Source: an uncultured Alcaligenaceae bacterium
GTDB lineage: Bacteria; Planctomycetota; Planctomycetia; Gemmatales; Gemmataceae
Assembly: GCA_964597065.1 (NCBI GenBank)
Contig: CAZQXG010000005.1
Location: 6,700-70,699, forward strand
Direction: 5' to 3'
DNA length: 64,000 nucleotides
Below, piece after piece: positions 1 to 64,000 of this stretch. The position numbers and the translations under genes were made by a program. Positions within the stretch are counted from its first letter, which is position 1. The number at the start of each line of letters is the position of its first letter. The notes below the pieces were generated by a model. The model ran no database searches. It was not told the origin of the DNA and was given only the letters and a program-made list of their open reading frames with translations.

Positions 1-383
1 TGGCCTGGTGTTTTCCAGACGAGAAAGCTCCGCGCCCGCAAGCCGTGCTCGATTCACTGGCCGAGACGCGAGCCTTCGTCCCGACGCTGTGGCATCTCGA
101 AGTCGGCAATGCATTGTTGATGGGCGAGCGGCGCAAACGATGCACGGTCGCGGACACCGCAAAATGGCTTTCGTTCCTCGGCAGCCTGCCGATCATCGTG
201 GACAGTGAAACGATCTCGCGAGCATGGAACGACGTGCTCAGCCTGGCCAGGGCGCATGACCTCTCGGTCTACGACGCTTCCTATCTGGAACTGGCCCTGC
301 GGCGCGGCCTGCCACTGGCCTCGCTTGATACCAATCTCAACTCAGCCGCTGCGGCCCTGGGCGTCGCGGAATACAGGCCGTGA
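1..383 (+). CDS. vapC: PIN-domain toxin VapC, 5' end cut by window edge
   Basis: Frame 3 is open from base 3 (AWCFPDEKAPRPQAVLDSLAE) and continues into the listed 45..383 ORF. The C-terminal DASYLELALRRGLPLASLDTNL is typical PIN/VapC. TGA at 381-383. Confidence 0.75.
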   Translation, partial: AWCFPDEKAPRPQAVLDSLAETRAFVPTLWHLEVGNALLMGERRKRCTVADTAKWLSFLGSLPIIVDSETISRAWNDVLSLARAHDLSVYDASYLELALRRGLPLASLDTNLNSAAAALGVAEYRP

Positions 384-404
384 AGCGAAGCTATCCAAAT
401 GAGG

Positions 405-1268
405 CTAGCGACGGCCCGATTTTTCTTCAAGAAATGGCACGATTTCGGCGGCGATGTCGATCTTCGTCGTGGCCGCCAAAGCCCGCCATCCCGGCACCGC
501 GTTGATCTCCAGGACGTGCAGTTTGCCCTCCTCATCCGGAAGCAGGTCCACGCCAGCGATCGCCGCTCCCACGGCGCGAGCGGCAGCCACGGCCAGTCGC
601 TCTTCCTCGTCGTTTAATCGCACCGGCTCGCCGCGCCCCCCCTGGGCGACGTTGGTCCGCCAGTCGTTGCGGGCATGCCGGCGCATCGCGGCCAGCACCT
701 TTCCCTCCAGCACGAAGGCGCGCACGTCATGGCCCGGGTGCCGGATGAACTTTTGCAGATACAGCACGCTCTGAAGTCGTTCCAGAGTGCGGAAGGTCCG
801 CCAGGCCAGCTCCGAGTCCGAGACCCGCACCATGCCGCGCCCCTCGGAGCCAAAGAGCGGCTTGACCACCACGTCGCCGCCCAGGGCATGGAACGCTTCC
901 AGGGCGGTTTCGGCGTCCTGACATGCGACCGTCGCGGGCACCGGCAGCCCGGCTGCTTCCAGTCGGGCGCTGGCCAGGTACTTGTCGATGCAAGTCTCGA
1001 GCGCCCGCGGAGGGTTCAAGACCAGCGTGCCGCGCGCTTCCAGGCAATGCAGCACGTCCATGCGAAAAACGACTTGCTCCAGCGACCCGGGCGGCATGGT
1101 GCGCACCACCACGGCATCGAAGCCGGCCAGTGGATCGGCCCCAAAGGCGACCGGGGCGGAGAGCTTGCGAAAATCGACGATGACGCCCTCATGGCCCCGT
1201 TCGCTGCACGCGCGGAGCAGGTCCTTCACGTGCCAGCCGTTGCCGCCGGCCAACAAAGCGATTCGCAC
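405..1268 (-). CDS. RimK-family ATP-grasp ligase
   Basis: C-terminal 287 aa of the 679-aa ORF (VRIALLAGGNGWH...VVKPLFGSEGRGM...LEINAVPGW) match the RimK/ATP-grasp pattern. GTG start at 1268 is preceded by GGGAGG. The upstream part of the ORF is antisense shadow of the aldolase gene. Confidence 0.8.
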   Translation of the reverse strand: MRIALLAGGNGWHVKDLLRACSERGHEGVIVDFRKLSAPVAFGADPLAGFDAVVVRTMPPGSLEQVVFRMDVLHCLEARGTLVLNPPRALETCIDKYLASARLEAAGLPVPATVACQDAETALEAFHALGGDVVVKPLFGSEGRGMVRVSDSELAWRTFRTLERLQSVLYLQKFIRHPGHDVRAFVLEGKVLAAMRRHARNDWRTNVAQGGRGEPVRLNDEEERLAVAAARAVGAAIAGVDLLPDEEGKLHVLEINAVPGWRALAATTKIDIAAEIVPFLEEKSGRR

Positions 1269-1397
1269 AGCGCCTCCCAATATGGTGACAATGAATTCAT
1301 GCCATTGTACAAAATGCCAACTGCAAACTCTTGAATAGTCCAGTACAATCCCATGACCCATGGCAAGGACCAATGACGAAGGACAAGGGACAAAGCG

Positions 1398-2192
1398 ATG
1401 CGCGCCAACCCGGTAAAGAAAGCATTGAAGGAAGGCCGGCCGGCGGTGGGGACCTGGCTGTCGCTGGGCAACATCATCGCCGCTCGTTTCCTGGCCCGGG
1501 CCGGCTTCGCCTGGCTCACGGTGGACATCGAGCATAGCCTGGTGGGCTGGGAGACGGCCACGCACATGTTTGCCTCGATCGCCGACGCCGGCTGCACCGC
1601 CCTGGCCCGCGTCCCTTCCAACCGGCACGACCACATCAAGCGCGTGCTGGACAACGGCGGCCACGGCATTGTCGTGCCCATGGTCAATAGCCGGCATGAG
1701 GCCGAGCAGGCCGTGGCAGCCTGCCTCTATCCGCCGTTCGGCAATCGCAGCGTCGGCGGCAGCGTCCATGCCCTCAATTTCGGCACCAACGCCAACGACT
1801 ACTACGCCCATGCCAACCAGGAAGTGCTGATCGTCTTGCAGTGCGAGCACATCCAGGCCGTGGAAACGGCGGATGAGATTTTTTCGGTTCCCGGGATCGA
1901 CGCCATCTTCGTCGGCCCGCACGATCTGGCCGCCAGCATGCGCGGCCAAGACGGCTCGCCCCCCAGCGCCGAGGCCACCCGCCAGGCCATGAAGCACATC
2001 CTCAACACCTGCAAAAAGCACCAAGTGGCCGCTGGACTGCACTGCGCCACCCCGGAGGAGGTCCTCCAGCGCATCGATGAGGGCTGGCAATTCATCGCCA
2101 TCGGCAGCGAGCTGCGCATGCTGCTGGGCGCGGCCGCCGATATCGTTCAGAAGCTCGGAGCAGCCAAGAGCGGCGAGATGGCCAAGTATTAA
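1398..2192 (+). CDS. HpcH/HpaI-family aldolase
   Basis: 264 aa. MRANPVKKALKEGRPAVGTWLSLG...DIEH...VPMVNS...FVGPHDLA is the typical HpcH/HpaI aldolase layout. Confidence 0.85.
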   Translation: MRANPVKKALKEGRPAVGTWLSLGNIIAARFLARAGFAWLTVDIEHSLVGWETATHMFASIADAGCTALARVPSNRHDHIKRVLDNGGHGIVVPMVNSRHEAEQAVAACLYPPFGNRSVGGSVHALNFGTNANDYYAHANQEVLIVLQCEHIQAVETADEIFSVPGIDAIFVGPHDLAASMRGQDGSPPSAEATRQAMKHILNTCKKHQVAAGLHCATPEEVLQRIDEGWQFIAIGSELRMLLGAAADIVQKLGAAKSGEMAKY

Positions 2193-2263
2193 ATGGAAAC
2201 GGCCCGGCAGAGCCCGGGCACGACACGGGACGGCGGCCTGGACTTTGCACCAAGGCACGCTCC

Positions 2264-2280
2264 GCGGGGAGTCCCCGCGA
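2264..2280. other. GC-rich palindrome next to the 3' side of the template-repeat-like segment
   Basis: cgcggggagtccccgcg. CGCGGG pairs with CCCGCG around a short loop, about 20 nt beyond the repeat end on the minus strand. Confidence 0.4.
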
Positions 2281-2299
2281 ATTCTGGCAAGGCAAGGTG

Positions 2300-2407
2300 C
2301 TCGCCGCACGGAAGCCATTGTTGTCGTTCTGGTTGCCCGGCCGGTTCCTGTTGCGGTTGCCGGAACGGACGTTCGCTGGTTGATTGTTGAACGTGCCGCC
2401 ACGCAAC
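2300..2407 (-). repeat. DGR template repeat (TR)-like segment, Asn-codon rich
   Basis: 108 nt, gap-free colinear with 3444-3551 with identical 13-14 nt flanks. Reads LRGGTFNNQPANVRSGNRNRNRPGNQNDNNGFRAA (10 AAY codons in 27). No start context, and homology to the FGE gene stops a few codons upstream. Confidence 0.65.
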
Positions 2408-2440
2408 CCACGGCTACACGGTCGCCGCCCTGGAAATGGA

Positions 2441-2695
2441 TCACGCAGATGCCCTTTGCATAAAGCGATCAAACGCGGACGCCTCGATCAATCCGTTGTC
2501 CACCAGCTGCCGGCGAACAACCACCATGTCGCGGTCATTGACGATTTCCTTGGACTCGTGCGCACGAAACAGCAGCACTGTCCCCGTCGTCGGATGCTCG
2601 AATCGAGTGCGATTCGGTTCCTGCGACGATTGGCAAAAGCCCAAGTCCACAAGCAGTTCCCGCAACTCATCAAATGTGATTCCATGTTTGCTCAT
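2441..2695 (-). CDS. small protein, HicA-like layout (uncertain)
   Basis: ATG at 2695 (MSKHGITFDELRELLVDLGF...FEHPTTGTVLLF). Overlaps the upstream DUF4365 gene by 26 nt, suggesting an operon. The family call is from memory only. Confidence 0.45.
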   Translation of the reverse strand: MSKHGITFDELRELLVDLGFCQSSQEPNRTRFEHPTTGTVLLFRAHESKEIVNDRDMVVVRRQLVDNGLIEASAFDRFMQRASA

Positions 2696-3116
2696 GATCG
2701 GTCTCCCAATGGCGCGCGAGCATGGCTGCTTTCCGCCGCGCGAATTCACGCATCGCTTTTTCGTTCAGCACGTTTGCCGTGGGAATCGGAACTGTGATCG
2801 TTTTACCACGGAGCTGGCCGAAGGCAAAATAGCTCTGGACCAGTAACCAATAGGCGCGATCATTTGCCGCATCGTACATTACCAAGGTTATCGGATAGAC
2901 TGTTGCCTTCAGTTGTATCCAGAGAACGCCGCTTTCAAGATAACCGCGTTTGTCGAAGGTGAAGACTGCCAGGTCAAGGCCATAATCGTGCCAAACCCGG
3001 TCCACCGCATAACCGCAGCCCAACGCGATTTTCTCGACGTGGTTGGCACTCAAATCGGCCAGGACATGCGCGCGGGTCCGTCGCTTGCGTGGCGGGCTGA
3101 TGGGTTGCCTGGCCAA
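2670..3116 (-). CDS. DUF4365-like (restriction-endonuclease-fold) protein
   Basis: 148 aa with the HDYGLDLAV and WIQLKAT motifs characteristic of DUF4365. TTG start at 3116 lies 8 nt after AGGAGG. Confidence 0.6.
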   Translation of the reverse strand: MARQPISPPRKRRTRAHVLADLSANHVEKIALGCGYAVDRVWHDYGLDLAVFTFDKRGYLESGVLWIQLKATVYPITLVMYDAANDRAYWLLVQSYFAFGQLRGKTITVPIPTANVLNEKAMREFARRKAAMLARHWETDHEQTWNHI

Positions 3117-3134
3117 GATTGCTTCCTCCTCACG

Positions 3135-3317
3135 TCATCGTTCAGGCCACGGTTCCTTGGCCGCGATCAACGTCTCCAAAAGATTGTACAGGTTTCCCTC
3201 AATCCGTTCGCCCAGGACAAACCGGTAATTGCGCGGGAACCGACTGATGTGATGGCAACACCACAGAATCAAATCGTAGGTCTTGGTGATCACGATCAGT
3301 TCTTGGCCTTGTTTCAT
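3135..3317 (-). pseudogene. avd: truncated avd (DGR accessory variability determinant, four-helix-bundle family)
   Basis: ELIVITKTYDLILWCCHHISRFPRNYRFVLGERIEGNLYNLLETLIAAKE matches the N-terminal half of Avd-type proteins. The ORF stops at 60 aa, about half normal length, directly abutting the DUF4365 gene. Confidence 0.65.
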
Positions 3318-3364
3318 GGGGATATGATACTGTCATTTTGGCAGGCACGATTTTTTCAAATCGA

Positions 3365-3383
3365 AACCCGCCTTCGGCGGGTT
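3365..3383 (-). other. stem-loop between the target gene stop and the avd stub
   Basis: aacccgcc-ttc-ggcgggtt, an 8-bp GC-rich stem. On the minus strand it is followed by UUUCGAUUU and a second small hairpin, cgatttgaaaaaatcg. Confidence 0.5.
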
Positions 3384-3424
3384 CTTCAAAAAAAACAAAA
3401 ACCAAAAGTAGTAAAGTAGTAAAG

Positions 3425-6400
3425 CTACTCAGTGGTCAAAGTCCTCGCCGCACGGAAACCCACATTGAGGTTGCGGACCGTCGGCTGGAACCTGTTGCGG
3501 TAGGAGGAGCGGACGAGCACCGGTAGATAGTCGAACGAGCCGCCACGCAACACGCGGCCCATTTTATCCAAAACCTCCTTTTCCTTGTATTCAACATCGG
3601 CGAAGGGATTTTCACCCTTTGGAGTCGGGTAATACAAAACCGGATCGTGGCACCATTCCAACGCGTTGCCGAGCATATCCAACAGGCCGAAGTCGTTGGG
3701 CAGCAAGCTGCCGGCGGGCAGCATCCAGCGGTCCAGCGAGTTTTTGCTGTACCAGGCGTAGCGCGGCAGCAACTCCTCAGTTTCGCCGAAGTACCGGCTG
3801 GTCGCGGCCTCGCCCCGGCAGGCGAATTCCCATTCGGCCTCGGTGGGCAGCCGGTAGCCGCTCCGTTTCAGATAGTCGGGCACTGCTTTCATCCCTTCCG
3901 CGTATTGCCCTTGGGCGTTTTTCACATAACACCACTGTTGCTCGGGGATTTCCTCCTTGTCGCTCAGCCAGTTGCAGTAGGCGGCAGCAGCGTACCAGGT
4001 GACCAGGTTGACGGGGCAATCGGGCTTGGGGGCGTAAATCTTGTTGTAGTCATGGCTGTTGCGGAAGCGCAGAAACTGCTCAACGGTGACTTCCCTGGTT
4101 GCGATGGCGAAGGTGCGGGTGATGCGCTTCTTGTGCCGCAATTCCGTTTTCCCTTCGGGCCCGCCGTCCCGGCCGGCCTCACTCGTCGGCGAGCCCATCC
4201 AGAACTGCTTGACCGGGCCCATCACCGAGAACGTCTGCCCCTGGCCGTTGATATACCAGCGGCGCTTTTTGAGGTGCTCGGCCAGCTGAAGTTCGGAGCT
4301 GGCCAGCTCCTTGTCGATGACTTGGAGCTTGTCTCCCTGCTGCCATTGGCGGAGGAGCCAGTCGGCGGCGCCGTGGATGCCGGGATCCCGGTCGTTGCGA
4401 TAAAGCTCCAGCACCCTGGTTGTTAACGTTTCGCGCTCGCTTGCCGCAAGCTTGTCGCTGCCGAACTCGCCCAGGGCCAATAACATGGCGCGGCGGCTGG
4501 AGACATCCGGCTCCACGAACAAGCGCTGGCTGAGCATTTGAGGGTCGGCCCCGAGCAAGGGGAGTTGCCGAATCAGGTAACTGCGCCGGCGCGGGTCGGC
4601 GGAGTGCCGAAAGAGCGGCCATACCTTGTCCGGCTGAGCCATTCGCAGCAACGCTACGGCCGCGTTGGCCTGCCTTTTGGCCCATGTCTCCGTGGCGTCC
4701 TCGTGTTCCTTGGCTAATCTGTCTGTGTCCTTGGCCAACCGTTCCAGGGCGCTGCCGTCAACGATGGCCAGCGTGTAGCTGCCGCTGCCCTTCAACGAGG
4801 CGGCATAAACCTTGTAGGCACCGGCTGTGGCCGGCGTGAAGTCGAGCCTGGCGTTGAGACCTCCGCCGCTATCGTCGTCAAAGGCCAGCTGCTTGCCGGC
4901 CTTGTCGTGGAGCACCAGAAAAGCGTCCAGCTCGGCACTGGTCATGGTGATGGCGTACTTCTTGCCGGCCGGCAATTTGACGTCGTGAACCTTGGCGGGC
5001 AGGGCAAATGCTTGCGTGCCGTCGGAGCCCCGCACCTTGGCATCCTCGGCGGCAATGGTGCCGTGAACTTTGATGATCTCCGGGACCTTGACAGCCTTCG
5101 CCACGGCCGGGGCCGGCAGCTGCTTGGCGAGTTCACCCTCCAGCGCGGCGCGGCCGGCCTGTCCGTGCATCTGGAGCTTGACAAAAAGCAGGGCAAATTG
5201 CTTCCCCTCAGCGTCCGCCAGCAGCTCCGCCAGCAGGTCCGGCCGATCGGCGGCGTAGTCGGCCAGGATGTCCGTGGCCAGGGAACGCTCCGTCTCCCGG
5301 CGCTCTTGATCGCGGAAGATGCCGCCCAGTGGGTCCAGCAACGTCCTGCCCACCGGACGAAAAGAGTCCATCCAGGCGCCCACGTAGACCGCGGGAACAG
5401 CAACGAGGTCGGCCGCAACCGGCTTCTTGATCGCCTCCCAGCGCGGATCTTCCGGGGCATAGCTGGCCAGGGCGGAGGCCGCCCGCAGCCGCTGCGACTC
5501 TTTTCCTTTCGGAGGTTGCTCTGCCACGCTCCAGAGCTTGTCCAGCAGCTCCGGCTGATGGGCGGCGAGAGCGTCGCGGATCACGGGAGCTTCCTGCGGC
5601 TCGGCGTCGAGGAGCCGGCTGTAGAGGTATTTGACCTGCACGGAATCGACGGGCAGGAGGGCGAGGCTGGCGTGGAGCTGCTTGCGCATCTCCTGGTTGG
5701 CCTCGGCCTCGCGATAAGCATCTTGAAGGAGAGGGTCGATCCAGGGGCGATAACGCGCCATGTCGGCCACGATGCCCGGCACGTCCGCCGTGTTGGCAAC
5801 GAGGAGGCGGTCGCGCAAGGCATGGGCTTGGAGGGTGCCATAAGCTTCGTAGCTGCCCCAGCCGGCCAGGGCCAGTATGATTCCTATGAGCAAACCCCGG
5901 CCCGCGTGATAGCGGGTTGCCTTGCACATCATCTTGCGCTGCGGCACCGTCCAGTCGCGCTTGCGGGTGAACAGGCGGATGTTCAGCCATTCCCACCAGG
6001 CGGGCAGGTGGCGGTTTTGCGGCCTGCCCTGCCACAGGGCGGCGCGCTCCGCCAGCCGCAGCTGGGCCCGGCCTCGCCAGGTCTCCTTCTGCTTGCGCGT
6101 CAGCCATTCCCGCAGCGAGGGAACCAGATAGTCGTGCGTAAGCTGGTAGAACTTGCTTTCGTAGCCACAAGCAGCCTTGCTTGTGGGCTGGTCAGCCGAC
6201 AAGCAAGGCTGCTTGTCGCTACGGAACTCATCTTCTTCCGGCTCGGTGGGCGTGATCAGGCGCAGGTCGCTGTCCAGGATGCGCAGCAAGTCCTGGAAGT
6301 CCCCGGGGCGCTGGCTGTATCCGGAGGCATCGACAAGCTGCTGGTGGGAGCGGAGGTTGCCCTTGATCTCGGTGCCGGCGTCGGGCAGGAGGGCTTTGAG

Positions 6401-8512
6401 GACGGCCTGGGCGGCTTTTTGCTGGCGGCGATGCTGCGGAGGCGCGGTGGGGGTGGAAAAGGTTTCTTCCAGGAAGGTCACGCCCACGCCGGCGGCGCCG
6501 CCGATTTCCTTCCAGGTGGCCGGCAGCCAGGCCTTGCCCTTGACCATGTCGGCAAACAAGGCCAAGCGGACGGAAATGACCTTGCCATCCTGGGCCAACC
6601 CGGACACCGCTTGGTCGAGGAAAGCTTCCTGGTCCCTGTTTACCTGGGCGAGGTTGTCCGGCAAGCGGCCAAAAGCGCGGCCAAACTCGGCCAGCACCTT
6701 TTGGGCATGGGCGAGGTCGAACAGGTCCACGGCGGCACAGTTTTGCCCTTGCAGCAGGGGGATTTCCAGCTCCTCGAAGAAGCGCGTCACCGCCATCCAG
6801 AAATCGTCCCGGACCAGCACCAGGCACTGGACATGTTCGCCGTCGCAGTGCCGCAAGGCCTGGACCAGGTGCGGATTTTTTTCACCCCGGCGGGCATGCA
6901 GCCATTGCTCGAACTGGTCCAGGACAAGCAAAACCTTTCTGCCGGGAGCCAGGCCCTGGCCGGCGCGCAGGGCCGCCAGGGATTCCAGCAACCCGTCTTC
7001 GGCCGGCAGTCCGGGACAATGCTTGCGCAAGCCTTTTTCGAGGCGGGTTTCGGTTTCCCCGGGGCTGGCTTCGAGGTAAACGGCGGACACGTGGCCGGCC
7101 AGGCGCGGCAGCAGGCCGGCTTTCAGCAGCGACGACTTGCCGCACCCCGACGGCCCGTAGATCAGCCCCACGGAAAAGGTCCGGTCGGCATCGGCCTCCT
7201 CGATGCGCATCTTCCAGAAGCGCAGGCTTTCGGGCAAGCCGTCCCGATCGCGCGGGCCGGGAAGCAGCTCCAAAAAGAAGTCGGCATCGGCGGCGTCGAA
7301 CGAGCGCAGGCCCTTGGGAATGATCTTGACGGGCTTGGCCGCCGTGCCTGGCACAGGGCCTGGCTCCGGCTTGCCGTCGAGAAAGTGGTCGATGTCTTCG
7401 GCCAGGTCCTTAGCGGTTTGGTAGCGCTCGCTGACGCGCTTGGCCAGGGCCTTGAGGCAAATGCGCTCCAGCTCGCGCGGGATGGCATCGTCGATTTGCC
7501 GGGGCGGCCGCGCTTCCAGCTCGATGATTTGCTGGATGAGGTCGATTCGGGTGGCCCCCTGGAAAGGCCGGCGGCCGCTGAGCAATTCATAGAAGACCAC
7601 GCCCAGGCTGAAGATGTCGGCCCGGCCGTCGACGCGGTGGCTCTCCTTGCGGGCCTGTTCCGGGCTCATGTAAGCAAAGGTGCCGACCAGGTTGGCCGGC
7701 CCCTTGCCGAAGTCCTTTTCCTCGAGGGCCAGGCCAAAATCGGCCAGGAAAGGATGGCCCCTGTCGTCCAGAAGAATGTTGGCGGGCTTGACGTCGCGGT
7801 GGACCAGGCCATGGATATGGGCGCAGTGCAAGGCCTCCGCCACGCGCGCTGTCAAGGCGGCCGCTTCGGCCACGGCGGGCCGGCCTTGCCGCATCCGCTC
7901 GGCCAGGTTGTTGCCGGCGATGAAATCCGACACGAAAAAGCACGCCCCTTCCCCGGTTTGTTCCACGTCGTGGACCCCGACGATGTGGGGATGCCGCAGC
8001 CGGGCCAGGACCTGGGCCTCTTTCAAAAACAGGCCGGCAATTTCCGGGTCGGCAGCCAGGTGCGCATGCAAGACCTTGATGGCCACGTCCCGGGCCAAAA
8101 GAACATGCCGGGCCAGATACACCACACCGAAGCCGCCCTTGCCGAGCTCTTTGTGGATCTGAAACCGGTCCGGAAGCCTCGGCGGGCTGGCACGGGGCGA
8201 TGCCGGCATGTCGACACGATCCGCGGTTACCGTCCTGGCTTTGCAGAATACCTCTTTCACCATTTCCGCATGTTCCGGGAAACAGCTCAGGTAGTCTTCC
8301 AGGAACGGTGTTTCCCCATTCTGGCGGCGCAGCTCCAGCTCTCGGGCCAAAAGCGCGCGCAAGAGATAAGAGCGGTCAGCCTCTCCCGCCAGGGCCAGCA
8401 GGTCCGCGATGGCCGGACGCGGGCCGGCCTTCCAGGCCTTTTCGAAGCGGTCACAGATCTCCTCGACCCGCAACAAAAGGGACGGCGACAGGGAATCAGC
8501 GGCATCGTTCAT
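3425..8512 (-). CDS. Ser/Thr protein kinase / P-loop (STAND-like) NTPase / TM / helical repeats / PPC domain / FGE-sulfatase (C-type lectin fold) protein
   Basis: 1695 aa. Contains kinase motifs (GKGGFGVVY, HRDVKPANILL, DFGLA) and a Walker A (GPSGCGKSSLLKAG). A hydrophobic helix (LLIGIILALAGWGSY) and a PPC-like block (YAITMTSAELDAFLVLHDKAGKQLAFDDDSGG) follow. C-terminal FGE domain: RLPTEAEWEFACRG...RVLRGGSF...GFRAA. Confidence 0.93.
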   Translation of the reverse strand: MNDAADSLSPSLLLRVEEICDRFEKAWKAGPRPAIADLLALAGEADRSYLLRALLARELELRRQNGETPFLEDYLSCFPEHAEMVKEVFCKARTVTADRVDMPASPRASPPRLPDRFQIHKELGKGGFGVVYLARHVLLARDVAIKVLHAHLAADPEIAGLFLKEAQVLARLRHPHIVGVHDVEQTGEGACFFVSDFIAGNNLAERMRQGRPAVAEAAALTARVAEALHCAHIHGLVHRDVKPANILLDDRGHPFLADFGLALEEKDFGKGPANLVGTFAYMSPEQARKESHRVDGRADIFSLGVVFYELLSGRRPFQGATRIDLIQQIIELEARPPRQIDDAIPRELERICLKALAKRVSERYQTAKDLAEDIDHFLDGKPEPGPVPGTAAKPVKIIPKGLRSFDAADADFFLELLPGPRDRDGLPESLRFWKMRIEEADADRTFSVGLIYGPSGCGKSSLLKAGLLPRLAGHVSAVYLEASPGETETRLEKGLRKHCPGLPAEDGLLESLAALRAGQGLAPGRKVLLVLDQFEQWLHARRGEKNPHLVQALRHCDGEHVQCLVLVRDDFWMAVTRFFEELEIPLLQGQNCAAVDLFDLAHAQKVLAEFGRAFGRLPDNLAQVNRDQEAFLDQAVSGLAQDGKVISVRLALFADMVKGKAWLPATWKEIGGAAGVGVTFLEETFSTPTAPPQHRRQQKAAQAVLKALLPDAGTEIKGNLRSHQQLVDASGYSQRPGDFQDLLRILDSDLRLITPTEPEEDEFRSDKQPCLSADQPTSKAACGYESKFYQLTHDYLVPSLREWLTRKQKETWRGRAQLRLAERAALWQGRPQNRHLPAWWEWLNIRLFTRKRDWTVPQRKMMCKATRYHAGRGLLIGIILALAGWGSYEAYGTLQAHALRDRLLVANTADVPGIVADMARYRPWIDPLLQDAYREAEANQEMRKQLHASLALLPVDSVQVKYLYSRLLDAEPQEAPVIRDALAAHQPELLDKLWSVAEQPPKGKESQRLRAASALASYAPEDPRWEAIKKPVAADLVAVPAVYVGAWMDSFRPVGRTLLDPLGGIFRDQERRETERSLATDILADYAADRPDLLAELLADAEGKQFALLFVKLQMHGQAGRAALEGELAKQLPAPAVAKAVKVPEIIKVHGTIAAEDAKVRGSDGTQAFALPAKVHDVKLPAGKKYAITMTSAELDAFLVLHDKAGKQLAFDDDSGGGLNARLDFTPATAGAYKVYAASLKGSGSYTLAIVDGSALERLAKDTDRLAKEHEDATETWAKRQANAAVALLRMAQPDKVWPLFRHSADPRRRSYLIRQLPLLGADPQMLSQRLFVEPDVSSRRAMLLALGEFGSDKLAASERETLTTRVLELYRNDRDPGIHGAADWLLRQWQQGDKLQVIDKELASSELQLAEHLKKRRWYINGQGQTFSVMGPVKQFWMGSPTSEAGRDGGPEGKTELRHKKRITRTFAIATREVTVEQFLRFRNSHDYNKIYAPKPDCPVNLVTWYAAAAYCNWLSDKEEIPEQQWCYVKNAQGQYAEGMKAVPDYLKRSGYRLPTEAEWEFACRGEAATSRYFGETEELLPRYAWYSKNSLDRWMLPAGSLLPNDFGLLDMLGNALEWCHDPVLYYPTPKGENPFADVEYKEKEVLDKMGRVLRGGSFDYLPVLVRSSYRNRFQPTVRNLNVGFRAARTLTTE
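3444..3551 (-). repeat. variable-repeat (VR)-like 3' end of the kinase gene
   Basis: Counterpart of 2300-2407. Reads LRGGSFDYLPVLVRSSYRNRFQPTVRNLNVGFRAA. By hand count there are 29 mismatches, 16 of them at coding-strand A positions of the 2300-2407 copy. Confidence 0.6.
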
Positions 8513-8609
8513 GGCGTCATTTTACATGGAAGTTCGTCGCAAGGAGCAAGACAAAATCGAAAAACAGTGGTGTGGGTGCGACACAAACGACGAATCCGGA
8601 CAATGGGCG

Positions 8610-9830
8610 TCAATAGGCCGCTTCCAGAATCGCTTGCAAATCATCCGGCGTCACTGGTCGGGGGTTGACTCGCAGGATCCTCTTAATGGAGAAGGCTTTT
8701 TCGGCAAAGGGGCGGAGCTGGTCCGGGCGAACGCCCAGGTCGCGGAGCCGCTGGGGTATGCCGATGTCGATGCGGAGCTTTTCGACGGCGGCAATGGCCC
8801 GTTGGGCGGCTTGTTCCTCGGTCAGGCCGGTGAGGTTCTCACCCAGGAGCCGGGCGATGGCGGCGAACTCGCGGATGCGGGCTAGCAAGTTGAAGCACAT
8901 GACGTAGGGCAGCAGCAAGCCGTTGCCGGCGCCGTGGGAGCAGTGGGTCGCCCCGCCGACGGGATACTCCAAAGCGTGCACAACGGCGACGCCGACGTTG
9001 GAAAAGGCCAGGCCGGCCAGGGTGGCGCCCAGCGACATGGCATCGCGGGCTTCCAGGTCTTGGCCATTGGACACGGCTCGCCGCAAGTTGGCCCCAATCA
9101 AGGAGATGGCCTTTTCGGCCATGATGTCGCCGAGGGGATGCCGGCCCTGGTAGACGCTGCGCTCGCCGGGGGGCAAGGGGAAGTCGGCATTGTCGACGGC
9201 CGTGTAGGCTTCGATGGCGTGGGTCAGGGCGTCGATGCCACTGTCAGCGGTCACCTTGGCCGGGCAGGACACCGTCATCAGCGGGTCCACCAGGGCCATC
9301 CTCGGCCGAAGGTAATTGCTGAGTACGCCCACCTTGATCTGGTTTTCCGTATCGGTGAGCACGGTGGCGGCCGATACCTCAGAGCCGGTGCCGGCCGTCG
9401 TGGGCACGCAGATCAAGGGGGCGATAGGCCCCGGAATCTTGTCGTCGCCGACATAAGCGCGGGGCTGGCCGCCGTGGGCCAGAATGGCGGCGGTGATCTT
9501 GGCCAGGTCCATGTTGCTGCCGCCGCCCAGGCCGACGATCACATCCGGCCGAAACTGCTTGGCCAAGGCGATGGACTTCTCGGCCGCCCCCATGGACGGC
9601 TCCGGCTCCCCGTCGCCGAAAACCTCGACCGTCAGGCCGGCTTTTCCCAGGGGCTGACGGACTTTCTCCAGCAACCCCGCCTGGATCAGCACCGGATCGG
9701 TTACCACCAGGGCTCGCCCGGCCCTGGGTTGGCCAGCTCCGAGCCGGCCGGCGACTTCACCCAGCTGAAGCACCGCATCCCGGCCAAACAACAATTGACC
9801 GGCCGAGTTGAAGGTCCAGGTTGTTCTCAT
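8610..9830 (-). CDS. iron-containing alcohol dehydrogenase
   Basis: MRTTWTFNSAGQLLFG...GGGSNMDLAKI...VPTTAGTGSE...H residues, the typical Fe-ADH family pattern. ATG at 9830 preferred; 9884 is the alternative. Confidence 0.9.
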   Translation of the reverse strand: MRTTWTFNSAGQLLFGRDAVLQLGEVAGRLGAGQPRAGRALVVTDPVLIQAGLLEKVRQPLGKAGLTVEVFGDGEPEPSMGAAEKSIALAKQFRPDVIVGLGGGSNMDLAKITAAILAHGGQPRAYVGDDKIPGPIAPLICVPTTAGTGSEVSAATVLTDTENQIKVGVLSNYLRPRMALVDPLMTVSCPAKVTADSGIDALTHAIEAYTAVDNADFPLPPGERSVYQGRHPLGDIMAEKAISLIGANLRRAVSNGQDLEARDAMSLGATLAGLAFSNVGVAVVHALEYPVGGATHCSHGAGNGLLLPYVMCFNLLARIREFAAIARLLGENLTGLTEEQAAQRAIAAVEKLRIDIGIPQRLRDLGVRPDQLRPFAEKAFSIKRILRVNPRPVTPDDLQAILEAAY

Positions 9831-9966
9831 TGTCGTTGGTCCTTTGTCGGTTGTGTCCCTGTTCCATTCAAGTAAAATACTCAATTATCAGGAGGGGGCC
9901 ACGCCAGCGCACACTAACCCGAAGCGCAAGCGAGGGCACCGGCACCGGCCAACGGACAAGTGACCA

Positions 9967-10503
9967 ATGACCAAGGACAAGATCCGCATCGGCATCGTGA
10001 CCATCTCCGACCGGGCCAGCCAGGGGGTCTACCAGGACTTGGGCGGGCCTGCCATCAAGGACTGCCTCGCGGAGATACTTTCTTGCACGTGGGAAGCGGT
10101 GCCCCGGCTCATTCCCGACGAGCGGCCGCAAATCGAGGCCACACTCATCGACTTGTGCGATCGGCAAGGCTGCTGCCTGGTGGTGACGACGGGGGGGACC
10201 GGGCCGGCATTGCGCGACGTGACTCCCGAGGCCACCGAGGCAGTATGCGACAAGCTGCTCGACGGCTTCGGCGAACTGATGCGGGCCGTATCCCTCAAGG
10301 TGGTGCCGACCGCCATCCTGTCGCGCCAGCTTGCCGGCATTCGCGGAAAATCGCTGATCGTCAACCTGCCGGGCAAGCCCAGCGCCATCCGCGACTGCCT
10401 GCTGGCCGTGTTCCCAGCCATTCCCTACTGCATCGATTTGATTGAAGGGCCGTATCTGACGACCAACGAGGGATTAGTGAAGGCATTTCGGCCGAAGAAG
10501 TGA
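9967..10503 (+). CDS. mog: molybdopterin adenylyltransferase MogA
   Basis: 178 aa. IRIGIVTISDRAS...LVVTTGGTGPALRDVTPEAT...LPGKPSA is the MogA/MoaB signature. Confidence 0.9.
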   Translation: MTKDKIRIGIVTISDRASQGVYQDLGGPAIKDCLAEILSCTWEAVPRLIPDERPQIEATLIDLCDRQGCCLVVTTGGTGPALRDVTPEATEAVCDKLLDGFGELMRAVSLKVVPTAILSRQLAGIRGKSLIVNLPGKPSAIRDCLLAVFPAIPYCIDLIEGPYLTTNEGLVKAFRPKK

Positions 10504-10591
10504 TTGCGTCTGCTCGGACTTGATTGATGCGCGCGGATCAGGTAGAAAACTCTGTATCCGGACATTCGGTGTACCCATCCACGAGGGGCGT

Positions 10592-10975
10592 ATGGCTGTT
10601 GGTTTGGAAAAAACTGAGCAAATTCGGTTAGCTCAATTGGAAGAACAGGTCAAAAAGCTTCAAGAATATCTCGACCGGGAACCGGCGATTGTGGTTCCGA
10701 TAATGACGTTTGCCCCTGAGCCGTTTGAGTTGACAAAGGAGATCGACGTCGTCGTCCAGCCCCAAGACGACGGTTACCTTGCCAGTTTTTTTGATGCAAA
10801 CATCAACGCTTTTGGTGAAACACAACAGGACGCCGTGGCCAATCTCAAGGACGTGATGCTCATTCTGTTCGAGGAGTTGGCGAGCACACCGCCAGAACAA
10901 CTAGGGCCAGAGCCATCCCGACAGCTGGCCATACTTGGAGCATTCATCAAGCAGGCGGAGCCGTGCCCAAAATAA
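10592..10975 (+). CDS. HicB-like antitoxin-fold protein
   Basis: ATG at 10592 after GAGGGG. DDGYLASFFDANINAFGETQQDAVANLKDVM resembles the HicB/UPF0150 N-domain. Confidence 0.55.
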   Translation: MAVGLEKTEQIRLAQLEEQVKKLQEYLDREPAIVVPIMTFAPEPFELTKEIDVVVQPQDDGYLASFFDANINAFGETQQDAVANLKDVMLILFEELASTPPEQLGPEPSRQLAILGAFIKQAEPCPK

Positions 10976-11346
10976 CCAAGCAACACGCCGAAAAGATCGC
11001 CAAGAAACTCGGCGCCCAGATCAAGACAAAGCGAAAAGCGCACGACCTTGCGCTGGTTTTTCACGTTGGGAAGATCGTTGCTTCATTCGGAATTCGCCGC
11101 GGCTCCGCAAAGGACTTGGGACACGGACACATTCCGTCGGATCTTCACCTGAGACCGCGCGAGACAGTCGACCTGGCAAACTGTCCAATGTCGAAAGACC
11201 AATGGCTCGAAAAACTCAGAGAGCAAGGCATTCTACCGGCTGACTCGACCGATCCGAATCAAACCAAGCCGCCGCCCGATGAAGGGCCACCACCAACCGA
11301 GCCGCCGCCAGCGTCCCAAGAAACACCGCCCGAAAAGCCGCTCTAA
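10963..11346 (+). CDS. small basic protein with Pro-rich tail, probable partner of the HicB-like gene
   Basis: Overlaps the upstream gene by 13 nt. KIAKKLGAQIKTKRKAHDLALVFHVGKIVASFGIRRGS...GHGHIP resembles a small family seen beside HicB-like genes (from memory). Confidence 0.5.
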   Translation: MPKITKQHAEKIAKKLGAQIKTKRKAHDLALVFHVGKIVASFGIRRGSAKDLGHGHIPSDLHLRPRETVDLANCPMSKDQWLEKLREQGILPADSTDPNQTKPPPDEGPPPTEPPPASQETPPEKPL

Positions 11347-11353
11347 CTCACCT

Positions 11354-11836
11354 ATGGTGGACAAAATCATCTCCGGCGGCCAGACCGGGGTGGACCGGGC
11401 CGCCCTGGATGTAGCCCTGGAGTTCAAAATCCCATGCGGCGGCTGGTGTCCGCGCGGCCGGCTGGCGGAAGATGGCGTCATACCGGCTCACTATCCCTTG
11501 CAGGAATCCGAGTCGAGCAAGTACCCGGTGCGAACGGAGTTGAATGTCCGCGATTCGGATGGGACGCTGATCCTGACGCGGGGCGAGCCGGACCGCGGCA
11601 CTGCGCTGACACGCCATCTGGCGCGGCGATACAAGAAGCCGCTCCTGGTAATTGATTTGCTGGATTTTCCCGAGCCGGCCAATATCCGCCAATGGATCAA
11701 GGAGCAGGAGATTGGCACGCTCAATGTGGCGGGTCCGCGCGCCAGTTCCTGCCCGGGAATTCATGTGCAGGCCCGAAAACTTTTGCGGCAAGTTCTTCGT
11801 TCGGACAAAAAACAGAGCCGGATGACGAAACGCTGA
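11354..11836 (+). CDS. YpsA/putative molybdenum-carrier (SLOG superfamily) protein
   Basis: MVDKIISGGQTGVDRAALDVALEFKIPCGGWCPRGR...LNVAGPR is diagnostic of the PF12694-type SLOG family. Starts 8 nt after the preceding gene. Confidence 0.8.
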   Translation: MVDKIISGGQTGVDRAALDVALEFKIPCGGWCPRGRLAEDGVIPAHYPLQESESSKYPVRTELNVRDSDGTLILTRGEPDRGTALTRHLARRYKKPLLVIDLLDFPEPANIRQWIKEQEIGTLNVAGPRASSCPGIHVQARKLLRQVLRSDKKQSRMTKR

Positions 11837-11902
11837 TCCGCCTATGCCTGGGGACAGATCCGGAAAGTTAATGCATTAATTGAAGTTTACTCGCCGCGAC
11901 GA

Positions 11903-12265
11903 TCACCGCCAATGATTTACAACGATGTATTGGTCGGCTACCGGCACAGCAGCGGCAATCAGTTTTGCGATCGCTCGAACGATGTGGGGTGGTTTCATGT
12001 CGCGCGTGGGATCGTTGTCCTGCCGGATAATGAGAATTCCAGGATGGTGGCCCTTTCCCTCCAACAGAAGCTCATGCAGGAATTTGAAGTCGTCGTAATT
12101 GTGGGAAAGGAACGTGCGGTCCTCCCGAACGGCGTGGCGCAGATGGACCGGGTCTTCGGCACCGGCGATTCCGAGGTCGGCCGGCAACAGAACGTCGTGT
12201 CCTGCCCTCCGTAACAACTGAACCAGGAGAGGGATGATGCTATCGTCGTCCAGGTACAGTCTCAT
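11903..12265 (-). CDS. DUF5615-family PIN-like toxin
   Basis: 120 aa. MRLYLDDDSI...LSHNYDDFKFLH...GILIIRQDND is the DUF5615 pattern. 4-nt overlap with the DUF433 gene. Confidence 0.75.
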   Translation of the reverse strand: MRLYLDDDSIIPLLVQLLRRAGHDVLLPADLGIAGAEDPVHLRHAVREDRTFLSHNYDDFKFLHELLLEGKGHHPGILIIRQDNDPTRDMKPPHIVRAIAKLIAAAVPVADQYIVVNHWR

Positions 12266-12633
12266 TGAAGAAAAATCCTGGCGTAGTCTGCCGGCGTGAG
12301 CGACTTCGGGGACGGATGGTACTTGTAATCAGGATCGTTCATGCCCGAGGCCTCCATGATAGCCTCTTCCCTTAACCAGTCTTCGCGAATCTCCGGCGGG
12401 TTCGTTTCGCAATAGGCGATAGCCTCCCGCACTGCCTCGATGGGCAGATTGAAGCCCGCGGCAATTTCTTCCAGCGTTTGGCCAGGCCAGTCCTCGCCAG
12501 GCGTGTAATAACCGTACAAGACGCGGGCAGCGATGCGTGTTCCCTTGACAAACAATTGGCGATAATGGGATCCCGGTTTTTGGGCCAGGTATTTCCAGCG
12601 AGTAAGCTGTGTGTTGTCCATGTCATGAACCAT
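12262..12633 (-). CDS. DUF433-family antitoxin
   Basis: The C-terminal about 120 aa (FVKGTRIAARVLYGYY...TLEEIAAGFNLPIEAVREAIAY) are DUF433-like. Start at 12633 or 12621. The upstream part of the ORF is not conserved-looking. Confidence 0.7.
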   Translation of the reverse strand: MVHDMDNTQLTRWKYLAQKPGSHYRQLFVKGTRIAARVLYGYYTPGEDWPGQTLEEIAAGFNLPIEAVREAIAYCETNPPEIREDWLREEAIMEASGMNDPDYKYHPSPKSLTPADYARIFLQ

Positions 12634-12751
12634 ACTTGGTTGCGCTGACTGCTGCAACGTCAATTTCATGCAACCTTGGCGCTGCCATGATCCTCCAGTA
12701 GGCTGAGATAATCTACAGGCGCCCCCTTTTACTTGAAGATAGGTCAATCCC

Positions 12752-15700
12752 ATGCATTTGATCTTGCGGACGCAAAGCACCCGGTTGTTCCTGGCCAGCC
12801 TGGCGTTGGTCGGCGTCTTCCTCTCTTGGTTGATCCTTTCGTCCGTCGTGGCTACCGGACAAGAGCCCAAATCGGCCCACCCCATCCGCCCCGGCGACCG
12901 CATCGGCATCATCGGCAACACCCTGGCCGATCGCCTGCAGCACGACGGCTGGCTGGAGACTTTTTTTTACACGCGCTTTCCCAAGCATGACCTGGTGTTT
13001 CGCAATCTCGGTTTTTCCGGCGATGAATTGACGCAGCGGCTGCGCTCGGCCAACTTCGGCAGCCCCGACGATTGGCTGCGCAGGACACAGGCGGATGTGG
13101 TGTTCGCTTTCTTCGGCTACAACGAGTCATTCGCGGGAGACGCCGGTCTGGACAAGTTCAAAAAGGACCTCAATTCGTTCGTCAAACACACGCTCTCCCA
13201 GAAGTATAACGACAAGGGCGGCGCCCGGCTGGTGCTGTTCTCTCCCATCGCCCACGAGAACTTGCACAGTGTCAACTTCTCCGATGGCGTCGACAGCAAT
13301 CGCCGGCTGGAGAAGTACACGGCCGCCATGGCCGAGGTTGCCCGCGCCAACAAGGTCTCGTTCGTCGACCTATTGCAGCCGACCAAGGAGCTTTACGCCA
13401 AGGCGAGTTCGCCATTGACCATCAATGGCATTCATCTCAACGAGCAGGGCAACGAGGAGCTGGCCAGGATGATCGACAAGGCCCTGTTCGCCAACGAGCC
13501 CGAGCCGAGGCGGGAAACGGAGCGCATGGAAAAGGTTCGGCAAGCGGTCCAGGACAAGAACTTCTACTGGTTCAACCGCTACCGGACGGTGGACGGCTTC
13601 AATGTCTACGGCGGGCGGGCCGATCTCCGCTATACCGACGGCATCAGCAATCGCGAGGTCATGCAGCGGGAGATGGAAGTCCTTGACGTGATAACTGCCA
13701 ACCGGGACAAGCGCATCTGGGCCGTTGCCAAGGGGGGCGAACTGAAAGTGGACGACGGCAACACGCCCCCCTTTATCCCGGTGAAGACCAACCTCATCGG
13801 TCCGTTGCCGGGCGGCAAGCACCTCTTCCTGGGCGGCGCGGAAGCCATCAAGAAGATGACCGTGGCCCAGGGCATGAAGATCAACCTGTTCGCCTCCGAG
13901 AAAGAGTTCCCGGAGCTGGCCAACCCGGTGCAGATGTCGTTCGACGCCAGGGGCCGGCTGTGGGTGGCTGTGTGGCCGACCTATCCGCACTGGAAGCCCA
14001 AGGAGCCGATGAACGACAAGCTCATCATCCTCGAGGACACCGACGGCGACGGCAAGGCGGACAAGCTGACCGTCTTCGCGGACAACCTGCACTGCCCGAC
14101 CGGCTTCGAATTCTACAAGGACGGCGTGCTGGTCACCCAGGCACCGGACCTTATTTTCATGAAGGACACGGACGGCGACGGCAAGGCCGATGTCCGCGTG
14201 CGGGTATTGAACGGGCTGGACTCGGCCGATACGCACCACACGTCCAACAGCTTTGTGTTCGATCCGGGCGGGGCCCTGTACTTCCAGGAAGGCATCTTTC
14301 ACCGCACCCAGGTGGAGACGCCGTACACACCGACGCGGCGCCTCGCCGATGCCGGCGTCTTCCGCTTCGAGCCGCGCACCTCCAAGTTCGACGTCTACGT
14401 GGACTTCGGCTTCGCCAACCCGCACGGACACGTGTTCGATCGCTGGGGCCAGGACTTCGTCGTGGACGGCACCGGCGCCAACCCGTTTCACGCGGCGCTG
14501 TTCTCCGGGCAGACCGATTTCGGCGGGCAGCGCCATGGCCGGCCTCCCCAGCTCTACAACCAGAAGACTCGCCCCTGCCCCGGCCTGGAAATCCTCTCCA
14601 GCCGGCATTTTCCCGAGGCCAATCAGGGCAACCTGCTGGTGGCCAACGTCATCGGCTTCCGCGGCATACTGCAATACAACTTCGAGGACAAGGGCGCCAG
14701 CTTCGCCGGCAAGGAAGTCGAGCCGATCGTCTCGTCCACCGACCCGAACTTCCGGCCGTCGGACATCCGCGTCGGCCCGGACGGCGCCATCTACTTCATC
14801 GACTGGCACAACCCGATCATCGGCCACATGCAGCACCACCTCCGTGATCCCAACCGCGGCCACGAACACGGCCGCATTTACCGCGTGACCTGCCAAGGCC
14901 GGCCGCTCTTGAAGCCGGCCAAGGTCGCCGGCCAACCCATCGACAAGCTGCTCGACTTGCTCAAGGAGCCCGAGGACCGTGTCCGCTATCGGGCCCGCAT
15001 CGAGTTGGGCGGGCGAAAGACCGACCCGGTCCTGGCCGCCTTGCAAAAGTGGGTCAACCGGCTGGACGCCAAGGACCCGGAGCTCGAGCATCACATGCTG
15101 GAAGCGCTGTGGCTGCATCAAAACCACAACGTGGTCAACCAGGATCTCTTGCAGCGGATGCTGCGCTCGCCGGATTTCCGGGCAAGAGCGGCGGCTACCC
15201 GCGTGCTCTGCTACTGGCGCGACCGCGTCCAGAAGCCGCTCCAATTGTTGCGAGCCCAGATTAACGATGCCCAGCCACGCGTCCGGCTGGAGGCGATCCG
15301 GGCGTTAAGCTTTTTCAACACCGAACCGGCCATTGCCGTGGCGCTCGAGCTTCTCGCTTATCCGGATGATGAGTACCTGCGTTTCACCTTCAACGAGACG
15401 CTCAATACTCTTGAACGCCGGGTTGGCTCCGGGACGCGAGTCGACCGGAAGAACATCGCGGTCAGCTTGTTGAACATGCTGGAGAAAGGCAAGGTGGCTC
15501 CCGAGCGGCAAGCGGTGCTGATCGAAACCATATGCCGGCACGGCAGCGACAAGGAGTTGACAGTTATCTGGGCAAAGGCCCTGAGAAAAGGCTATCCGGC
15601 CGGGCTGCGCAAGCGGGTCGTGGAATGGCTGGCGGAGGCGGCCAGCAGCCGGCGGGCCCAGCCTTCCATTGAGCCCGGAAAACTTCAGAAGTTCCTGGCG

Positions 15701-17140
15701 GAGTCGGCGGACGATTCGGCCTTGTTGCCGGAGGTCATTCGCCTCGCCGCGACCTGGAAAGTCAAAGAATGTGGCGACGACCTGAGGAAAATCGCCCGCG
15801 GAAAAGGCTCGGCCCATCGGGAAGCTCGTTTTGCCGCCATCGACGGCCTGGCGGTGCTGCACGACGCGGAAAACCAACAGGCGTTGCGGCAGTTAACGAC
15901 GTCGTCCAACCCAATGCCGATCCGCTACCGAGCGGCATCGGCCCTGGCCCAGAGCGACCTGGACGCCGGAGCGCAGGCGGCGGCCGTCGACCTGGCTTCC
16001 TCGACCGACAAGGACGACCCCAGCCCGCTGGTGGAAGCGTTCCTGAACCGCAAGCACGGGCCGGACAAGCTGGCAGCCGCTCTGGAGAAGGAAAAAGTCT
16101 CGGCCGACACCGCCAAGCGCATCTTGCGGGCCATGTTCCTGGCCGGACGGAATGATGCTTCGCTGGCCACGGTGGTGAGCAAAATCGCCGGGCTGGACGC
16201 CTCGCCCAAGCCGCCCACTCCCGACGAGGTGCGCAAGATCGGCGCCCTGGTCCTGGCTAAAGGCAACGCCGATCGCGGCGAGCGCGTCTTCCGCCGGGCT
16301 GATCTCGGCTGCATCAAGTGTCATGCCATCAACAAGGCCGGCGGACGCATCGGCCCCGACCTCGGTCCCATCGGCGGCTCCTCACCCGTCGATTACATCG
16401 TCACGTCCATCCTCGATCCCAACCAGGCCATCAAGGAGGAGTACCTCACCAAGGCCATTGTCACCACAACCGGCTTGACCCTCACCGGCATCGTCGTGGA
16501 ACGCACCAAGAACCAGGTCGTGCTCAAGGACGCCAACGGCAAGCTCTTCAAGGTCCCGACAGCCCAGATCGAAGAAGAGGCCGCGGGCAAGTCGCTTATG
16601 CCGGATGGCGTCACTCGGCTGCTTACCGACGACGAGATGCTCGACCTGGTCCGCTTTGTGTCCGAGCTGGGCAAGCCCGGCCCATTCAGCCCGCGCGCCG
16701 TGCCCACCATCCAGAGCTGGCGACGGCTGCGCGAGGTCCCGGCCTCTCTCCTGGAGGGAGTCCCCAACCGCGACCTGGTCCGCGACCACCTGCTCCGCGA
16801 CGACCCGGGGGCTTGGGAGCCGGCCTATTCCCTCGTCAACGGCGATCTGCCGCTGCAGGAACTGCCCAGAGCTTCCAAGGCGGTCTATCTCCAGGGAGAG
16901 GTGAACGTGGCCGTCGCCGGCCCGGTCGAAGTCCGCCTCGATTCATCCGAGTCCACCACGTTCTGGGTCGACGAGGAAGCCTTCGAGAAACAGGACCGGG
17001 CGACGGTGCAACTGACGCCGGGGCGTCACCGCGTCACGGTGCGGTTGGAGATCGGCAGCGCGGCCGCGCCGCGCTTGCGCGTCGAGCTGCGCAAGCCAGC
17101 CGACGCCCGGACGGTGTTCCAGGTGGTGCAGGGGGAATAG
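12752..17140 (+). CDS. PVC-type heme-binding protein (SGNH hydrolase + membrane-bound dehydrogenase domain + HEAT repeats + cytochrome c)
   Basis: 1462 aa with a signal peptide, a GDSL-like N-terminus (IGIIGNTLADR, GFSGDE), a beta-propeller-like dehydrogenase block, HEAT-like repeats and CIKCHAINKAGGRIGPDLG heme c motif. Confidence 0.92.
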   Translation: MHLILRTQSTRLFLASLALVGVFLSWLILSSVVATGQEPKSAHPIRPGDRIGIIGNTLADRLQHDGWLETFFYTRFPKHDLVFRNLGFSGDELTQRLRSANFGSPDDWLRRTQADVVFAFFGYNESFAGDAGLDKFKKDLNSFVKHTLSQKYNDKGGARLVLFSPIAHENLHSVNFSDGVDSNRRLEKYTAAMAEVARANKVSFVDLLQPTKELYAKASSPLTINGIHLNEQGNEELARMIDKALFANEPEPRRETERMEKVRQAVQDKNFYWFNRYRTVDGFNVYGGRADLRYTDGISNREVMQREMEVLDVITANRDKRIWAVAKGGELKVDDGNTPPFIPVKTNLIGPLPGGKHLFLGGAEAIKKMTVAQGMKINLFASEKEFPELANPVQMSFDARGRLWVAVWPTYPHWKPKEPMNDKLIILEDTDGDGKADKLTVFADNLHCPTGFEFYKDGVLVTQAPDLIFMKDTDGDGKADVRVRVLNGLDSADTHHTSNSFVFDPGGALYFQEGIFHRTQVETPYTPTRRLADAGVFRFEPRTSKFDVYVDFGFANPHGHVFDRWGQDFVVDGTGANPFHAALFSGQTDFGGQRHGRPPQLYNQKTRPCPGLEILSSRHFPEANQGNLLVANVIGFRGILQYNFEDKGASFAGKEVEPIVSSTDPNFRPSDIRVGPDGAIYFIDWHNPIIGHMQHHLRDPNRGHEHGRIYRVTCQGRPLLKPAKVAGQPIDKLLDLLKEPEDRVRYRARIELGGRKTDPVLAALQKWVNRLDAKDPELEHHMLEALWLHQNHNVVNQDLLQRMLRSPDFRARAAATRVLCYWRDRVQKPLQLLRAQINDAQPRVRLEAIRALSFFNTEPAIAVALELLAYPDDEYLRFTFNETLNTLERRVGSGTRVDRKNIAVSLLNMLEKGKVAPERQAVLIETICRHGSDKELTVIWAKALRKGYPAGLRKRVVEWLAEAASSRRAQPSIEPGKLQKFLAESADDSALLPEVIRLAATWKVKECGDDLRKIARGKGSAHREARFAAIDGLAVLHDAENQQALRQLTTSSNPMPIRYRAASALAQSDLDAGAQAAAVDLASSTDKDDPSPLVEAFLNRKHGPDKLAAALEKEKVSADTAKRILRAMFLAGRNDASLATVVSKIAGLDASPKPPTPDEVRKIGALVLAKGNADRGERVFRRADLGCIKCHAINKAGGRIGPDLGPIGGSSPVDYIVTSILDPNQAIKEEYLTKAIVTTTGLTLTGIVVERTKNQVVLKDANGKLFKVPTAQIEEEAAGKSLMPDGVTRLLTDDEMLDLVRFVSELGKPGPFSPRAVPTIQSWRRLREVPASLLEGVPNRDLVRDHLLRDDPGAWEPAYSLVNGDLPLQELPRASKAVYLQGEVNVAVAGPVEVRLDSSESTTFWVDEEAFEKQDRATVQLTPGRHRVTVRLEIGSAAAPRLRVELRKPADARTVFQVVQGE

Positions 17141-17395
17141 ACGTTGATCTCATGAAAGAATGGCTTGCGGGCCAGCCGGGACATCGATACGCCGGCAAGG
17201 CGACGCAAGCCCAACTTTACCTTGCATTGCACGCAATTCCGCCGCAGTTTGTCGCGCCCCAACTGGCGGACGCCATCGCCAAGGGATTGGAGTCCACCGC
17301 CTTTCGTGGCGAAGCCGAGAATGCTCTTGCCGTCTGGCGGTGGCGGAAGCTCGCGATCCGAGGACAGGCAGAACACGGATGGCAATCTGTGCGTT

Positions 17396-17452
17396 GAGCT
17401 GCACCGACCGCCCGACTCCCGGACGGTCTTCCAAGTTGTGCAGGGGGAATGA
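17396..17452 (+). repeat. second copy of the last 19 codons of the 12752..17140 gene
   Basis: gagctgcaccgaccgcccgactcccggacggtcttccaagttgtgcagggggaatga versus 17084-17140, about 79% identical. Encodes ELHRPPDSRTVFQVVQGE* versus ELRKPADARTVFQVVQGE*. Confidence 0.8.
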
Positions 17453-17580
17453 GAAAGCTGTTCCTCCACGCTCAGGACCGCGATCGCCAGCTCTTTTTGT
17501 GGATGGTCCTTGGCGCGCTGGCAGATTCTGGGATGGCCGTCCTGGAACAGCGTCAGGGTATCCGTGTCGAGGATGTGCAG
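17453..17580 (-). pseudogene. 5' fragment of a vapC gene (copy of 56161-56288)
   Basis: 128 nt, about 93% identical to the N-terminal coding part of the vapC at 55.9-56.3 kb (LHILDTDTLTLFQDGHPRICQRAKDHPQKELAIAVLSVEEQLS). It has no start codon and no C-terminal half. Confidence 0.8.
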
Positions 17581-18215
17581 CCGGGGGCGACGATCCGAAG
17601 CCGTGCATCGCGCTGCTCAACATCAAGCCGAAGCAGCGCCAGAACCTCTTTCACACGCCTGTCGATATCCTCCTTGAACTCCTTGGCGGCGGATTGGATG
17701 GCATCGCCGCTGTTTTGAACCGTCTTCGCCTTGGTGACGGTCTCGGCCAAACGGGGCTGGCGGTTCGACTCGGCAAAGGCCGGCATCGCCCGGCAGGGAG
17801 CAGCAAGACAGGCGACGGGCCTTCGGCCCCGGCGGAAGCAAGGTCAAGCGAGACAAGAGTTTGGGTGGATTGCTAACACGAATAGGCTCCGCGATGTTAG
17901 TCAACGATCAACTCGCTGACGAACGGATTTGTTGTAACGCTCTGGAGCAAAGGCAGTTGTGACAATCCTCCATTTTTTTATGGCGCTTGACTAACACGAT
18001 CGAGACATACCTGTTATGTTTGTTATCCAATTTTCACCGCCGCAGGTTCGCCGGGTAGCCGCCAAACAACTTGCCCCTTGAGGAATGCGACAAATGTCAT
18101 TCAACTCGGAAAAACGAAAAACGGCTGCAAACCACGGCGGGCTAAGAGGTTGTGCATTCGAAAGTTGGATGACAAAATGTTGTTCAACTTTGGGGCGATA
18201 GCAGCGCAGTAGTCC

Positions 18216-19790
18216 TCATGCCCCCCGCCCGCCATCCATGTCCTCGCACAGCCGTTCCAGCGTCTCGCGGGCGTGGTGGGCGATTTCGGGGTCTTCGGAG
18301 TCGGCCAGGCGGTCGATGTCGGGCCAGAGCAAGAACAGGCCCTCGGTGCCGATGTCTTGCAAGGTTTCGTGGAGGTGGTGCTCGTTGTCGGCGGTCAGGG
18401 CGTGGCGGAACCACTGCAAGGCCTGGCGTTCTCCCAGGCGGGCCAGGGCGGCGCGGGCGGACTGGCGGACGTCAAGGCTCGGATCGCGCCGGCCCTGCTC
18501 CAGACACTCCAGCGCTTCCTTTCGCCGCATGGGCTCCCACCAACCCAGGCTGCCCAGGGCAGCGGCGCGGAAGGTCGGGTCCCAGTCGCGCGCGGCCAGG
18601 AGCAAAAAGGCTTCCGTCTCCAGCGAAGGGTGTCCGCGCAGGGCTTGCAAGACGTCCCCATAGGGAACGTCGCCGGCAAGAGAAGGTTTGCGCGGCGGGA
18701 AAGGCCGGCGTCGTTTGTGTCCGCGCCGGGCCATGGCGACCTGCCGGCCGATCCAGTGACGCAGCCACGGACCGACCTGCGGGTTCTTCGAGCAGCCCAG
18801 AACGCCGATCGCCAGCTCGATCCAGGTGTGGTCGGGCTTGCGGAGCAAGTCCATGACTTCGGTGCCCGCCTCGGCGCGCAAGTCGAGCAGTGCCTGCAAG
18901 ATTTCGAGCCGTTCCTGGTCGCCGGCGCGGGACAGCAGCGGCGGCAGCTGCCGGGCGGCGACCTGCATGTAATCCTTCATGTCCGGCTCGAGCGACTGCA
19001 GCCGAGACATCTGCCACATAAACGCTTCGGGCTCGGCAGCTTCCTCGCCGAGGGCCAGTTTCAGGTGTTCTTCGCGGCGGAGCAGGCGAAGCGTTTCCAG
19101 GGCGACGCGGGCCAGCAGCGGATGGGACTTCGCGGGCCGATGGTCCCACATGGTTTCGATCACTTCGCCGAGGCGAGCTTCCGGAACCAGGTTGGCGGGG
19201 ACCCCATAGCGCAAGCCTTCCACGGCCCGGTGCAGGAGTCGAAGGGCGGCCAGACCCAGGGCACTGTCGGGTTGTCTGAGGTAGCCGGCAAAGCCGAGAA
19301 AGCACACCGTCTCGGCGGCGAAGAAATAGCCCAGAGGGATTTCACCGGCCTCCTCGGCGCAGCGCAGCAAGTGGGGTAAGCTTTCCTCGCGGTGGAGGCT
19401 GCGCAGGCTGCTGGCCAGGTCGATCCAGTACCAGGATTGTTCCAGCTCATCCTCGGAGAGGCGGCGTTGCAGCTGGCGCTCCAGGATTCGGCCGGCATCC
19501 TCGGTGCCGATCTCGGCGAGGGCGCGAACCTGGAAAACGTAGTGCATTCCCGGCCGCAAGCTGGCCTCGACGGCGGCTAGCTCGCCGCGCTCCAAGAGGT
19601 CGCGAAAGCGGGCCTTGGCCGTCTCCACCGCCGCCTCATTCCACGGCCCACCCTGCAAAAGATCGATGTGCTGCCGCGTCACCGCCGACATCTTCGGCCC
19701 GGCTTGCAGGCGGCGCTGCAAGTGCCGGCCCAGCAACACGCCGACCATCAGCACGGTCAACATGACCACAAGAATCAACACCGCCACCAT
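18216..19790 (-). CDS. membrane-anchored HEAT-repeat protein
   Basis: ATG at 19790 gives an N-terminal TM helix (MVAVLILVVMLTVLMVGVLLG). The remainder is alpha-helical and HEAT-like (DVRQSARAALARLG). Start lies 50 nt after the proA stop. Confidence 0.6.
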   Translation of the reverse strand: MVAVLILVVMLTVLMVGVLLGRHLQRRLQAGPKMSAVTRQHIDLLQGGPWNEAAVETAKARFRDLLERGELAAVEASLRPGMHYVFQVRALAEIGTEDAGRILERQLQRRLSEDELEQSWYWIDLASSLRSLHREESLPHLLRCAEEAGEIPLGYFFAAETVCFLGFAGYLRQPDSALGLAALRLLHRAVEGLRYGVPANLVPEARLGEVIETMWDHRPAKSHPLLARVALETLRLLRREEHLKLALGEEAAEPEAFMWQMSRLQSLEPDMKDYMQVAARQLPPLLSRAGDQERLEILQALLDLRAEAGTEVMDLLRKPDHTWIELAIGVLGCSKNPQVGPWLRHWIGRQVAMARRGHKRRRPFPPRKPSLAGDVPYGDVLQALRGHPSLETEAFLLLAARDWDPTFRAAALGSLGWWEPMRRKEALECLEQGRRDPSLDVRQSARAALARLGERQALQWFRHALTADNEHHLHETLQDIGTEGLFLLWPDIDRLADSEDPEIAHHARETLERLCEDMDGGRGA

Positions 19791-19818
19791 GTTGGACTTC
19801 GTGGTTGAAGCCGCCGTG

Positions 19819-19840
19819 GGACAAGCGTCCGCGCTTGTCC
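19819..19840 (-). other. 9-bp hairpin at the proA stop
   Basis: ggacaagcg-tccg-cgcttgtcc overlaps the stop codon. No U-tract follows, so it is not a canonical terminator. Confidence 0.4.
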
Positions 19841-21096
19841 TATGACTCGCGGACCTGCCCGTCCCCCTGCACAATGTATTTATAGCTGCACAGCTCTTGT
19901 AAGCCACAGGGACCACGGGCGTGAAATTTGTCGGTGCTGATGCCGATCTCGGCGCCCAGGCCGAACTCGTAGCCGTCATTGAAGCGGGTGCTGGCGTTGA
20001 CCATGACGGCGGCTGAGTCGACCGCGGCGGTGAACCGCCGCGCCGCCGCCAAATCTCCCGTCACGATGGCTTCGGTATGTCCCGAGCCATATCGGCTGAT
20101 GTGCTCGATGGCCTCTTCGAGGTTATCGACCACCTTCACCGACAGGATCAGGTCGAGGTATTCGGCCGCGTAATCTTCCTCGCTGGCGGCAGTGACGCCG
20201 GACACGAGTTGGCGCGTCTTATCGCAGCCACGCAGCTCGACTCCTTTGTCGCGAAGGACGGTTGCGACGCGCGGCAAGAATTCATCGGCAACATCGGCGT
20301 GGACCAGCAGGCTCTCGGCGGCGTTGCAGACCCCCGGCCGCTGACACTTGGCGTTCACGAGAATCCGTTCGGCCATGTCCAGGTCCGCCGCCCGGTCCAC
20401 ATATACGTGGCAGTTCCCCTGGTAATGCTTGAGGACGGGCATGCGGGCGTCGGCGGCCACCCGGCGGATCAGGCTGTCGCCGCCGCGCGGAATGGCCAGG
20501 TCGATCCACCGCTCTAGCCGCAACAGGTAACCGACTGCTTCACGATCGGCCGTCGCTACCAGCTGGATCGCATCCTCCGGCAGATCGGCCGTTCGCAATT
20601 CTTCTTGCAGAATCGCGTGCAGCACGGCATTCGTACTGAGGGCTTCCTTGCCGCCGCGGAGGATGATGGCGTTGCCGCTCTTGACACACAGCCCGGCCGC
20701 ATCCACGGTAACGTTGGGGCGGGACTCGTAGATGAAGAAGATCACACCGAGTGGGACGCCGACCTTAAAGACTTGCAAGCCATTGGGCCGCACGCTGCTG
20801 TCGAGGACTCGGCCGACGGGATCGGCCAGGGCGGCCACCTCGCCCAGGCCACGGGCACAAGCACGTATGCGGTCCGGAGTCAGCCGAAGGCGATCGAGCT
20901 GGGCCGGACCCTGCAGCTCCTCGGCTTTGGCCAGGTCTTGGGCGTTGGCCTGGAGGATGTCGGCAGCGCGCGCTTCCAGGGCGCGGGCAGCCGCGCGGAG
21001 CCAGCGGTTTTTGCGCTCGCCGCTGACAGTGGCCAGCAAGCGGGACGCGGCTCGGGCGCGGCGGCCGAGGTCTTCACAATATCCTTCGAGATCCAT
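19840..21096 (-). CDS. proA: gamma-glutamyl phosphate reductase
   Basis: [21 protein letters not shown]...[12 protein letters not shown]...[10 protein letters not shown] is the ProA pattern. ATG at 21096. Confidence 0.93.
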
Positions 21097-21130
21097 GACG
21101 ACGTTCACCCCACAAGCTGGCAGCTTGTGG

Positions 21131-22162
21131 CTACGGTTGGGGCTGTTCCAGGGCGGGCGCCGGCTCGATGGCCTCCAGCGTGAAACCAACCAGGGGAGGC
21201 GTATCCTGAGCCAGTTGAAAGTCCTTGGGTAATTGTAAGCGAATCGGCTCGAGATTTCTGCCCCGCTTGACGGAGGTGCCAGTCAGGTCGATGAACGCCG
21301 TCACCGGGGGCGGCTCGTCGCCGGCCGGCCCGTGGACGCGGAGGTTGACTTTGCCTGGCTGGCCGGCCGCGAACCCCGGCTTCCAGGGGAAATTGGCCGG
21401 ACAAAGAAACTGCACCGGCACGCCGCTCAACTCGTACGTCTTTTGCCGGGCCCGCACCCGAAAGCTGAGGGCCACGCTCTTCGGCGTGGTCTGCAAGGGC
21501 CGGCCCTCCAGCTCCGTCAGCAGGGAAACCTGTCCGCGGATGAGGGCGTTGCCCGCGCTGGGATCCGGCGCCGAAGCCAGCGCATAGGGCTGAGTGCTGA
21601 TGGACCAGAGCCGATCGAGAATGTCCTTGGGGCCTCGGACCACCACGGTCGGGGGCTCCAGCTTGACCTCTCTGAGCCGGCTTTCGCCGGCATAATCCAG
21701 CCGCACCGGCAGGAGCCGTTCCACCAGCCGGCGGACCGTATAAGGGATGACGGTGCCTTCGTCGGCCACGACGGCTAGCACGCCGGGCGGGACGGGGACG
21801 TCGGTCGCGGCAATGCGCACCGAGTCGCGATAACTGCTTTCGTTCTGCAGCTCGTCCGGAACGGTCAGCTTGACCGACACCTGGACCAGGCCGCGCTGCA
21901 GCTTGCGGCGCAGCTCGCGAATCCGGGAAGGCGGGCCGGTAAAAGACACGGCGACTCGCCCGCTACCGCCCGTTTCCAGATCATAGTTGCCGGCGAAGGC
22001 GTCAGCGAGTTGAATCTGCACCGGGATCGGCACCTGGTCGAGGATTTCCTGGTCCCGGCCGCGCGTGTACAGCCAGGCCAAAAAGGCCAGGCACAACGCG
22101 ATCACGACCTCGAGGGTGAGGCGGCGACAACGATACGGAAATAGAGCACCCGGGAATCTCAT
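21131..22162 (-). CDS. cdaR: YbbR-domain protein (CdaR-like regulator of diadenylate cyclase)
   Basis: 343 aa with an N-terminal TM helix and repeated YbbR-like beta modules. Sits immediately downstream of cdaA. Confidence 0.65.
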
Positions 22163-22200
22163 GGCCACCCTCCTCCGGTCGCTGACGCTCCCGGCTCGCC

Positions 22201-23034
22201 TTAGCCTGCTTTGCGAAGGTAGTTCGCGCCGGGGGCGCTGAGCAAGCTCGCCAGCCTGCGGCCCAGGTTTTCCCCCGGGACGACTTCGAGGCGGCCTGCC
22301 ACGACCAGCGAAATCCGGCCGGTTTCCTCGCTGACGACGACCACGATGGCATCGGTTTCCGCGCTGAGCCCCAAGGCGGCTCGGTGCCTCATGCCCAGGT
22401 GGCCGCCCCCCGGCAGGCTGACCTGGCCCTCGAAACTTCCCAGCGGCAGCTGGCAGGCCGCCGCCGCCACCCGCCCATGGACCACCACGATCGCTCCGTC
22501 GTGCAAGGGCGAACGCGGAAAGAACAGGCTCCGCACCAGGATGGCCGACACCCGCCCGTCGATCCGCTCTCCCGTGTCGATGTACGGTGCCAGGCTCATC
22601 TCGCCCTGGATGGCGACCAGCGCGCCGATGCGGTCGCGCGACAGCTGGACCGCGGCCTCGGCCAGTTTTTCCGCCACCGACTGGCTGGTCGGGCTGAAAT
22701 AGCGCCACACCTTCGACCGGCCCAGCATCATCAAGCCGCGCCGCAATTCCGGCTGGAACACCACCAACATCATCACCAACACCGTCGTCAGCAAGTAATC
22801 CAGCACGGTGGACAGCTCGGTCATGTCCAGGCCGGCAATGATGACCTGGACCATGAGGAATAGCCCGAGCACCACCAGCCCCAGGCCCCGGCCCAGGTAG
22901 CCGGCTCCGAAGGTCTTGCCCAGCACGCGCAGGACCGCGAATATCACAAGCGCCAGAATGGCGATTTGGATCAAGTCGCTGGGCCCCAGCGATTCATAGA
23001 CTTGGACCAGTCGTCCCCCCACTGGATCCTCCAT
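22201..23034 (-). CDS. cdaA: diadenylate cyclase CdaA
   Basis: 277 aa with three N-terminal TM helices and a DisA_N domain (GALVAIQG...LHDGAIVV...GMRHRAALGLSAETDAIVVVVSEETGRIS). Confidence 0.9.
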   Translation of the reverse strand: MEDPVGGRLVQVYESLGPSDLIQIAILALVIFAVLRVLGKTFGAGYLGRGLGLVVLGLFLMVQVIIAGLDMTELSTVLDYLLTTVLVMMLVVFQPELRRGLMMLGRSKVWRYFSPTSQSVAEKLAEAAVQLSRDRIGALVAIQGEMSLAPYIDTGERIDGRVSAILVRSLFFPRSPLHDGAIVVVHGRVAAAACQLPLGSFEGQVSLPGGGHLGMRHRAALGLSAETDAIVVVVSEETGRISLVVAGRLEVVPGENLGRRLASLLSAPGANYLRKAG

Positions 23035-23042
23035 CAAAGAAT

Positions 23043-23903
23043 CTATTTCTTGTCCTGAATGGCCGCCAACAGCTCCACGGCGTCGCGGGTTTCGCGGACA
23101 TCGTGGACGCGGACAATTTGCACCGCATTCTGCCCCTGGGCATACAAGATGGCGGCCAGCGAGCCTGCCAGACGTTCCTCGACGGGCCGTTCCAGGATCT
23201 TGCCGATAAACCCCTTCCGGGAAACTCCCAGGCAGACGGGCCGGCCCAGGCGCTGGAAGTCCGCCAGCCGGGCCAGGATTTCCAGGTTGTGCTGCCCCGT
23301 CTTGCCGAAGCCGATGCCCGGGTCCAGGACGATCCGCTCTGGAGCGATGCCGGCTGCCGCAGCCGACGCCAAACGATCCTCGAAGAAGCTCTGGATGTCC
23401 CCGATCACGTCCTGGTAATGCGGGGCCTTTTGCATGGTTTGCGGCGTGCTCTGCATGTGCATGAGCACCACGCCGGCTTCGGCCGATCGGACGACTTGCC
23501 GCATCTCGGCGTCGCCCAAGGCGGTGACATCGTTGACGATGGCCGCGCCGGCTTGAAGACAACGCCAGGCCACTCGGGCCTTCGAGGTATCCACCGAGAG
23601 CGGCGTGGCAACCTGGCCCGCCAGGCCTTCGACCACCGGCAGGACGCGCCGTAACTCCTCTTCCCATGGGACCGGCTCCGCTCCGGGTCGTGTCGACTCG
23701 CCGCCGATATCCAGCAGGTCCGCGCCGTACTCGACCAGTTGCCGGGCATGGGCGATGGCCGCATCCATGTCGGGCTTACGCCTCGACGCTCGCCAGAAGC
23801 GCCCGCCATCCGAAAAGCTGTCCGGCGTCACATTGACGATGCCCATCACCAGCGGCCGCCGGCCGATCATCACGACCTTGTCTCTCAGGTGCCACTCGTG
23901 CAT
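23043..23903 (-). CDS. folP: dihydropteroate synthase
   Basis: LVMGIVNVTPDSFSDGG...DIGGESTRPG...SVDT...GFGK motifs. Confidence 0.93.
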   Translation of the reverse strand: MHEWHLRDKVVMIGRRPLVMGIVNVTPDSFSDGGRFWRASRRKPDMDAAIAHARQLVEYGADLLDIGGESTRPGAEPVPWEEELRRVLPVVEGLAGQVATPLSVDTSKARVAWRCLQAGAAIVNDVTALGDAEMRQVVRSAEAGVVLMHMQSTPQTMQKAPHYQDVIGDIQSFFEDRLASAAAAGIAPERIVLDPGIGFGKTGQHNLEILARLADFQRLGRPVCLGVSRKGFIGKILERPVEERLAGSLAAILYAQGQNAVQIVRVHDVRETRDAVELLAAIQDKK

Positions 23904-23920
23904 TGTCTTCCTAGCTTGTC

Positions 23921-24511
23921 TTAAAACGGTTTCTCCATCATGGAAACAACCTGGATCGCCAGTCGATCGCAGGCGTCTTTCAGGGCGCTGGTCCTGGAGC
24001 CGCCGAGCTCGACCTGGAAATTGGCCAGCGCAGTGACCAGCGTGGGCGGCAGCGGCGGCGCGTGGGGGTCGGGCGGCCCCGGCGGGCCTCCCGTGCCTCC
24101 TTGCCGGTTGGCCGACAAGATCTGGCCCTTGTGCCCCGGCCGCAGATCCCGCCAGATGAGCTCCATGGCCACGATCATCTGGCCTTCGCGGATTTCATTG
24201 AGCTGGTTGGCGTTGATCACCGTCTTGGTCACTTGGGTGATTTTCCCCAGCAGTTCGGAGTCGGCCCCGGCCGACGAACAGACCACCTTGTAAGGAGTCT
24301 TGGCTTCGATTTCCCGAATCACCGCCCGCGTCAGATCGAACTCCAGCTCCCGATAGAATGTCTGGTTGCCGAAGATGGACACGTACACCGTCTGAATGCT
24401 GTCGTCGTAATTGGGCCGAGTCGTGTAGCCCAGCAGGCTGAACTGGCCGTCCCAGGCACAGCCCGAGAGCATGGTCAGCAGCAGGCAGCACGCCAATTGT
24501 TTTCGCGTCAT
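23921..24511 (-). CDS. LptE-like lipoprotein
   Basis: ATG at 24511 gives a lipobox signal (LLLTMLSGC). The body (VYVSIFGNQTFYRELEFDLTRAVIREI...ADSELLGKI) resembles LptE. Confidence 0.5.
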   Translation of the reverse strand: MTRKQLACCLLLTMLSGCAWDGQFSLLGYTTRPNYDDSIQTVYVSIFGNQTFYRELEFDLTRAVIREIEAKTPYKVVCSSAGADSELLGKITQVTKTVINANQLNEIREGQMIVAMELIWRDLRPGHKGQILSANRQGGTGGPPGPPDPHAPPLPPTLVTALANFQVELGGSRTSALKDACDRLAIQVVSMMEKPF

Positions 24512-24606
24512 GGGAATAAATCCTCGCATGTCGGGCCTTGCACGTCTCCTCACACGTCGGGTTCACACGTCGGGCTTACGCCTCGACGCTCGCCATCGAA
24601 CGGGCG

Positions 24607-25953
24607 TCACGGGCCGGTGCCTCCGTTTCGATTTCCCGGGACCAATCCCGGCGGCAAGATGCGTGGCTCGGGCCCCAGGATGGCGCCGTCGGCCGGGGCC
24701 GGGCTCGGATTGGCTGGGCCGGGGTTGCGTCCCTGCCCTTGCCCCGCTTCCTTCTCCAGCCGGCCGTGCAGCTCCTCCATCCGTTTGATGGCCTTCTCCG
24801 AATAACTGGTGCCTGGGTAGCGCCGGCGTACCAATTCATAATAGAAGTACGCCGACCCGGGATGTCCCGTGCGGCGATAAAACTCCGCAATCAGGTAGTC
24901 CTTGTCCGCCTGCTGATAGCTGATGCTGAGCAGCTGTTTATCCAGGAACTTGCTGTCGTCGTTGACCAACTCCGAATAGGACCCGGCCCGGTGAATGAGC
25001 TTGCGCGCCTCGGCCAGGACGCGGGTGTCGTAGGCCGACCCGCCCGTCAGCAGCTGCTTACAAATGATCGAATACTTTATGGCCTTCGGCGCCAACTTGC
25101 CGTTGGGAAAATTCTCGAAGACTTGGCTGTAGTAATAGTCGGCATCCTTGTATTCCGCGCGGAAGAACTTGATCGTGGCAATGTAGAACAGCGCCTTTTC
25201 TCCCAGCGGCCCGCTGATGTCGTTCAAGCGCACCTCCTCGAGTGCTTCCACGGCCCGGCCTTCGGGGTCAAAGAGCGGCTTGGACTTTTCGAAGTGGACG
25301 AAGTTGGCAGCGTCCTGTAAGACCGCCGGCACGACCAGCCAGTTCTTGCCGTTCTTCTCCTCCTCGTAGGCGCGCATAATCTTTTGCGTGTCGTCCAGCC
25401 AATACTGGGCGATGTCGAACAGCCGGCGGTTGGCCTGATCGTGGAAGCGGCCGTGCAGGCGGAATTCCTTGAGCAGATTCTTGAAGGTAGCCTCCGCCCT
25501 GGGATAGCGGCCCTGCATGTAGAGCGAATCGGCCTCGAAGAACAGGGCTTCCTCGGCCAGTTGCGGCGTGTTCTTCGAGTTATGGGCCAGGCGGTGGAAG
25601 ATGCGCTCGGCCTCGGCGTACTTGCCCTGGGCGTAGAGCGTCTTGGCGCCTTCCAGCTCGGCGTGGCTGGTTCCGGAGGCGGGCATCTGGTCCTTCTCCA
25701 GCCCGCCGCCGCGCATCACCATGTTATCCACGGGCGGCGGCGGCGCTTCCGGCGGCTTGGAAAACACGTCGCGAATGTCGAACTTGGAGAGAAACGACGA
25801 GCCCGACTGGCAGCCGGATCCCAGAACGATCATCGCCGCGCAGAAACAGAGCCAGCCCAGCCGGCGAAGCAGTCGGCGCCGCCGGGCGCGACAGGCCCCA
25901 AATAGCAAGAAGAATCTGGTCACCGCCCAGTTCCCCTCCACGCGGAGTCTCAT
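24607..25953 (-). CDS. TPR lipoprotein, BamD/YfiO-like
   Basis: Lipobox IVLGSGC. TPR-like helices (AKTLYAQGKYAEAERIF, ADSLYMQGRYPRAEATF, GSAYFYYELVRRRYPGTSYSEKA). Confidence 0.55.
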   Translation of the reverse strand: MRLRVEGNWAVTRFFLLFGACRARRRRLLRRLGWLCFCAAMIVLGSGCQSGSSFLSKFDIRDVFSKPPEAPPPPVDNMVMRGGGLEKDQMPASGTSHAELEGAKTLYAQGKYAEAERIFHRLAHNSKNTPQLAEEALFFEADSLYMQGRYPRAEATFKNLLKEFRLHGRFHDQANRRLFDIAQYWLDDTQKIMRAYEEEKNGKNWLVVPAVLQDAANFVHFEKSKPLFDPEGRAVEALEEVRLNDISGPLGEKALFYIATIKFFRAEYKDADYYYSQVFENFPNGKLAPKAIKYSIICKQLLTGGSAYDTRVLAEARKLIHRAGSYSELVNDDSKFLDKQLLSISYQQADKDYLIAEFYRRTGHPGSAYFYYELVRRRYPGTSYSEKAIKRMEELHGRLEKEAGQGQGRNPGPANPSPAPADGAILGPEPRILPPGLVPGNRNGGTGP

Positions 25954-26009
25954 GCTCCCACAATTCGCAAGATTTGCGGGGCGGAACTATACTGCACTAC
26001 GTCCCCAGG

Positions 26010-26468
26010 TCAAGGCCGATTTGTCCCGCGTCGCGACTTGCTTGCCTGATTAGCCAGAGCTTTCAAGTAATGTCTCTCACGGCCGCGGATCGCTTTCCTT
26101 TGTTTTTCGGTCTTGTCGTCGTAGCTGCACAGGTGCAGCAGGCCGTGGATCACGTAGAGCGCCAACTCGTCCTGAACGTGGTGTCCTCGCCTTCTTGCCT
26201 CCGCGACGGCCACTTCCATGCCCACCACGATTTCTCCGCTTATTTTCGCACCGGCTTCGCCAAGCGGAAAGCTCAAGACGTCGGTTGGCTCGTCGTGCTT
26301 CAGGTAGCGCTTGTTGAGCTGATGGATGGTCGCGTTGTCCACGAAGGCCAGGCTAATCTCCGCGTCCCGAATGCCCTCTCCCTGGAGCACTTGCCGAACG
26401 ATGTCCCGGAGGCGGCGGCGGTTGAGTGACACAACCTCCTGAGGACTGGCTATGGCGATGCGGAACAT
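26010..26468 (-). CDS. ybeY: rRNA maturation RNase YbeY
   Basis: ATG at 26468. TDVLSF...HGLLHLCSYDD is the metal-binding motif. Confidence 0.9.
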   Translation of the reverse strand: MFRIAIASPQEVVSLNRRRLRDIVRQVLQGEGIRDAEISLAFVDNATIHQLNKRYLKHDEPTDVLSFPLGEAGAKISGEIVVGMEVAVAEARRRGHHVQDELALYVIHGLLHLCSYDDKTEKQRKAIRGRERHYLKALANQASKSRRGTNRP

Positions 26469-26470
26469 TG

Positions 26471-26565
26471 CAAATTTCAGATTGCAGATTTTAGATTGCC
26501 AAATCAGGCCGCTGCGATTGCCGATGTCTTTCAATCTGCAATCTGCAATCTGAAATCTGCAATCT
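26471..26565. repeat. inverted arrays of CAGATTG-type heptamers
   Basis: The left arm (cagattg cagattt tagattg) and right arm (caatctg x3, aaatctg, caatct) can pair over about 21 bp. Lies in the divergent ybeY/26687 intergenic region. Confidence 0.85.
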
Positions 26566-26686
26566 ATTTCTTGTATATCCTTGTTCATCCGCTTGACAAG
26601 GTTGCGACGGCGCTGTTAGCCTCAAGGTTGAAGGTCTTGATGACACTATGTTGCAAGGACACAAATCTCGAAGCGGAGTCATATTC

Positions 26687-27967
26687 ATGGCGGGCAAATT
26701 CACCTCGGTCGCGTTTCTGCTGGTCGCCGCCGGCCTCATGACGGCGTCCCTGATCGCCCAGGCTCCCCACGTGCAACGGGAGAGCGAAGAACTGGGTAAC
26801 AAGACCCTCATCGGTCAATTCACGACCGAGAAGAAAGTGGACTTCAAGAAAGTCATGGCGGGCGAGCGCCCCTTTGCGGCCGACGACAAGAAGCTGCTCG
26901 ACCAGGCCGCCCAATATTATGTCTTCCGCGTCACCTGGTTCTCGAAATACCAGAGCGACCTCAACGAAATGAACACGCTGCGCGCACAATTCAAGAACGA
27001 GATGGAGGAGGCGGCCAAGTACAGGGAGGGTCCCCGCGACCAGCTGGCGCGAAACCTGGTGTCCTGCTTCAAGGACGTGTTCAAGTTAAAGTTCGAGAAC
27101 AACCGGCTGGGCTGCGTCAATGCGGCGATCATGCTGGCCGACCTAGCCCAGATCAAGAGCGAAACGGTGGGGGATTTCCTGGCCGACCTTGTCAAGGACG
27201 AGAAAAAGCATGATGCGATCCGCTTCTACGCGGCCCGCGCCCTGGGGGAGGTCTTTCACCACATCCCCCCCATGCAACAGACTGTCATCAAGACCGACCT
27301 GATGCGAAAAGAAAAGGACACCCAGCGGATCAACGCGCTGGTCAGCTTCGTGGAGCGCAAGTGGGACCCGAAACAAGTAGACGCGACGGTGCATTACCTC
27401 CGCAAGGAGGCCGTCAAGGCGCTGGCCCAGGCCCAGATCCCCGCCGTCGAGGTGGATGGCAATAAACAACAGGTGACCGGCCCCGTGGTTTATGGCTTGT
27501 TGCGCGTGCTCCGCAATCAGCCTGCCCTGCAGCCGGCGCCTTCGCGGGCCGAGAGGCTCGAGGCCGCCATCGGCATTTGCCAGCTCAAGATTGATCCTGC
27601 CATCAATTATCTCCCCGAGCCGGGGATTCACCAGGTCGGGATTTTTCTCATCGATTTCGTCAAGGCCTATGATGGCGACCGCAGCAAGGCCCAAAACAAG
27701 GCGGGTCGGTTCCCCGAGATGCCCTGGAAGTTCCAGGCCGAGCGCCTCAAGCAGGCTCTCAAAGACCTGATCGTCAACACGGCCGTGAACGACGATGCCA
27801 ATGCCCGGTCCAAGTCCCTGGAAAAAGCCGCGCGGGGCCTTTTGGATACCATTAGCAACCAGAAGGCCATCGAGGGCTTGGTGGATCTGGTCTCCGCGGT
27901 CAATCGCCTGCAACCCAAAGGCCCCGGTGTTTTCGGAACCATCAAGGAAGCCCCTACAGGCGATTAA
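26687..27967 (+). CDS. secreted helical-repeat protein, function unknown
   Basis: ATG at 26687, 8 nt after GGAG. Has a signal peptide (FTSVAFLLVAAGLMTASLIAQA). Codon usage is consistent along about 426 aa. Confidence 0.65.
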   Translation: MAGKFTSVAFLLVAAGLMTASLIAQAPHVQRESEELGNKTLIGQFTTEKKVDFKKVMAGERPFAADDKKLLDQAAQYYVFRVTWFSKYQSDLNEMNTLRAQFKNEMEEAAKYREGPRDQLARNLVSCFKDVFKLKFENNRLGCVNAAIMLADLAQIKSETVGDFLADLVKDEKKHDAIRFYAARALGEVFHHIPPMQQTVIKTDLMRKEKDTQRINALVSFVERKWDPKQVDATVHYLRKEAVKALAQAQIPAVEVDGNKQQVTGPVVYGLLRVLRNQPALQPAPSRAERLEAAIGICQLKIDPAINYLPEPGIHQVGIFLIDFVKAYDGDRSKAQNKAGRFPEMPWKFQAERLKQALKDLIVNTAVNDDANARSKSLEKAARGLLDTISNQKAIEGLVDLVSAVNRLQPKGPGVFGTIKEAPTGD

Positions 27968-28097
27968 CTCTCGAACTCACTTCTTCCGGATTGAATCGGC
28001 TTCGTCCATCCCTTACATTAAGTAGGGGGAGAGTCGGTAATTCTCGTATTGCCATGAAGAGCGAACGGATTGGAAATCCGTTCTACAAGGGGGAATC

Positions 28098-28793
28098 GTG
28101 CCGCGGCACCAAGCCAAGCGGGTTGTCATCACAGGGGTCACGCGGGGGCTGGGCCAGGCGATGACGGCCAAGTTCATCGAGCTGGGTCACATCATCATGG
28201 GCTGCGGTCGATCGCGCGAGGCCATCGAGATGCTGCGGCGGACCTATCGGCCGCCTCACGATTTCGCCGCCGTCGATGTTTCCCAGGAGAGCCAGGTGGA
28301 GCCCTGGGCGGCCCGGCTCCTGTCCAGCCAGGGCGCCCCGGATTTGCTCATTAATAACGCCGCGGTCATCACCAAGAATGCTCCCTTGTGGCAAGTGCCC
28401 GCCGAGGAATTCGATCGCTTGATCGACATCAATGTCAAGGGAGTGGCCAACGTGATCCGGCATTTTCTGCCGGCCATGACGGCCCGGCGCTCGGGCATCA
28501 TCATCAATTTCAGCTCCGCCTGGGGCCGATCCGTGGACTCCGAGGTGGCCCCCTACTGCGCCAGCAAGTGGGCCATCGAGGGCTTGACCCAGGCCCTGGC
28601 CGAAGAACTGCCCCGCGGCATGGCCGCCATTCCCCTCAATCCCGGCGTCATCGACACGGACATGCTCCGCAGCTGTTTCGGCGGCAGCGCCAGCCGCTAT
28701 CCCGCCCCCAAGAAATGGGCCGAAAAAGCCGTCCCCTTCATTTTGCAAATCAATTCCAGAGATAGCGGCAAACCGTTGACCGTGCCCGGTTGA
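28098..28793 (+). CDS. short-chain dehydrogenase/reductase
   Basis: VVITGVTRGLG...NNAA...SSAWG...YCASK are the SDR motifs. Confidence 0.9.
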   Translation: MPRHQAKRVVITGVTRGLGQAMTAKFIELGHIIMGCGRSREAIEMLRRTYRPPHDFAAVDVSQESQVEPWAARLLSSQGAPDLLINNAAVITKNAPLWQVPAEEFDRLIDINVKGVANVIRHFLPAMTARRSGIIINFSSAWGRSVDSEVAPYCASKWAIEGLTQALAEELPRGMAAIPLNPGVIDTDMLRSCFGGSASRYPAPKKWAEKAVPFILQINSRDSGKPLTVPG

Positions 28794-28798
28794 CGCTT

Positions 28799-28864
28799 GT
28801 AGCCGAATTCGCCAGAATTCGGTGCCAGCCCGCTCCCCAAGCGAATTCTGGCGAATTCGGCTAC
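28799..28864. repeat. perfect 23-bp inverted repeat carrying GAATTC sites
   Basis: gtagccgaattcgccagaattcg, a 20-nt loop, then cgaattctggcgaattcggctac, 6 nt after the SDR stop. A half-copy (tagccgaattcgcccgaatt, reverse orientation) lies at about 35176-35200. Confidence 0.85.
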
Positions 28865-29040
28865 AAGCTCCACAATTTGCCGCAAATCTTCAACGGACTG
28901 TTGACCTTTTCCTCGGCGTCGGCCATCATGGTAGATTGTGAAAGGCCATTTTCGCCCGGGCTCGGGCCCGGGGGGGAGAAAAAGGGCCGTGGTTCCCGAC
29001 CCCGGGTCGGGAGGGTCTTGGAAAAAGGAGATGAGCTTCC

Positions 29041-29583
29041 TTGCCTATTGGTTCCAACGAGCGGCACGCGCCGCATGACCGCCGCGATCATCAGAGGGTT
29101 AACGACCAGATTCGCATCAGTCCCGTCCGCTTGATCGGCCCCAACGGAGACCAGCTCGGGGTTGTACCGACCGCGCAAGCCCTGGACATGGCCCGCGAAG
29201 CCAATCTCGACCTGGTCGAGGTGGCCGCCACCGAGCGGCCGCCGGTGTGCAAGATCATGGACTTCGGCAAGTTCAAGTTCTTGCAAAAGCAAAAGCAAAA
29301 GGACAAGACCAAGTCCCACCACCAGAAGCTCAAGGAAATCCGGGTCCGGCCCAAGACGGGCGACCACGACGTGGACACCAAAGTGAACCAGGCCCGCAAG
29401 TTCCTGGAGCACAAGGACAAAGTCCTGGTGTACGTCGTCTTCAAAGGCCGCGAGATGCAACACATCGAGGAGGGCCGCCGCATCATGGACCGCATCCTCG
29501 ACAAGCTGGGCGACCTGGCCAAGCTCGAAAAGAACCCCGGCATGGAGGGCAAGCGCCTGACCGCCCTGCTGGCCCCGCGATAA
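29041..29583 (+). CDS. infC: translation initiation factor IF-3
   Basis: NDQIRISPVRLIGPNGDQLGVV...VEVAATERPPVCKIMDFGKFKF...KEIRVRPKTGDHD. The true start is probably a non-ATG codon between 29041 and about 29100. Confidence 0.9.
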   Translation: MPIGSNERHAPHDRRDHQRVNDQIRISPVRLIGPNGDQLGVVPTAQALDMAREANLDLVEVAATERPPVCKIMDFGKFKFLQKQKQKDKTKSHHQKLKEIRVRPKTGDHDVDTKVNQARKFLEHKDKVLVYVVFKGREMQHIEEGRRIMDRILDKLGDLAKLEKNPGMEGKRLTALLAPR

Positions 29584-29726
29584 GGCTGTCCGCGAACTTT
29601 TTTGGAGGGAAATTGAAAATTGTCGCGACTCGAAAGAATTGAACTCGCCTCGACAGGCGCTGACCACGGTAGTGGTTTTTGCTACAATCCCTTTTGGTCG
29701 TAAAACTACATCAAGCGGGGATTGCC

Positions 29727-29927
29727 ATGCCCAAGATGAAGACCCACAAGGGTTCCCTGAAGCGGTTTCGCGTCACCGCCACGGGAAAGCTGAAACGGCC
29801 CCAGGCCGGCAAGAAGCACCTGAATTCTCACAAGGCCACCAAGCGGAAAAGGCAGCTGCGCGGCAAGTTCGTCGATGCGGGCCGGCTGGCCGGCAAGTAC
29901 GTGGAGGCCATGGGGCAGGTCCCCTGA
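29727..29927 (+). CDS. rpmI: 50S ribosomal protein L35
   Basis: [24 protein letters not shown]. Confidence 0.93.
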
Positions 29928-29943
29928 GCTGAGAAGAATTTTT

Positions 29944-29996
29944 GATTTTTGATTTTTGATTTCTGATTTTCAGTCGCCAATCAAAAATCAAAAATC
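29944..29996 (+). repeat. 18-bp perfect hairpin built from GATTTTT heptamers between rpmI and rplT
   Basis: gatttttgatttttgatt (29944-29961) pairs perfectly with aatcaaaaatcaaaaatc (29979-29996). The loop is 17 nt. Confidence 0.85.
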
Positions 29997-30013
29997 CTCA
30001 AGGAGCGTGGATC

Positions 30014-30367
30014 ATGGTACGGGCACGCAGCGGCAAGACGGTGACCCAGGGCCGCAAGCGCCTCCGCCGCCTCACCAAGGGCTTTCGCCTGAGCCGGCAT
30101 AATCTCGTCCGTCAATCGCTGGTGACCCTGATGCGCGGGCGGGTCTATGCCTTCCGCGACCGCCGGGTCCGCAAGCGCGAGTTCCGCAAGCTCTGGATCG
30201 TGCGCCTCAGCGCCGCCTGCCGCATGCGCGGGCTGCGCTACAGCCAGCTCATCGCCGGCCTCAATCGGGCCAACGTCATCCTCGACCGCAAGACCCTCGC
30301 CGACCTGGCCGTCCACGATCCCGACACGTTTACCAAGATCGTCGAGCTGGCGCGAAAGAACCTGTAA
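30014..30367 (+). CDS. rplT: 50S ribosomal protein L20
   Basis: MVRARSGKTVTQGRKRLRRLTKGFR... Confidence 0.95.
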   Translation: MVRARSGKTVTQGRKRLRRLTKGFRLSRHNLVRQSLVTLMRGRVYAFRDRRVRKREFRKLWIVRLSAACRMRGLRYSQLIAGLNRANVILDRKTLADLAVHDPDTFTKIVELARKNL

Positions 30368-30369
30368 TC

Positions 30370-31392
30370 ATGTCTCAACTCGCCGACCTGGAACAACGAG
30401 CCAGGACCGAACTTGCCTCCTGTCAGGACGAGGTCGCCCTGCGCGCCTGGCAGGCCAAGTATTTCGGCAAGCAAGGCGAGGTGGTGCTTGCGGTCAAGGA
30501 CGTTTCCAAGGTCGCTTCGGACCAGCGCCGCGCTTACGGCATGGAAGCCAACCGCATCAAGGAAGAGCTGACGCGCGCCTACGAGGAAAAGCTGGCCGGG
30601 CAGAAAGAGCGGGCCCTGGAGCAGAGCCTGGGGGCCCTTGCCCTGGACGTGACCTTGCCCGGCCGCCTGCTGCACCCCGGCCGGCTCCACGTCGCCAGCC
30701 GCGTCCTGCGCGAGATTGGCGCCGTCTTCGCCGATCTCGGCTTCCAGATCTACCGCAGCCGCGAAGTCGAGGACGACCTCACCAACTTCGAGCTCCTCAA
30801 CATGCCGCCGCACCACCCCGCGCGCGACATGTGGGACACCTTCCACACCACCATCCCCGGCGTCCTGCTCCGCACCCACACTTCGCCTGGGCAAATCCAC
30901 GTCATGCGCGAGCAATGCCCCGAGCCGATCCGCGTCATCCTGCCCGGCATGTGCTACCGGTACGAAGTCATCACCACGCGCAGCGAGATCATGTTCCACC
31001 AGGTGGAAGGCCTCGCCGTCGGCACGCGCGTCACCATGGCCGACTTGAAGGGCACCATCGTCGCCTTCGCCCGGCGAACGTTCGGCGCCGAGCGGCAAGT
31101 CCGCATCCGCTCCAGTTACTTTCCCTTTACCGAGCCGTCGATCGAGGTGGACATGGACTGCATCGTCTGCTCTGGTAAGGGCTGCGGCCTGTGCAAGCGC
31201 AGCGGCTGGCTCGAGATCATGGGCGCCGGCATGGTCCACCCGGTGGTCCTCACGAACGGCGGCTACGACCCGGAAAAATTCACCGGCTTCGCCTTCGGCA
31301 TGGGCGTCGAGCGCATCGTCATGCTGAAATACGCCATCGACGATATCCGCCAGTTCTGGGCCAATGATTTGCGGTTTCTGCGGCAGTTTTGA
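30370..31392 (+). CDS. pheS: phenylalanine--tRNA ligase alpha subunit
   Basis: 340 aa. HPARDMWDTF, FHQVEGL and GAGMVHP are class II motifs. Confidence 0.95.
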   Translation: MSQLADLEQRARTELASCQDEVALRAWQAKYFGKQGEVVLAVKDVSKVASDQRRAYGMEANRIKEELTRAYEEKLAGQKERALEQSLGALALDVTLPGRLLHPGRLHVASRVLREIGAVFADLGFQIYRSREVEDDLTNFELLNMPPHHPARDMWDTFHTTIPGVLLRTHTSPGQIHVMREQCPEPIRVILPGMCYRYEVITTRSEIMFHQVEGLAVGTRVTMADLKGTIVAFARRTFGAERQVRIRSSYFPFTEPSIEVDMDCIVCSGKGCGLCKRSGWLEIMGAGMVHPVVLTNGGYDPEKFTGFAFGMGVERIVMLKYAIDDIRQFWANDLRFLRQF

Positions 31393-31598
31393 AGAGCGTC
31401 CCCGCCTATCACCGAGGGTTACATCACTGTCACCTTCCGGGCAACGAAACACAGCGTCGAGTGGATGTTTGGGCTGACTCTTCACCCGGGGCCACCCGGC
31501 CGAATTTTGGCCGGCAACAGGCGGCAAAATCAGGTAACAGATTACGGGAAAATCTCCTAGAACACCATGCGGGCACGTCTTCGAAATGGGGTGTTCGC

Positions 31599-32423
31599 AT
31601 GGCCACGCCAGTTGTTGTTTCTTGTTATCCAGAAGGGGGCCCGGGCCGCCACTTGAAGGCTCGCCTGGCTGCCGGAGAAGTATTGCTGGGCGGCATCCTG
31701 GCGGAGTATGCCCGTCCCTCCCTGGTCAAGCTCTACCGCGAGGCAGGTTTCGATTTTCTGTACGTCGAGTACGAGCACGGTTCCTTCGCTCCGGGCGCGT
31801 TGGCCGACACCGTGCTGTGCGCCCGCGATAACGGCTTGCCGGTGATCGCCAAGACGCCGCAACTGGAACGCGCGGAGGTCGCCAGGTTGCTGGAATGCGG
31901 CGTGGTCGGCATTCAACTGCCGCGGACCGAAACGCGGCACCAGGTGGAAACCTTGCGCGGTTATTTGAAGTTCCCGCCGGCCGGCTCCAGGGCGGTCGCG
32001 CCGGGGTACGGCAACAGCGACTATCTCCAGCCCGGCGACTGGAAGAGATGGATGGCCGAGCAAGATGCCGAGACGCTCCTGGTCGTGCACATCGAGACCA
32101 GGTTGGGCTACGAGAAGGCGGCCGAAATCATCTCGACCCGGGGCGTGGACATGGTTTATATCGGTCCAGGCGATTTCTCCATCGAGATGGGACATCCCGG
32201 AGACTACGACCATCCCCAGGTCGCCGGCCCGATGAGCGAGATGGTGGCGATATGCGCCAAGCACGGCGTCCCGTTCGGCACCACGGCTTCCAGCGCGGAG
32301 GCTGCCGGCGCCTGGATCAAGAAAGGCGCACGCTTTTTCGAGACGATGGATGAGTTGACTTTCATCCAGCAGGCAGCGTCGAGGCTCGTTCAAGAATACC
32401 GCACCGTGATGCCCCAGCGCTAG
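31599..32423 (+). CDS. HpcH/HpaI-family aldolase (second paralogue)
   Basis: ATG at 31599. LYVEYEHG...VGIQLPRTE...IGPGDFS. Confidence 0.8.
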   Translation: MATPVVVSCYPEGGPGRHLKARLAAGEVLLGGILAEYARPSLVKLYREAGFDFLYVEYEHGSFAPGALADTVLCARDNGLPVIAKTPQLERAEVARLLECGVVGIQLPRTETRHQVETLRGYLKFPPAGSRAVAPGYGNSDYLQPGDWKRWMAEQDAETLLVVHIETRLGYEKAAEIISTRGVDMVYIGPGDFSIEMGHPGDYDHPQVAGPMSEMVAICAKHGVPFGTTASSAEAAGAWIKKGARFFETMDELTFIQQAASRLVQEYRTVMPQR

Positions 32424-32432
32424 GAGCTGCCC

Positions 32433-33785
32433 ATGTCGCCATCGTCCGAGCAAGCCGATCTCGAAGCCGGCACGGCCCGCTTGCCGGTGGTGGTGCTGGT
32501 GTCGATGCTCAACATGTTCTTTGCCGGCATCCTGGATTATTCATTGCCTTTGTATTTCAAAGCCCTGGGTTATCCCGAAAGCGGCTGGGCCCAGCTGGTG
32601 GCGTGGCAAACGGCGCCCTGGTTTTTCGCGCCGATCCTTGCCGGGCTGCTGTCGCGGCAGTTTGGCGAACGAAGAGTTTGGGGGGCAGCCATGCTGGGGC
32701 AGGCCGTGGTGCCCGCTTTCCTGGCCACGGTTCCCGATGTCGAGATGCTGGCCCCCGTGGCGTTCTGGTATGGCTTCACCGGGGCCTTGATGTGGATCGG
32801 CGGCATCTCGCTGGCCCAGGTCGTGCCAGCGCACAAGAAAGGACTGGCCAACGGCCTGATGATGATGTCCCTGGGCGTGGGCAACCTGCTGGGACCGCTG
32901 CTAGGCCGGGCCATACTTTGGCATGAGCAGGTGCGGGCCCTGGCGGATGCGGGTGAGTGGCCGGACATCGGCCGGTTTCTGATCAATCTGATCAAGCCCA
33001 CGAGCGACCCATCGCTTGCCGGGTTCGAAGTGATTTTCTGGGGACTCGCCGGTACAACCGTTTTGGGCGCGGCCGTGATGTGGACCTTGGGACAGCGGCC
33101 GGGACGCTGGCAGGGAGAGAAGGCCGACCAGACCTGGGCCGAAACCGCCGACGACCTGAAGCGCGTGCTCAGCAACCCGCGCTTCTGGGGCTTGGTGATC
33201 CCCCTGTGCCTCCTGGGGGGAGCCATTTTTCAAGCGAGTAACCAGTTCTTGCCCTACCGCGCCAAAAACCTGGAGTTGATTGCCGGCTCGCAGGATCGCG
33301 GCTGGGTCCTTTTGAAGTTGCTGCAAGTATTCATGTGGATTCCAGGCGGCCTGGCCGTGGGACTGCTGGCCGGCCGGCGGGCGCCAGGGCTGGCCGGCGT
33401 GTTGATGCTCGCCGGTTTCGGCCTGTCCGCCGCCGGCATCGCCTGGGCCTCGACTAGCGCTGGCCTGTTCGTCGCGGTCGCCGCTTTCGAGTTCGTCCGT
33501 CAATTCATGCGCTGGTCGCACGCGGGCTACTTGTCGGAACACATGCCGGCGGACCTGCGGGCAACCGCCATCGGTCTGGCCATCACCTTTTCCGGAACCA
33601 GCGCGGCGATCTTTGGGTTCCTCAGCAATGCCGTCTGGAACCCGGACGCCGCCGGCTTCGACTCGCGCGATCCGTTCTGGCTGGCCGCCGGTTTGGGAGT
33701 GACCGGCGCCCTGGGCTTGTTCGTGTTCGACCGCTTTGTGCCGATTCGACAAGAAAGCAATCCGCAGATTCAGCGGGAGAGCTAA
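32433..33785 (+). CDS. MFS transporter
   Basis: 450 aa with about 12 hydrophobic helices. Confidence 0.8.
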   Translation: MSPSSEQADLEAGTARLPVVVLVSMLNMFFAGILDYSLPLYFKALGYPESGWAQLVAWQTAPWFFAPILAGLLSRQFGERRVWGAAMLGQAVVPAFLATVPDVEMLAPVAFWYGFTGALMWIGGISLAQVVPAHKKGLANGLMMMSLGVGNLLGPLLGRAILWHEQVRALADAGEWPDIGRFLINLIKPTSDPSLAGFEVIFWGLAGTTVLGAAVMWTLGQRPGRWQGEKADQTWAETADDLKRVLSNPRFWGLVIPLCLLGGAIFQASNQFLPYRAKNLELIAGSQDRGWVLLKLLQVFMWIPGGLAVGLLAGRRAPGLAGVLMLAGFGLSAAGIAWASTSAGLFVAVAAFEFVRQFMRWSHAGYLSEHMPADLRATAIGLAITFSGTSAAIFGFLSNAVWNPDAAGFDSRDPFWLAAGLGVTGALGLFVFDRFVPIRQESNPQIQRES

Positions 33786-33810
33786 CGAATCGCCGGGCGA
33801 TATCAAGCAG

Positions 33811-34482
33811 CTACGGCTCGGTATCGACCCGGGCCCAGATCATCGGGGTGGCCGGGCCCTTGAGGCGAACGTCGGGGAACATGTTGTCGCTGGCGGCTGG
33901 CTGAACACTGGTGACCGTCACTTCGCCGGGGGCCAATAGCTCCAGCGGCCCTTGCACCGGCATTTGTCCCACCACCAGAGAATGCGTGTCGGCCCCTTCC
34001 ACGCTGAGGATCTCGATCTCCGCGCTGGAGGCCACGAGGTAAATCTCGAGCGGCGACGGGACAACCGCAGGCGGATTATCGACTTTCGCGGCCAGACCGA
34101 TCTGCTGCGGACGCGGCTCGGGCCACAGGGGCTCGGGCCACAGGAAGGCGACCAGCAATACCGCGGCAGCCATGGTCCCCAGCGCCGCCACCAGCGCGCC
34201 CCAGCGAAGCCCTCGTCGCCTCGAAGTCTCGAGCGGAAGAGATTGCAGCCGCTCCAGGACCACGGCCCAGGATCCGGGCGCCGGCTCGGCTGGACTGGTT
34301 TCGTCCCAGAGTTCCTCGAGCGGCCGGTTGCCGTGCACCTGGTCCAGGTCTTCGGGATGCTCGGCCAGCCAGTGCTCGACTTCCTGTCGGAACGGCCATA
34401 GCGCAGGGTCCCGCTCCAGCTCGCCGTCGGCGTAGGCGGCGAACAACTCGGGCCTGGGTTTACCTTTTTCCCACTGGCTCAT
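33811..34482 (-). CDS. anti-sigma factor (single TM)
   Basis: Overlaps the 3' end of the ECF sigma gene. N-terminal LFAAYADGELE motif and a central TM helix (WGALVAALGTMAAAVLLVAFLW). Confidence 0.7.
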   Translation of the reverse strand: MSQWEKGKPRPELFAAYADGELERDPALWPFRQEVEHWLAEHPEDLDQVHGNRPLEELWDETSPAEPAPGSWAVVLERLQSLPLETSRRRGLRWGALVAALGTMAAAVLLVAFLWPEPLWPEPRPQQIGLAAKVDNPPAVVPSPLEIYLVASSAEIEILSVEGADTHSLVVGQMPVQGPLELLAPGEVTVTSVQPAASDNMFPDVRLKGPATPMIWARVDTEP

Positions 34483-35089
34483 GATTGGCGTTCAACAAGG
34501 GCTCGAGAAAGGCGCGCAACTTTTGTCGGGCGTAGTACAGCCGGCTCATGACCGTGCCGATGGAGATCCCGAGAACGTCCGCCACTTCGCGGTAACTCAG
34601 GTCCGCCTCGGCATGAAGCACGAAGGTGCGGCGCTGGGCCTCGGGAAGCCGGGCCAACGCCCGCTGCATCATTTGGCGAAATTCGGCCCGTTCCAGTCCC
34701 TCGGCCGGGTTCTCGTGCCTCAACAAGGGCTCCACCGCCTCACGGTCAGGCCCGGCCAACGCGTCCAGGCGGATCGCTTCACGGCGCCGCCGTTGCCTGC
34801 CCAGATCCAGCGCGGCGTTGCTCACCACGCGCAACAACCAGGTCTTGAACGTGCTTCGCCCTTGGAAATTCCGCAGGTGCGTCAGCGCTTTGATAAAGCC
34901 GTCCTGCACCGCATCGAGCGCGTCGGCCTCGTTGCCTAGAAGTCGATATGCCACCCGGTACGCCAGCGCTCGATAGCGCTGGAAAAGCTCTTCCAGGGCC
35001 GCCCGGTCCCCTCTGGACCAGCGGGACAAAAGCTGCTCGTCGGCACTTTCGTGCTTGCTGACCGGCGCGGAAACGGACATAACGGCCAT
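34460..35089 (-). CDS. ECF-type RNA polymerase sigma factor
   Basis: Region 2 (AYRVAYRLLGNEADALDAVQDGFIKA) and region 4 (LSYREVADVLGISIGTVMSRLYYARQKL). Start at 35089 or 35080. Confidence 0.88.
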   Translation of the reverse strand: MAVMSVSAPVSKHESADEQLLSRWSRGDRAALEELFQRYRALAYRVAYRLLGNEADALDAVQDGFIKALTHLRNFQGRSTFKTWLLRVVSNAALDLGRQRRRREAIRLDALAGPDREAVEPLLRHENPAEGLERAEFRQMMQRALARLPEAQRRTFVLHAEADLSYREVADVLGISIGTVMSRLYYARQKLRAFLEPLLNANHEPVGKR

Positions 35090-35137
35090 GACGCGGGCCT
35101 TCCCCTGATAGACGGCCGGGCGAACTTCCTTATTCGG

Positions 35138-35167
35138 ATTGTAATGCGCCGACCTTGGGAAAGGCAA
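35138..35167 (-). promoter_or_regulatory. possible sigma70-type promoter upstream of the ECF sigma gene
   Basis: On the minus strand: TTGCCT, 18 nt, TACAAT. Pattern match only. Confidence 0.25.
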
Positions 35168-35198
35168 CGATTAAAAAAATCAATTCGGGCGAATTCGG

Positions 35199-36230
35199 CT
35201 AGGTGCCGGGCCCGATGAGCTTTTGCACGGCCTGCCACATGGCGCGATGGGCTACCTCGCGATGGGCGCGGAAGCCAAGGGAATCGGCACGCACGCGCGC
35301 GGCATCGTCTTCGAGTTGCTCGCCAAGCCGGAAGTACAGAAACCACATGCCGCCCGCCAAGTCCCCTTCGCGATCGTAAATGAACAGCGGATGGCCGGCC
35401 TTGTCACCGACGACGGCCTGGAATTCATCCAGGTGCTTGCGCGCCAGAGTTTGCGGGGCCACTTCCAGGGACAGGAATTTCAGCCCGCGCTTTTCGGCCT
35501 GCTTGCGGTCCGGGCCATCCGAATCGCCTGGCTTGCGCAGGAACAGCACCGTGCGATAGCCGTTCGCCTGCAGCCAGTCCAGCCCTTCATCAAGCGCCGG
35601 GCGCAGGCCGTTGGCCACCTGCTCCTTGACCATGGTGAACTGCGGGATGCCGACCGGCAAAGCGGGCGGGGAATGGCTCTTCGTTTCGGGACCGGTCTTG
35701 GCGCCGGGAGGCGATTGCAGCGGCGGCTCCGAGGTCTGGGACGGATACAGCTTCTTTTCGTCTTTTGACTCCCCCGCCAACGGTTGCGGCGCCTCGAGCT
35801 TCACCGAACCCGGGGCGGGCTCCCAGCGATAGTCGGGCTTTTGACTGGTGCTGGGCGGATAACTGCTGAAGCCGGGTGGTGGGGCAGGCGGCGGAATCGG
35901 TTGCGAACTTGGCGGCAAGGGCACCGCGCCCGGCGGCGGCGGTGGGGACACGGCGCCCGACGGCGGCGGCGGAACCGTGGCGGGCGGCGGCGGAACCGTC
36001 CCTCCGGGCGGAAGCGCCGCCGGCAGCGGCACAGCCCCTGCCGGAGGCGGCCCGCCGGGAAATGCCGGCGGCGCTGGAGCCGGGGTCACCGCTCCCGGCG
36101 GAAATCCCGGCGCGGGATATGGCGCCGCGGGACATGGCGCCGCGGGACGGCATCGGCCACGACTCTTGCACCCCGATCCCCAAACAACCAATCCGGCCAC
36201 AAGCAGCCCGCGGAACCAAGGATTTCTCAT
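35199..36230 (-). CDS. lipoprotein with long Pro-rich linker and C-terminal phosphatase-like (DSP/PTP-like) domain
   Basis: Lipobox VVWGSGC and a low-complexity region of about 150 aa rich in P, A and G. The C-terminal NGYRTVLFLRKPGD...GLKFLSLEV...PLFIYDREGDLAGGMW resembles planctomycete phosphatase-domain proteins. Confidence 0.6.
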   Translation of the reverse strand: MRNPWFRGLLVAGLVVWGSGCKSRGRCRPAAPCPAAPYPAPGFPPGAVTPAPAPPAFPGGPPPAGAVPLPAALPPGGTVPPPPATVPPPPSGAVSPPPPPGAVPLPPSSQPIPPPAPPPGFSSYPPSTSQKPDYRWEPAPGSVKLEAPQPLAGESKDEKKLYPSQTSEPPLQSPPGAKTGPETKSHSPPALPVGIPQFTMVKEQVANGLRPALDEGLDWLQANGYRTVLFLRKPGDSDGPDRKQAEKRGLKFLSLEVAPQTLARKHLDEFQAVVGDKAGHPLFIYDREGDLAGGMWFLYFRLGEQLEDDAARVRADSLGFRAHREVAHRAMWQAVQKLIGPGT

Positions 36231-36415
36231 GGTTCGTCCTTTTCAAAAGCCGATCGCCCTTCGGAAAAAGGGCAATGATCCATCTGGATTTTACGTGAGG
36301 CGGCCCCGGCCAACCCAGACGGGCTTGCCGAAATGTGCCAGGATTGGCCGCTAAAATGGGTCGGGAATTCGGCCTGGGGGGAATTTAACGCCGACCGTGG
36401 GGCCGGGTCGGAAAG

Positions 36416-36461
36416 CACAGAAAAAATAATACCCGTGTCCCCCACTAAAAGGGGACACGGG
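36416..36461 (-). terminator. Rho-independent terminator of the ArsC/Spx-like gene
   Basis: 11-bp perfect stem cccgtgtcccc/ggggacacggg with a 7-nt loop. On the minus strand it is followed by UAUUAUUUUUUCU. Confidence 0.8.
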
Positions 36462-36553
36462 AAGATGAAGATTGGGCGGATAACCTCCCTGTTGGCACGA
36501 TGACAAGATCACTATAACGCGCGGTCCCGGGCCGTCAAGGAAAAAAGGACCGC

Positions 36554-36907
36554 TCAGCCACTTTTGTGCAAGGCTTGACGATACGCACCCTCGTCGAACC
36601 CGACCAGGAGGGTGTTGCCCTTGCGGAGGGTTGGGGCTCGGAGATTGCCGGATGGCCCCAGCAGATGCGCCAGCAGCGTGGCGTCGTCGGGCCTGTCCTT
36701 TTTCATGTCGAAGGTGACGACCTTTTTCCCCCGGGCGACCACCACCTTGGCGGCCGAGCGCGCCAGGGCCAGCGCCTCTTTCGGCCCCTGTCTTTCCTTG
36801 CGCGCGTCCTGAACCTCATCCACTTCAACGCCGTTCTTCTCAAGGAACCCCTGAGCCTTCTTGCAGGTCGTTCAGCTTTTGCGATGATACAGCCAGTCAA
36901 TCTTCAT
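36554..36907 (-). CDS. ArsC/Spx-family thioredoxin-fold protein with in-frame TGA at the first Cys of CxxC (candidate selenoprotein)
   Basis: ATG 36907, then MKIDWLYHRKS-TGA(36872-36874)-TTCKKAQGFLEKNGVEV, continuing in frame into the listed 36554..36823 ORF for 117 codons. Compare the Spx N-terminus SPSCTSCRKA. Confidence 0.65.
36839..36855 (-). promoter_or_regulatory. candidate bacterial SECIS hairpin
   Basis: The mRNA reads CUCAGGG-GUU-CCUUGAG, starting 17 nt after the UGA, with G/U in the apical loop. One pair is a G-U wobble that exists only in the sense-strand RNA. Confidence 0.4.
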
Positions 36908-37114
36908 TGTCGTTGGTCCTTTTCGCTTGGAAATCGAGGCGGCTTCTTTTTCGTGCACACCCCCCACGCGCACACCCTCATAATTGGAATTACACCCTAC
37001 CGGAATTACCAATCCTTCACAGTTCGTTTCCCAAGTCTCTTAGATACTTCATGTTACGACCCAGGCTTCGACCAGTTGCAGGAAGGATTCTGGCACGGGG
37101 TACCCTGTTCGCGT

Positions 37115-38302
37115 CTAGTAGCGCGGCATACCCGGGTCGATCCGCTCGGCCCATTCGAGAATGCCGCCCTTGAGGTTCTTGAGGCGCGAGAAGCCTTGCT
37201 CGCGAAGGAACTGGATGGCGCGGGCGCTGCGCATGCCGCTCTTGCAGTGAACGACGATCTCGCGAGCGCGATCTAGCTCGCCGAAGCGCTGCGGCAACTC
37301 GGGCAAGGGGATGAGGACGCTGCCGGCAATTCGGCAAATCTGAAACTCGGGCGGATTGCGGACGTCGAGGATGTACACCGGCTCGCCTTTTTTGACCATG
37401 GCGTGCAGCTCCTCGACGGTGATTTCGTAGCCCTCACGCTCCGCGTGAGGAGAGCCGGCAGTCGCCTCCTGCCCGCGTACTCCGCAGAATTCCTCGTAAT
37501 CGATCAGCCTGGTGATGGTCGGCTGGTCGCCGCACAGCGGGCAGCGCGGATTGCGGCGGACCTTGAATTCCTGGAAGCGCATTTCGAGAGCATCGTAGAG
37601 CAACAGCCGGCCCACGAGCGGCGAGCCCTGGCCCAGGATCAGCTTGACCGCCTCCGTGGCCTGGATGCAGCCGATCAGCCCGGGAAGAATGCCTAGCACG
37701 CCTCCCTCCGCGCAGCTCGGGACCTCACCGGGAGGGGGAGGCTCCGGGTACAGGCAGCGATAACATGGGCCGTGCGGTGGATAGAACACGGATGCCTGGC
37801 CGTCGAACCGGAAGATGCTGCCATACACGTTCGGCTTGCCCAGGAGCACGCAGGCATCGTTGACCAGGTAGCGGGTCGGAAAATTATCGGTGCCGTCGAT
37901 GATAATGTCGTAAGGCTCGATGATGCCGATGGCATTGGCGGAAGTCAAGCGCGTCTCATACAGGTCGAGGACGACTTCAGGATTGATGGCCTGGATGCGG
38001 TCGCGGGCGGACTGAAGCTTGGGCCGGCCGACGTCGGGCGTGCCGTGAATCACCTGGCGTTGCAGGTTGCTGAAATCGACGACATCGAAATCGACCAGCC
38101 CGATCCGGCCGATGCCGGCCGCCGCCAGGTACAGCCCCAGCGGGGCGCCCAGTCCTCCGGCGCCCATCAAGAGGATCTTGGCCGACTTGAGGCGCTTCTG
38201 CCCCTCCACGCCGACTTCCGGCATGATCAAGTGCCGGCTGTAACGGGCCATCTCCTTGGGGGAGAGATTTACTTGACTCGGAAGTTCCAGTTGCAGGTTC
38301 AT
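37115..38302 (-). CDS. moeB: MoeB/ThiF-type adenylyltransferase with C-terminal rhodanese domain (MoeZ-like)
   Basis: ATG at 38302. GAGGLGAP nucleotide loop, CxxC pairs (CYRC, CPLC), and a rhodanese active site (HCKSGMRS). Confidence 0.9.
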   Translation of the reverse strand: MNLQLELPSQVNLSPKEMARYSRHLIMPEVGVEGQKRLKSAKILLMGAGGLGAPLGLYLAAAGIGRIGLVDFDVVDFSNLQRQVIHGTPDVGRPKLQSARDRIQAINPEVVLDLYETRLTSANAIGIIEPYDIIIDGTDNFPTRYLVNDACVLLGKPNVYGSIFRFDGQASVFYPPHGPCYRCLYPEPPPPGEVPSCAEGGVLGILPGLIGCIQATEAVKLILGQGSPLVGRLLLYDALEMRFQEFKVRRNPRCPLCGDQPTITRLIDYEEFCGVRGQEATAGSPHAEREGYEITVEELHAMVKKGEPVYILDVRNPPEFQICRIAGSVLIPLPELPQRFGELDRAREIVVHCKSGMRSARAIQFLREQGFSRLKNLKGGILEWAERIDPGMPRY

Positions 38303-38429
38303 GGTCTGTTTCCTGTGCTGCAGGTTTATTGCATCATCATATGGAATCAGCCATGGAAAGACTTTGCTGGCGACAGACACGATCGGAAAGAGTATCATTA
38401 ATGAAACTCAGGATGCAGGAGGAGTTAAC

Positions 38430-39041
38430 ATGGCTTTCAGCAACTTCAGCCTCCAAGAACTCGCCAGGACCTATGAGGTGAGCGTTGGCATTGCACCGTT
38501 CATCCATGCAAGTCCTTATTCGGTGAACGAATACTTTGCCAACGACCTGGCCTTCGTGCGGCAAAACATGGACGTGCGCGTTTCCGAGGCAGCGATCTGC
38601 GAATTCATGATCGCGCCGGTGCTTAAAGAAATCTGGAAAGCCTACAGCGATACGTTCTTAATGTGGAGCCATGTTTCCTTTGGGAGGGAACAACCGCTGA
38701 TCGGGATGCCGGACTACTATTTTTCGTGGAGGTCGCCGCTCGGGCTAGTGCCGGACCAGCCCTACCTGATCGTGGCCGAGGCCAAGAAAGACGATTTCGA
38801 AGCTGGCTGGGGACAGTGCCTGGCAGCCATGCTGGCCGCCCAGAAGATGAACGGGCAAACGACTTGGACCGTCTACGGTTGCGTGTCCAACGGCAGCCTC
38901 TGGAATTTTGGAAAACTGAAAGGCCGGGTTTTCACCCAGGAGACTCAACAGTTCGTGATCACCGATCTGCCGCAACTTTTTGGGGCCCTGGATTATATCT
39001 TTGCTCGGGCCAAGGAGCAGGTGCAGGCACCGGCGGCTTGA
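38430..39041 (+). CDS. PD-(D/E)XK nuclease-fold protein, paralogue 1
   Basis: ATG after AGGAGGAG. PDYYF...LIVAEAKKDDFEAGWGQCLAAM gives a D...EAK motif typical of restriction-endonuclease-like proteins. Confidence 0.65.
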   Translation: MAFSNFSLQELARTYEVSVGIAPFIHASPYSVNEYFANDLAFVRQNMDVRVSEAAICEFMIAPVLKEIWKAYSDTFLMWSHVSFGREQPLIGMPDYYFSWRSPLGLVPDQPYLIVAEAKKDDFEAGWGQCLAAMLAAQKMNGQTTWTVYGCVSNGSLWNFGKLKGRVFTQETQQFVITDLPQLFGALDYIFARAKEQVQAPAA

Positions 39042-39068
39042 GGGAGCAATCGTCCCAGGAGAGCAGCT

Positions 39069-39680
39069 ATGGCATTCAGTGCCTTTGGCAGTCTCAAGGA
39101 AACCGCGAGAACCTACCAGATTAGCGTGGTGATGGAGCGGTTCGTCCAGGTCAAACCGTACCCGGTCAATGAGGCCTTTACCAACGAGTTGGAGTTCGTG
39201 CGGAAAAACATCGACGTGCGGGTTTCGGAGATCGCCATCGGCGAATTCATCATCGCGCCCGTCTTGAAAGAGATCTGGAAAGCCTACAGCGACACGTTTT
39301 TGATGTGGAGCCACGCTCCCTTTGGGACGGAAGCGCCCCTGGTCGGAGCGCCAGACTACTATTTTTCGCGGAAGTCGCCGCTCGGCTTGATGCCCGATCA
39401 GCCGGACCTGATTGTCGCCGAGGCCAAGAAGGACGATTTCGACGCCGGCTGGGGACAGTGCCTGGCAGCCATGCTGGCTGCCCAGAAGATGAACGGACAA
39501 ACGACGTGGACAGTCTATGGCTGCGTGTCCAACGGGAACTCGTGGAGCTTTGGAAAACTGGAAGGCCGGGCTTTCACCCAGGAGTTGCAAGAATTTGGCA
39601 TCACCGATCTGCCGCGGCTTTTCGGGGCCCTGGATTATATCTTTGCTCGGGCCAAGGAGCAGGTGCAGGCGGCGGCTTGA
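39069..39680 (+). CDS. PD-(D/E)XK nuclease-fold protein, paralogue 2
   Basis: About 75-80% identical to 38430..39041 with the same motifs. Its own SD (AGGAG) precedes the ATG. Confidence 0.65.
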   Translation: MAFSAFGSLKETARTYQISVVMERFVQVKPYPVNEAFTNELEFVRKNIDVRVSEIAIGEFIIAPVLKEIWKAYSDTFLMWSHAPFGTEAPLVGAPDYYFSRKSPLGLMPDQPDLIVAEAKKDDFDAGWGQCLAAMLAAQKMNGQTTWTVYGCVSNGNSWSFGKLEGRAFTQELQEFGITDLPRLFGALDYIFARAKEQVQAAA

Positions 39681-39882
39681 GCCACAGCAGGCTGGTTCAA
39701 GGGGTCACAACTAACGGGCGGAGTTCCACGCGATATTTGGCACCTTCCAGGGAGAGTTTTGTCCATTCGCCAAGTTGCACCGTTTTGATGGTTCGCAGAA
39801 AATCTCCTTGAATGCGAACCCCTTTGGGGCTTTCAACGGGCTTCGAAACTTCGAAGTAGATGTCCAGCCGGGCTTGCTTTGG

Positions 39883-41151
39883 TCAACTGTATGCCCCAAT
39901 CACCAAACAGCAATTATGCCCGCCGAAGCCGAAGCTATTGGACAGGGCGTGGCGAACCCGTGCCTCGCGCGGCGAATTGGGGACGTAATCAAGATCGCAG
40001 GCCGGGTCCGGGTTGTCAAGGTTGATGGTGGGGTGGATGACGCCGGTCGTGATGGTCAGGGCGGTGGCGATGAGCTCGACGCCGCCCGAGGCGCCCAGGA
40101 GATGGCCGATCATGCTCTTGGTGCTGGAGATGGCCAGTTTGGAGCAATGCTCGCCGAAGACGTGCTTGAGGGCGCGGGTTTCGGCCTCGTCGCCCAGGGG
40201 GGTGCTGGTGCCGTGGGCGTTGATGTATTGGATGTCCTCGGGATTGAGTCGGGCGTCCTTGAGGGCCAGCTTCATGGCCCAGGCGGCGCCGGTGCCGTCG
40301 GGATGCGGGGCGGTGATGTTGTGGGCGTCGGCGGTGCTGGCGCAGCCCAGGACCTCGGCATAAATGCGGGCGCCGCGCTTTTGGGCGTGTTCCAGCTCTT
40401 CGAGGATGATCAGCCCGGCCCCCTCGCTGAGGACGAAGCCGTCGCGATCGCGGTCGAAAGGGCGGCTGGCTCGCGGCGGATCATCGTTGCGGGTGGACAG
40501 GGCGCGGGCGGAGATGAAGCCGCCCAGCCCCATCGGCGTCGTGGCCGCCTCGGTGCCGCCGCTGATCATGACGTCGGCGTCGCCGTAGCGGATGGTGCGC
40601 ATGGCCTCGCCGATGGCATTGGCGGCCGAAGCGCAGGCGGTGGCCACGGCCGTGTTCGGCCCGCACAGCCCCAGCTGGATGGAGATGTTCCCCGGAGCAG
40701 CGTTCACCATCATCTTGGGAATGGTGAACGGGCTGATCTTGCCGGGGCCGCCGTGGATGTAGCGCGAATGCTGCTCTTCGTACTCGTTGAGGCCGCCGAT
40801 GCCGCTGCCCAGGGCCACGCCGCAGCGGTAGCGGTCTTCCTGGGAGAGGTCCAGGCCGCTATCCTTGACGGCAAACAGACAGGCCACCAGCGCGAATTGG
40901 GCATACCGGTCCAGCCGCTTGACTGTCTTGGAATCGAGGTACTCCTCGGCATTGAAGTTCTTCACCTCTCCGCCAAAGCGAACCTTGAAAGCGCTGGTGT
41001 CGAACTGCTCTAGCGGCGCGATGCCGCTCTTGCCGGCGCAAAGCGCCTCCCAGAACGACTTCAAGTCGCTGCACAGGGGGTTGACCGTACCCATCCCGGT
41101 TATGACCACCCGCCGGTAGCGGCCGCCCCCATTGAGATTGTCGCGCGTCAT
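39883..41151 (-). CDS. fabF: beta-ketoacyl-ACP synthase II
   Basis: [14 protein letters not shown]...[12 protein letters not shown]...HGTSTPLGD...NSFGFGGHN. Confidence 0.95.
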
Positions 41152-41393
41152 TTCTTTTTCAGCTCGTTTTCAATGTAATCGATGGCCTCGCCTACCGTTT
41201 TGATCTTCTCGGCTTGCTCGTCCGGAATGGTGATCTCGAACTCCTCTTCCAGTTCCATGACCAGCTCGACGATATCGAGCGAGTCCGCGCCAACGTCCTC
41301 CGTGAAGGAGGTGTTTCGAGTGACTTGCTCCTTGTTGACCCCGAGGTTCTCGCAGACGATCTCGATCACGCGCTGTTCAATTGATCCTTCCAC
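41148..41393 (-). CDS. acpP: acyl carrier protein
   Basis: GTG at 41393 lies 7-8 nt after GGGAGG. Has the [20 protein letters not shown] phosphopantetheine site. ATGA overlap with fabF. Confidence 0.9.
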
Positions 41394-41898
41394 AATTCGT
41401 TCCTCCCAACCTGGGCCCGGGACTGCACGGCAACGGAGGGGCCCCTCCGTCAACGGATATGTACCATAGGTTCCGCATGCTGGGCAAGGCATCTTGGGGG
41501 CCTGGGGACCTGGGCAAGACAGCCAATCTATTCCTTTAAAACACGCGACAACGGCAAAAAGGAAAAACTATACGGATTTTGCCAAAAGAAAAGGCCCCAA
41601 ACTCTTTCCCAAGCTCTGCTTCGGCTTCTCAGAAGCCTCGGAAGGCAGGACCGGATTTGCGTTCCCTGATTCTGGGACGTCGGCGAGTTCCCTTTGGGCT
41701 GCAGGTTCTGGATTGTTGTCTTCGACCCAACTACGGGGCGGTGATGTCGTATAATTCATATTGTGGAGACTCTGGAAGGAGCGAATCGATCTGCAGTCAT
41801 GAATCAACAGGATTGGCTCAAGTTCATTGAAGAGACGGCTGGGAAGGGGCAAGTGGTTCTTATCCAGAAAGTTCAGCAAATCCTCCAGAGGTGGTGCC

Positions 41899-43005
41899 AT
41901 GATACGTTCGCTATCGGGATTGGTGAGCGTAACTTGCTTGGTCATGGCCCCTGGCGGCGACCCTTCTGCGAAGAGCGATTCCCCCGCTCCGCCGTCCTAC
42001 CCCGACCGGACCAAGCTCTTGGTCTGGCGAGACTCGGCGGGAGTCGACCAGCCGATCCGCGATCGGGCCGGCTGGCAGAAACGCCGCGCGCACATCTTGG
42101 CCGCGATGCAGCTCGTCATGGGGCCGTTGCCATCGTCAAAGAGCAAGGTTCCACTCGACGTCCGCATCACCGAGGAAATCAAAACCGACAAGTACATCCG
42201 CCGGTTGCTGACCTTTGCCGCCGATGACAAGGACCGTGTGCCGGCATATCTTTTCCTGCCACTGAGAAAAAGCGGGAAACGCCCGGCCGTGCTATGTCTT
42301 CACCCGACCGAGCGCAAGCTGGGCAAAGCGGTGGCCGCCGGCCTCGGCCCCAAGGCCGATCGAGGCTATGCCGTCCACCTGGCGGAGCGCGGCTACGTGA
42401 CTTTGGCCCCGGACTACCCCAACATGGGCGGCTACCAGTATGACGCCTACAAGAACGGCTACGCCAGCACCGCCATGAAGGCCATCTGGAACCACATGAT
42501 TGCGGTAGATCTGCTCCAGTCCTTGCCCGAAGTGGATAAGGACCGGATCGGCGCCGTGGGCCACTCGCTGGGCGGGCACAACAGCATGTTCGTCGCGGTC
42601 TTCGACGAGCGGATCAAGTGCATCGTCTCGAACTGCGGGTTTTGCAGCTTCCGAACTTACATGAAAGGCAAGCTGGCCGGCTGGAGCCACGACGGCTACA
42701 TGCCACGGATTCGCACCGTCTACGATTTGAAGCCGGAGAAGATGCCGTTCGAGTTCATGGAAGTGGTGGCGGCGCTGGCGCCCCGGCCATTTTTGGCGAG
42801 TGCCCCGGTCCGCGATCACAATTTCGACGTGGACGGCGTCAAGGAGTGCATCGCCGCCGCTCGGCCCGTCTATCGCTTGCTTGGCGCCGCAGAAAAGTTG
42901 GCCGCCAACTATCCCGATTGCGATCACAACTTCCCCGGCGATGTCCGCCGCGTCGCTTACGAATGGCTGGACCGCTGGCTCGGAAACAAGGACGAATCAC
43001 ATTGA
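41899..43005 (+). CDS. alpha/beta hydrolase (dienelactone hydrolase / esterase-like)
   Basis: ATG at 41899 after GAGGTGG. Signal peptide and a GHSLGG nucleophile elbow. Confidence 0.8.
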   Translation: MIRSLSGLVSVTCLVMAPGGDPSAKSDSPAPPSYPDRTKLLVWRDSAGVDQPIRDRAGWQKRRAHILAAMQLVMGPLPSSKSKVPLDVRITEEIKTDKYIRRLLTFAADDKDRVPAYLFLPLRKSGKRPAVLCLHPTERKLGKAVAAGLGPKADRGYAVHLAERGYVTLAPDYPNMGGYQYDAYKNGYASTAMKAIWNHMIAVDLLQSLPEVDKDRIGAVGHSLGGHNSMFVAVFDERIKCIVSNCGFCSFRTYMKGKLAGWSHDGYMPRIRTVYDLKPEKMPFEFMEVVAALAPRPFLASAPVRDHNFDVDGVKECIAAARPVYRLLGAAEKLAANYPDCDHNFPGDVRRVAYEWLDRWLGNKDESH

Positions 43006-43047
43006 TGGGGATAGAATGCCGTCGATAGGAGTAACCGGAGGCACCCC

Positions 43048-45006
43048 ATGCAGCGGCGTGATTTTTTGAGTACGGTGGGCGCCATCGCCGCAGCGGATTC
43101 CCTGGCCGCCGCCGAGCCGAACCCTCCCAAGACCTATCGCATCATCGACACGCACCTGCACCTGTTCAACACCCGCTTGCAGGGCAAGAACGGGGTGCCG
43201 AAGTATATCGGCGTCGATGCCACGGTCGAGGCAGCCCTGGTCGCCATGGAGCGCGGCGGCGTCGACAAAGCGTTTCTCATTAGTTATGCCGCCGATGACA
43301 TTGCCGTGCAAATCCGGCAACGCGGCGTCAAGCCCGAATCCCTGCGCGACGTCATCAGCAAGCGCTACCAGTTCCAGGCCTTCCGGGCGCACCCTAAGCG
43401 CTTCTACTGGTTCACCGATCACATCGACCCGCTGCGGAAAAGCTACCTGGACGATCTGCGCCGCGACTTCGACGACGGCGCCAGCGGCATCAAGATGCTG
43501 CCCTGGTTTCATGGCGTGCTGCCCGACCATGCCTATTACCGGCGCGTTTACGAGCTGTGCCGCAAGCGGCGCAAGCCGGTGATCCTCGATCTGTCGTGGT
43601 GGTATTTCAACCTGAACCCGCTGTATAACGAGCCGGCTGCCCGGCGCCAGCTGGTGAAATCGTTCGCCGATTATGCCCGGCTGCTGTCGCCGTTGTTCCG
43701 CGAGTTTGGCGAAGTGCCGTTCTCGCTGGCCCACTGTGGCACGGCCCGGGCCAGCGAGGAATACGATGCCATCTTCGCGCTGATTGCGGCCCATCCCAAC
43801 GTCTCCTGCGACGTGGCCGCTGCCCGCGACTATTCCGCCAAGTTCCTCGAGCGCCTGGTCCGGGCCGTCGGCGCCCACAAGGTCATGTATGGCACCGATT
43901 GGCCATACTGGTCCAGCGGTCCCGACAGCTACCGCGCCGGCTCGCGCCGCTGGCGCATCGTGACGGACGAGAGCCCGTCGGTCAGCGAGCGCGACAAGCA
44001 GCTCATCCTGGCCGGCAACGCCGAACGCTTCGTTCGCAACCAGTTGCCCGACCAGATCGACCACCGCTCGCACCGCCTGCACCGGGACAGCATCGTGGTG
44101 GTGATGCACGACCACAATGCGATCGCGGCGGATGTGCCGTTGATGCGGGTGGGCGGGGTGACGGCCAAGGTTTACCAGCTCGGCGTGGACGTGGACATCG
44201 GCAAGGATTACCTGGCCAGCGCCCGCCGCCGCGACGGCTGGCGAAAACAGGCCCAGGCCGCCCTGGACCAGGCCCGCCAGGCCATCGCCGCCGATCCGAA
44301 GCGGCTGCTCTTGGCCCTCAATGCCGCCGACATCCGCCGCGCCAAAAAGGCAGACAAGATCGCCATCCTGCTGGGCGTCGAAGGCGGCAAGCTTCTGGAA
44401 GGGGACGTGGCCGCGTTGCGCCATTTCTACAAGGAAGGCCTCCGCGAGCTGCAACTGCGGTGGGCCGTCCCCAATCCGCTTGTCGAACAAGACACACTGA
44501 CCGATTTTGGCCGGGCCGTAGTCCGCGAGTGCAACCGCCTGGGCGTGATCGTCGATTTGACGCATATCCCGGAGCGGGCCTTCTTCCAGGCCATGGAAGC
44601 GAGCAAAAAGCCGCTCATCGTCTCGCACGGCACCGGCCGCGAGCTGGGCGGCAAGCGCCTCAAGGCCCTCGTATCCAGCGGCAGCGTGGTCGGCCTGCAT
44701 TTCTACACATCGTATCTGGGGGCTCGGCCCAACGTCGTCCAGGTGGTGGACGCCGTCGATTACCTGGTGCGACATGCCGGCCCGGAGCACGTCGGCCTGG
44801 GAGTCGATTTCTTCCCCACCACGGGGCCATGGCGCGATTTCCAGGCCGCCCAGGGAACAACCGACCCGGCCTGGGCCATACCCGACCTCAGTCACATGGA
44901 GGAAGTGTCTCGCGCCCTGGTCAGCCGCAATTATTCAGATCGGCACATTCGCGGCTTCTTGGGGGAGAACTTCTTGCGCGTCTGCCGCGAGGTTTTCGGG
45001 GGGTAG
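43048..45006 (+). CDS. Tat-signal amidohydrolase (TIM barrel) fused to M19 membrane-dipeptidase-like domain
   Basis: MQRRDFLSTVGAIAAA twin-arginine leader. N-terminal half: IIDTHLHLF...YGTDWPY. C-terminal half: VVVMHDHN...LGVEGG...VDLTHI...VSHG...GVDFF. Confidence 0.8.
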   Translation: MQRRDFLSTVGAIAAADSLAAAEPNPPKTYRIIDTHLHLFNTRLQGKNGVPKYIGVDATVEAALVAMERGGVDKAFLISYAADDIAVQIRQRGVKPESLRDVISKRYQFQAFRAHPKRFYWFTDHIDPLRKSYLDDLRRDFDDGASGIKMLPWFHGVLPDHAYYRRVYELCRKRRKPVILDLSWWYFNLNPLYNEPAARRQLVKSFADYARLLSPLFREFGEVPFSLAHCGTARASEEYDAIFALIAAHPNVSCDVAAARDYSAKFLERLVRAVGAHKVMYGTDWPYWSSGPDSYRAGSRRWRIVTDESPSVSERDKQLILAGNAERFVRNQLPDQIDHRSHRLHRDSIVVVMHDHNAIAADVPLMRVGGVTAKVYQLGVDVDIGKDYLASARRRDGWRKQAQAALDQARQAIAADPKRLLLALNAADIRRAKKADKIAILLGVEGGKLLEGDVAALRHFYKEGLRELQLRWAVPNPLVEQDTLTDFGRAVVRECNRLGVIVDLTHIPERAFFQAMEASKKPLIVSHGTGRELGGKRLKALVSSGSVVGLHFYTSYLGARPNVVQVVDAVDYLVRHAGPEHVGLGVDFFPTTGPWRDFQAAQGTTDPAWAIPDLSHMEEVSRALVSRNYSDRHIRGFLGENFLRVCREVFGG

Positions 45007-45012
45007 ATATCC

Positions 45013-45840
45013 ATGACCGAACTTCCCCCGCCGTCCGCCTCCGCGCATTGCTCCCTTGGCCCATCGACTCGGCAGGTGTTACTCGGCCTGTTCATCGTTG
45101 GGCAAATTTGCTTCTTGTTCACCAGCAACGCCATCAGGTTCTTGCAGCACTTTGCCTCAGCACTGAGAGACGACTCCCGCCAGGTGGGGGAGCAAATCGC
45201 TCCGGGTTTCCCTCGGGAACAAGGACACGTATGGGCGCTGCTGGATTCCGTGTCCAAGAGCAACCATTTATGGGCCCAGGCGACCGGACAGCTGCAGGAT
45301 TGGTCGCTATTCGCGCCGTCCGTGGCCGCCAATTGCGTTTTCCCCGCACTCGAGCTGCGCTGGGACGAGTGGGCCCCAGAATTATTTCTATCCGACAATG
45401 AACCGGCCGACGTGGAAGATTATTTTCGCCTGGGCTTCTTTCGCATGAGGCGGATGGAATCCAATCTGGTCATTACTCTGAAGGCTTATCCCCATGAAAC
45501 CGAACCGGAAAAGCTGGAACGCTGGAGAGAAAAGATTCATGCCCACATCCGGGATTATGGGGGAATGATCCACGCCTATGTTCGCTGGCGCTTGCCCCAG
45601 GTGATGGCCCGGTTGCCCGGTCGAAAGGACCCCCAGCAGATCATCGTCTGGTTCCGGCGCTACCACATCGTTGAACCGGAACAAGCGCCGCCGTTTTGGG
45701 AAGGCCCCGATGCTGTGCTGGTGGCACGGTGTGTGCGCGGGCAATCTGCCGTCGGCGGATCCGCTGCCGGGAGCAAAAACTACCAGCCCATGGAATGGTA
45801 CAACCCCGTGACCAAACGCTTCGAGGGAATGGCTCAATGA
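45013..45840 (+). CDS. membrane-anchored protein of unknown function, coupled to the HTTM gene
   Basis: 275 aa with one N-terminal TM helix. ATGA overlap with the next gene. Confidence 0.6.
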   Translation: MTELPPPSASAHCSLGPSTRQVLLGLFIVGQICFLFTSNAIRFLQHFASALRDDSRQVGEQIAPGFPREQGHVWALLDSVSKSNHLWAQATGQLQDWSLFAPSVAANCVFPALELRWDEWAPELFLSDNEPADVEDYFRLGFFRMRRMESNLVITLKAYPHETEPEKLERWREKIHAHIRDYGGMIHAYVRWRLPQVMARLPGRKDPQQIIVWFRRYHIVEPEQAPPFWEGPDAVLVARCVRGQSAVGGSAAGSKNYQPMEWYNPVTKRFEGMAQ

Positions 45841-47291
45841 CACCGCCCCCCCTCAACGACTTCACAGTGATGGGCCTCGAACCTTGGCTTCCTTGGCCGC
45901 TTTCTGGCTGGAATTGGTGGGTCAAGCCGGTTCGCGCAGAACGCTTGGCGGCGTTGCGGATCGGTTTGTCCGTGTGTCTGCTCGTGGATATCTTGACCAC
46001 GTATTGGCCGCACCTTTTCGATTTCTTCGGCACGGGGGGCATGGGCAGTCCCGAGTTCTTCGAATACTACGGCAGGCCGCCCAGGCTGCACTGGTCGCTG
46101 TTGCGCGGTTTCGGCCATCCACTTTTATCCATGCTGGCACTGCTCGCCTGGTTGGGATTGACCGCTTGGCTGGTCCTGGATTTGTGGGCACGCCGGACCA
46201 TTTCAAGGCACGAAGAACTCGGCACTGATCAGCCAGCGGGGGCCGGAAGTCGCTGGGTCCTGTTATGGTTCGTGGCTGGAGTCATCCTGGTGTTGGGGGT
46301 GTGGGCGCGGGCGCTCGCGGAAGAGGAATGCACACTGCGTGGCTGGTTACCGCTCGGCATGGCTGGGTTGGGCCTGGTCTTTTCTGCCTTCGATTTTCTT
46401 GACGGGTTCAGGGGTACCCGGTTGAGGGGTACCCGGTTGAGGGGTACCCGGTTGAGGGCCAGCCGTCACGACATTCGCCGCTGGTGTCTGCTGGCAAGCG
46501 GGTTGGCTCTTTTAGCGCTGGCGTGGGGCGGCCTGGCCATGCCCTTCGAGGACTGGGCCGCCGAGAAGGAGGACTTTTCTCTGGGCCATCGCCTGCTGCG
46601 TTCCTGGCAGGAAGACGAAACTTTTTTGGTTGTCGCTTTGTGGACCTGGGTGCTGGCGGTCGGGATGCTGCTGGCGGGATTTTGGACGCGAGCGGCGGCA
46701 GTTGCTGTCTGGGCGCTGAACTCGTCTTTTGCTCATGTCAACCCTTACATCGACAACGCCGGCGACGTCATTCGTGGGATCACCCTGTTTTTCCTCATGC
46801 TGTGCCCGTGCGGTGCGGTTTGGTCGGTGGATCGGCTCCTGCGGAAATGGCACGGAGCCCGACGCGTCAGAGCCCGCGTCAACGAGGGGACTCAGGATGC
46901 GGGGCCCGTGTACGTCTGGCCCTGGCCCTTGCGCCTTCTTTTTCTGCAAATGGTCTTCATTTACTTCTTGAACGGATTGTACAAGGCAACCGGCTCGGAC
47001 TGGGTGAAAGGGGAAAGTCTCTATTACGTCTTGTGCGACGTGGTCTTGACGCGCGTCTCCTTTGCCCAGTTGCCCATGCCATTCTGGTTGACGCAGGTCA
47101 TGACTTATACGGTGCTGGTCTGGGAAGTGAGTTTTCCCCTGCTGGTGGCATTTCGTTGGACGCGGCTCCTCGCCCTTTGTTTCGGCGTGGCGTTTCACCT
47201 GGGCATATTCGTCACCTTGGAACTGGGCGGCTTCGTGCCCTATATGTTGTGCCTTTATCTCCCCCTGTTGCCGTGGGAGCGGTGGCTATAA
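45837..47291 (+). CDS. HTTM (vitamin K-dependent gamma-carboxylase-like) domain membrane protein
   Basis: ATG at 45837. AALRIGLSVCLLVDIL and the multi-pass layout are typical of HTTM. Confidence 0.75.
   Translation: MTPPPLNDFTVMGLEPWLPWPLSGWNWWVKPVRAERLAALRIGLSVCLLVDILTTYWPHLFDFFGTGGMGSPEFFEYYGRPPRLHWSLLRGFGHPLLSMLALLAWLGLTAWLVLDLWARRTISRHEELGTDQPAGAGSRWVLLWFVAGVILVLGVWARALAEEECTLRGWLPLGMAGLGLVFSAFDFLDGFRGTRLRGTRLRGTRLRASRHDIRRWCLLASGLALLALAWGGLAMPFEDWAAEKEDFSLGHRLLRSWQEDETFLVVALWTWVLAVGMLLAGFWTRAAAVAVWALNSSFAHVNPYIDNAGDVIRGITLFFLMLCPCGAVWSVDRLLRKWHGARRVRARVNEGTQDAGPVYVWPWPLRLLFLQMVFIYFLNGLYKATGSDWVKGESLYYVLCDVVLTRVSFAQLPMPFWLTQVMTYTVLVWEVSFPLLVAFRWTRLLALCFGVAFHLGIFVTLELGGFVPYMLCLYLPLLPWERWL
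46410..46454 (+). repeat. 15-nt tandem repeat x3 inside the HTTM gene
   Basis: aggggtacccggttg x3 encodes GTRLRGTRLRGTRLR in a predicted loop. Confidence 0.9.
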
Positions 47292-47321
47292 TGAAAGCAC
47301 GGAGGAGCGGAGGAGAAAGAG

Positions 47322-47840
47322 ATGTGGAAACGACGGATCGTGGCGAGCGCGTTGGCCGTGGCCGTGCTATTCAGCTTCGTGCTCGCGCCGCTTTGGCTGG
47401 GGCGGTCCGGAGACATTCTCGAAAGAAGAGGAAAACCCATGGGAGAGAAGATCGTCAAGACGGATGAGGAATGGCAAAAGGTTCTGACGTCTGAGCAGTT
47501 CCGGGTCACGCGCCGCAAGGGGACCGAACGCGCCTTCACCGGCGAGTACTGGGACACCAAGAAAGAGGGCGTCTTCCAGTGCATCTGCTGCGGCCAACCG
47601 CTGTTTGATTCGAAGACCAAGTTCGAGTCCGGCACGGGCTGGCCGAGCTTCTGGGCGCCGATCGACGACAACCACGTCTCCCTGCACGCCGACAACAGCT
47701 GGTTCACGCGCCGGACCGAGGTGGTTTGCAGCCGTTGCGACGCCCACCTTGGCCACGTCTTCAACGACGGCCCGGCCCCGACCGGCTTGCGCTATTGCAT
47801 GAACTCCGCCGCTTTAAAACTGATCGAGAAAAAAGACTGA
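47322..47840 (+). CDS. msrB: peptide-methionine (R)-S-oxide reductase with N-terminal anchor
   Basis: CICCGQPLF...GWPSFW...CSRCDAHLGHVF...RYCMNS. Confidence 0.92.
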   Translation: MWKRRIVASALAVAVLFSFVLAPLWLGRSGDILERRGKPMGEKIVKTDEEWQKVLTSEQFRVTRRKGTERAFTGEYWDTKKEGVFQCICCGQPLFDSKTKFESGTGWPSFWAPIDDNHVSLHADNSWFTRRTEVVCSRCDAHLGHVFNDGPAPTGLRYCMNSAALKLIEKKD

Positions 47841-47898
47841 TCTCAATCCGAAATCAACAGACGCGGACGGCCCAGACGCGGACGGCCCACGGTTTGAA

Positions 47899-51183
<3,285 letters not shown>

Positions 51184-51329
51184 TCTTGTGTTCTTCCGAC
51201 GTGAACGGGGACGCAGGGCAAACTCAATTCTTTATAGAGGTTGGGATGGAGACTGTCTGCCCTGGTGCGCGAAACCGCCGAGCGAGCTTCACTCACGCCT
51301 GTCTGAGGTCTGGCCCGTTGCCCGTAGTT

Positions 51330-52798
51330 TCACTTTGGCAACCCCCAGACCCGAACCGTCCCATCCACGCTCGCGGAGACTGCCAGCCGGCCATTGGGCG
51401 AAAAAGCCACGGAGCGGATGTTTCCCTTGTGCTCGGCATAGGCGTGGACCTCTTGGCCGGTGTCCAGGTCCCAGAGCCGGACCAGCTTATCGGCGTCGGT
51501 TCCGGAAAGGGCCAGATTGCCCTTGGGCGCGTAAGCAACCGAGGTCACGCCGTACATGGGGATCAGCAGCTTTTTCAACTCCGAGCCGGTGTCGGTTTGC
51601 CAGAGCCGGATCGTGAAATCGAAGCCGCCGCTGAGGATGCGATCTCCGCCCGGGGAAAAGACCGCGCTGCTGACGGACTTGCGGTGGCCTTCGAAAATCC
51701 GGCGCTGCTTGCCGGTGTCCGCGTGCCAGAGGCGAAGAGTGCCGTCGCCGCCGGCGGACAGGGCATATTCGTCATCGGGGGAGAATGCCACAGCGTGCAC
51801 GGGTCCTTGGTGGCCCTTGAATTGAATGATCTCGTTTTTCTGCTCCAGGCTCCACTTGCGCATGAGCCGATCCTTGCCGGTCCCGGAAAGCGCGTATTGG
51901 CCGTTGGCAGACACGGCCACGGCATTGATGCCGATGTCGGGCACTTCCATTTTTCCCAGCTCCTTGCCGGTGTCCGCGTCCCACAAGCGCATGGAGAAGT
52001 CCAGGCTTCCGGAGAGGAAGCGCCGGCCATTGCGGGCCAACGCCAGGCTGGTGACGGCCTTGTCGTGTCCACGGTGCCGATGATGTTGCCGACCTGTGTC
52101 AGCCGGCTTTTCTGCTCGGATTCGGCCTCCAGTCGGGCCAGGCCGAAATCGAGGACCTTGACCACGATTGTCCCATCTTGGGCCAAACGCGAGGCCATCA
52201 GGTTGCTGGGCTTGATGTCGCGGTGAACGATGCCCTTGGGAAAAGCGTGCTGCAGCCCACGGGCGGCCTGGGCGATGAAATCGCAGGCCTGGGTGATTCC
52301 CAGCGGGCCGGACTGCTTCACCAGCCGGGACAGGTCGATGCCCGGGATGTACTCCATGGCCAGGAAATGCCGCTGGCCCACCTGGTCGGCGTCGATGACC
52401 GTGACGATGTTGGGGTGTGTGAGCTGGGCGGAGGCCCGCGACTCGCGTTGAAACCGCTGCACGGCCCGCGAACTTGTGAAATGCTCCTGATCGATGACCT
52501 TCAAGGCGACGATGCGGCCCAGGCGGACTTGCCGGGCCTTGAAAACCTGACCCATGCCGCCTTCGCCCAGGCGATCCAGCAAACGATAGGGCCCCAGCAC
52601 CAGCTCCTGGCCACGGCCTTCGCGAATCATCTCGGCCACGAAACGAGTAATCCAGCCACGCCGCACCAGCTCGGCGAGAAGCGCCTCGGAACTGGCCAGG
52701 TGGATTTTTTGCGCCAGGGCTTCCGCGGCCTGGGACGGCTCGAGGAACTGGTTGTCCCGCAGGAAGTCCAGCAAGGCCGTCGGGCCCGGCGCAGCCAT
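51330..52798 (-). pseudogene. Ser/Thr kinase-WD40 gene disrupted by an internal out-of-frame deletion
   Basis: The kinase frame runs to DFGLARLEAESEQKSRLTQVGNIIGTVD, then loses sense. A different frame continues from the same point as GHDKAVTSLALARNGRRFLSGSLDFSMRLWD plus five further WD40 blades (listed ORF 51330..52040). Confidence 0.6.
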
Positions 52799-52842
52799 GG
52801 GTGTCGGCTCCAGGAGGGAATCGAGGCTATCTCAAAGAAATG

Positions 52843-53118
52843 TTATCGCTTTTTGGGCAGACTCTCCAGCGGAGGGAGAATCTTGACCAGCCGTTTGGCG
52901 GCCTCGTCAACGCTGCTCAGCTTGCGATTGGCTTCCTCGAGCTGCATGCCGACCTTGGGAAACGAGGCCGTCGCCTGCTCTACGTTGGACAGCCGGCAGT
53001 TGGCTTCATCGAGCTGCTCGGTGATCGTCCGCAGCTGCCCCTGCATGCCATCCAGCCGCCGGGTGATGCTGCAGCCGCTTGACAGCAACAAGATGGGCAA
53101 GATGAGCCATATTCTCAT
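52843..53118 (-). CDS. small coiled-coil lipoprotein
   Basis: Lipobox LLLSSGC, followed by heptad-like repeats. Confidence 0.6.
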   Translation of the reverse strand: MRIWLILPILLLSSGCSITRRLDGMQGQLRTITEQLDEANCRLSNVEQATASFPKVGMQLEEANRKLSSVDEAAKRLVKILPPLESLPKKR

Positions 53119-53259
53119 AGGTTTCTCCTATCCATGGATCGACTTTGCGGAGGCTGGGACTTTAGGGAGATTTCGGGGTTTTCCGACAAAAGGGATAATG
53201 CCGAAAAAATCAAAGGTCAGCCAGGCGTGTGCAAAGCTCGCTCGGCGGTTTCGCGCACC

Positions 53260-54813
53260 TCATGCCGGCTCGCGCAACAACCGTTCAAAATCAGCCAGCC
53301 CCTTCTGATAGGCTTCGCGCCATTCAGCAACGGGAGCCGCCGGCGCGCGAAACTTGACCATCCGGCCGACACCATCCGCGACGGTGAAGGTTGACGAATT
53401 GCCCTGCGCCACTGCCCTATGCTGGCGGCGGCGCTGCGTCTCAAGGGCCGCCAGCGCGGTGACGGCAGCGCCCAGGGCCGGGCCTTCTTCCGATTGCAGT
53501 CGCTCCAACGGCCGATCCAGCACCGTGGCCAGAATCGCGCACATCAGCTGGCTGCGCGCAACGCCGCCGGAGACCGTGATGCGGGCGATGCTCTGCCCGG
53601 CCGACTGGTGCTGGCGAACGCCCAGGGCCACCAGGTAAGCCAGAGCTTCCAGGGCGGCCCGGAACTTCGTGCCCGGATCCGTGGGAACTGCGGGAACCCA
53701 GCCGAAGCGTTTTTCCTTCACTCCCAACGAAGGCTCGGAGAAGACAAAGGGCAGGACCATGGTGCCATTGCAGCCAGGCGGACAGGCGCGGGCTTGCTCC
53801 TCCAGTTTGTCCCAATTCGGCTTCTTGCCCACGATGCGGTCGAGGAACTGGGCGCCGTTGGTGTAACAGCGCATCCACAGGTAAGGGCCCCAGCTCAGGC
53901 GCATGGCGTCGAGGTCGTCCGTGGCCGGCAATTGATCCGAGGAGGAATTCACCACGGCGGAGTTGCCGAGGATGATGGCCATCTGCCCGGCGTCGACCGC
54001 GCCGCCTCCGACCAGGCCGGCTTGCTGATCGTCGGAGGTGGGGAAGATCAGCGGCCGAACGCTGGCCGGCAGCCCCGCCTCGACCGCCAGCGCTTCGGAC
54101 AGCGGTCCGATTGGCTCAGTATGATCGACGATCCGCGGTAACTGCTGCCAGGCCAAGTCGCGCAGCTCCGGCTTGGTGAGAGCATCGAGCATGGCCCGGC
54201 ACCATTGCCCGCTGCGCAGGTCGCAGATTCCGGTCGAGGCCGCCGACGACAGGCTGGTGACTTCGAAGTTCCCAGTCAAGAAACCTGCCGCCAAGGGGCC
54301 GTGCGGCAAGATGCGCTCGGTTCGCTTCCAAGCCGCTACGGGAAGCCTGGCCTCGTCCTTGACAAGATGGCTGAGGGAATAACGGACAGCCCACGGCCCG
54401 CCGATGAGCTCGCGGACCTTGGCCTGCCCGCCGAGCCGGTCCAGCCCGCGCTGGTGATAGCGGGCCAGGCTCTGGTCGTTCCAGCAGATGGCCCGGCGGA
54501 CCTGGTTATGATGCCGGTCGATCCGGCCGGCACTGTGATGCGTGGCCGAGATGCCGCCGGCCGCCCAGTGCTCCAGCCGGCCCAGCTCGCGCAGCCGGTC
54601 CGCCATGGCCCGCACGCTGGCCCTCGCCTGACCTTCGAGTTGGAACAGGTTCAGCTCGGATACACCCCTTTTCGTCCACAGGTCGGTCGGCAAGCGGACC
54701 TCGGCTAGCGTGTTGCCTTCGACGTCGAAGGCCAGGCACTTGACTCCGCCGGTGCTGAAATCCCAGCCGCTGATGACGGTTTCGGCGGAAACGACTTGAA
54801 GTGGTTTGGGCAC
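53260..54813 (-). CDS. FGGY-family carbohydrate kinase
   Basis: 517 aa with an N-terminal ISGWDFSTGGVKCLAFD and a C-terminal VSGGVARS motif. Confidence 0.85.
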   Translation of the reverse strand: MPKPLQVVSAETVISGWDFSTGGVKCLAFDVEGNTLAEVRLPTDLWTKRGVSELNLFQLEGQARASVRAMADRLRELGRLEHWAAGGISATHHSAGRIDRHHNQVRRAICWNDQSLARYHQRGLDRLGGQAKVRELIGGPWAVRYSLSHLVKDEARLPVAAWKRTERILPHGPLAAGFLTGNFEVTSLSSAASTGICDLRSGQWCRAMLDALTKPELRDLAWQQLPRIVDHTEPIGPLSEALAVEAGLPASVRPLIFPTSDDQQAGLVGGGAVDAGQMAIILGNSAVVNSSSDQLPATDDLDAMRLSWGPYLWMRCYTNGAQFLDRIVGKKPNWDKLEEQARACPPGCNGTMVLPFVFSEPSLGVKEKRFGWVPAVPTDPGTKFRAALEALAYLVALGVRQHQSAGQSIARITVSGGVARSQLMCAILATVLDRPLERLQSEEGPALGAAVTALAALETQRRRQHRAVAQGNSSTFTVADGVGRMVKFRAPAAPVAEWREAYQKGLADFERLLREPA

Positions 54814-54942
54814 TGCATGGCCTCCATCGGCATGGCCTCCGTCGCATTGCGGGAATCGAACACGAAGTGCAGGTTAGTAGGTTGGAGCCGATTGGCAACG
54901 CCGGGAAGCGGATTTCAACCGGCCGCCAAGGCACTCACCGCT

Positions 54943-54970
54943 CACTACCCACTACCCACTACCCACTCAC
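54943..54970. repeat. CACTACC heptamer array
   Basis: cactacc x3 plus cactcac, in the intergenic region. Confidence 0.85.
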
Positions 54971-55123
54971 CAGTCGCACTCCGGCGCCGTGAACACCAGC
55001 AGCACGCCCAACGGCCAGTACGCCTTCACGGAGCTCACTCTCGGCAACAATAGCCGGCCCACCAGCATCAGTCATCGATCTCGGAAAACTCGACAACATT
55101 ACCAAGAATGATAAACTTCCTCC

Positions 55124-55897
55124 ATGACCTACATCGAGACGTTTGACGACGGACCGGGCGGCTGGTTCAACGTGACCAACAACTTCGCCGGGCCGAAGAA
55201 GCTGGAGTATCGGCGGGGCAGCGTCACGGCGCGCAGCCCGTGGTGGGTGGATTACAACCACGCCCCTCCCGGCGCCGGCTACCTGCACATGCTGTTCGTG
55301 CTGCCCACGCATGGCCCACTGGGCGAGGCGGTCATGGAAGCCGGCGGCGTCAACCGCTTTATCCTCGGCGAGCAACTCGGCAAGCAACTCGGCAAGCAAC
55401 TCGGCAAGCAACTCGGCAAGCAACTCGGCGAGCAACTCGGCGAGCAAGCGGGCGGGTTTGCCACCGATTTCACAAAGGCTCGGCTCACGGTGCGCTGGCA
55501 GGGGGAACTCGAGACGCGCGGCGCGCAGCCTTGCCTGTTGCTGCAAGCGTCGGCCGAAGGGCTGGTTTCAGGTTGGGCTTGCACCGGCCGCCCGTTTCAG
55601 GTCACGCCCGACTGGACCGAGCAGACCATCACCATCGAGCCCGACGAATCGCTATGGACATGCCTGGGCGGACGTCACGATCGGACGGCTTTCTATGGCC
55701 GGCTCGACCTGGCCCGCGTCATTGGCGACGTCAACGTGAACCTGATGCTCATCTTGTTTCCCCTGGATATCGTGCCCATGGGCCCCGTCGCCGGCGACCC
55801 GCATCGCCGCCGCGCCGATTGGGACTACCCCGTCTGGCGCTCGCGCTTGCCGGAAGGCTACGTCACGCTCGACGAGGTGCGGATTGAATTCCCATGA
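55124..55897 (+). CDS. hypothetical protein with internal QLGK repeat
   Basis: 257-aa ORF with protein-like composition and ATG at 55124. No family recognised. Confidence 0.55.
   Translation: MTYIETFDDGPGGWFNVTNNFAGPKKLEYRRGSVTARSPWWVDYNHAPPGAGYLHMLFVLPTHGPLGEAVMEAGGVNRFILGEQLGKQLGKQLGKQLGKQLGEQLGEQAGGFATDFTKARLTVRWQGELETRGAQPCLLLQASAEGLVSGWACTGRPFQVTPDWTEQTITIEPDESLWTCLGGRHDRTAFYGRLDLARVIGDVNVNLMLILFPLDIVPMGPVAGDPHRRRADWDYPVWRSRLPEGYVTLDEVRIEFP
55370..55453 (+). repeat. 12-nt tandem repeat, about 7 units
   Basis: (g/a)agcaactcggc repeated. Encodes EQLGKQLGKQLGKQLGKQLGEQLGEQ. Confidence 0.9.
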
Positions 55898-55910
55898 TTG
55901 GCCACCTGAA

Positions 55911-56293
55911 TCAGCCCCGCGAGACTCGGAGCGTTGGGCTGCCGGTCGCGGCCTGTTCGAGGACTGTAGCTGCGATGCGCACATCTGTCTTGCGGATTTT
56001 CAATTTGAGCTTCGCCAATTCGTGGTAGCGCTGAATGGCTGGCTTGTCGAAGGCGACAATTTGCAACCGGGACAAGAAATGGACGTTTTCGGCCAGTCGC
56101 CGGTACGCCCAGGCGAGTTCGTCGTTGCACTTTGCTCTGCGCAGAGCGGTGTACCACCCGGAAAGCTGTTCCTCCACGCTCAGAACCGTGATCGCCAACT
56201 ATTTTTGTGGATGATCCTTGGCGCGCTGGCAGATTCTGGGATGGCCCTCCTGGAACAACGTCAGGGTATCCGTGTCGAGGATATGCAGGCTCA
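55911..56293 (-). pseudogene. vapC: vapC (PIN toxin) with in-frame TAG
   Basis: MSLHILDTDTLTLFQEGHPRICQRAKDHPQK-TAG-LAITVLSVEEQLSGWYT... The 17.5-kb fragment copy has GAG at that codon. The C-terminus also looks aberrant. Confidence 0.75.
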
Positions 56294-56590
56294 TGGGTAG
56301 TCCGGATCCTCGTCAACTTTCTTGCGGTAGTCGGCCACGGCGCGCTTCCAGTCATCGATCATCGGGTCGTCTTTGAACATGCCGGCGAACTCGACCCAGG
56401 GGTTGGGTTCCGGCCCCACTTCGATGCCGACGAGTTCCGTACCCTCCTTGAGGCGGGCCTGGATTTTCCGGCGAATCTTGGTTAGCGCTTCGTCACGCGT
56501 GGCGCCTCTGGCCGTCACAGCAAACGGCTCGGAACCGCGCGCTCGATAGCCGTTGCCCTTGATGCGTTCCAAGAGAACTGGAATTTGCAT
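56291..56590 (-). CDS. antitoxin partner of the vapC pseudogene
   Basis: 99 aa with an ATGA overlap with vapC. MQIPVLLERIKGNGYRARG...GATRDEALTKIRRKI resembles a HicB-like/VapB-type fold. Confidence 0.65.
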   Translation of the reverse strand: MQIPVLLERIKGNGYRARGSEPFAVTARGATRDEALTKIRRKIQARLKEGTELVGIEVGPEPNPWVEFAGMFKDDPMIDDWKRAVADYRKKVDEDPDYP

Positions 56591-56777
56591 GGCAAACCCT
56601 CCCCTGTGACCGATGGTAGCGTTCCTTGATGTTCTGGGAACGGAGCGGACTTGTCAAGGCATCCCTCGGCTCTTTGCTGAACCCGAAGGGAATTCTGAAC
56701 GGTCCGCCCCCTTCAGTTTGGATACAATGACGGACAGTGATCCGCGAAAGCTGCTTGGCGAAACGCGGGAGCAAAAC

Positions 56778-59009
56778 ATGAAAACGATGCGCTGGATATC
56801 CCTGCAAATCTTGGCGGGCATCGCCCTTCTCGTGGTGAGCCTGGCAGGCCGATCCCAAGAAACTGCGGCGGCGGGCAAGGCGGCCGAGCACTGGTCCTTT
56901 CACAAGCCGGTGCGGCCCGTGCTGCCCGACGCCGGCCGGCTCAAGTACGGCGACCGGGTGCGCAATCCTATCGATGCGTTTGCCCTGAAGAAGCTGGAAC
57001 AGGAGGAGCTGGTGCCGGCGCCTCGGGCTGACAAGCATACTCTGGTGCGCCGCGCGTATTTCGACCTGCTCGGCCTACCTCCCACGCCCGAGCAGGTTGC
57101 CAAGTTCGTCCGCGATTCCTCCGCCGACGCCTGGCCCAAGCTGATCGATGAGCTGCTCAAATCACCGCACTACGGCGAGCGCTGGGGCCGGCACTGGCTT
57201 GACGTCGCGCGCTACGCCGACTCGGGCGGCTATGAGACCGACATCTATTACCGCAATGCCTGGCGCTATCGCGACTACGTGGTCAAGTCGTTCAACGACG
57301 ACAAGCCTTATGACCGGTTTGTGCAAGAACAAGTCGCCGCCGACGAGATTTGGCCCGATAACCTCGACCTTCAGCCGCGGCGGGTCTACATCGTCTCCGA
57401 GGAAAAGCGCCAACACCTTGAAGCCCGGCTCGGCACCGGCTTCTATGCACTCGGCCCGCAGATCCATGAATCGGGCCTGGACGCCGGGAAACTCAGGTAC
57501 GAGCAATTGACCGATTGGGTGGACGCCACCGGCTCGGTGTTCTTGGGCTTGACGATCGGCTGCGCGCGTTGCCACAACCACAAGTTCGATCCGATTACGC
57601 ACCGCGACTACTTCGGCATGCAGGCGATTTTCGCCGGCAGCGTTGAGGCCGAGGCGCCGCTCTTGACCGCCATGGAGATTGCCGATTGGAAACAGAATTA
57701 TCCGAAGATTCTGGCGGTGGACGAGGCTCGCCGCGCCTACCGGTTGTTCGAGAAAAAGACCGCCGGGCGAAAATTGACCCTGGAAGAAGCGCAGCAACGC
57801 CGGCAGCTTCTGGAGAACATCGCCCAGGGGGTGCTGCAGCTTCCCGAACGAGCCGCCTCGGTTCCCTCCTCGCCGTATGACGGCCTGATGGAGGTCCCGA
57901 CGGCCACGGTGCTTGGACACGAGCACCGCGAGCTGGCCAAGCCTGTCCACCTGCTCCAGCGCGGCGAACTCAGCCGGCCGCGACAAAAGATCGACGCGGC
58001 GCTGCCCGTCACGCTGGCCGCAGCCACCGGTTGCAAGCCATCCCTTCCCGGCCCCTTTGGCAGCCGCAAGCAGTTGGCCCTGTGGCTGACGCAGCCGGAC
58101 CACCCGCTGACGGCCCGAGTGATGGTCAATCGCATCTGGCACTGGCATTTCGGCCGCGGTCTCGTCGCCACGCCCAACGATTTCGGCGCCATGGGTCGGC
58201 CGCCGACCCATCCCGAATTGTTGGACTGGCTGGCCAGCGAATTCGTCGCCCAAGGCTGGAGCATCAAAAAGATGCACCGCCTGATCATGCTTTCAAGCAC
58301 CTACCAGATGTCGAGCCGTTCCAGCACCAGCGCAGACCTGAGGCGGGATCCGGACAATCGCTATCTGTGGCGGATGAACCGCCGCCGCCTGGAAGCAGAA
58401 GCGCTATGGGACTGTGTGCACGCCGCCGGCGGCACGCTGAACTTGCAGATGGGCGGCCGGCCTGTGGTGCCGCCGCTGGCCGACGATGAGATCGCTGCTT
58501 TACGCGAGAAGTGGCACTGGCCCGTCGCCGCCGACCCGCGCCAGCACACGCGGCGTGGCATGTATATCCTGGTGCGCCGCAATTTCCGCTTCCCCATGTT
58601 CGAAGTCTTCGACGGGCCGGTCACGTCCGTCAGTTGTCCCGCGCGCGACGTGACCACGGTGGCGCCCCAGGCATTGTGGAGCTTGAACAATCGCTCGGTG
58701 TTCCGCCAGGCGCAAGCATTCGCCGGCCGCGTGCTGAAAGAGGCGGGCGACAACCCCGAGCATTTTCTCGACCGCGCCTGGCTCATCGCGCTGGCCCGGC
58801 CGCCGTCGGCACAAGAAAAACGCGAAGGCTTGACGTTGCTCGACACACTCGCCCGGCGCGCCGGCAAGAGCGGCAGCGGCCGGCCAACCCACGTCCCTCT
58901 GGACCATCCGCCTAAAGAACTCATGGCACTGCCCCCGGAACGAGCGGCAGCGCTGGTGCAGTTCTGCCTTGCGCTTTACAACGTGAACGAATTTGCGTTT
59001 GTCGACTGA
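56778..59009 (+). CDS. DUF1549/DUF1553 (PSD1-type) protein
   Basis: ATG at 56778 after GGGAG, with a signal peptide. NPIDAFALKKL...YFDLLGLPPTPEQV...HYGERWGRHWLDVARYADS...CARCHNHKFDPI. Confidence 0.9.
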   Translation: MKTMRWISLQILAGIALLVVSLAGRSQETAAAGKAAEHWSFHKPVRPVLPDAGRLKYGDRVRNPIDAFALKKLEQEELVPAPRADKHTLVRRAYFDLLGLPPTPEQVAKFVRDSSADAWPKLIDELLKSPHYGERWGRHWLDVARYADSGGYETDIYYRNAWRYRDYVVKSFNDDKPYDRFVQEQVAADEIWPDNLDLQPRRVYIVSEEKRQHLEARLGTGFYALGPQIHESGLDAGKLRYEQLTDWVDATGSVFLGLTIGCARCHNHKFDPITHRDYFGMQAIFAGSVEAEAPLLTAMEIADWKQNYPKILAVDEARRAYRLFEKKTAGRKLTLEEAQQRRQLLENIAQGVLQLPERAASVPSSPYDGLMEVPTATVLGHEHRELAKPVHLLQRGELSRPRQKIDAALPVTLAAATGCKPSLPGPFGSRKQLALWLTQPDHPLTARVMVNRIWHWHFGRGLVATPNDFGAMGRPPTHPELLDWLASEFVAQGWSIKKMHRLIMLSSTYQMSSRSSTSADLRRDPDNRYLWRMNRRRLEAEALWDCVHAAGGTLNLQMGGRPVVPPLADDEIAALREKWHWPVAADPRQHTRRGMYILVRRNFRFPMFEVFDGPVTSVSCPARDVTTVAPQALWSLNNRSVFRQAQAFAGRVLKEAGDNPEHFLDRAWLIALARPPSAQEKREGLTLLDTLARRAGKSGSGRPTHVPLDHPPKELMALPPERAAALVQFCLALYNVNEFAFVD
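58881..59009 (+). repeat. direct repeat A (functional 3' end of the DUF1553 gene)
   Basis: 129 nt, about 92% identical to 59966-60094. Confidence 0.85.
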
Positions 59010-59016
59010 TCAATAC

Positions 59017-59060
59017 GGCTGTCAGGAACGTTTCCTTCCGGAAAACATGGCTGACAGCCG
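59017..59060. other. 10-bp hairpin directly after the DUF1553 gene stop
   Basis: cggctgtcag, a 24-nt loop (itself containing gtttcc/ggaaac), then ctgacagccg. No U-tract follows. Confidence 0.55.
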
Positions 59061-59096
59061 CCATCCCGGCTATGATGGATTGGAGGACGACTCGCC

Positions 59097-59195
59097 ATGA
59101 AAGTCATCGACGAGACGATCGAGGCCACGCTGGATTCGAACGGTCAGCTGCGACTGACACACCAGCCGCGGCAACCGCGGTCGGGCACAGCTTGA
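59097..59195 (+). pseudogene. 32-codon stub resembling an AbrB/SpoVT-type antitoxin N-terminus
   Basis: MKVIDETIEATLDSNGQLRLTHQPRQPRSGTA, with GGAGG 11 nt upstream. Far shorter than full antitoxins. Confidence 0.3.
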
Positions 59196-59235
59196 CGCGC
59201 AATACGGCTTGACGGCGGAATGGGCTGGGGAGAAC

Positions 59236-59664
59236 ATGAGCGCTCCAACGCGACCGCCCACTGCATCGGAACTGCTGGCGCGTTCGGAGGTCATTCAGGC
59301 GCTTGTTGGAGCGTGGGCGGACTCCCGGGGCGACGACCCGACCGATCGACACGAGGAGGGTGGGTGGATTTACCTGGATCTTTCGACAGGAGTCATCGTG
59401 ACGCGAAGGGCCCCGACCGGAACGCGGAGCCGCCTGTCCCTGGCCAATCCGCCGCTGTTGCCCAATCATGTGATTGTGGGGACGTTTCATACGCATCCGA
59501 ATCCCGCTTCGGAGGGGTGGAAAACCGGGCCGAGCATTCAAGACGAGCAGGCGGCAAGCTACAGTGGCGTTCCCTGGCTGATTCGCGCGGAGGACGGCGA
59601 TCACAGCGCGGGGTCCGACAGCCGCAGGGGCGGGCTCGGGGGTGGTCCCGGTTATCCGCCCTGA
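59236..59664 (+). CDS. JAB/DUF4329-like domain protein
   Basis: ATG after GGGGAG. EEGGWIYLD...VGTFHTHPNPASEGWKTGPSIQD fits an HxH...S..D metal-site pattern, as in the DUF4329 domains of polymorphic toxins. Confidence 0.45.
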   Translation: MSAPTRPPTASELLARSEVIQALVGAWADSRGDDPTDRHEEGGWIYLDLSTGVIVTRRAPTGTRSRLSLANPPLLPNHVIVGTFHTHPNPASEGWKTGPSIQDEQAASYSGVPWLIRAEDGDHSAGSDSRRGGLGGGPGYPP

Positions 59665-59687
59665 CAGCCCGCGAAAGGAGACGAAAT

Positions 59688-59927
59688 ATGGCGACAGTGA
59701 GTCCATCAGGAACAAGCCTGGCGGTTGCCGAGGTGCTGCGCATTGCACATCAGGACGCCCAGGCCGTCTACCGCGACCTCTCAGGGTTCAAGATCACGCT
59801 GACGCCTTGCCCCGACGGTTGGCACGTTGATTATGATTTGACGGACCTTCTTACCGCAGGAGGAGGTCCGCACTATGTGATCCACCCCGATACCGGGGAC
59901 ATTGTGGCCCGACGCTACGAGCAGTAG
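59688..59927 (+). CDS. small immunity-type protein
   Basis: ATG after AAAGGAG, 79 aa. The layout (AEVLRIAHQDAQAVYRDLSGFKITL...GWHVDY...GGGPHYVIHPDTGDIVARRYEQ) resembles PepSY/NTF2-like immunity proteins. Confidence 0.45.
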   Translation: MATVSPSGTSLAVAEVLRIAHQDAQAVYRDLSGFKITLTPCPDGWHVDYDLTDLLTAGGGPHYVIHPDTGDIVARRYEQ

Positions 59928-59965
59928 GCTGGCAGAAGCAAGAAGCGAAGCAGCACGACAGCGGC

Positions 59966-60094
59966 CGGCCAGCCCAGGTCCCACTGGACCATCCGCCCAA
60001 AGAACTCACGGCACTCCCCCCGGAACGAGCGGCAGCCCTGGTGCAGTTCTGCCTGGCGCTTTACAACGTGAACGAATTTGCCTTCGTCGACTGA
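59966..60094 (+). repeat. direct repeat B (displaced copy of the DUF1553 gene 3' end, frame preserved)
   Basis: Encodes RPAQVPLDHPPKELTALPPERAAALVQFCLALYNVNEFAFVD*, versus RPTHVPLDHPPKELMALPPERAAALVQFCLALYNVNEFAFVD* in copy A. Confidence 0.85.
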
Positions 60095-60164
60095 CCACCA
60101 AGGGGAAAAACAAGAAACACTCGGGACTCTTGACATCGGGCCCAGCACCGGTTCTACTCACTAT

Positions 60165-60243
60165 TGACGTAATATGCCGCCGGCGCCGTAATACCCTGAC
60201 GGGGCAGGAAACTACGCTGCCGGCAAGGTAATATGGTGCCGGC
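60165..60243 (+). promoter_or_regulatory. possible promoter/operator region of the vapBC pair
   Basis: TTGACG, about 18 nt, TAATAC. The GTAATATG(C/G) motif with GCCGGC recurs at 60169 and 60228. Pattern match only. Confidence 0.3.
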
Positions 60244-60273
60244 AAGCCCTCATTCGCCTCAGAAAGGTGTGTC

Positions 60274-60489
60274 ATGGAAATCGAAGGCGTGGTTCATAAT
60301 GGCGTCATTGTGCCGGACGACGCGGCGGGGTTGTCGGAAGGGACCCGAGTCCGAATCACCCCGGTTCCACTTGAAAACCCGAGGCCATTCGGCGAACGGT
60401 TCGCGCAGTTCAAGGGTGCAGTGCCTGGTTTACCGGCGGACTTGGCCGATCAACACGACCATTATCGCCTGGGGACCCCGAAGCGATGA
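60274..60489 (+). CDS. vapB: VapB-type antitoxin
   Basis: 71 aa. MEIEGVVHNGVIVPDDAAGLSEGTRVRITPV has a swapped-hairpin-like N-terminus. 4-nt overlap with vapC. Confidence 0.65.
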   Translation: MEIEGVVHNGVIVPDDAAGLSEGTRVRITPVPLENPRPFGERFAQFKGAVPGLPADLADQHDHYRLGTPKR

Positions 60490-60887
60490 CTGTTTTTGCC
60501 GATACGTTCGCGCTCATTGCCTGGCCGAACCCTCGCGATAATGCGCACGCTGTTGTGTCGGCATACCTCGACGGCTTTACCGGGCGTTTGCTGACAACGG
60601 AATGGGTACTCATGGAACTGGCCGATGCGCTGTCGGCGCCGGAAGCGCGTTCGACAGCCGTTGCATTTCTGCGAGCCGTTCGTGCTGACTCGCTGTTTGA
60701 TGTCGTGGGGTATGTCCCCGCCGTGTACCAAGCAGGGTTCGACCTGTTTGCCACTCGCCCGGACAAAGCCTGTTCCCTGACGGATTGAATCTCTTTTGGA
60801 GTAATGACGGAGCGTGGGCTGTCCGAGGCGTTGACGGCCGACCACCATTTCGAGCAAGCTGGTTTTCGGGCGGTTTTCAAACGGTAG
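60486..60887 (+). pseudogene. vapC: vapC (PIN toxin) with in-frame TGA at a conserved Cys position
   Basis: ...DKACSLTD-TGA(60786-60788)-ISFGVMTERGLSEALTADHHFEQAGFRAVFKR-TAG, all in the same frame. PIN toxins commonly have DC at this position. Confidence 0.7.
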
Positions 60888-60897
60888 GCTCGGGAAG

Positions 60898-60993
60898 GCC
60901 GAACCAGAGGCTGCAGCTGACCGGGCTGGCATTATGCCGTTTCATGGTTCAACGGTCACTCAAGCGGCCCGGCAGCTGAGCTTTATCGTTCGG
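60898..60993 (+). repeat. structured repeat family, copy 1
   Basis: gccgaaccagaggctgcagctgaccgggc...gcccggcagctgagctttatcgttcgg, with an internal stem cagctgaccgggc/gcccggcagctg. Confidence 0.7.
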
Positions 60994-61010
60994 CGGAAAA
61001 AGGCAACGCG

Positions 61011-61490
61011 ATGGCGATCCCCTTGCGGGCGCTTGAGCTGGAGAAGTTCGACGTCACCGGCGGCAAGCCGACGCTCGCCGCAGCGTATGAGATTCTGCGT
61101 GACGCTTGGCGCAGCGGCGACCGGGACCGCGAGCTTGCCCTGCACCTGATGTTCCTTTGCTGGTACATGCTGATTGAGCCACCGCACCTTACGGGCCTCG
61201 ACGAACGGCGCGTGCCTTCTTCGGAACTGATTGCGGTATTCAATGAGGTGCACGATTACATGACCCCTGCTAGCCAGGGTGATGCCGAGTTCCTCTACGT
61301 TGTCGGCCTGATGAGCCAGCTTGCGCCCTGGTTGCTTGGTGATAATGACATGTGGGAGGCGCGAAGCAGCCAGTATCGCGCCGGCTATCGAAGATTGCAG
61401 CCGAATGGACCTGATCCGACAGTATTTGAAGGGCGCGGCGCTTACGGAGAGTACTTCGCGGGCCAAGCGCGCGTGGATGATGGCTATTGA
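61011..61490 (+). CDS. hypothetical all-alpha protein
   Basis: 159 aa of protein-like sequence (ELALHLMFLCWYMLIEPPHLTGLDERRV). No family recognised. Confidence 0.5.
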   Translation: MAIPLRALELEKFDVTGGKPTLAAAYEILRDAWRSGDRDRELALHLMFLCWYMLIEPPHLTGLDERRVPSSELIAVFNEVHDYMTPASQGDAEFLYVVGLMSQLAPWLLGDNDMWEARSSQYRAGYRRLQPNGPDPTVFEGRGAYGEYFAGQARVDDGY

Positions 61491-61507
61491 GAACGACAAG
61501 GCTATCA

Positions 61508-61590
61508 CGCCGAACAAGTCGCTCAACCTGACCGGGGCCGCATTCTCGTTTCGCGCGGCGTGGAGTAATTGCAGCGGCCCCGGCAAGTTT
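61508..61590 (+). repeat. structured repeat family, copy 2
   Basis: cgccgaacaagtcgctcaacctgaccggggccgc...gcggccccggcaagtt, immediately after the 61490 stop. Confidence 0.65.
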
Positions 61591-61781
61591 GCGCGCCGCG
61601 GCGACGCCAAGACCATGCTTAGTATCAAGCCGAACCGCCTGGTCGTCGTCGCCATACAGGTACGTTCACATGGTTCGCCACACTGCCAGAAGTGATCGAG
61701 GAAAAGCCGGGGCATCCGGGGACGGCGCGATAAGATAAAGTTGCCTGGCTGGCCAGAGTTTCCCAAGAAGGAGGCGACCCC

Positions 61782-62120
61782 ATGGATCAAGTAGCATTCG
61801 AGCATGAGATGGCAGTGAACCGGCGGGCGTATGAAAGCCTCCGCGAGCGGATTCGCCGAGACTACGCGGGCCAATACGTGGCTCTTGCCCAAGGAAAAAT
61901 CGTGGCAGGAGCGGCCGACTACGATGAAGCGGTTGCCGCCGTCCAGCGCTTAACACCGATTCCAGAGCACTATCTTGTGTTTCCGGCAGATGAAGGGCCC
62001 GATTTCGAACCGTTTCTCAGTTACAATCAGGGCATTTGGCCCTGTTTCGCCGGCGATCGCGCCGAGATGCCAGTGGGCGGTTATCCTGGTCTGAAACCGG
62101 GATGGCCGCCAGCCAGTTGA
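61782..62120 (+). CDS. DUF5678-like small antitoxin-type protein
   Basis: RRDYAGQYVALAQGKIVAGAADYDEAVAAVQRL...EHYLVFPADEG matches the layout of small proteins paired with retropepsin-like genes. Confidence 0.5.
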   Translation: MDQVAFEHEMAVNRRAYESLRERIRRDYAGQYVALAQGKIVAGAADYDEAVAAVQRLTPIPEHYLVFPADEGPDFEPFLSYNQGIWPCFAGDRAEMPVGGYPGLKPGWPPAS

Positions 62121-62287
62121 TTGACCCAATTTCCAAGCGGTCCGTCGGCCCAGTGGTTCAACTCTACGTGTCTTGTGGCGCAGCAGGAGTTCCCAGCCGA
62201 GCCGGTCTCGTTTTCTTCCATCAGTTGATCGGCTGCCGGGTAATCTGGGATCTCGACCGCAGGACTTGGTCAATGGAATATCCGTAG
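62102..62287 (+). pseudogene. possible remnant of a retropepsin-like gene lacking the DTG motif
   Basis: MAASQLIDPISKRSVGPVVQLYV...HQLIGCRVIWDLDRRTWSMEYP. Only the N- and C-terminal flavour of the family is present. Confidence 0.2.
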
Positions 62288-62373
62288 GCGACACACCGGG
62301 TACGGAGTGGTGTACGTTGGTGCACAACAAAGGGGACGCAGCTCTTTTCACGGCATCGCAGCCGAGATCAGCT

Positions 62374-62562
62374 ATGATGGAACGCGTTTACATCGAAACT
62401 ACATTCGTGAGCTATTTGACGGCCCGCGCCAGTCGAGATGCGGTTATCGCGGGGCATCAACAAAGCACACGAGAGTGGTGGGATGATTGCCGCGGGGACT
62501 ATCAGCTTTGCGCTTCGGAACTTGTTTGTACGCCCGAAGAACTTAGGAAGGAGAAACCATGA
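62374..62562 (+). pseudogene. PIN-family toxin with apparent internal deletion
   Basis: MMERVYIETTFVSYLTARASRDAVIAGHQQSTREWW (family N-terminus) runs directly into VCTPEELRKEKP (family C-terminal tail), for 62 aa only. Confidence 0.45.
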
Positions 62563-62807
62563 GCGAATCCGATCCCATCGTCGATGAAGTACGTCGCATT
62601 CGCGACGCCCATGCCGCCAAGTTCAACTACGACCCGGATGCGATTTTCCGAGACATCAAGGAGCAGGAAAAACGGAGCGGCCGACACTACGTTTCTTTTG
62701 CTGACGAAACGGTTGCGCCGAACAAGGCGCTACAGCCGACCGGGGGCGCCATTCCGGCTTCTTGCGAGATTAAGCCGTTGCAGGGGGCCCCGGCGGCTGA
62801 GCTTTAG
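62559..62807 (+). CDS. small partner protein; C-terminal tail supplied by repeat copy 3
   Basis: ATGA overlap with the preceding gene. MSESDPIVDEVRRIRDAHAAKFNYDPDAIFRDIKEQEKRSG, then PNKALQPTGGA...AAEL from the repeat. Confidence 0.5.
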   Translation: MSESDPIVDEVRRIRDAHAAKFNYDPDAIFRDIKEQEKRSGRHYVSFADETVAPNKALQPTGGAIPASCEIKPLQGAPAAEL

Positions 62808-62814
62808 CGTTCGG
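62716..62814 (+). repeat. structured repeat family, copy 3
   Basis: gcgccgaacaaggcgctacagccgaccggggg...ggccccggcggctgagctttagcgttcgg. The tail is nearly identical to copy 1. Confidence 0.7.
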
Positions 62815-62933
62815 TGAAAAGATTTGGGATTCGATGTCGTCCGACGGCGCGGAGTGATCCTGGCCGACGACGCCGAGCGGAACCGGGAACTGGACGCCGC
62901 GCGCCGCAGTACCTCACCGGGGCGGCCGTGAGC

Positions 62934-63263
62934 GTGCTGAGATCAGCGCTTGCCCCGGCGCAGGAAACATCCAAAGACTGGAAGAGACCCGCAACTCAAC
63001 CGCGCTACACCAAAGAAGTGTTCGCCCGTCGCGGCGACGCCATTTACCTGAAGGAGATCCGCCCCAAGCTCAAGGCCGACGATGTGGGCAAGTTTGCAGC
63101 GATCGACATCGAGAGCGGAGAGTTTGCCATTGATGCCGATGAACTCAAAGCGTGCCACAAGCTGCGCAAACGCATCCCCGATGCGCAGATTTGGATGGTG
63201 CGGGTCGGCTATCGCTATGTCCATCGCTTCGGCGGCCGGGATGAACGGTGGGGAACTCCATGA
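62934..63263 (+). CDS. small protein of the family usually preceding retropepsin-like protease genes
   Basis: YTKEVFARRGDAIYLKEIRPKL...GKFAAIDIESGEFAI...PDAQIWMVRVGYRYVHRFGG. The start is uncertain (GTG at 62934 or 62928; no ATG in frame). Confidence 0.5.
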   Translation: MLRSALAPAQETSKDWKRPATQPRYTKEVFARRGDAIYLKEIRPKLKADDVGKFAAIDIESGEFAIDADELKACHKLRKRIPDAQIWMVRVGYRYVHRFGGRDERWGTP

Positions 63264-63370
63264 TTAGCGGCGTGGTGAAATCCGGCGAAGGCCGCATTCG
63301 CTTAACGGTCAAAGGACTTCGGGGGCGGGAGCAGGAAGTTGAAGCCATTGTCGATACGGGCAATATGTGA
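63260..63370 (+). pseudogene. truncated retropepsin-like (clan AA) aspartic protease
   Basis: ATGA overlap with the preceding gene. MISGVVKSGEGRIRLTVKGLRGREQEVEAIVDTGNM stops just after the catalytic DTG. Confidence 0.55.
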
Positions 63371-63501
63371 GTAAAGGTCTCGGAACTCTCGGGACTTCAT
63401 ATGGCGGAAAAGGTGCACTCAGGAATTCTCGTTGAGGAACCTGCTACCACCGGGTTTCGGCCGCGTCGTCTCGTCGACTTCGTGGTCGTCGGCCGCCTTC
63501 C

Positions 63502-64000
63502 TTGACGATCCCGCAGATTCTGGCTTGGGCCGATAGTCATTACGCCCGTACTAGGACTTGGCCCACGGCAAAGAGCTCCGGGAGTGTACTGGAAAACCGG
63601 AATGAGACGTGGGTAGGGATTAACGCAGCATTGACAGGGGGCGGGCGCGGCCTTGATGGCGGTTTAACGCTGGCTAAACTCCTTGCCCGCGAGCGGGGCG
63701 TGCGCAATGCCAGTGACCTGCCGCCGTTGACCATCGCCCAAATCCTGGCCTGGGCCGACAGTCATCATGCTCGTACCGGCACTTGGCCCAGCGGAAAGAA
63801 GGTGTCGGGGCGAGTATTGGAAAACCGGAATGAGACGTGGATAGGGATTAACAGAGCATTGCAAGGGGGCGGGCGCGGCCTCGATGGCGGTTTAACGCTG
63901 GCTAAACTCCTTGCTCGCGAGCGGAAGTGGTCCGGTGTCAATGGCGCACTCGGAAAGGGGGCGCTTGGAGTTCGTGGCTTGCGCGGTCGCCTCACGCTAC
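63502..64000 (+). CDS. repeat protein (75-aa units), open to the window edge
   Basis: Frame 1 is open from 63436 to 64000. It has two full 225-nt units (LTIxQILAWADSHxARTxTWP...ETWxGINxALxGGGRGLDGGLTLAKLLARER). No ATG is present, so TTG at 63502 is a possible start, or this is a 5'-truncated fragment. Confidence 0.5.
   Translation, partial: MTIPQILAWADSHYARTRTWPTAKSSGSVLENRNETWVGINAALTGGGRGLDGGLTLAKLLARERGVRNASDLPPLTIAQILAWADSHHARTGTWPSGKKVSGRVLENRNETWIGINRALQGGGRGLDGGLTLAKLLARERKWSGVNGALGKGALGVRGLRGRLTL

Follow-up and report, generated by a model that had tools for sequence, protein, structure and literature searches.

The window, by which we denote the entire 64-kb stretch of DNA that was analysed, contains on its minus strand a large gene followed by a set of small genes and conserved elements, all of which are encoded on the same strand. 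The gene (3425..8512) forms an unbroken open reading frame of 1695 codons and, as assigned by searches of Pfam and NCBIfam, its product combines a protein kinase domain (Pkinase, residues 117-367) with an nSTAND1 NTPase (401-832), a weak PPC match and a C-terminal FGE-sulfatase domain of the C-type-lectin fold (1440-1690), in line with a preliminary description of the locus, which had reported a kinase gene ending in such a fold. Homologues with 44-61% identity are found in metagenome-assembled genomes of Gemmatales, Planctomycetaceae and Pirellulaceae. An exact look-up of the 1695-aa protein returned no record and a protein search with its last 260 residues for near-identical variants gave a best match of just 65% identity.

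The 3' end of this gene recurs further downstream. A repeat search (family D6) identified a gap-free repeat of 122 nt relating 2293-2414 to 3437-3558 with an offset of 1144 and 73% identity, and blastn of the downstream segment against the 64-kb window recovered the copy in the gene with E=2e-20 and no further copies. We refer to the downstream copy, which is rich in Asn codons and now degenerate, as the template repeat (TR, 2300..2413) of a diversity-generating retroelement (DGR), and to its counterpart in the target gene, which forms a gap-free repeat with 2300-2414, as the former VR (3444..3558). Latter comprises the last ~38 codons of the gene (LRGGSFDYLPVLVRSSYRNRFQPTVRNLNVGFRAA) and thus lies at the C-terminus of the FGE-sulfatase domain, as demanded of a DGR. 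Our recount of the 108 nt compared in the preliminary description (2300-2407 versus 3444-3551) agrees with its 29 mismatches, with 16 of them located at adenines of the TR, and the suspected bias persists once the base composition of the TR in this segment (28 A, 35 C, 32 G and 13 T) is taken into account: mismatches affect 16 of 28 A positions and 13 of 80 others (Fisher odds ratio 6.9, p=9.7e-5). Equally reproduced are the identical flanks, which measure 13 nt (GTTGCGTGGCGGC) and 14 nt (TTCCGTGCGGCGAG), and the content of 10 Asn codons in the frame of the TR (RGGTFNNQPANVRSGNRNRNRPGNQNDNNGFR), with 7 of them replaced in the target gene. While the pairing of both copies stands, their ends had to be revised, as the homology extends by a few bases on either side and the repeat has its first codon (TTG) at 2404-2406 and not at 2407. 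In a wider comparison of the TR/VR core, 16 of 28 A sites and 15 of 87 non-A sites are different. A metagenome scan for strain variants or VR polymorphism with the window-specific 5' flank of the VR gave 0 matches.

The locus can be compared to a clade of planctomycete DGRs with B2 architecture, which we have defined here through homologues of their reverse transcriptase (RT). In their classification, Wu et al., 2018 (PMC5758913) use B2 for cassettes of the order avd-RT-TR, and L014, L016, L017, L018, L024 and other loci of the clade conform to this order, with target, avd, RT and TR following each other on one strand. In the intact relatives L014, L016 and L017, the RT comprises 355 residues. 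Intact relatives share an overlap of 4 nt between avd and RT and a TR beginning right at the stop codon of the RT, followed on its 3' side by a structured conserved element of ~110 nt, and the target of the planctomycete relatives is a kinase/nSTAND1/FGE-lectin protein. To these loci, the window can be aligned over the final 24 nt of the RT, the TR and ~100 nt beyond, and upstream in the codons 1-54 of avd, so that all flanks characteristic of the clade are recovered: the 5' part of avd, the RT 3' end that borders on the TR, and GCGTGCC..GGTGCAAAGTCCAG as the post-TR box.

The window also contains the elements that accompany DGR targets: the VR is bounded by an IMH, the TR by an IMH* that differs from it, and a hairpin follows on the 3' side of the VR. 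The IMH-type boundary (3434..3449, GGCGAGGACTTTGACC) contains in its first 12 nt a core (GGCGAGGACTTT) that is identical in most VRs of the clade, as found in an alignment of the 3' boundaries of the VRs from L005, L007, L011, L016-L022, L030, L031 and L036. At the IMH*-type boundary of the TR (2291..2305, GGCGAGCACCTTGCC), the sequence GAGTACC, which is found in 18/18 other TRs, is changed to GAGCACC in the window alone by a T to C substitution at column 110. The stop codon of the target gene is directly followed by two CTTTAC repeats (3408..3424), which are conserved 3' of the VRs in the clade, a T-rich segment of 25 nt (3383..3407), which coordinates and spacing across loci identify as specific to the window, and the GC-rich hairpin already noted in the preliminary description (3365..3383; stem AACCCGCC/GGCGGGTT, four-nucleotide GAAG loop, fold z=-4.2). 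A comparison of loci shows stems that vary while preserving their pairing (CCGCC/GGCGG, CCCCC/GGGGG), and the hairpin is predicted to be of the kind involved in DGR target recognition. Its distance to GGCGAG amounts to 68 nt in the window compared to 40-45 nt in the relatives that have a hairpin, a displacement by ~24 nt caused by the T-rich segment, and the constant spacing in the relatives suggests that this shift would probably impair target recognition. An Rfam search of 2100-3600 returned only sub-threshold matches to P9 sRNA, which are located on the hairpin.

Downstream of the hairpin, a 60-aa open reading frame (3135..3317) encodes what had been described as a truncated Avd-type protein. 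This assignment is confirmed by matches to positions 1-48 of both the Pfam family bAvd (length 107, E=1.8e-6) and the NCBIfam family 'DGR protein Avd' (length 104, E=2e-11). Its 228 homologues include 120 listed matches with 68-87% identity, and the stub aligns with Avd proteins of 112-115 residues, as also seen by tblastn with full-length Avd. In the window, residues 1-54 (3156-3317) of ~115 are preserved in a frame that is still open, followed by six codons of junction sequence, and as predicted from its sequence the truncated protein cannot form a four-helix bundle. At the other end, the last ~24 nt of an RT gene (2414..2437, ATTTCC--AGGGCGGCGACCGTGTAG) with a TAG stop codon at 2414-2416 adjoin the TR and, allowing for a deletion of 2 nt, can be aligned to the 3' termini of the RT genes in L014, L016 and L017 (alignment A1). 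Beyond this remnant, neither a regular-expression search for YxDD nor tblastn with the clade RT (E<0.5) detected a DGR RT in the 64-kb window, in agreement with the preliminary description. The sole YxDD match in a long open reading frame, a YLDD at +43444 within 663 codons, was discarded since tblastn with the clade RT revealed no similarity.

Between the two remnants, a segment of ~0.72 kb (2438..3155) occupies the place of codons 55-115 of avd and codons 1 to ~347 of the RT. It contains a DUF4365 gene (2670-3116; Pfam E=3e-10) preceded by the ribosome binding site GAGGAGG and starting with TTG, and an overlapping gene for an 84-aa HicA-like protein (2441-2695; weak match to HicA_toxin in Pfam, E=2.6e-3), and it is matched by the PADLOC entry PDC-M02A (E=6e-8). 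The 40 related loci lack this segment, with the sole exception of the identical Logan contig L008. The RT thus once resided where the two small genes are found now, and not, as proposed in the preliminary description, in the position of a convergent aldolase gene, a placement at odds with the order target-avd-RT-TR of the clade and with the RT remnant adjoining the TR. A single replacement event would be enough to explain the loss of the RT and of the 3' half of avd.

On the far side of the TR, a conserved element (2202..2299; alignments A1 and A2, RNAalifold) is presumably the 3' portion of the DGR RNA, resembling a spacer. It consists of a GCCAGAAT box, a hairpin P1 (2261-2280), the box GCGTGCC..GGTGCAAAGTCCAGG (2237-2260) together with helix P2, and a P3 that has diverged, while the terminal GGCCAAATGA box is missing from the window. 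RNAalifold predicts 29 pairs, 10 of which show compensatory changes, and Rfam release 15 contains no matching family. Among 46 near-invariant columns, deviations of the window are confined to the last three, leaving 43 without private change.

The state of the TR/VR pair becomes apparent in comparison with the clade. In six loci with intact RT (L014, L016, L017, L018, L020, L024), none of the 86-93 non-A positions differ between TR and VR. This number rises to 1 (next to 13 A mismatches) in L022, whose RT is deleted, to 2-3 in L030 and L031 and to 4 in L036, which has an internal RT deletion, and the window with its 15/87 stands at the top of this graded series. L021 from the metagenome scan, which shows 26 deviations, was disregarded as a chance match to the search pattern. 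Differences between TR and VR in the window are therefore not (almost) restricted to adenines, with 13-15 non-A mismatches compared to 0 in the six intact relatives, and the pair carries the signature of a DGR in a historical sense only. The clade also contains many independent states of decay, including 3' truncations at avd residues 46, 80, 89 or 97 and at RT residues 103, 114 or ~245, an RT-internal deletion, a RAYT/REP replacement and a VR/TR fusion, and loss of the RT is therefore a common fate. An intact RT is missing in about half of the loci found via the post-TR box and in 7/7 of the avd-bearing loci found via the kinase or the Avd stub. No TR was found within 10 kb of homologous kinase/FGE genes (L001-L007) or Avd homologues (L009-L013). 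A functional split architecture, consisting of target and avd devoid of RT or TR, is ruled out by the graded 3' truncations of avd and RT detected by tblastn and by the existence of intact relatives.

Much of the divergence can be assigned to the TR. Six columns that never vary among the 18 other TRs are changed in the window TR, whereas most of the others show 0-1 deviations, with L027 showing 4. At 7 non-A and 3 'A' mismatches, the VR contains the base of the clade majority and the TR a private one, so that at least 10 of the mismatches reflect private substitutions in the TR, including the change of a conserved Arg codon to CAG and the described T to C exchange in IMH*. The 16 adenine mismatches of the preliminary description are hence correct as a count, and three of them are to be read as private substitutions to A in the TR instead of products of adenine mutagenesis. 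Correspondingly, the VR shows 16 non-A mismatches to its own TR and 13-14 to the TRs of L018, L022, L023 and L040, and thus resembles these foreign TRs just as well.

Mechanistically, the prototype of active DGRs is found in the Bordetella phage BPP-1 (mtd-avd-TR-brt), whose target is a tail-fibre protein. The window shares with this system the TR/VR pair, Avd, the asymmetry of IMH and IMH*, a GC-rich hairpin with a 4-nt loop 3' of the VR and a structured RNA 3' of the TR, but differs in gene order, which in BPP-1 is avd-TR-RT, and in its target, a cytoplasmic kinase/STAND protein. With respect to the B2 elements, whose intact representatives carry a VR in a C-type-lectin/FGE fold with mismatches only at adenine, the window resembles them in every surviving piece and differs by an RT reduced to 24 nt, an avd gene without its 3' half and the described 13-15 non-A mismatches. 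The combination of nSTAND1, Pkinase and a C-terminal lectin VR is known from DGR targets of Thiohalocapsa PB-PSB1 and other multicellular bacteria, with Planctomycetes named among the hosts, and in some of these loci, which are shaped by mobile elements, the machinery is missing or pseudogenised (Dore et al., 2024, PMC10907252). The window has both the build of the target and the missing machinery in common with these degenerate loci. Cyanobacterial variable proteins similarly contain an N-terminal kinase and a C-terminal CLec and exist as many paralogues, some of which no longer match a TR (Vallota-Eastman et al., 2020, PMC7517822). They share the attachment of a kinase to a DGR-diversified CLec, but belong to another phylum and RT clade, and the nSTAND1 NTPase is an additional feature of the window protein.

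Taken together, we consider it very likely that the locus is a fossil DGR of avd-RT-TR architecture, which once diversified the lectin-fold tip at the C-terminus of a planctomycete kinase/STAND-NTPase protein. We favor this reading because of the absence of non-A mismatches in intact relatives compared to the 13-15 found here, the private changes of the TR and a VR that fits other TRs as well as its own. Comparison with the intact relatives thus lends much stronger support to the preliminary proposal, in which a DGR in decay has lost its RT, Asn codons abound in the TR, avd is reduced to a stub and the VR forms the 3' end of the kinase/FGE-lectin gene. By homology to the intact relatives and the BPP-1 paradigm, transcription would have covered avd, RT and TR as well as the structured element that follows, a complex of RT and Avd would have generated an adenine-mutagenised cDNA of the TR, and this cDNA would have replaced the VR, with the IMH (GGCGAGGACTTT) and the hairpin with its GAAG loop further downstream as guides. 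As the sequence shows, ~1.2 kb reaching from codon 55 of avd to codon ~347 of the RT have since been exchanged for a 0.72-kb cassette with DUF4365 nuclease-like and HicA-like genes, which removed the RT and disabled Avd. Subsequently, the TR gathered at least 10 private substitutions, the hairpin moved by 24 nt and the post-TR element lost its 3' end, while the target gene remained an intact open reading frame of 1695 residues. Its VR retains clade-typical bases at non-A positions, as if frozen by purifying selection, and with a high degree of confidence the gene is no longer diversified from the adjacent TR.

Among the alternatives, it is conceivable but unlikely that the VR is still diversified from the intact TR of a sister DGR elsewhere, with the local TR and avd stub being junk from a duplicated cassette. 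Except at column 92, whose base is never seen in a TR of the clade, the bases found in the VR at non-A columns have a counterpart in at least one of these TRs, the IMH core of the VR equals that of most active VRs, and some genomes are known to contain several related DGRs along with targets located far away (PMC10907252). However, a TR of this kind is not known, the closest of the foreign TRs compared still has 13 non-A mismatches, the 64-kb window contains neither a second RT nor another TR or VR, and the displaced hairpin, as judged from the 40-45-nt spacing, would probably impair recognition of the target. Similarly doubtful is the continued use in trans of the TR/post-TR module, whose core shows no private change, and/or of the adjacent VR by the RT and Avd of a sister DGR. 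Counting against a fossil, the avd stub is still an open frame, and private changes affect 6/66 columns in the TR, 2/53 in the avd stub and 0/43 in the post-TR core, so that neutral decay may not be uniform across the locus (p about 0.06 in a rough estimate). If such use took place, RT-less target-avd-TR cassettes like the window and L022 with its A-only pattern would be non-autonomous 'satellite' DGRs instead of wrecks.

We regard it as very improbable that the cassette itself is alive but non-autonomous, its TR and post-TR RNA being transcribed and used by an RT and Avd of the same clade encoded elsewhere to rewrite the VR. In the post-TR element, helices P1 and P2 as well as the conserved boxes remain intact, IMH and hairpin are present, trans activity at degenerate loci has been reported for Thiohalocapsa (PMC10907252), and L022 shows 13 A mismatches and just 1 non-A mismatch despite the lack of any RT. 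Conversely, a single homing event resets all non-A positions, whereas 13-15 of 87 differ here compared to 0 in active relatives, no private base of the window TR is found in the VR, IMH* carries a mutation, the hairpin has shifted by 24 nt, and the RNA element lacks its terminal box. For the recent past, this possibility is thus close to refuted, and from the preliminary choice between a fossil and a pair serviced in trans, the former has persisted in light of the non-A mismatches and private TR changes, while servicing from the window TR has not. The final possibility, that the downstream copy is a paralogous FGE-domain pseudogene fragment or owes its likeness to chance via a conserved C-terminal FGE motif, draws on the conserved scaffold of kinase/FGE homologues elsewhere, which match the TR at 67-79% of non-A positions, but is refuted, with a negligible residual chance, by the RT stop-codon remnant upstream and the clade-specific post-TR element downstream of the copy, which are arranged as in intact DGRs, its 10 AAY codons, as found in other TRs, the DGR-type Avd stub between the copies and the end of the target-gene homology at the TR boundaries, for which the copy had already been described as no paralogue fragment.

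Since degenerate DGR loci next to STAND/kinase/lectin proteins have been described before, the locus by itself matters little. As a fossil, it would provide a clean and datable case of the death of a DGR, with the RT lost in one replacement, the TR drifting and the hypervariable tip frozen and retained, and the comparative set finds RT loss to be frequent in this planctomycete clade. The covarying post-TR element offers a possible handle to search, independently of the RT, for orphan TRs, which are missed by RT-anchored DGR finders.

The two copies of the repeat, located at 2293-2414 (-) and 3437-3558 (-), align without gaps at 73% identity (repeat family D6; blastn E=2e-20), and neither a repeat search nor blastn detected a second pair of the type formed by the template repeat (TR) and variable region (VR) of a diversity-generating retroelement (DGR) in the 64-kb window. 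Recomputing the 108 nt that had been aligned by hand in the preliminary description returned the same 29 mismatches, 16 of them at A of the downstream copy. The enrichment persists when composition is allowed for, since with 28 A in 108 nt the respective fractions are 16/28 and 13/80 (odds ratio 6.9, p=1e-4). The downstream copy reads RGGTFNNQPANVRSGNRNRNRPGNQNDNNGFR and contains 10 Asn, whereas the upstream copy constitutes the final ~38 codons of an ORF of 1695 aa (3425-8512, -), which encodes Pkinase, nSTAND1, weak PPC and FGE-sulfatase domains. Situated between both copies are an avd stub of 60 aa (3135-3317, -), whose match to the Avd profiles is limited to their first 48 positions (Pfam bAvd; NCBIfam DGR Avd E=2e-11), followed by a DUF4365 gene (2670-3116, -) and an overlapping gene encoding a weakly HicA-like protein of 84 aa (2441-2695, -). 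The original observation of repeat pair, kinase/FGE ORF, intervening avd stub and two small genes holds throughout.

The organization of an intact element is apparent from related loci. The well-preserved part of the reverse transcriptase (RT) of one of them, L005, has thousands of homologues with a canonical length of 355 aa. Complete elements on the long contigs L014, L016 and L017 share the order target (kinase/nSTAND1/FGE)-avd-RT-TR, with avd-RT-TR corresponding to architecture B2 (Wu et al. 2018, PMC5758913). In these loci, avd encodes 112-115 aa, the RT overlaps avd by 4 nt and the TR begins at the RT stop codon. Their TR and VR are 86-88% identical, with core mismatches residing at TR adenines without exception and non-A differences confined to the 3' boundary (IMH in the VR, IMH* in the TR), which reads GAGGACTTT in the VR and GAGTACCTTGC in the TR.

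When aligned to intact loci across the RT end, the TR and beyond, the window is collinear starting at ATTTCC--AGGGCGGCGACCGTGTAG (2414-2437, -), the 3'-terminal ~24 nt of the RT including its stop codon with a 2-nt deletion, and continuing through the TR (2300-2413, -), IMH* (2291-2305, -) and ~100 conserved nt of a post-TR element (2202-2299, -). The upstream side is equally collinear and encompasses the VR, IMH, two CTTTAC repeats, a hairpin with a GAAG loop and avd codons 1-54. A replacement cassette of 0.72 kb (2438-3155, -), which carries the DUF4365 and HicA-like genes and was found in none of the other related loci compared, stands in for avd from codon 55 onward and for the RT up to about codon 347. 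This single replacement suffices to explain the absence of an RT. The aldolase gene (1398-2192, +), previously proposed to occupy the RT position, merely follows the end of the DGR cassette and never displaced the RT. The inserted DUF4365 protein is similar to PDC-M02A, a candidate defence family of PADLOC (E=6e-8). In the protein collection, neither this protein nor its HicA-like neighbour shares its 90%-identity cluster with any other member.

Homologues of the target protein with 44-61% identity are found in MAGs of Gemmatales, Planctomycetaceae and Pirellulaceae, which makes a planctomycete origin of the window most likely. No TR was found within 10 kb of the homologous kinase genes at any locus checked. 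At the DNA level, the last 105 nt of these genes have rare-codon flanks in common with the window VR (TTG CGT GGC GGC TCG TTC ... GGT TTC CGT CCG GCG AGG ACT TT), and their differences from the window TR fall mainly on its A positions. For the avd stub there are 228 homologues, with 68-87% identity among the 120 listed. On five long contigs with Avd homologues (L009-L013), avd follows an nSTAND1/FGE gene in 5/5 cases and no TR was found. The lack of a TR in kinase/avd loci is accounted for by cassettes that were cut back from their 3' side to differing extents, as defined by tblastn with full-length Avd and the L005 RT as queries. The RT extends to about residue 245 in L005, where it adjoins a serine recombinase, and residues 1-114 and 1-103 remain in L012 and L013, while avd reaches residue 97 in L011, about residue 89 in L010, residue 80 in L009, residue 54 in the window and residue 46 in L007.

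Scanning metagenomes for the post-TR box GCGTGCCNNGGTGCAAAGTCCAG and adding one match from a viral collection provided 22 further true loci of the clade, which comprises planctomycete DGRs of target-avd-RT-TR order. Where the RT is intact (L014, L016, L017, L018, L020, L024), non-A mismatches in the TR/VR core amount to 0 of 86-93. Their number is 1 in L022, whose RT is wholly deleted, 2-3 in L030 and L031, with an RT of full length by tblastn, 4 in L036, where RT residues 179-279 are deleted, and 15/87 in the window with its replaced RT (13 in the frame of the preliminary description). The window TR departs from all 18 other TRs at 6 columns where these show no variation; in the same comparison, the other TRs deviate at 0-1 columns, L027 alone at 4. 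Once each window mismatch is polarised against the TR consensus, 7 non-A mismatches combine the majority base in the VR with a private base in the TR, 3 of these columns being invariant elsewhere. Similarly, of the 16 'A' mismatches, 3 trace to a private substitution to A in the TR, in two cases at columns where G is invariant or nearly so in other TRs, and one such A converts a scaffold Arg codon, with Arg conserved in every TR and VR, into CAG. About 13 mismatches remain as classic A-to-N changes. Further changes concern IMH*, which is GAGCACC in the window and GAGTACC in all other TRs, the post-TR element, which has lost the GGCCAAATGA box at its end along with half of helix P3, and the distance from the hairpin to GGCGAG, which has increased to 68 nt from 40-45 nt in relatives due to a private T-rich insertion of 25 nt at 3383-3407. 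Private changes amount to 6/66 in the TR, 0/43 in the post-TR core and 2/53 in the avd stub, a marginal difference.

Since one homing event from the window TR would erase all non-A differences, the VR has long been unwritten by that TR. With 16/85 non-A mismatches to its own TR and 13-14 to the TRs of L018, L022, L023 and L040, the window VR is at least as close to the latter as to the former. At 3 core mismatches the VR is off consensus, each time with a base present in 5-7 other TRs, and a fourth column of this kind lies within IMH. It is improbable that a sister DGR elsewhere in the genome services this VR from another TR. The target ORF is intact, the VR looks frozen and we consider the locus very likely to be a fossil DGR. 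A separate metagenome scan with the VR flank yielded no contig, and no close variant of the target protein was found in the protein collection by exact look-up or similarity (best match 65% identity). That collection includes the proteins of three small genes that neighbour the target gene on the 71-kb NCBI contig. A Logan contig from SRR12113387 (L008) corresponds to window positions ~2215-3447 and covers the insert along with the TR and avd stub. It starts exactly at the VR 3' end, which could reflect low coverage or VR sequence heterogeneity in this sample.

Other loci of the clade display different states of decay. In L022 (Ga0182037_10300092, 1291 nt), the target 3' end is followed by avd residues 5-109, an RT 3' remnant of ~15 nt and then the TR and post-TR element, with 13 A mismatches and the single non-A mismatch despite complete RT deletion, reflecting either a very recent RT loss or a non-autonomous cassette serviced in trans. 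In L035 (Ga0080064_1006225, oriented 4180-5620), a RAYT-like gene of the IS200/IS605 Y1 transposase type (HYHFV motif, by eye from the translation), with REP-like palindromes on both sides, stands in place of avd and RT between the VR and a 5'-truncated TR; this replacement is independent of that in the window and analogous to it. In L033 (Ga0206850_10066, oriented ~1-1000), an FGE-domain ORF passes through a VR-like A-depleted repeat (RGGSFSVPASYVRSSYRNSSVPSNRNSSLGFR) straight into the post-TR element, with neither stop nor IMH tail, avd or RT (junction GCGAGGACC). This has the appearance of a VR x TR recombination in which avd-RT was deleted and, if so, would define another route of DGR death. 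The TR and post-TR element are retained in L036 and L037, where the deleted RT residues 179-279 span the location of the catalytic YxDD box in the L005 sequence, in L025, with RT residues 1-139 only, and in L039, with residues 193-355 only, while in L019 avd residues 5-29 are fused to half a TR and the post-TR element is kept.

Targets combining nSTAND1 and Pkinase with a C-terminal lectin VR have already been described in Thiohalocapsa and related multicellular bacteria, as have 'degenerate' DGR loci with missing or pseudogenised machinery, and trans-activity was tested there by non-adenine matching, with planctomycetes among the named hosts (PMC10907252). In cyanobacteria, kinase-CLec variable proteins are common (PMC7517822). 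With degenerate loci, STAND/kinase/lectin targets and B2 order all on record, the window locus is well resolved and not a new variant. Its main value lies in the clear clade-wide decay series and in a post-TR RNA element that is both conserved and covarying. The latter, ~110 nt immediately 3' of the TR, was aligned from the window (2202-2299, -) and 22 related loci. It contains the boxes GCCAGAAT and GCGTGCC..GGTGCAAAGTCCAGG and folds into three helices with 29 pairs, 10 of which show compensatory changes. No match was found in Rfam. Within the DGR RNA of this clade, the element probably corresponds to the spacer/priming part, and it offers an RT-independent search handle that can find orphan TRs without an RT anchor.

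The window harbors additional repeats. Direct repeats are found at 17453-17580 and 56161-56288 (128 nt, 94% identity, 38.7 kb apart), 38447-38746 and 39089-39388 (300 nt, 76% identity, 642 nt apart), 58871-59012 and 59956-60097 (92% identity, about 1.1 kb apart) and 63577-63696 and 63805-63924 (91% identity, about 0.2 kb apart). A 34-nt inverted repeat within the kinase/STAND gene (6157-6226) is 91% complementary with a 2-nt spacer, and a tandem array at 55352-55459 holds about 8 copies of the 12-nt unit CTCGGCAAGCAA. Finally, 7-nt units of the GATTGCA/GATTTCA type are arrayed at 26467-26565 and 49471-49522, giving rise to inverted repeats (I2, 39 nt, 92%) separated by 23 kb as well as to a local palindrome (I7).

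Follow-up and report, generated by a model that had tools for sequence, protein, structure and literature searches.

The locus raises a question of decoding: is the TGA that interrupts an ArsC/Spx-like reading frame on the minus strand of the window (the whole 64-kb stretch of DNA that was analysed) a selenocysteine (Sec) codon, or does it end a protein? The mechanical ORF list contains only 36554..36823(−), a frame of 89 aa with a GTG start, and the source's gene call, P0001, is the same truncated ORF. An earlier note on this DNA held that the listed ORF lacks the N-terminus of its family and that the missing part can be read upstream in the same frame from an ATG at 36907. Translation confirmed this. 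The complete coding sequence (36554..36907, minus strand) runs from ATG 36907-36905 to a TGA stop at 36556-36554, 117 codons plus the stop, and its translation opens with MKIDWLYHRKS, the UGA and TTCKKAQGFLEKNGVEV..., with this UGA as the sole internal stop and no frameshift. The full product as translated reads MKIDWLYHRKS-(UGA)-TTCKKAQGFLEKNGVEVDEVQDARKERQGPKEALALARSAAKVVVARGKKVVTFDMKKDRPDDATLLAHLLGPSGNLRAPTLRKGNTLLVGFDEGAYRQALHKSG-(stop). The in-frame TGA is codon 12 (36874-36872, minus strand) and occupies the first position of a UxxC motif (U-T-T-C), whose second Cys, Cys15, is the TGC at 36865-36863(−). The source gene caller halted at the UGA and reported the downstream 89-aa piece only; among the codons dropped are the 11 at the N-terminus, MKIDWLYHRKS (36875..36907, minus strand), which make up strand β1.

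Signals that may frame the gene were read on the same strand. A putative Shine-Dalgarno-like AAAAGGA (36917..36923, minus strand) lies 9 nt before the ATG. Of the clean terminator said to follow the gene, the hairpin itself stood up, a strong 12-bp stem with 9 G-C pairs (36461-36432, minus strand) succeeded by a T run, but it lies 93 nt past the stop codon and not directly behind it; this intrinsic-terminator-like element (36422..36461, minus strand) is the probable 3' end of the transcript. Between the stop codon and the terminator we also observed a sigma-70-like promoter match, TTGACG-16-TATAGT (10/12; 36511-36538, minus strand), which together with the terminator could define an independent transcript of ~80 nt (~36504-36422) containing AGGGAGG. 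This putative transcript has no Rfam match, the stretch is not conserved downstream of homologous genes, and the relatives show no conservation in the 3' UTR.

We conclude, with a probability of about 88%, that the product of 36907-36554(−) is a selenoprotein of 117 residues in the ArsC/Spx (glutaredoxin-fold) superfamily, a member of NCBIfam family NF041106 in which UGA12 specifies Sec and which most likely acts as a redox protein. Family membership was scored on the 117-aa protein with U read as C. Against NF041106 ('ArsC_rel_Se_1', ArsC family (seleno)protein) it reached 147.1 bits, compared with a cutoff of 85, in a full-length alignment of residues 3-109 to model positions 1-107 of 107, and against Pfam ArsC (PF03960) it reached 29.8 bits, compared with a gathering threshold of 24, over residues 7-111. 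The same NF041106 model was matched by 23/23 homologues tested, and two close relatives in Gemmataceae MAGs, P0004 and P0076, already carry the NCBI name 'ArsC family (seleno)protein'. The window protein shares with the family its length, the position of the U/CxxC motif and the invariant GKK..FDMK and GNLRAP motifs; there is no substantive difference between them, the window copy being merely mis-called as an 89-aa ORF. Scores fell short of the cutoffs for Spx/MgsR (TIGR01617, 38.6 vs 75.05 bits; NF002459, 23.1 vs 123 bits), for the ArsC family reductase (NF008107, 18.4 vs 121 bits) and for glutaredoxin (PF00462, 19.4 vs 22.9 bits, a match limited to residues 6-32).

In a family profile search, the closest solved structures were Spx, SACOL0876 (2m46) and YffB, with the U/CxxC aligned to their CxxC. 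As a stand-in for the window protein, an AlphaFold (AF2) model was made of P0004, a Cys homologue 71% identical to it. The model (pLDDT 90.5) has a predicted glutaredoxin-type core, β1-α1-β2 ... β3-β4-α3, in which helix 1 opens with the redox Cys, and a middle section consisting of a helix and a β-hairpin formed by the invariant GKKVVxFDMKK. This is the most conserved motif of the family (window residues ~55-69). The corresponding middle section of Spx and ArsC is helical.

Could the protein nevertheless be a true arsenate reductase of the R773 ArsC type, or a regulator that binds RNA polymerase as Spx does? Such a function would agree with the Pfam ArsC match and with the standing of Spx from Bacillus subtilis (PDB 1z3e, 3gfk, 6ghb) as the nearest solved structure by both profile and fold. 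The window protein also has in common with Spx the N-terminal position of the CxxC and the L-R-x-P, here LR(A/R)P, and G-F-N/D-E motifs. However, its scores lie far under the curated cutoffs for both Spx/MgsR and the ArsC reductase, Foldseek ranked Spx structures first for the P0004 model with a TM of only ~0.5, and Spx carries Cys where the window protein carries Sec. The predicted β-hairpin, GKKVVTFDMKK in the window protein, and the helix beside it are likewise unlike the all-helical insert of Spx, and there are neither ars genes nearby nor a conserved gene neighbourhood. We therefore regard either function as unlikely; for arsenate reduction, this judgement follows from the family scores and the missing ars genes. 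NF041106, with its invariant GKKVVxFDMKK β-hairpin and GNLRAP loop, may instead be a small selenol/thiol oxidoreductase distinct in function from both arsenate reductases and Spx-like regulators, a suggestion that we put forward tentatively.

The decoding of codon 12 was addressed through its homologues. A search of protein databases returned 1460 relatives. One class consists of proteins of 115-119 aa that have a CxxC with Cys at the Sec column. Many others are 100-108 aa long and start with 'MTCKKAQG...', one codon past the Sec column; these are, on their sequences, gene calls truncated at the UGA. A scan of one genome per species confirmed 591 loci. The best 80 of them (L002-L081), all from distinct species, were each aligned to the query at the codon-12 column. 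The 80 are mostly Planctomycetota (Gemmataceae, Gemmata, Fimbriiglobus, Kuenenia), with Acidobacteriota, Binatia, Rokubacteria and Tectomicrobia MAGs also among them, and the closest locus in the scan has 67% identity. One of the 80, L057, is from the cultured strain Gemmata algarum JC673 and carries TGA at this column. The earlier note had named alternation of Cys and Sec at this column as a check, and alternation is what we found: in the best 80 of 591 loci, codon 12 is TGA in 61, TGC in 11 and TGT in 8, and never TAA or TAG. NF041106 is thus dominated by Planctomycetota and Sec-encoded in about three quarters of the species sampled in these best 80 of 591 loci.

The flanks of the column are equally regular. 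IDWxYHRxx precedes the TGA/TGY codon in 80/80 loci, and Cys15 (36863..36865, minus strand), the resolving Cys of the UxxC, is invariant in the protein alignment and is Cys in all loci save one. In the alignment with Spx and SACOL0876, the codon-12 column itself matches the first CxxC Cys and is therefore the conserved redox Cys, so that the placement of the UGA (36872..36874, minus strand) at the first CxxC Cys of an ArsC/Spx-family protein, claimed from the letters of the window, holds on this alignment and on the NF041106 and PF03960 matches. The locus that departs at Cys15, L033:3031, is a TGA form that reads U-T-S-S instead of U-x-x-C; its resolving Cys is replaced by Ser while the hairpin described below is kept, and in this it is like the 'UxxS' class of ArsC selenoproteins in the GOS study.

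A Sec codon in bacteria is accompanied by a SECIS hairpin, and the fold proposed for this one, CUCAGGG-GUU-CCUUGAG with one G-U pair and G/U in the apical loop, was recovered in both the MFE and the centroid structures of single-sequence folding. On the minus strand it comprises CUCAGGG (36855-36849), the loop GUU (36848-36846) and CCUUGAG (36845-36839). The hairpin (36839..36855) starts after 16 intervening nt from the UGA, has a 7-bp stem with one G-U pair and overlaps the A-Q-G-F-L-E codons of helix 1. The folding energy of the region was indistinguishable from that of shuffled sequences (z = 0.08; 102/200 shuffles fold equally well), so the window sequence is by itself no proof of a SECIS, and the significance of the hairpin comes solely from comparison with homologues.

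In all TGA forms the hairpin is found in the same register, at columns 19-37 counted from the U of the UGA, with the consensus GCNCARGG-GUU-CCUYGNGC. Covariation was computed on the 56 TGA forms that align without gaps. Standard pairs fill 94.4% of the cells, compared with 34-59% once the 3' partners have been shifted by 1-3 columns, and 0/500 shuffles attain the observed covariation score, which arises within coding sequence, where codon constraints could contribute. Changes on both sides (compensatory changes) occur in 4/8 pairs. Across the 56 forms, pair 21-35 is GC in 32, UA in 18 and CG in 4; pair 26-30 is GC in 42 and AU in 13; pair 19-37 is GC in 23 and UA in 10; and pair 23-33 is AU in 52 and GC in 4. 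The change at column 35 recodes Glu (GAG) to Ala (GCG), while that at its partner, column 21, is a synonymous third-position change, and constraint on the protein would make the paired changes hard to explain. At the position of the window's own G-U pair, 40 relatives likewise have G-U and 16 have A-U. The window's stem stops at 7 pairs, one short of the 8 in most relatives, because its outer G·A does not pair; the outer pair is also missing from 18/56 relatives.

The hairpin also separates the two kinds of homologue. Of the cells in its inner seven pairs, 94% are paired in TGA forms, compared with 36% in Cys forms; all seven are present together in 50/62 TGA forms and in 0/19 Cys forms, and the GUU loop is present in 59/62 TGA forms. 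The same helix is encoded in the Cys forms, although they lack the hairpin. Over the SECIS (36839-36856, minus strand), the Sec forms hold a fixed peptide, (A/S/T)Q(G/E)FL, whereas the same stretch of the Cys forms is widely varied (ADAFLE, AEAYRE, AKTHLD and others), and therefore the RNA hairpin visibly constrains helix 1 of the protein. A SECIS just downstream of the UGA, as first proposed from the window alone, thus gains the support of a conserved, covarying hairpin that is present in the TGA forms and lacking in the Cys forms.

How the hairpin compares with known SECIS elements was considered next to these counts. The bSECISearch model of Zhang and Gladyshev from 2005 reportedly describes a small apical loop whose first base is G, a stem of 4 bp or more and a distance of 16-37 nt between UGA and loop, and our hairpin fits this bacterial consensus in those three features. 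With the SECIS of E. coli fdhF it shares a position immediately 3' of the UGA within the coding sequence and G and U in a small apical loop. It differs from the fdhF type in that the stem in the window's family is a perfect one of 7-8 bp with a 3-nt GUU loop and the bulged U is absent; the loop, a putative SelB site, sits 23 nt past the UGA. Rfam at gathering thresholds gave nothing relevant in the 64-kb window; for 36250-37120, searched in E-value mode, it gave only a chance match to HgcF (E = 0.28).

We then considered whether the host could decode UGA as Sec. TGA is the normal stop of 7/16 other domain-bearing genes in the window and, as an ordinary stop there, has not been reassigned. None of selA, selB and selD was found among 36 larger ORFs of the 64-kb window, a set that leaves out the three largest, and neither ARAGORN nor Rfam found a tRNA-Sec (selC) in the 64-kb window. 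ARAGORN did call an 87-nt 'tRNA-Gly(gcc)' at 35974-36060(−) with its anticodon at position 37; the call falls in a CCG/GCC-rich tract of a Pro-rich ORF (35199-36230), where Rfam has no tRNA, and it is probably a false positive and not a tRNA-Sec. A survey of CxxU and UxxC contexts in the window, 33 candidates in all, revealed no second selenoprotein gene, the candidates other than codon 12 looking like out-of-frame, Arg-rich junk. The window is planctomycete DNA: it has a GC content of 62% and carries a PSCyt2/PSD1 protein, and the nearest homologues of the selenoprotein belong to Gemmataceae and Planctomycetota. Its very large ORFs lie at 3425-8512(−), 12752-17140(+) and 47899-51183(−) and encode 1695, 1462 and 1094 aa, respectively. 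Gemmata obscuriglobus and other planctomycetes possess full gene sets for Sec insertion (PMC4807772), which makes the Sec trait plausible for this lineage.

An in-frame UGA can also be read through without Sec, by near-cognate suppression with Trp or Cys or, under selenium limitation, by insertion of Cys via the Sec pathway. A Cys at this site is functional, as the Cys forms show, and Sec at codon 12 is a prediction, but the Sec pathway has as its signature just such a conserved SelB-type hairpin, set at a constant spacing from the UGA and with G/U in its small apical loop, and TGA terminates other genes of the window in the normal way. We consider read-through of this kind quite improbable.

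Still less probable is a nonsense pseudogene, the alternative offered in the earlier note, in which a TGC or TGT of an ordinary Cys gene of the ArsC family mutated to TGA. The source annotation, with just the 89-aa downstream ORF, and the window, with no Sec machinery found in it, are both what a pseudogene would give. However, TGA stands at the same column in 61 of the 80 other species (best 80 of 591 loci) and the other two stop codons in none; the start codon, the 11 codons upstream and the 105 codons downstream are intact and conserved; and the covarying hairpin goes with TGA and is missing from the Cys forms. Because a nonsense mutation in one species cannot give this joint pattern of TGA/TGY and hairpin, the pseudogene is rejected on the codon column and the hairpin. 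Least credible of all is that the real product is the 89 aa from GTG 36823, or 105 aa from just past the UGA, with the upstream similarity a relic, since, for all its agreement with the mechanical ORF and the deposited call, it would on the structural model miss strand β1, the entire U/CxxC centre and half of helix 1, no start codon directly follows the UGA here (ACG ACC TGC), and full-length Cys homologues align from residue 2. The interpretation as a Sec codon with a downstream SECIS is supported by codon alternation, the Spx alignment, the conserved hairpin and the NF041106 score taken together.

If UGA12 is a Sec codon, the hairpin 16 nt downstream is most likely bound by SelB·GTP·Sec-tRNA(Sec) as the ribosome reaches UGA12, and the complex would compete with release factor 2 in supplying the ribosome with Sec. 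The U12-T-T-C15 centre of the product would lie at the N-terminal end of helix 1, where Spx and glutaredoxins have their CxxC. U12 would attack a substrate disulfide or an oxidant, and C15 would resolve the intermediate as a selenenylsulfide, chemistry that is that of UxxC thioredoxin-fold selenoproteins generally. The protein would most likely cycle between the selenol/thiol and selenenylsulfide states, and fold and motif suggest a small selenol/thiol-disulfide oxidoreductase or redox sensor as its most likely role.

The neighbourhood was searched for partners. Upstream and co-oriented lies a MoeB/MoeZ-type ThiF-rhodanese adenylyltransferase (37115-38398, minus strand) with a C-terminal rhodanese domain, in its Cys form; among the selenoprotein families recorded from marine metagenomes is MoeB itself (PMC2398784). 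Beyond it on the upstream side comes FabF (39883-41151), and the other neighbours are an ECF sigma factor (34460-35167) and the Pro-rich protein (35199-36230, minus strand). Adjacency to MoeB recurs only in the two closest loci of the 80, L005 and L027; L033 has a homologue on the opposite strand, and 5 of the 80 have FabF in the vicinity. Clustering of all flanking ORFs from the 80 loci revealed no conserved gene partner; the selenoprotein gene looks like a stand-alone unit, and with no conserved neighbourhood the context gives no clue to function. Unmatched ORFs were also seen nearby. The Pro-rich one encodes 343 aa with a lipoprotein-like signal at the N-terminus and a long Pro-rich region of low complexity, has no Pfam match and adjoins both the ECF sigma factor and a 223-aa ORF without a match (33811-34482); the group may be an anti-sigma or envelope module. 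Another, 246 aa without a family match (38301-39041, plus strand), lies between MoeB and FabF on the opposite strand, and because the FabF-MoeB gap in L027 is only ~370 bp, it may be an insertion.

This is a real selenoprotein gene, but its family is already curated, which makes the result a correction to annotation rather than a discovery. Zhang et al. 2006 (PMC1794560) include 'ArsC-like' selenoproteins, the GOS selenoproteome contains 'Arsenate reductase 2, cd03032, UxxC' (PMC2398784), and a 2022 review lists 'Arsenate reductase-like protein, COG1393, UxxC' (PMC9312934). ArsC-like UxxC selenoproteins have thus been on record since 2005-2008, and novelty is accordingly low; because the literature and NCBIfam already cover the family, the way it alternates between Sec and Cys and how it is classified, the finding opens no new question. 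The families of Zhang, Gladyshev and co-workers have in common with ours the ArsC-superfamily fold, Sec at the first position of UxxC, Cys homologues and a SECIS directly downstream. They were defined mainly from Deltaproteobacteria and marine metagenomes, whereas the subfamily of the window is dominated by planctomycetes. In the literature surveyed, no experimental incorporation of selenium has been reported for the family.

For the organism, the gene marks the host as a probable selenocysteine user. For the family, the tight link between the SECIS and the helix 1 codons for Q-G/E-F-L would, if true, be a clean case of RNA structure constraining protein sequence, and if NF041106 is a distinct oxidoreductase, its substrate would be new biology. 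In public metagenomes the same UGA cuts short the gene calls of hundreds of relatives. The selenoprotein thus escapes gene callers systematically, and the Planctomycetota selenoproteome is undercounted.

Follow-up and report, generated by a model that had tools for sequence, protein, structure and literature searches.

Organization of the locus

The window, by which we mean the whole 64,000-nt stretch of DNA that was analysed, contains a DUF1549/DUF1553 gene whose 3' end occurs twice, with a small cargo lying between the two copies. The relevant features, all on the plus strand, are listed below.

17084-17452, +: second gene-end bracket, in which the last 57 nt of the gene at 12752-17140 occur again at 17396-17452
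56778-59009, +: DUF1549/DUF1553 (PSCyt2 + PSD1) gene, 743 aa in the public call; its last 43 codons lie in the upstream repeat
58871-59012, +: copy U (upstream) of the 142-nt repeat, which serves as the functional 3' end of the gene, with TGA at 59007-59009
59016-59060, +: hairpin with a 10-bp stem, just past the stop codon
59097-59195, +: 32-codon ORF
59215-59955, +: cassette conserved at the nucleotide level, comprising a ribosome-binding site, two ORFs and a 28-nt tail
59236-59664, +: free-standing Tox-JAB-2/DUF4329-like JAMM domain protein of 142 aa, predicted toxin (motif, AF2 model, profile matches)
59688-59927 (start not 59689), +: Imm-NTF2-2/PepSY-like partner of 79 aa, predicted immunity protein (linkage, profiles, AF2 model)
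59956-60097, +: downstream orphan copy (D) of the gene end (repeat search, alignment, ORF list)
60274-60788, +: next cassette, with a 71-aa ORF and an apparently truncated PIN-like ORF of 100 aa, and an attC site at its end
60889-61004, 61500-61616 and 62708-62825, +: three integron attC sites

The host gene matches Pfam PSCyt2 (E=1.2e-81) and PSD1 (E=5.8e-89), and its longest ORF begins at 56613. Its best orthologues, which share 75–76% identity, have a DUF1501 gene directly 3', and none was found that is close enough to reveal an empty site or a donor allele at this locus. Downstream of the orphan copy, the three attC sites delimit small cassettes. They score 101–115 bits with covariance model R1, and folding of their bottom strands reveals R-box and L-box stems as well as bulged bases; an IntI gene is present elsewhere in the genome. 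The same model gives no match within 59013-60270. The cassette at 60274-60788 has a weak PIN match and a 74% nucleotide match in a relative (G008).

The end of the DUF1549/DUF1553 gene is duplicated

The two copies of the repeat align over 142 nt with 12 mismatches and no gaps (92% identity; repeat search and MAFFT), and the two flanks of the cargo match each other with E=3e-53 in blastn. They are the only copies of this repeat in the genome. The homology sets in abruptly at 58871 and 59956, stops 3 nt past the TGA and does not resume. An initial reading of the sequence alone had reported a 129-nt duplication of about 92% identity at 58881-59009 and 59966-60094; this is confirmed, the 129 nt being the in-frame coding part of the longer repeat. 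As that reading had also noted, both copies close on LYNVNEFAFVD-TGA in the alignment, and their differences are mostly synonymous or conservative. Among the 43 shared codons there are 10 differences, of which seven are synonymous and three are replacements (T/A, H/Q and M/T). At the M/T position, the T of D is present in two of eight orthologues and the M of U in none of the eight.

These differences correspond to a pS of 0.215 and a pN of 0.032, with a ratio of 0.15, which matches the 0.13–0.28 seen when the functional cassette genes are compared with their relatives. U and D thus differ mostly at synonymous sites, a pattern consistent with two alleles of one gene. The synonymous excess of this bracket taken alone is borderline against decay in place (7/10, p ~0.04; 7/11 when the boundary codon is included). 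D contains no start codon that gives an ORF of at least 30 aa, and its reading frame differs from that of the 79-aa gene.

The cargo encodes a predicted JAB-domain toxin and a small partner

The 142-aa protein carries the motif E41...H85-T-H87...S100-x-x-D103. In 41 homologues E41 and H87 are invariant, and H85, S100 and D103 are at least 90% conserved. Its AF2 model has a pLDDT of 89.5. In a Foldseek search with this model the best 34 matches, and most of the 50 listed, are JAMM/MPN-domain proteins, which include Pyrococcus furiosus JAMM1, AMSH, BRCC36, Rpn11, AF2198 and eIF3; the scores are weak (best E=6.7e-3, TM 0.36–0.49). Every Pfam match of the window's cargo proteins lies under the curated cut-off, the 142-aa protein scoring 15.5 against 28.6 bits for DUF4329 and 18 against 25 for Prok-JAB. 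Sub-threshold matches recur among its homologues (Prok-JAB in 37/41, DUF4329 in 32/41). In a profile search, the Tox-JAB-2-type domain also forms the C-terminus of proteins of up to 2253 aa that bear RHS repeats or an eCIS core, and the copy in the window is free-standing and lacks a trafficking domain. The earlier assignment to a JAB/DUF4329 toxin domain is upheld by the motif, the JAMM/MPN folds and the position of the family at RHS and eCIS C-termini. Judged from its motif and predicted fold, the protein is a Tox-JAB-2/DUF4329 JAMM-type hydrolase domain with its metal and catalytic residues intact.

In 143 of 164 loci the JAB gene is followed directly by the 79-aa gene. Homologues of this small partner match Imm-NTF2-2 (21/38) and PepSY (22/38), all below threshold. 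Its AF2 model (pLDDT 81.5) comprises one helix and a four-stranded sheet, and two PepSY proteins, YpmB and FoxB, are weak matches by fold. The immunity-type role first proposed for this ORF agrees with its Imm-NTF2-2/PepSY-like character and its linkage to the JAB gene. Both ORFs have GGAG-type ribosome-binding sites, in line with the good Shine-Dalgarno sequences noted before. A coding signature had been set beforehand as a test of the cargo ORFs; relative to their homologues the pN/pS is 0.13–0.28 for the 142-aa gene and 0.15–0.20 for the 79-aa gene, which indicates that both genes are real. For this pair, 746 close homologues were found, and a profile search gave 831 clusters at 50% identity. 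By these sequence comparisons the cargo represents a genuine operon that occurs widely and evolves under purifying selection.

Tox-JAB-2 (DUF4329) was described as paired with Imm-NTF2-2 in polymorphic toxin systems (Zhang et al. 2012, PMC3482391). The window's protein shares with that family the motif E, H[ST]H, S, D, the JAB/deaminase-like fold and the occurrence of the domain at RHS C-termini, and its downstream partner is likewise small and alpha+beta, with a conserved Y and W. It differs in being a free-standing protein of 142 aa that scores under the Pfam cut-offs. The family is common in Planctomycetota and Acidobacteriota, whereas Imm-NTF2-2 is listed for E. coli only in the 2012 survey (PMC3482391). 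The small partner is predicted to bind and block the toxin, so the pair would behave as an addictive toxin-antidote module; it may also confer protection from RHS or eCIS toxins with the same tip.

Boundaries of the cassette

The cassette was compared by DNA alignment at four loci and by blastn and flank comparison at about 160 more. Its closest copies show 85–91% nucleotide identity and occur in unrelated contexts, an Acidobacteriaceae MAG among them; in all loci and contigs inspected the surroundings are unrelated to those in the window. The blastn matches cover 59216-59934 at 91% (L102) and 59215-49 at 85% (L017), with a third locus at 88% (L016), and reach 59956 in L032, the only related locus that shares the 28-nt tail. 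What the copies have in common is therefore only the ribosome-binding site and the two ORFs, from about 59215 to 59927-59955. The segment from the DUF1553 end through the linker (58600-59214) finds no blastn match in the ~160 related loci, and at those other cassette loci with an identified flanking repeat, this repeat never derives from a DUF1553 gene end.

The hairpin recorded earlier between the gene end and the cassette is present (DNA fold -14.3 kcal/mol, z=-3.5); it lacks a T-run, finds no match in 160 related loci and is thus unique to this locus. The 32-codon ORF also exists as described. Its supposed antitoxin-like nature found no support, as it has no Pfam, NCBIfam or PADLOC match and no similarity to the neighbouring antitoxin-like ORF; no homology points to a remnant of an antitoxin. 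No terminal repeats or hairpins were found at the cassette ends, and the cargo holds no att site. In agreement with the absence of a visible recombinase remarked on before, no recombinase domain was found in the cargo, in the stretch reaching from 5 kb upstream as far as the contig end, or in any of ten further cargos.

Gene-end brackets recur around unrelated genes

Brackets of 50–216 nt surround the cassette in 11 of 87 distinct loci, compared with 3 of 358 shifted control positions (Fisher p=2e-6). The bracketed gene ends at cassette loci include those of DUF1501, nuoC, leuA, rsmG and a histidine-kinase gene. In the genome of the window, the same footprint surrounds other, unrelated cargo in at least 11 further places, with contents such as a kinase, a sigma factor, CHAT-TPR and HlyD, which brings the gene-end brackets to at least 12 in 5.3 Mb. 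The repeats are about 45–310 nt long and diverged over their whole length. In nearly all of them the homology extends just as far as the stop codon, and their left boundaries share no motif. For the analogous bracket at glmS, an empty site is present in a genome of the same genus (G001).

The ten other clean brackets of the genome show 71 synonymous and 20 replacement codon differences (78% synonymous), an excess with a binomial p of 3e-12 against the ~0.42 expected if one copy had decayed in place. The six brackets that flank the JAB cassette give 20:14 when pooled (p=0.036). Paired copies often differ in their stop codon, which is kept in frame; the second bracket of the window, for example, has copies ending GAA-TAG and GAA-TGA.

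Comparison with known systems

Integrative elements such as e14 and phage 21 in icd, and CIMEs, restore the 3' end of a protein gene by means of a specific integrase and one fixed target. The present locus resembles them in its duplicated gene end, in the synonymous differences of the putatively incoming copy and in the orphan end on the far side. It differs in that there is no integrase, the targets are many and the cassette moves without the gene end. Integron cassettes are small, promoter-less and arranged on the same strand, and often carry toxin-antitoxin pairs; three true attC cassettes lie directly downstream and IntI is encoded in the genome, but the bracketed cargo has no attC. To our knowledge, integron recombination makes no long duplication.

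Displacement of Rhs C-termini and sequential displacement of T6SS effector-immunity modules (Jackson et al. 2009; Kirchberger et al. 2017, PMC5361080) offer a second parallel, as homologous incoming DNA brings a new 3' end and an immunity gene and leaves the old end orphaned downstream, and the cargo domain belongs to the same toxin world. In those systems the same toxin gene receives another toxin domain as its new tip. At the present locus, by contrast, the host is an unrelated DUF1549/DUF1553 gene, the peptide encoded by the putatively incoming end is almost unchanged, and the toxin has a gene of its own.

A third parallel is insertion with long target duplication (Nobusato et al. 2000; Furuta, Abe & Kobayashi 2010, PMC2853133). 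Both cases concern a small selfish gene pair without transposase or integrase, flanked by direct repeats of site-specific sequence that span tens to hundreds of bases and in some cases overlap gene 3' ends. The described cargo is a restriction-modification system, in contrast to the toxin-immunity pair here and the ordinary accessory genes elsewhere in this genome. Here, moreover, the repeat runs to the stop codon and its copies are allele-like rather than a fresh duplication; an empty site is seen for the glmS bracket, while the best relatives of the DUF1553 gene reach only 75–76%. The recombinase-free scar around many unrelated genes resembles the footprint known for other selfish gene pairs.

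Origin of the bracket

We lean towards a homology-anchored event in which DNA from a related strain was added and the end of the resident gene displaced. The incoming DNA would have carried its own allele of the DUF1549/DUF1553 end with the cassette right behind the stop codon. Recombination would have been anchored in the homology of the gene on one side; on the other, an illegitimate or Campbell-type joint, situated 142 nt short of the end of the resident gene, would have closed it. The incoming allele end would then complete the gene as U, and the resident end would have been pushed 3' as the untranslated orphan D, with neither an element-encoded recombinase nor an attachment site involved. 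The cassette would persist because selection acts on the ribosome-binding site and the two ORFs alone. [quoted passage not shown] The homology-anchored model does not by itself account for the exact coincidence of the stop codon with the end of homology in nearly every bracket.

A true insertion with long target duplication, in which a single event in this lineage copied 142 nt of the target on both sides through staggered breaks or replicative repair and the copies later diverged or were partly overwritten by other alleles, is in our judgement unlikely. The layout is that of the restriction-modification genes, with variable repeats of 46–420 bp and no mobility genes (PMC2853133). Such an event would also fit the orphan copy, which abuts the cassette tail directly and lies 20–54 nt past the immunity stop codon in seven loci, and the 98–100% identity of some brackets (L086, L116 and, in this genome, C162), and the synonymous excess is not decisive for the window bracket alone. 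However, decay of an untranslated copy predicts a pN/pS of ~0.57 and ~40% synonymous differences, against the observed 0.15 and 78% (71:20), and paired copies retain in-frame stops of different kinds. We know of no mechanism for a long target duplication of such a kind, which also counts against it. Less probable still is a site-specific element at the DUF1553 end, either an integrase-less remnant or a cis-mobilisable form, that brought a replacement end and was moved in trans by a recombinase encoded elsewhere. Its topology would be that of e14 or phage 21 in icd, at its left edge the repeat has a 13-nt identical stretch (CAGCGGCCGGCCA) that includes the palindrome GGCCGGCC, and the genome encodes tyrosine recombinases, IntI among them. 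Yet the cargo and its vicinity contain no recombinase, the nearest copies of the cassette accompany other genes and lack a DUF1553 end, the target genes are many and unrelated with no common motif at the repeat edges, and the repeats span 45–309 nt and are diverged along their full length. The sequence-only reading had proposed an element that integrates at a gene's 3' end and brings a replacement end. The replacement end agrees with the allele-like copies and their pN/pS of 0.15, whereas a discrete integrating element equipped with an attachment site of its own is disfavoured, given a cassette that occurs elsewhere without the DUF1553 end, the lack of an att site or recombinase, and the bracketing of unrelated cargos.

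The same reading had named, as a possible refutation, that D is the end of a degraded second paralogue. Planctomycetes have dozens of DUF1549/DUF1553 paralogues, and the last remnant of a tandem copy whose body was deleted, being formerly coding, would give synonymous-biased differences as well. D is not the tail of such a decayed paralogue because homology does not reach upstream of it: the onset at 59956, right after the cassette tail, is sharp, with no trace upstream. The other DUF1553 paralogues of the genome, moreover, match the repeat over at most 31 nt, and the same geometry is found at the single-copy housekeeping genes glmS, leuA, nuoC and rsmG. This origin is largely refuted, and we consider it very improbable. 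The genome is a MAG of 185 contigs and 66% completeness, in which assembly could in principle have joined two strain variants; serial concatenation of a strain bubble would need an overlap between the cargo end and the sequence before the repeat, however, and the same footprint appears in many independent assemblies, which makes an artefact the least probable account of all.

Beyond the homology-anchored addition favoured for this locus, the precision at stop codons could reflect a dedicated recombinase-free route that adds cassettes exactly there and copies or displaces 45–310 nt of gene end, genome-wide in this planctomycete and across phyla. Toxin-immunity cassettes might exploit or even trigger such a route. 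We offer this as a speculative and rather doubtful extension; triggering would be conditional on the JAB domain being a nuclease, as proposed by Zhang et al. (PMC3482391).

Implications

A widespread, previously unannotated gene pair can now be named as a free-standing Tox-JAB-2 toxin and its immunity protein, both predicted, and the pair is far commoner outside Proteobacteria than in the 2012 survey (PMC3482391). If our reading holds, toxin-immunity cassettes and many accessory genes enter planctomycete genomes without transposase or integrase, using the end of a neighbouring gene as a homology handle and leaving a short orphan end as a datable scar. Such gene-end scars are easily searched for and could mark recent gene gain in uncultured bacteria.

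The duplicated gene end

The sequence-only reading held that the end of the DUF1549/DUF1553 gene occurs twice, and a repeat search of the window bears this out. A 142-nt direct repeat, with 92% identity between its copies, stands on both sides of a small cargo, an arrangement that we call a bracket.

Features of the bracket and of the sequence downstream of it
58871-59012: upstream copy of the repeat (U)
59016-59060: hairpin
59097-59195: 32-codon ORF (stub), with no detectable homology
59236-59664: 142-aa ORF
59688-59927: 79-aa ORF
59956-60097: downstream copy of the repeat (D)
60889-61004: attC site
61500-61616: attC site
62708-62825: attC site

Pairwise alignment of U and D reveals a sharp start of homology at 58871/59956 and a stop 3 nt past the TGA, and blastn of one flank against the other gives E=3e-53. 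U is the functioning 3' end of the PSCyt2+PSD1 (DUF1549/DUF1553) gene, while D has no usable start codon and lies in a frame different from that of the preceding gene. The 43 codons common to both copies contain 10 differences, which comprise seven synonymous changes and three replacements. Orthologues of the gene (75-76% identity) carry a DUF1501 partner directly 3', where the window has D and then small same-strand cassettes. A DUF1501 partner at orthologue-level identity was not found in the window's own genome (G000), a 66%-complete MAG, and no empty site for the bracket was found among the available relatives, which are too distant. A longer, diverged duplication taking in the stub was rejected, as the sequences following U and D do not align; the stub also shows no similarity to the ORF at 60274.

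Neither the cargo nor the ORFs between 5 kb upstream and the contig end encode a recombinase domain. The GC content of the cargo is not out of the ordinary, Rfam gives no match in the 54-64 kb part of the window, and a promoter and terminator scan of the locus returned nothing informative.

The cassettes 3' of D are closed by imperfect palindromes of ~100 nt, the bottom strands of which fold as attC sites, with an R-box stem, an internal loop and an L-box stem with bulged bases. These attC-delimited cassettes start directly after D and contain a PIN-type pair, a 159-aa ORF, a DUF5678 ORF and others. A covariance model made from the three downstream sites detects 3 attC sites in the window and 18 in G000, which also encodes a full IntI integrase on contig C61 (31464-32411; TIGR02249 at 424 bits, cut-off 265) and a partial intI beside attC sites on contig C111. 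The bracketed cargo is located at the head of the attC cluster. The model finds no attC site inside it, and the cargo is therefore not an integron cassette. Within the cluster, the PIN-like ORF (60486-60979 region) breaks off at 100 aa, and another ORF (60785-60979) carries on into the attC site; a frameshift in vapC or an error in sequencing may explain this.

A predicted toxin-immunity pair

The sequence-only reading had left room for the cargo ORFs to lack a coding signature. Both display a pN/pS of 0.13-0.28 against their nearest relatives, and the 79-aa gene lies directly 3' of the 142-aa gene in 143 of the 164 fetched loci that bear the latter, which answers that doubt. Homologues of the 142-aa protein number 746 in a large protein collection, almost all of 141-145 aa, and a profile run against 1.84 billion cluster representatives recovered 831 clusters. 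The family alignment retains the JAMM motif (E41, H85-x-H87 and S100-x-x-D103). The AlphaFold model (pLDDT 89.5) matches JAMM/MPN-domain proteins in all 34 of its best PDB hits and in most of the 50 listed, including Pyrococcus furiosus JAMM1, AMSH/Sst2, BRCC36, an Rpn11 homologue, AF2198, CSN5 and eIF3, with weak scores (best E=6.7e-3). Sub-threshold matches occur to Prok-JAB in 37 of 41 homologues and to DUF4329 in 32 of 41. Profile searches further place the domain at the C-terminus of proteins of up to 2253 aa with RHS repeats or an eCIS core domain, a position characteristic of the tips of polymorphic toxins.

Homologues of the 79-aa protein give sub-threshold matches to Imm-NTF2-2 (21/38) and PepSY (22/38), and its model is a four-stranded sheet with one helix packed on it, weakly resembling the PepSY proteins YpmB and FoxB. 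PADLOC, NCBIfam and PDB sequence searches returned no match for either protein. Tox-JAB-2 (DUF4329; E, H[ST]H, S and D) has been described as paired with Imm-NTF2 family 2 (conserved Y and W), and its JAB domains were suggested to be possible nucleases rather than peptidases (Zhang et al., 2012; PMC3482391). On the basis of the motif, the model, the family matches, the RHS/eCIS tips and this published pairing, we interpret the cargo as a predicted toxin of the Tox-JAB-2 type, free-standing, and its predicted immunity partner. Assignment to these families is based on matches that are consistent yet sub-threshold.

G000 contains a second pair on contig C139 (2375-3077), in which toxin and immunity protein are 56% and 47% identical to those of the window. 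A lone immunity homologue (59% identical) on contig C47 (24392-24598), with no toxin adjoining it, may be an orphan immunity gene.

The cassette travels without defined ends

The nearest copy of the cassette (ribosome-binding site and two ORFs) is in an Acidobacteriaceae MAG (L102, 91% nucleotide identity), followed by L016 (88%) and L017 (85%), and all three are surrounded by unrelated genes. Nucleotide similarity among copies is limited to the segment from ~59215 to 59927-59955, which corresponds to the ribosome-binding site and the two ORFs; the 28-nt tail is common to L032 only. The travelling unit does not include the DUF1553 end, the hairpin or the stub. Contexts diverge ~20 nt ahead of the toxin start and 0-28 nt past the immunity stop. 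Comparison of both ends across ~30 loci revealed no inverted or direct repeat, no hairpin and no shared motif, and a discrete element with defined ends was rejected.

Brackets recur around the cassette and within the genome

Of the 87 distinct loci with enough flank, 11 have the cassette bracketed by a direct repeat of 40 nt or longer, with a copy no more than 450 nt away on each side; among 358 shifted control positions the figure is 3 (odds ratio 17, p=2e-6). The repeats vary by locus and mostly consist of the adjoining gene's 3' end through the stop codon.

Gene parts repeated around the cassette at other loci
L027: DUF1501 end
L116: nuoC end
L132: leuA end
L131: rsmG end
L059: histidine kinase end
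L070: 5' part of a TIR gene (one case)

Self-comparison of G000 yielded 13 brackets, each formed by the 3'-terminal 45-309 nt of a long gene and a second copy 0.24-3.8 kb downstream. Two look mis-framed, leaving 11 clean brackets: the window locus and ten others (L182-L191) on contigs C2, C3, C8, C9, C11 (presumably a pntB-like gene), C78 (glmS), C88, C156, C160 and C162. A twelfth clean bracket is in the window (17084-17140/17396-17452), where the last 57 nt of the gene at 12752-17140 recur ~255 nt downstream and the copies end in GAA-TAG and GAA-TGA. The cargos in G000 are unrelated to one another (ECF sigma-TPR, protein kinase, CHAT-TPR, HlyD, Uma2, NOV_C and DUF6941), and no recombinase was found in them. 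The right edge of the brackets is the stop codon, which often differs between paired copies; the left edges have no common motif, and no core is shared at the repeat edges of the 11 brackets compared. The 3.8-kb cargo of the C78 bracket is missing from a genome of the same genus (G001), where glmS and the same flank lie next to each other.

L064 (1389-1488) and L075 are strain variants of a single cassette locus with 97% identity overall. Between them, identity falls to 73-83% in the upstream copy of the repeat, and the downstream copies are identical. This pattern suggests a patch of local recombination or conversion at the repeat. Elsewhere in the window, a ~225-nt tandem duplication (63495-63924; units 76-91% identical) lies in an ORF that leaves the window end near the contig end, and a 12-nt unit, CTCGGCAAGCAA, repeated seven to eight times in tandem (55352-55459), encodes LGKQ repeats within a 257-aa ORF (55124-55897).

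Origin of the bracket

Duplication in place followed by free decay of the orphan copy predicts ~40% synonymous changes among differing codons and a pN/pS near 0.57. In contrast, U and D have a pN of 0.032 and a pS of 0.215, and the resulting ratio (0.15) is that of working genes. The ten other clean brackets of G000 contain 71 synonymous versus 20 replacement differences (p=3e-12). The excess is borderline for the window bracket alone (p about 0.04), and the six cassette brackets pooled give 20:14 (p=0.036). At the M/T replacement, the T of D is present in two of eight orthologues and the M of U in none. The simplest reading is that U and D represent two alleles of one gene end, which would have been selected while in use and later united.

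Because the copies read as two alleles, we favor, somewhat above even chance, a homology-anchored addition of DNA from a related strain. The donor DNA would consist of that strain's gene-end allele with the cassette directly behind its stop codon. Recombination via gene homology would join one side, and the other would be closed 142 nt ahead of the resident stop, either by an illegitimate joint or, for a circular donor, by one Campbell-type crossover, so that the resident gene end would be displaced. A like logic has been proposed for displacement of Rhs C-termini and of T6SS effector-immunity modules (PMC5361080). Homology-anchored addition does not account for the regular end of homology at the stop codon; successive replacements at a hot spot, eroding all that selection leaves unprotected, are a possible cause. 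The footprint equals the insertion with long target duplication that Kobayashi's group described for restriction-modification genes (PMC2853133), and a true duplication generated at insertion is the strongest of the rivals, though an improbable one given the synonymous excess and the low U/D ratio. We consider it more doubtful still that the cargo is the remnant of an integrative element mobilised in trans: recombinases are missing from the surveyed region, and cassette copies sit amid unrelated genes. D as the relic of a decayed tandem paralogue is very improbable, and mis-assembly is the least credible explanation.

Each half of this arrangement has a precedent: the pairing of toxin and immunity protein in the one case, insertion between long repeats without a recombinase in the other. 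What is new is the type of cargo in the bracket, the wide spread of an unannotated cassette family in Planctomycetota and Acidobacteriota, the statistically significant association of cassette and bracket, the resemblance of the orphan gene ends to alleles, and the density of brackets within a single genome.
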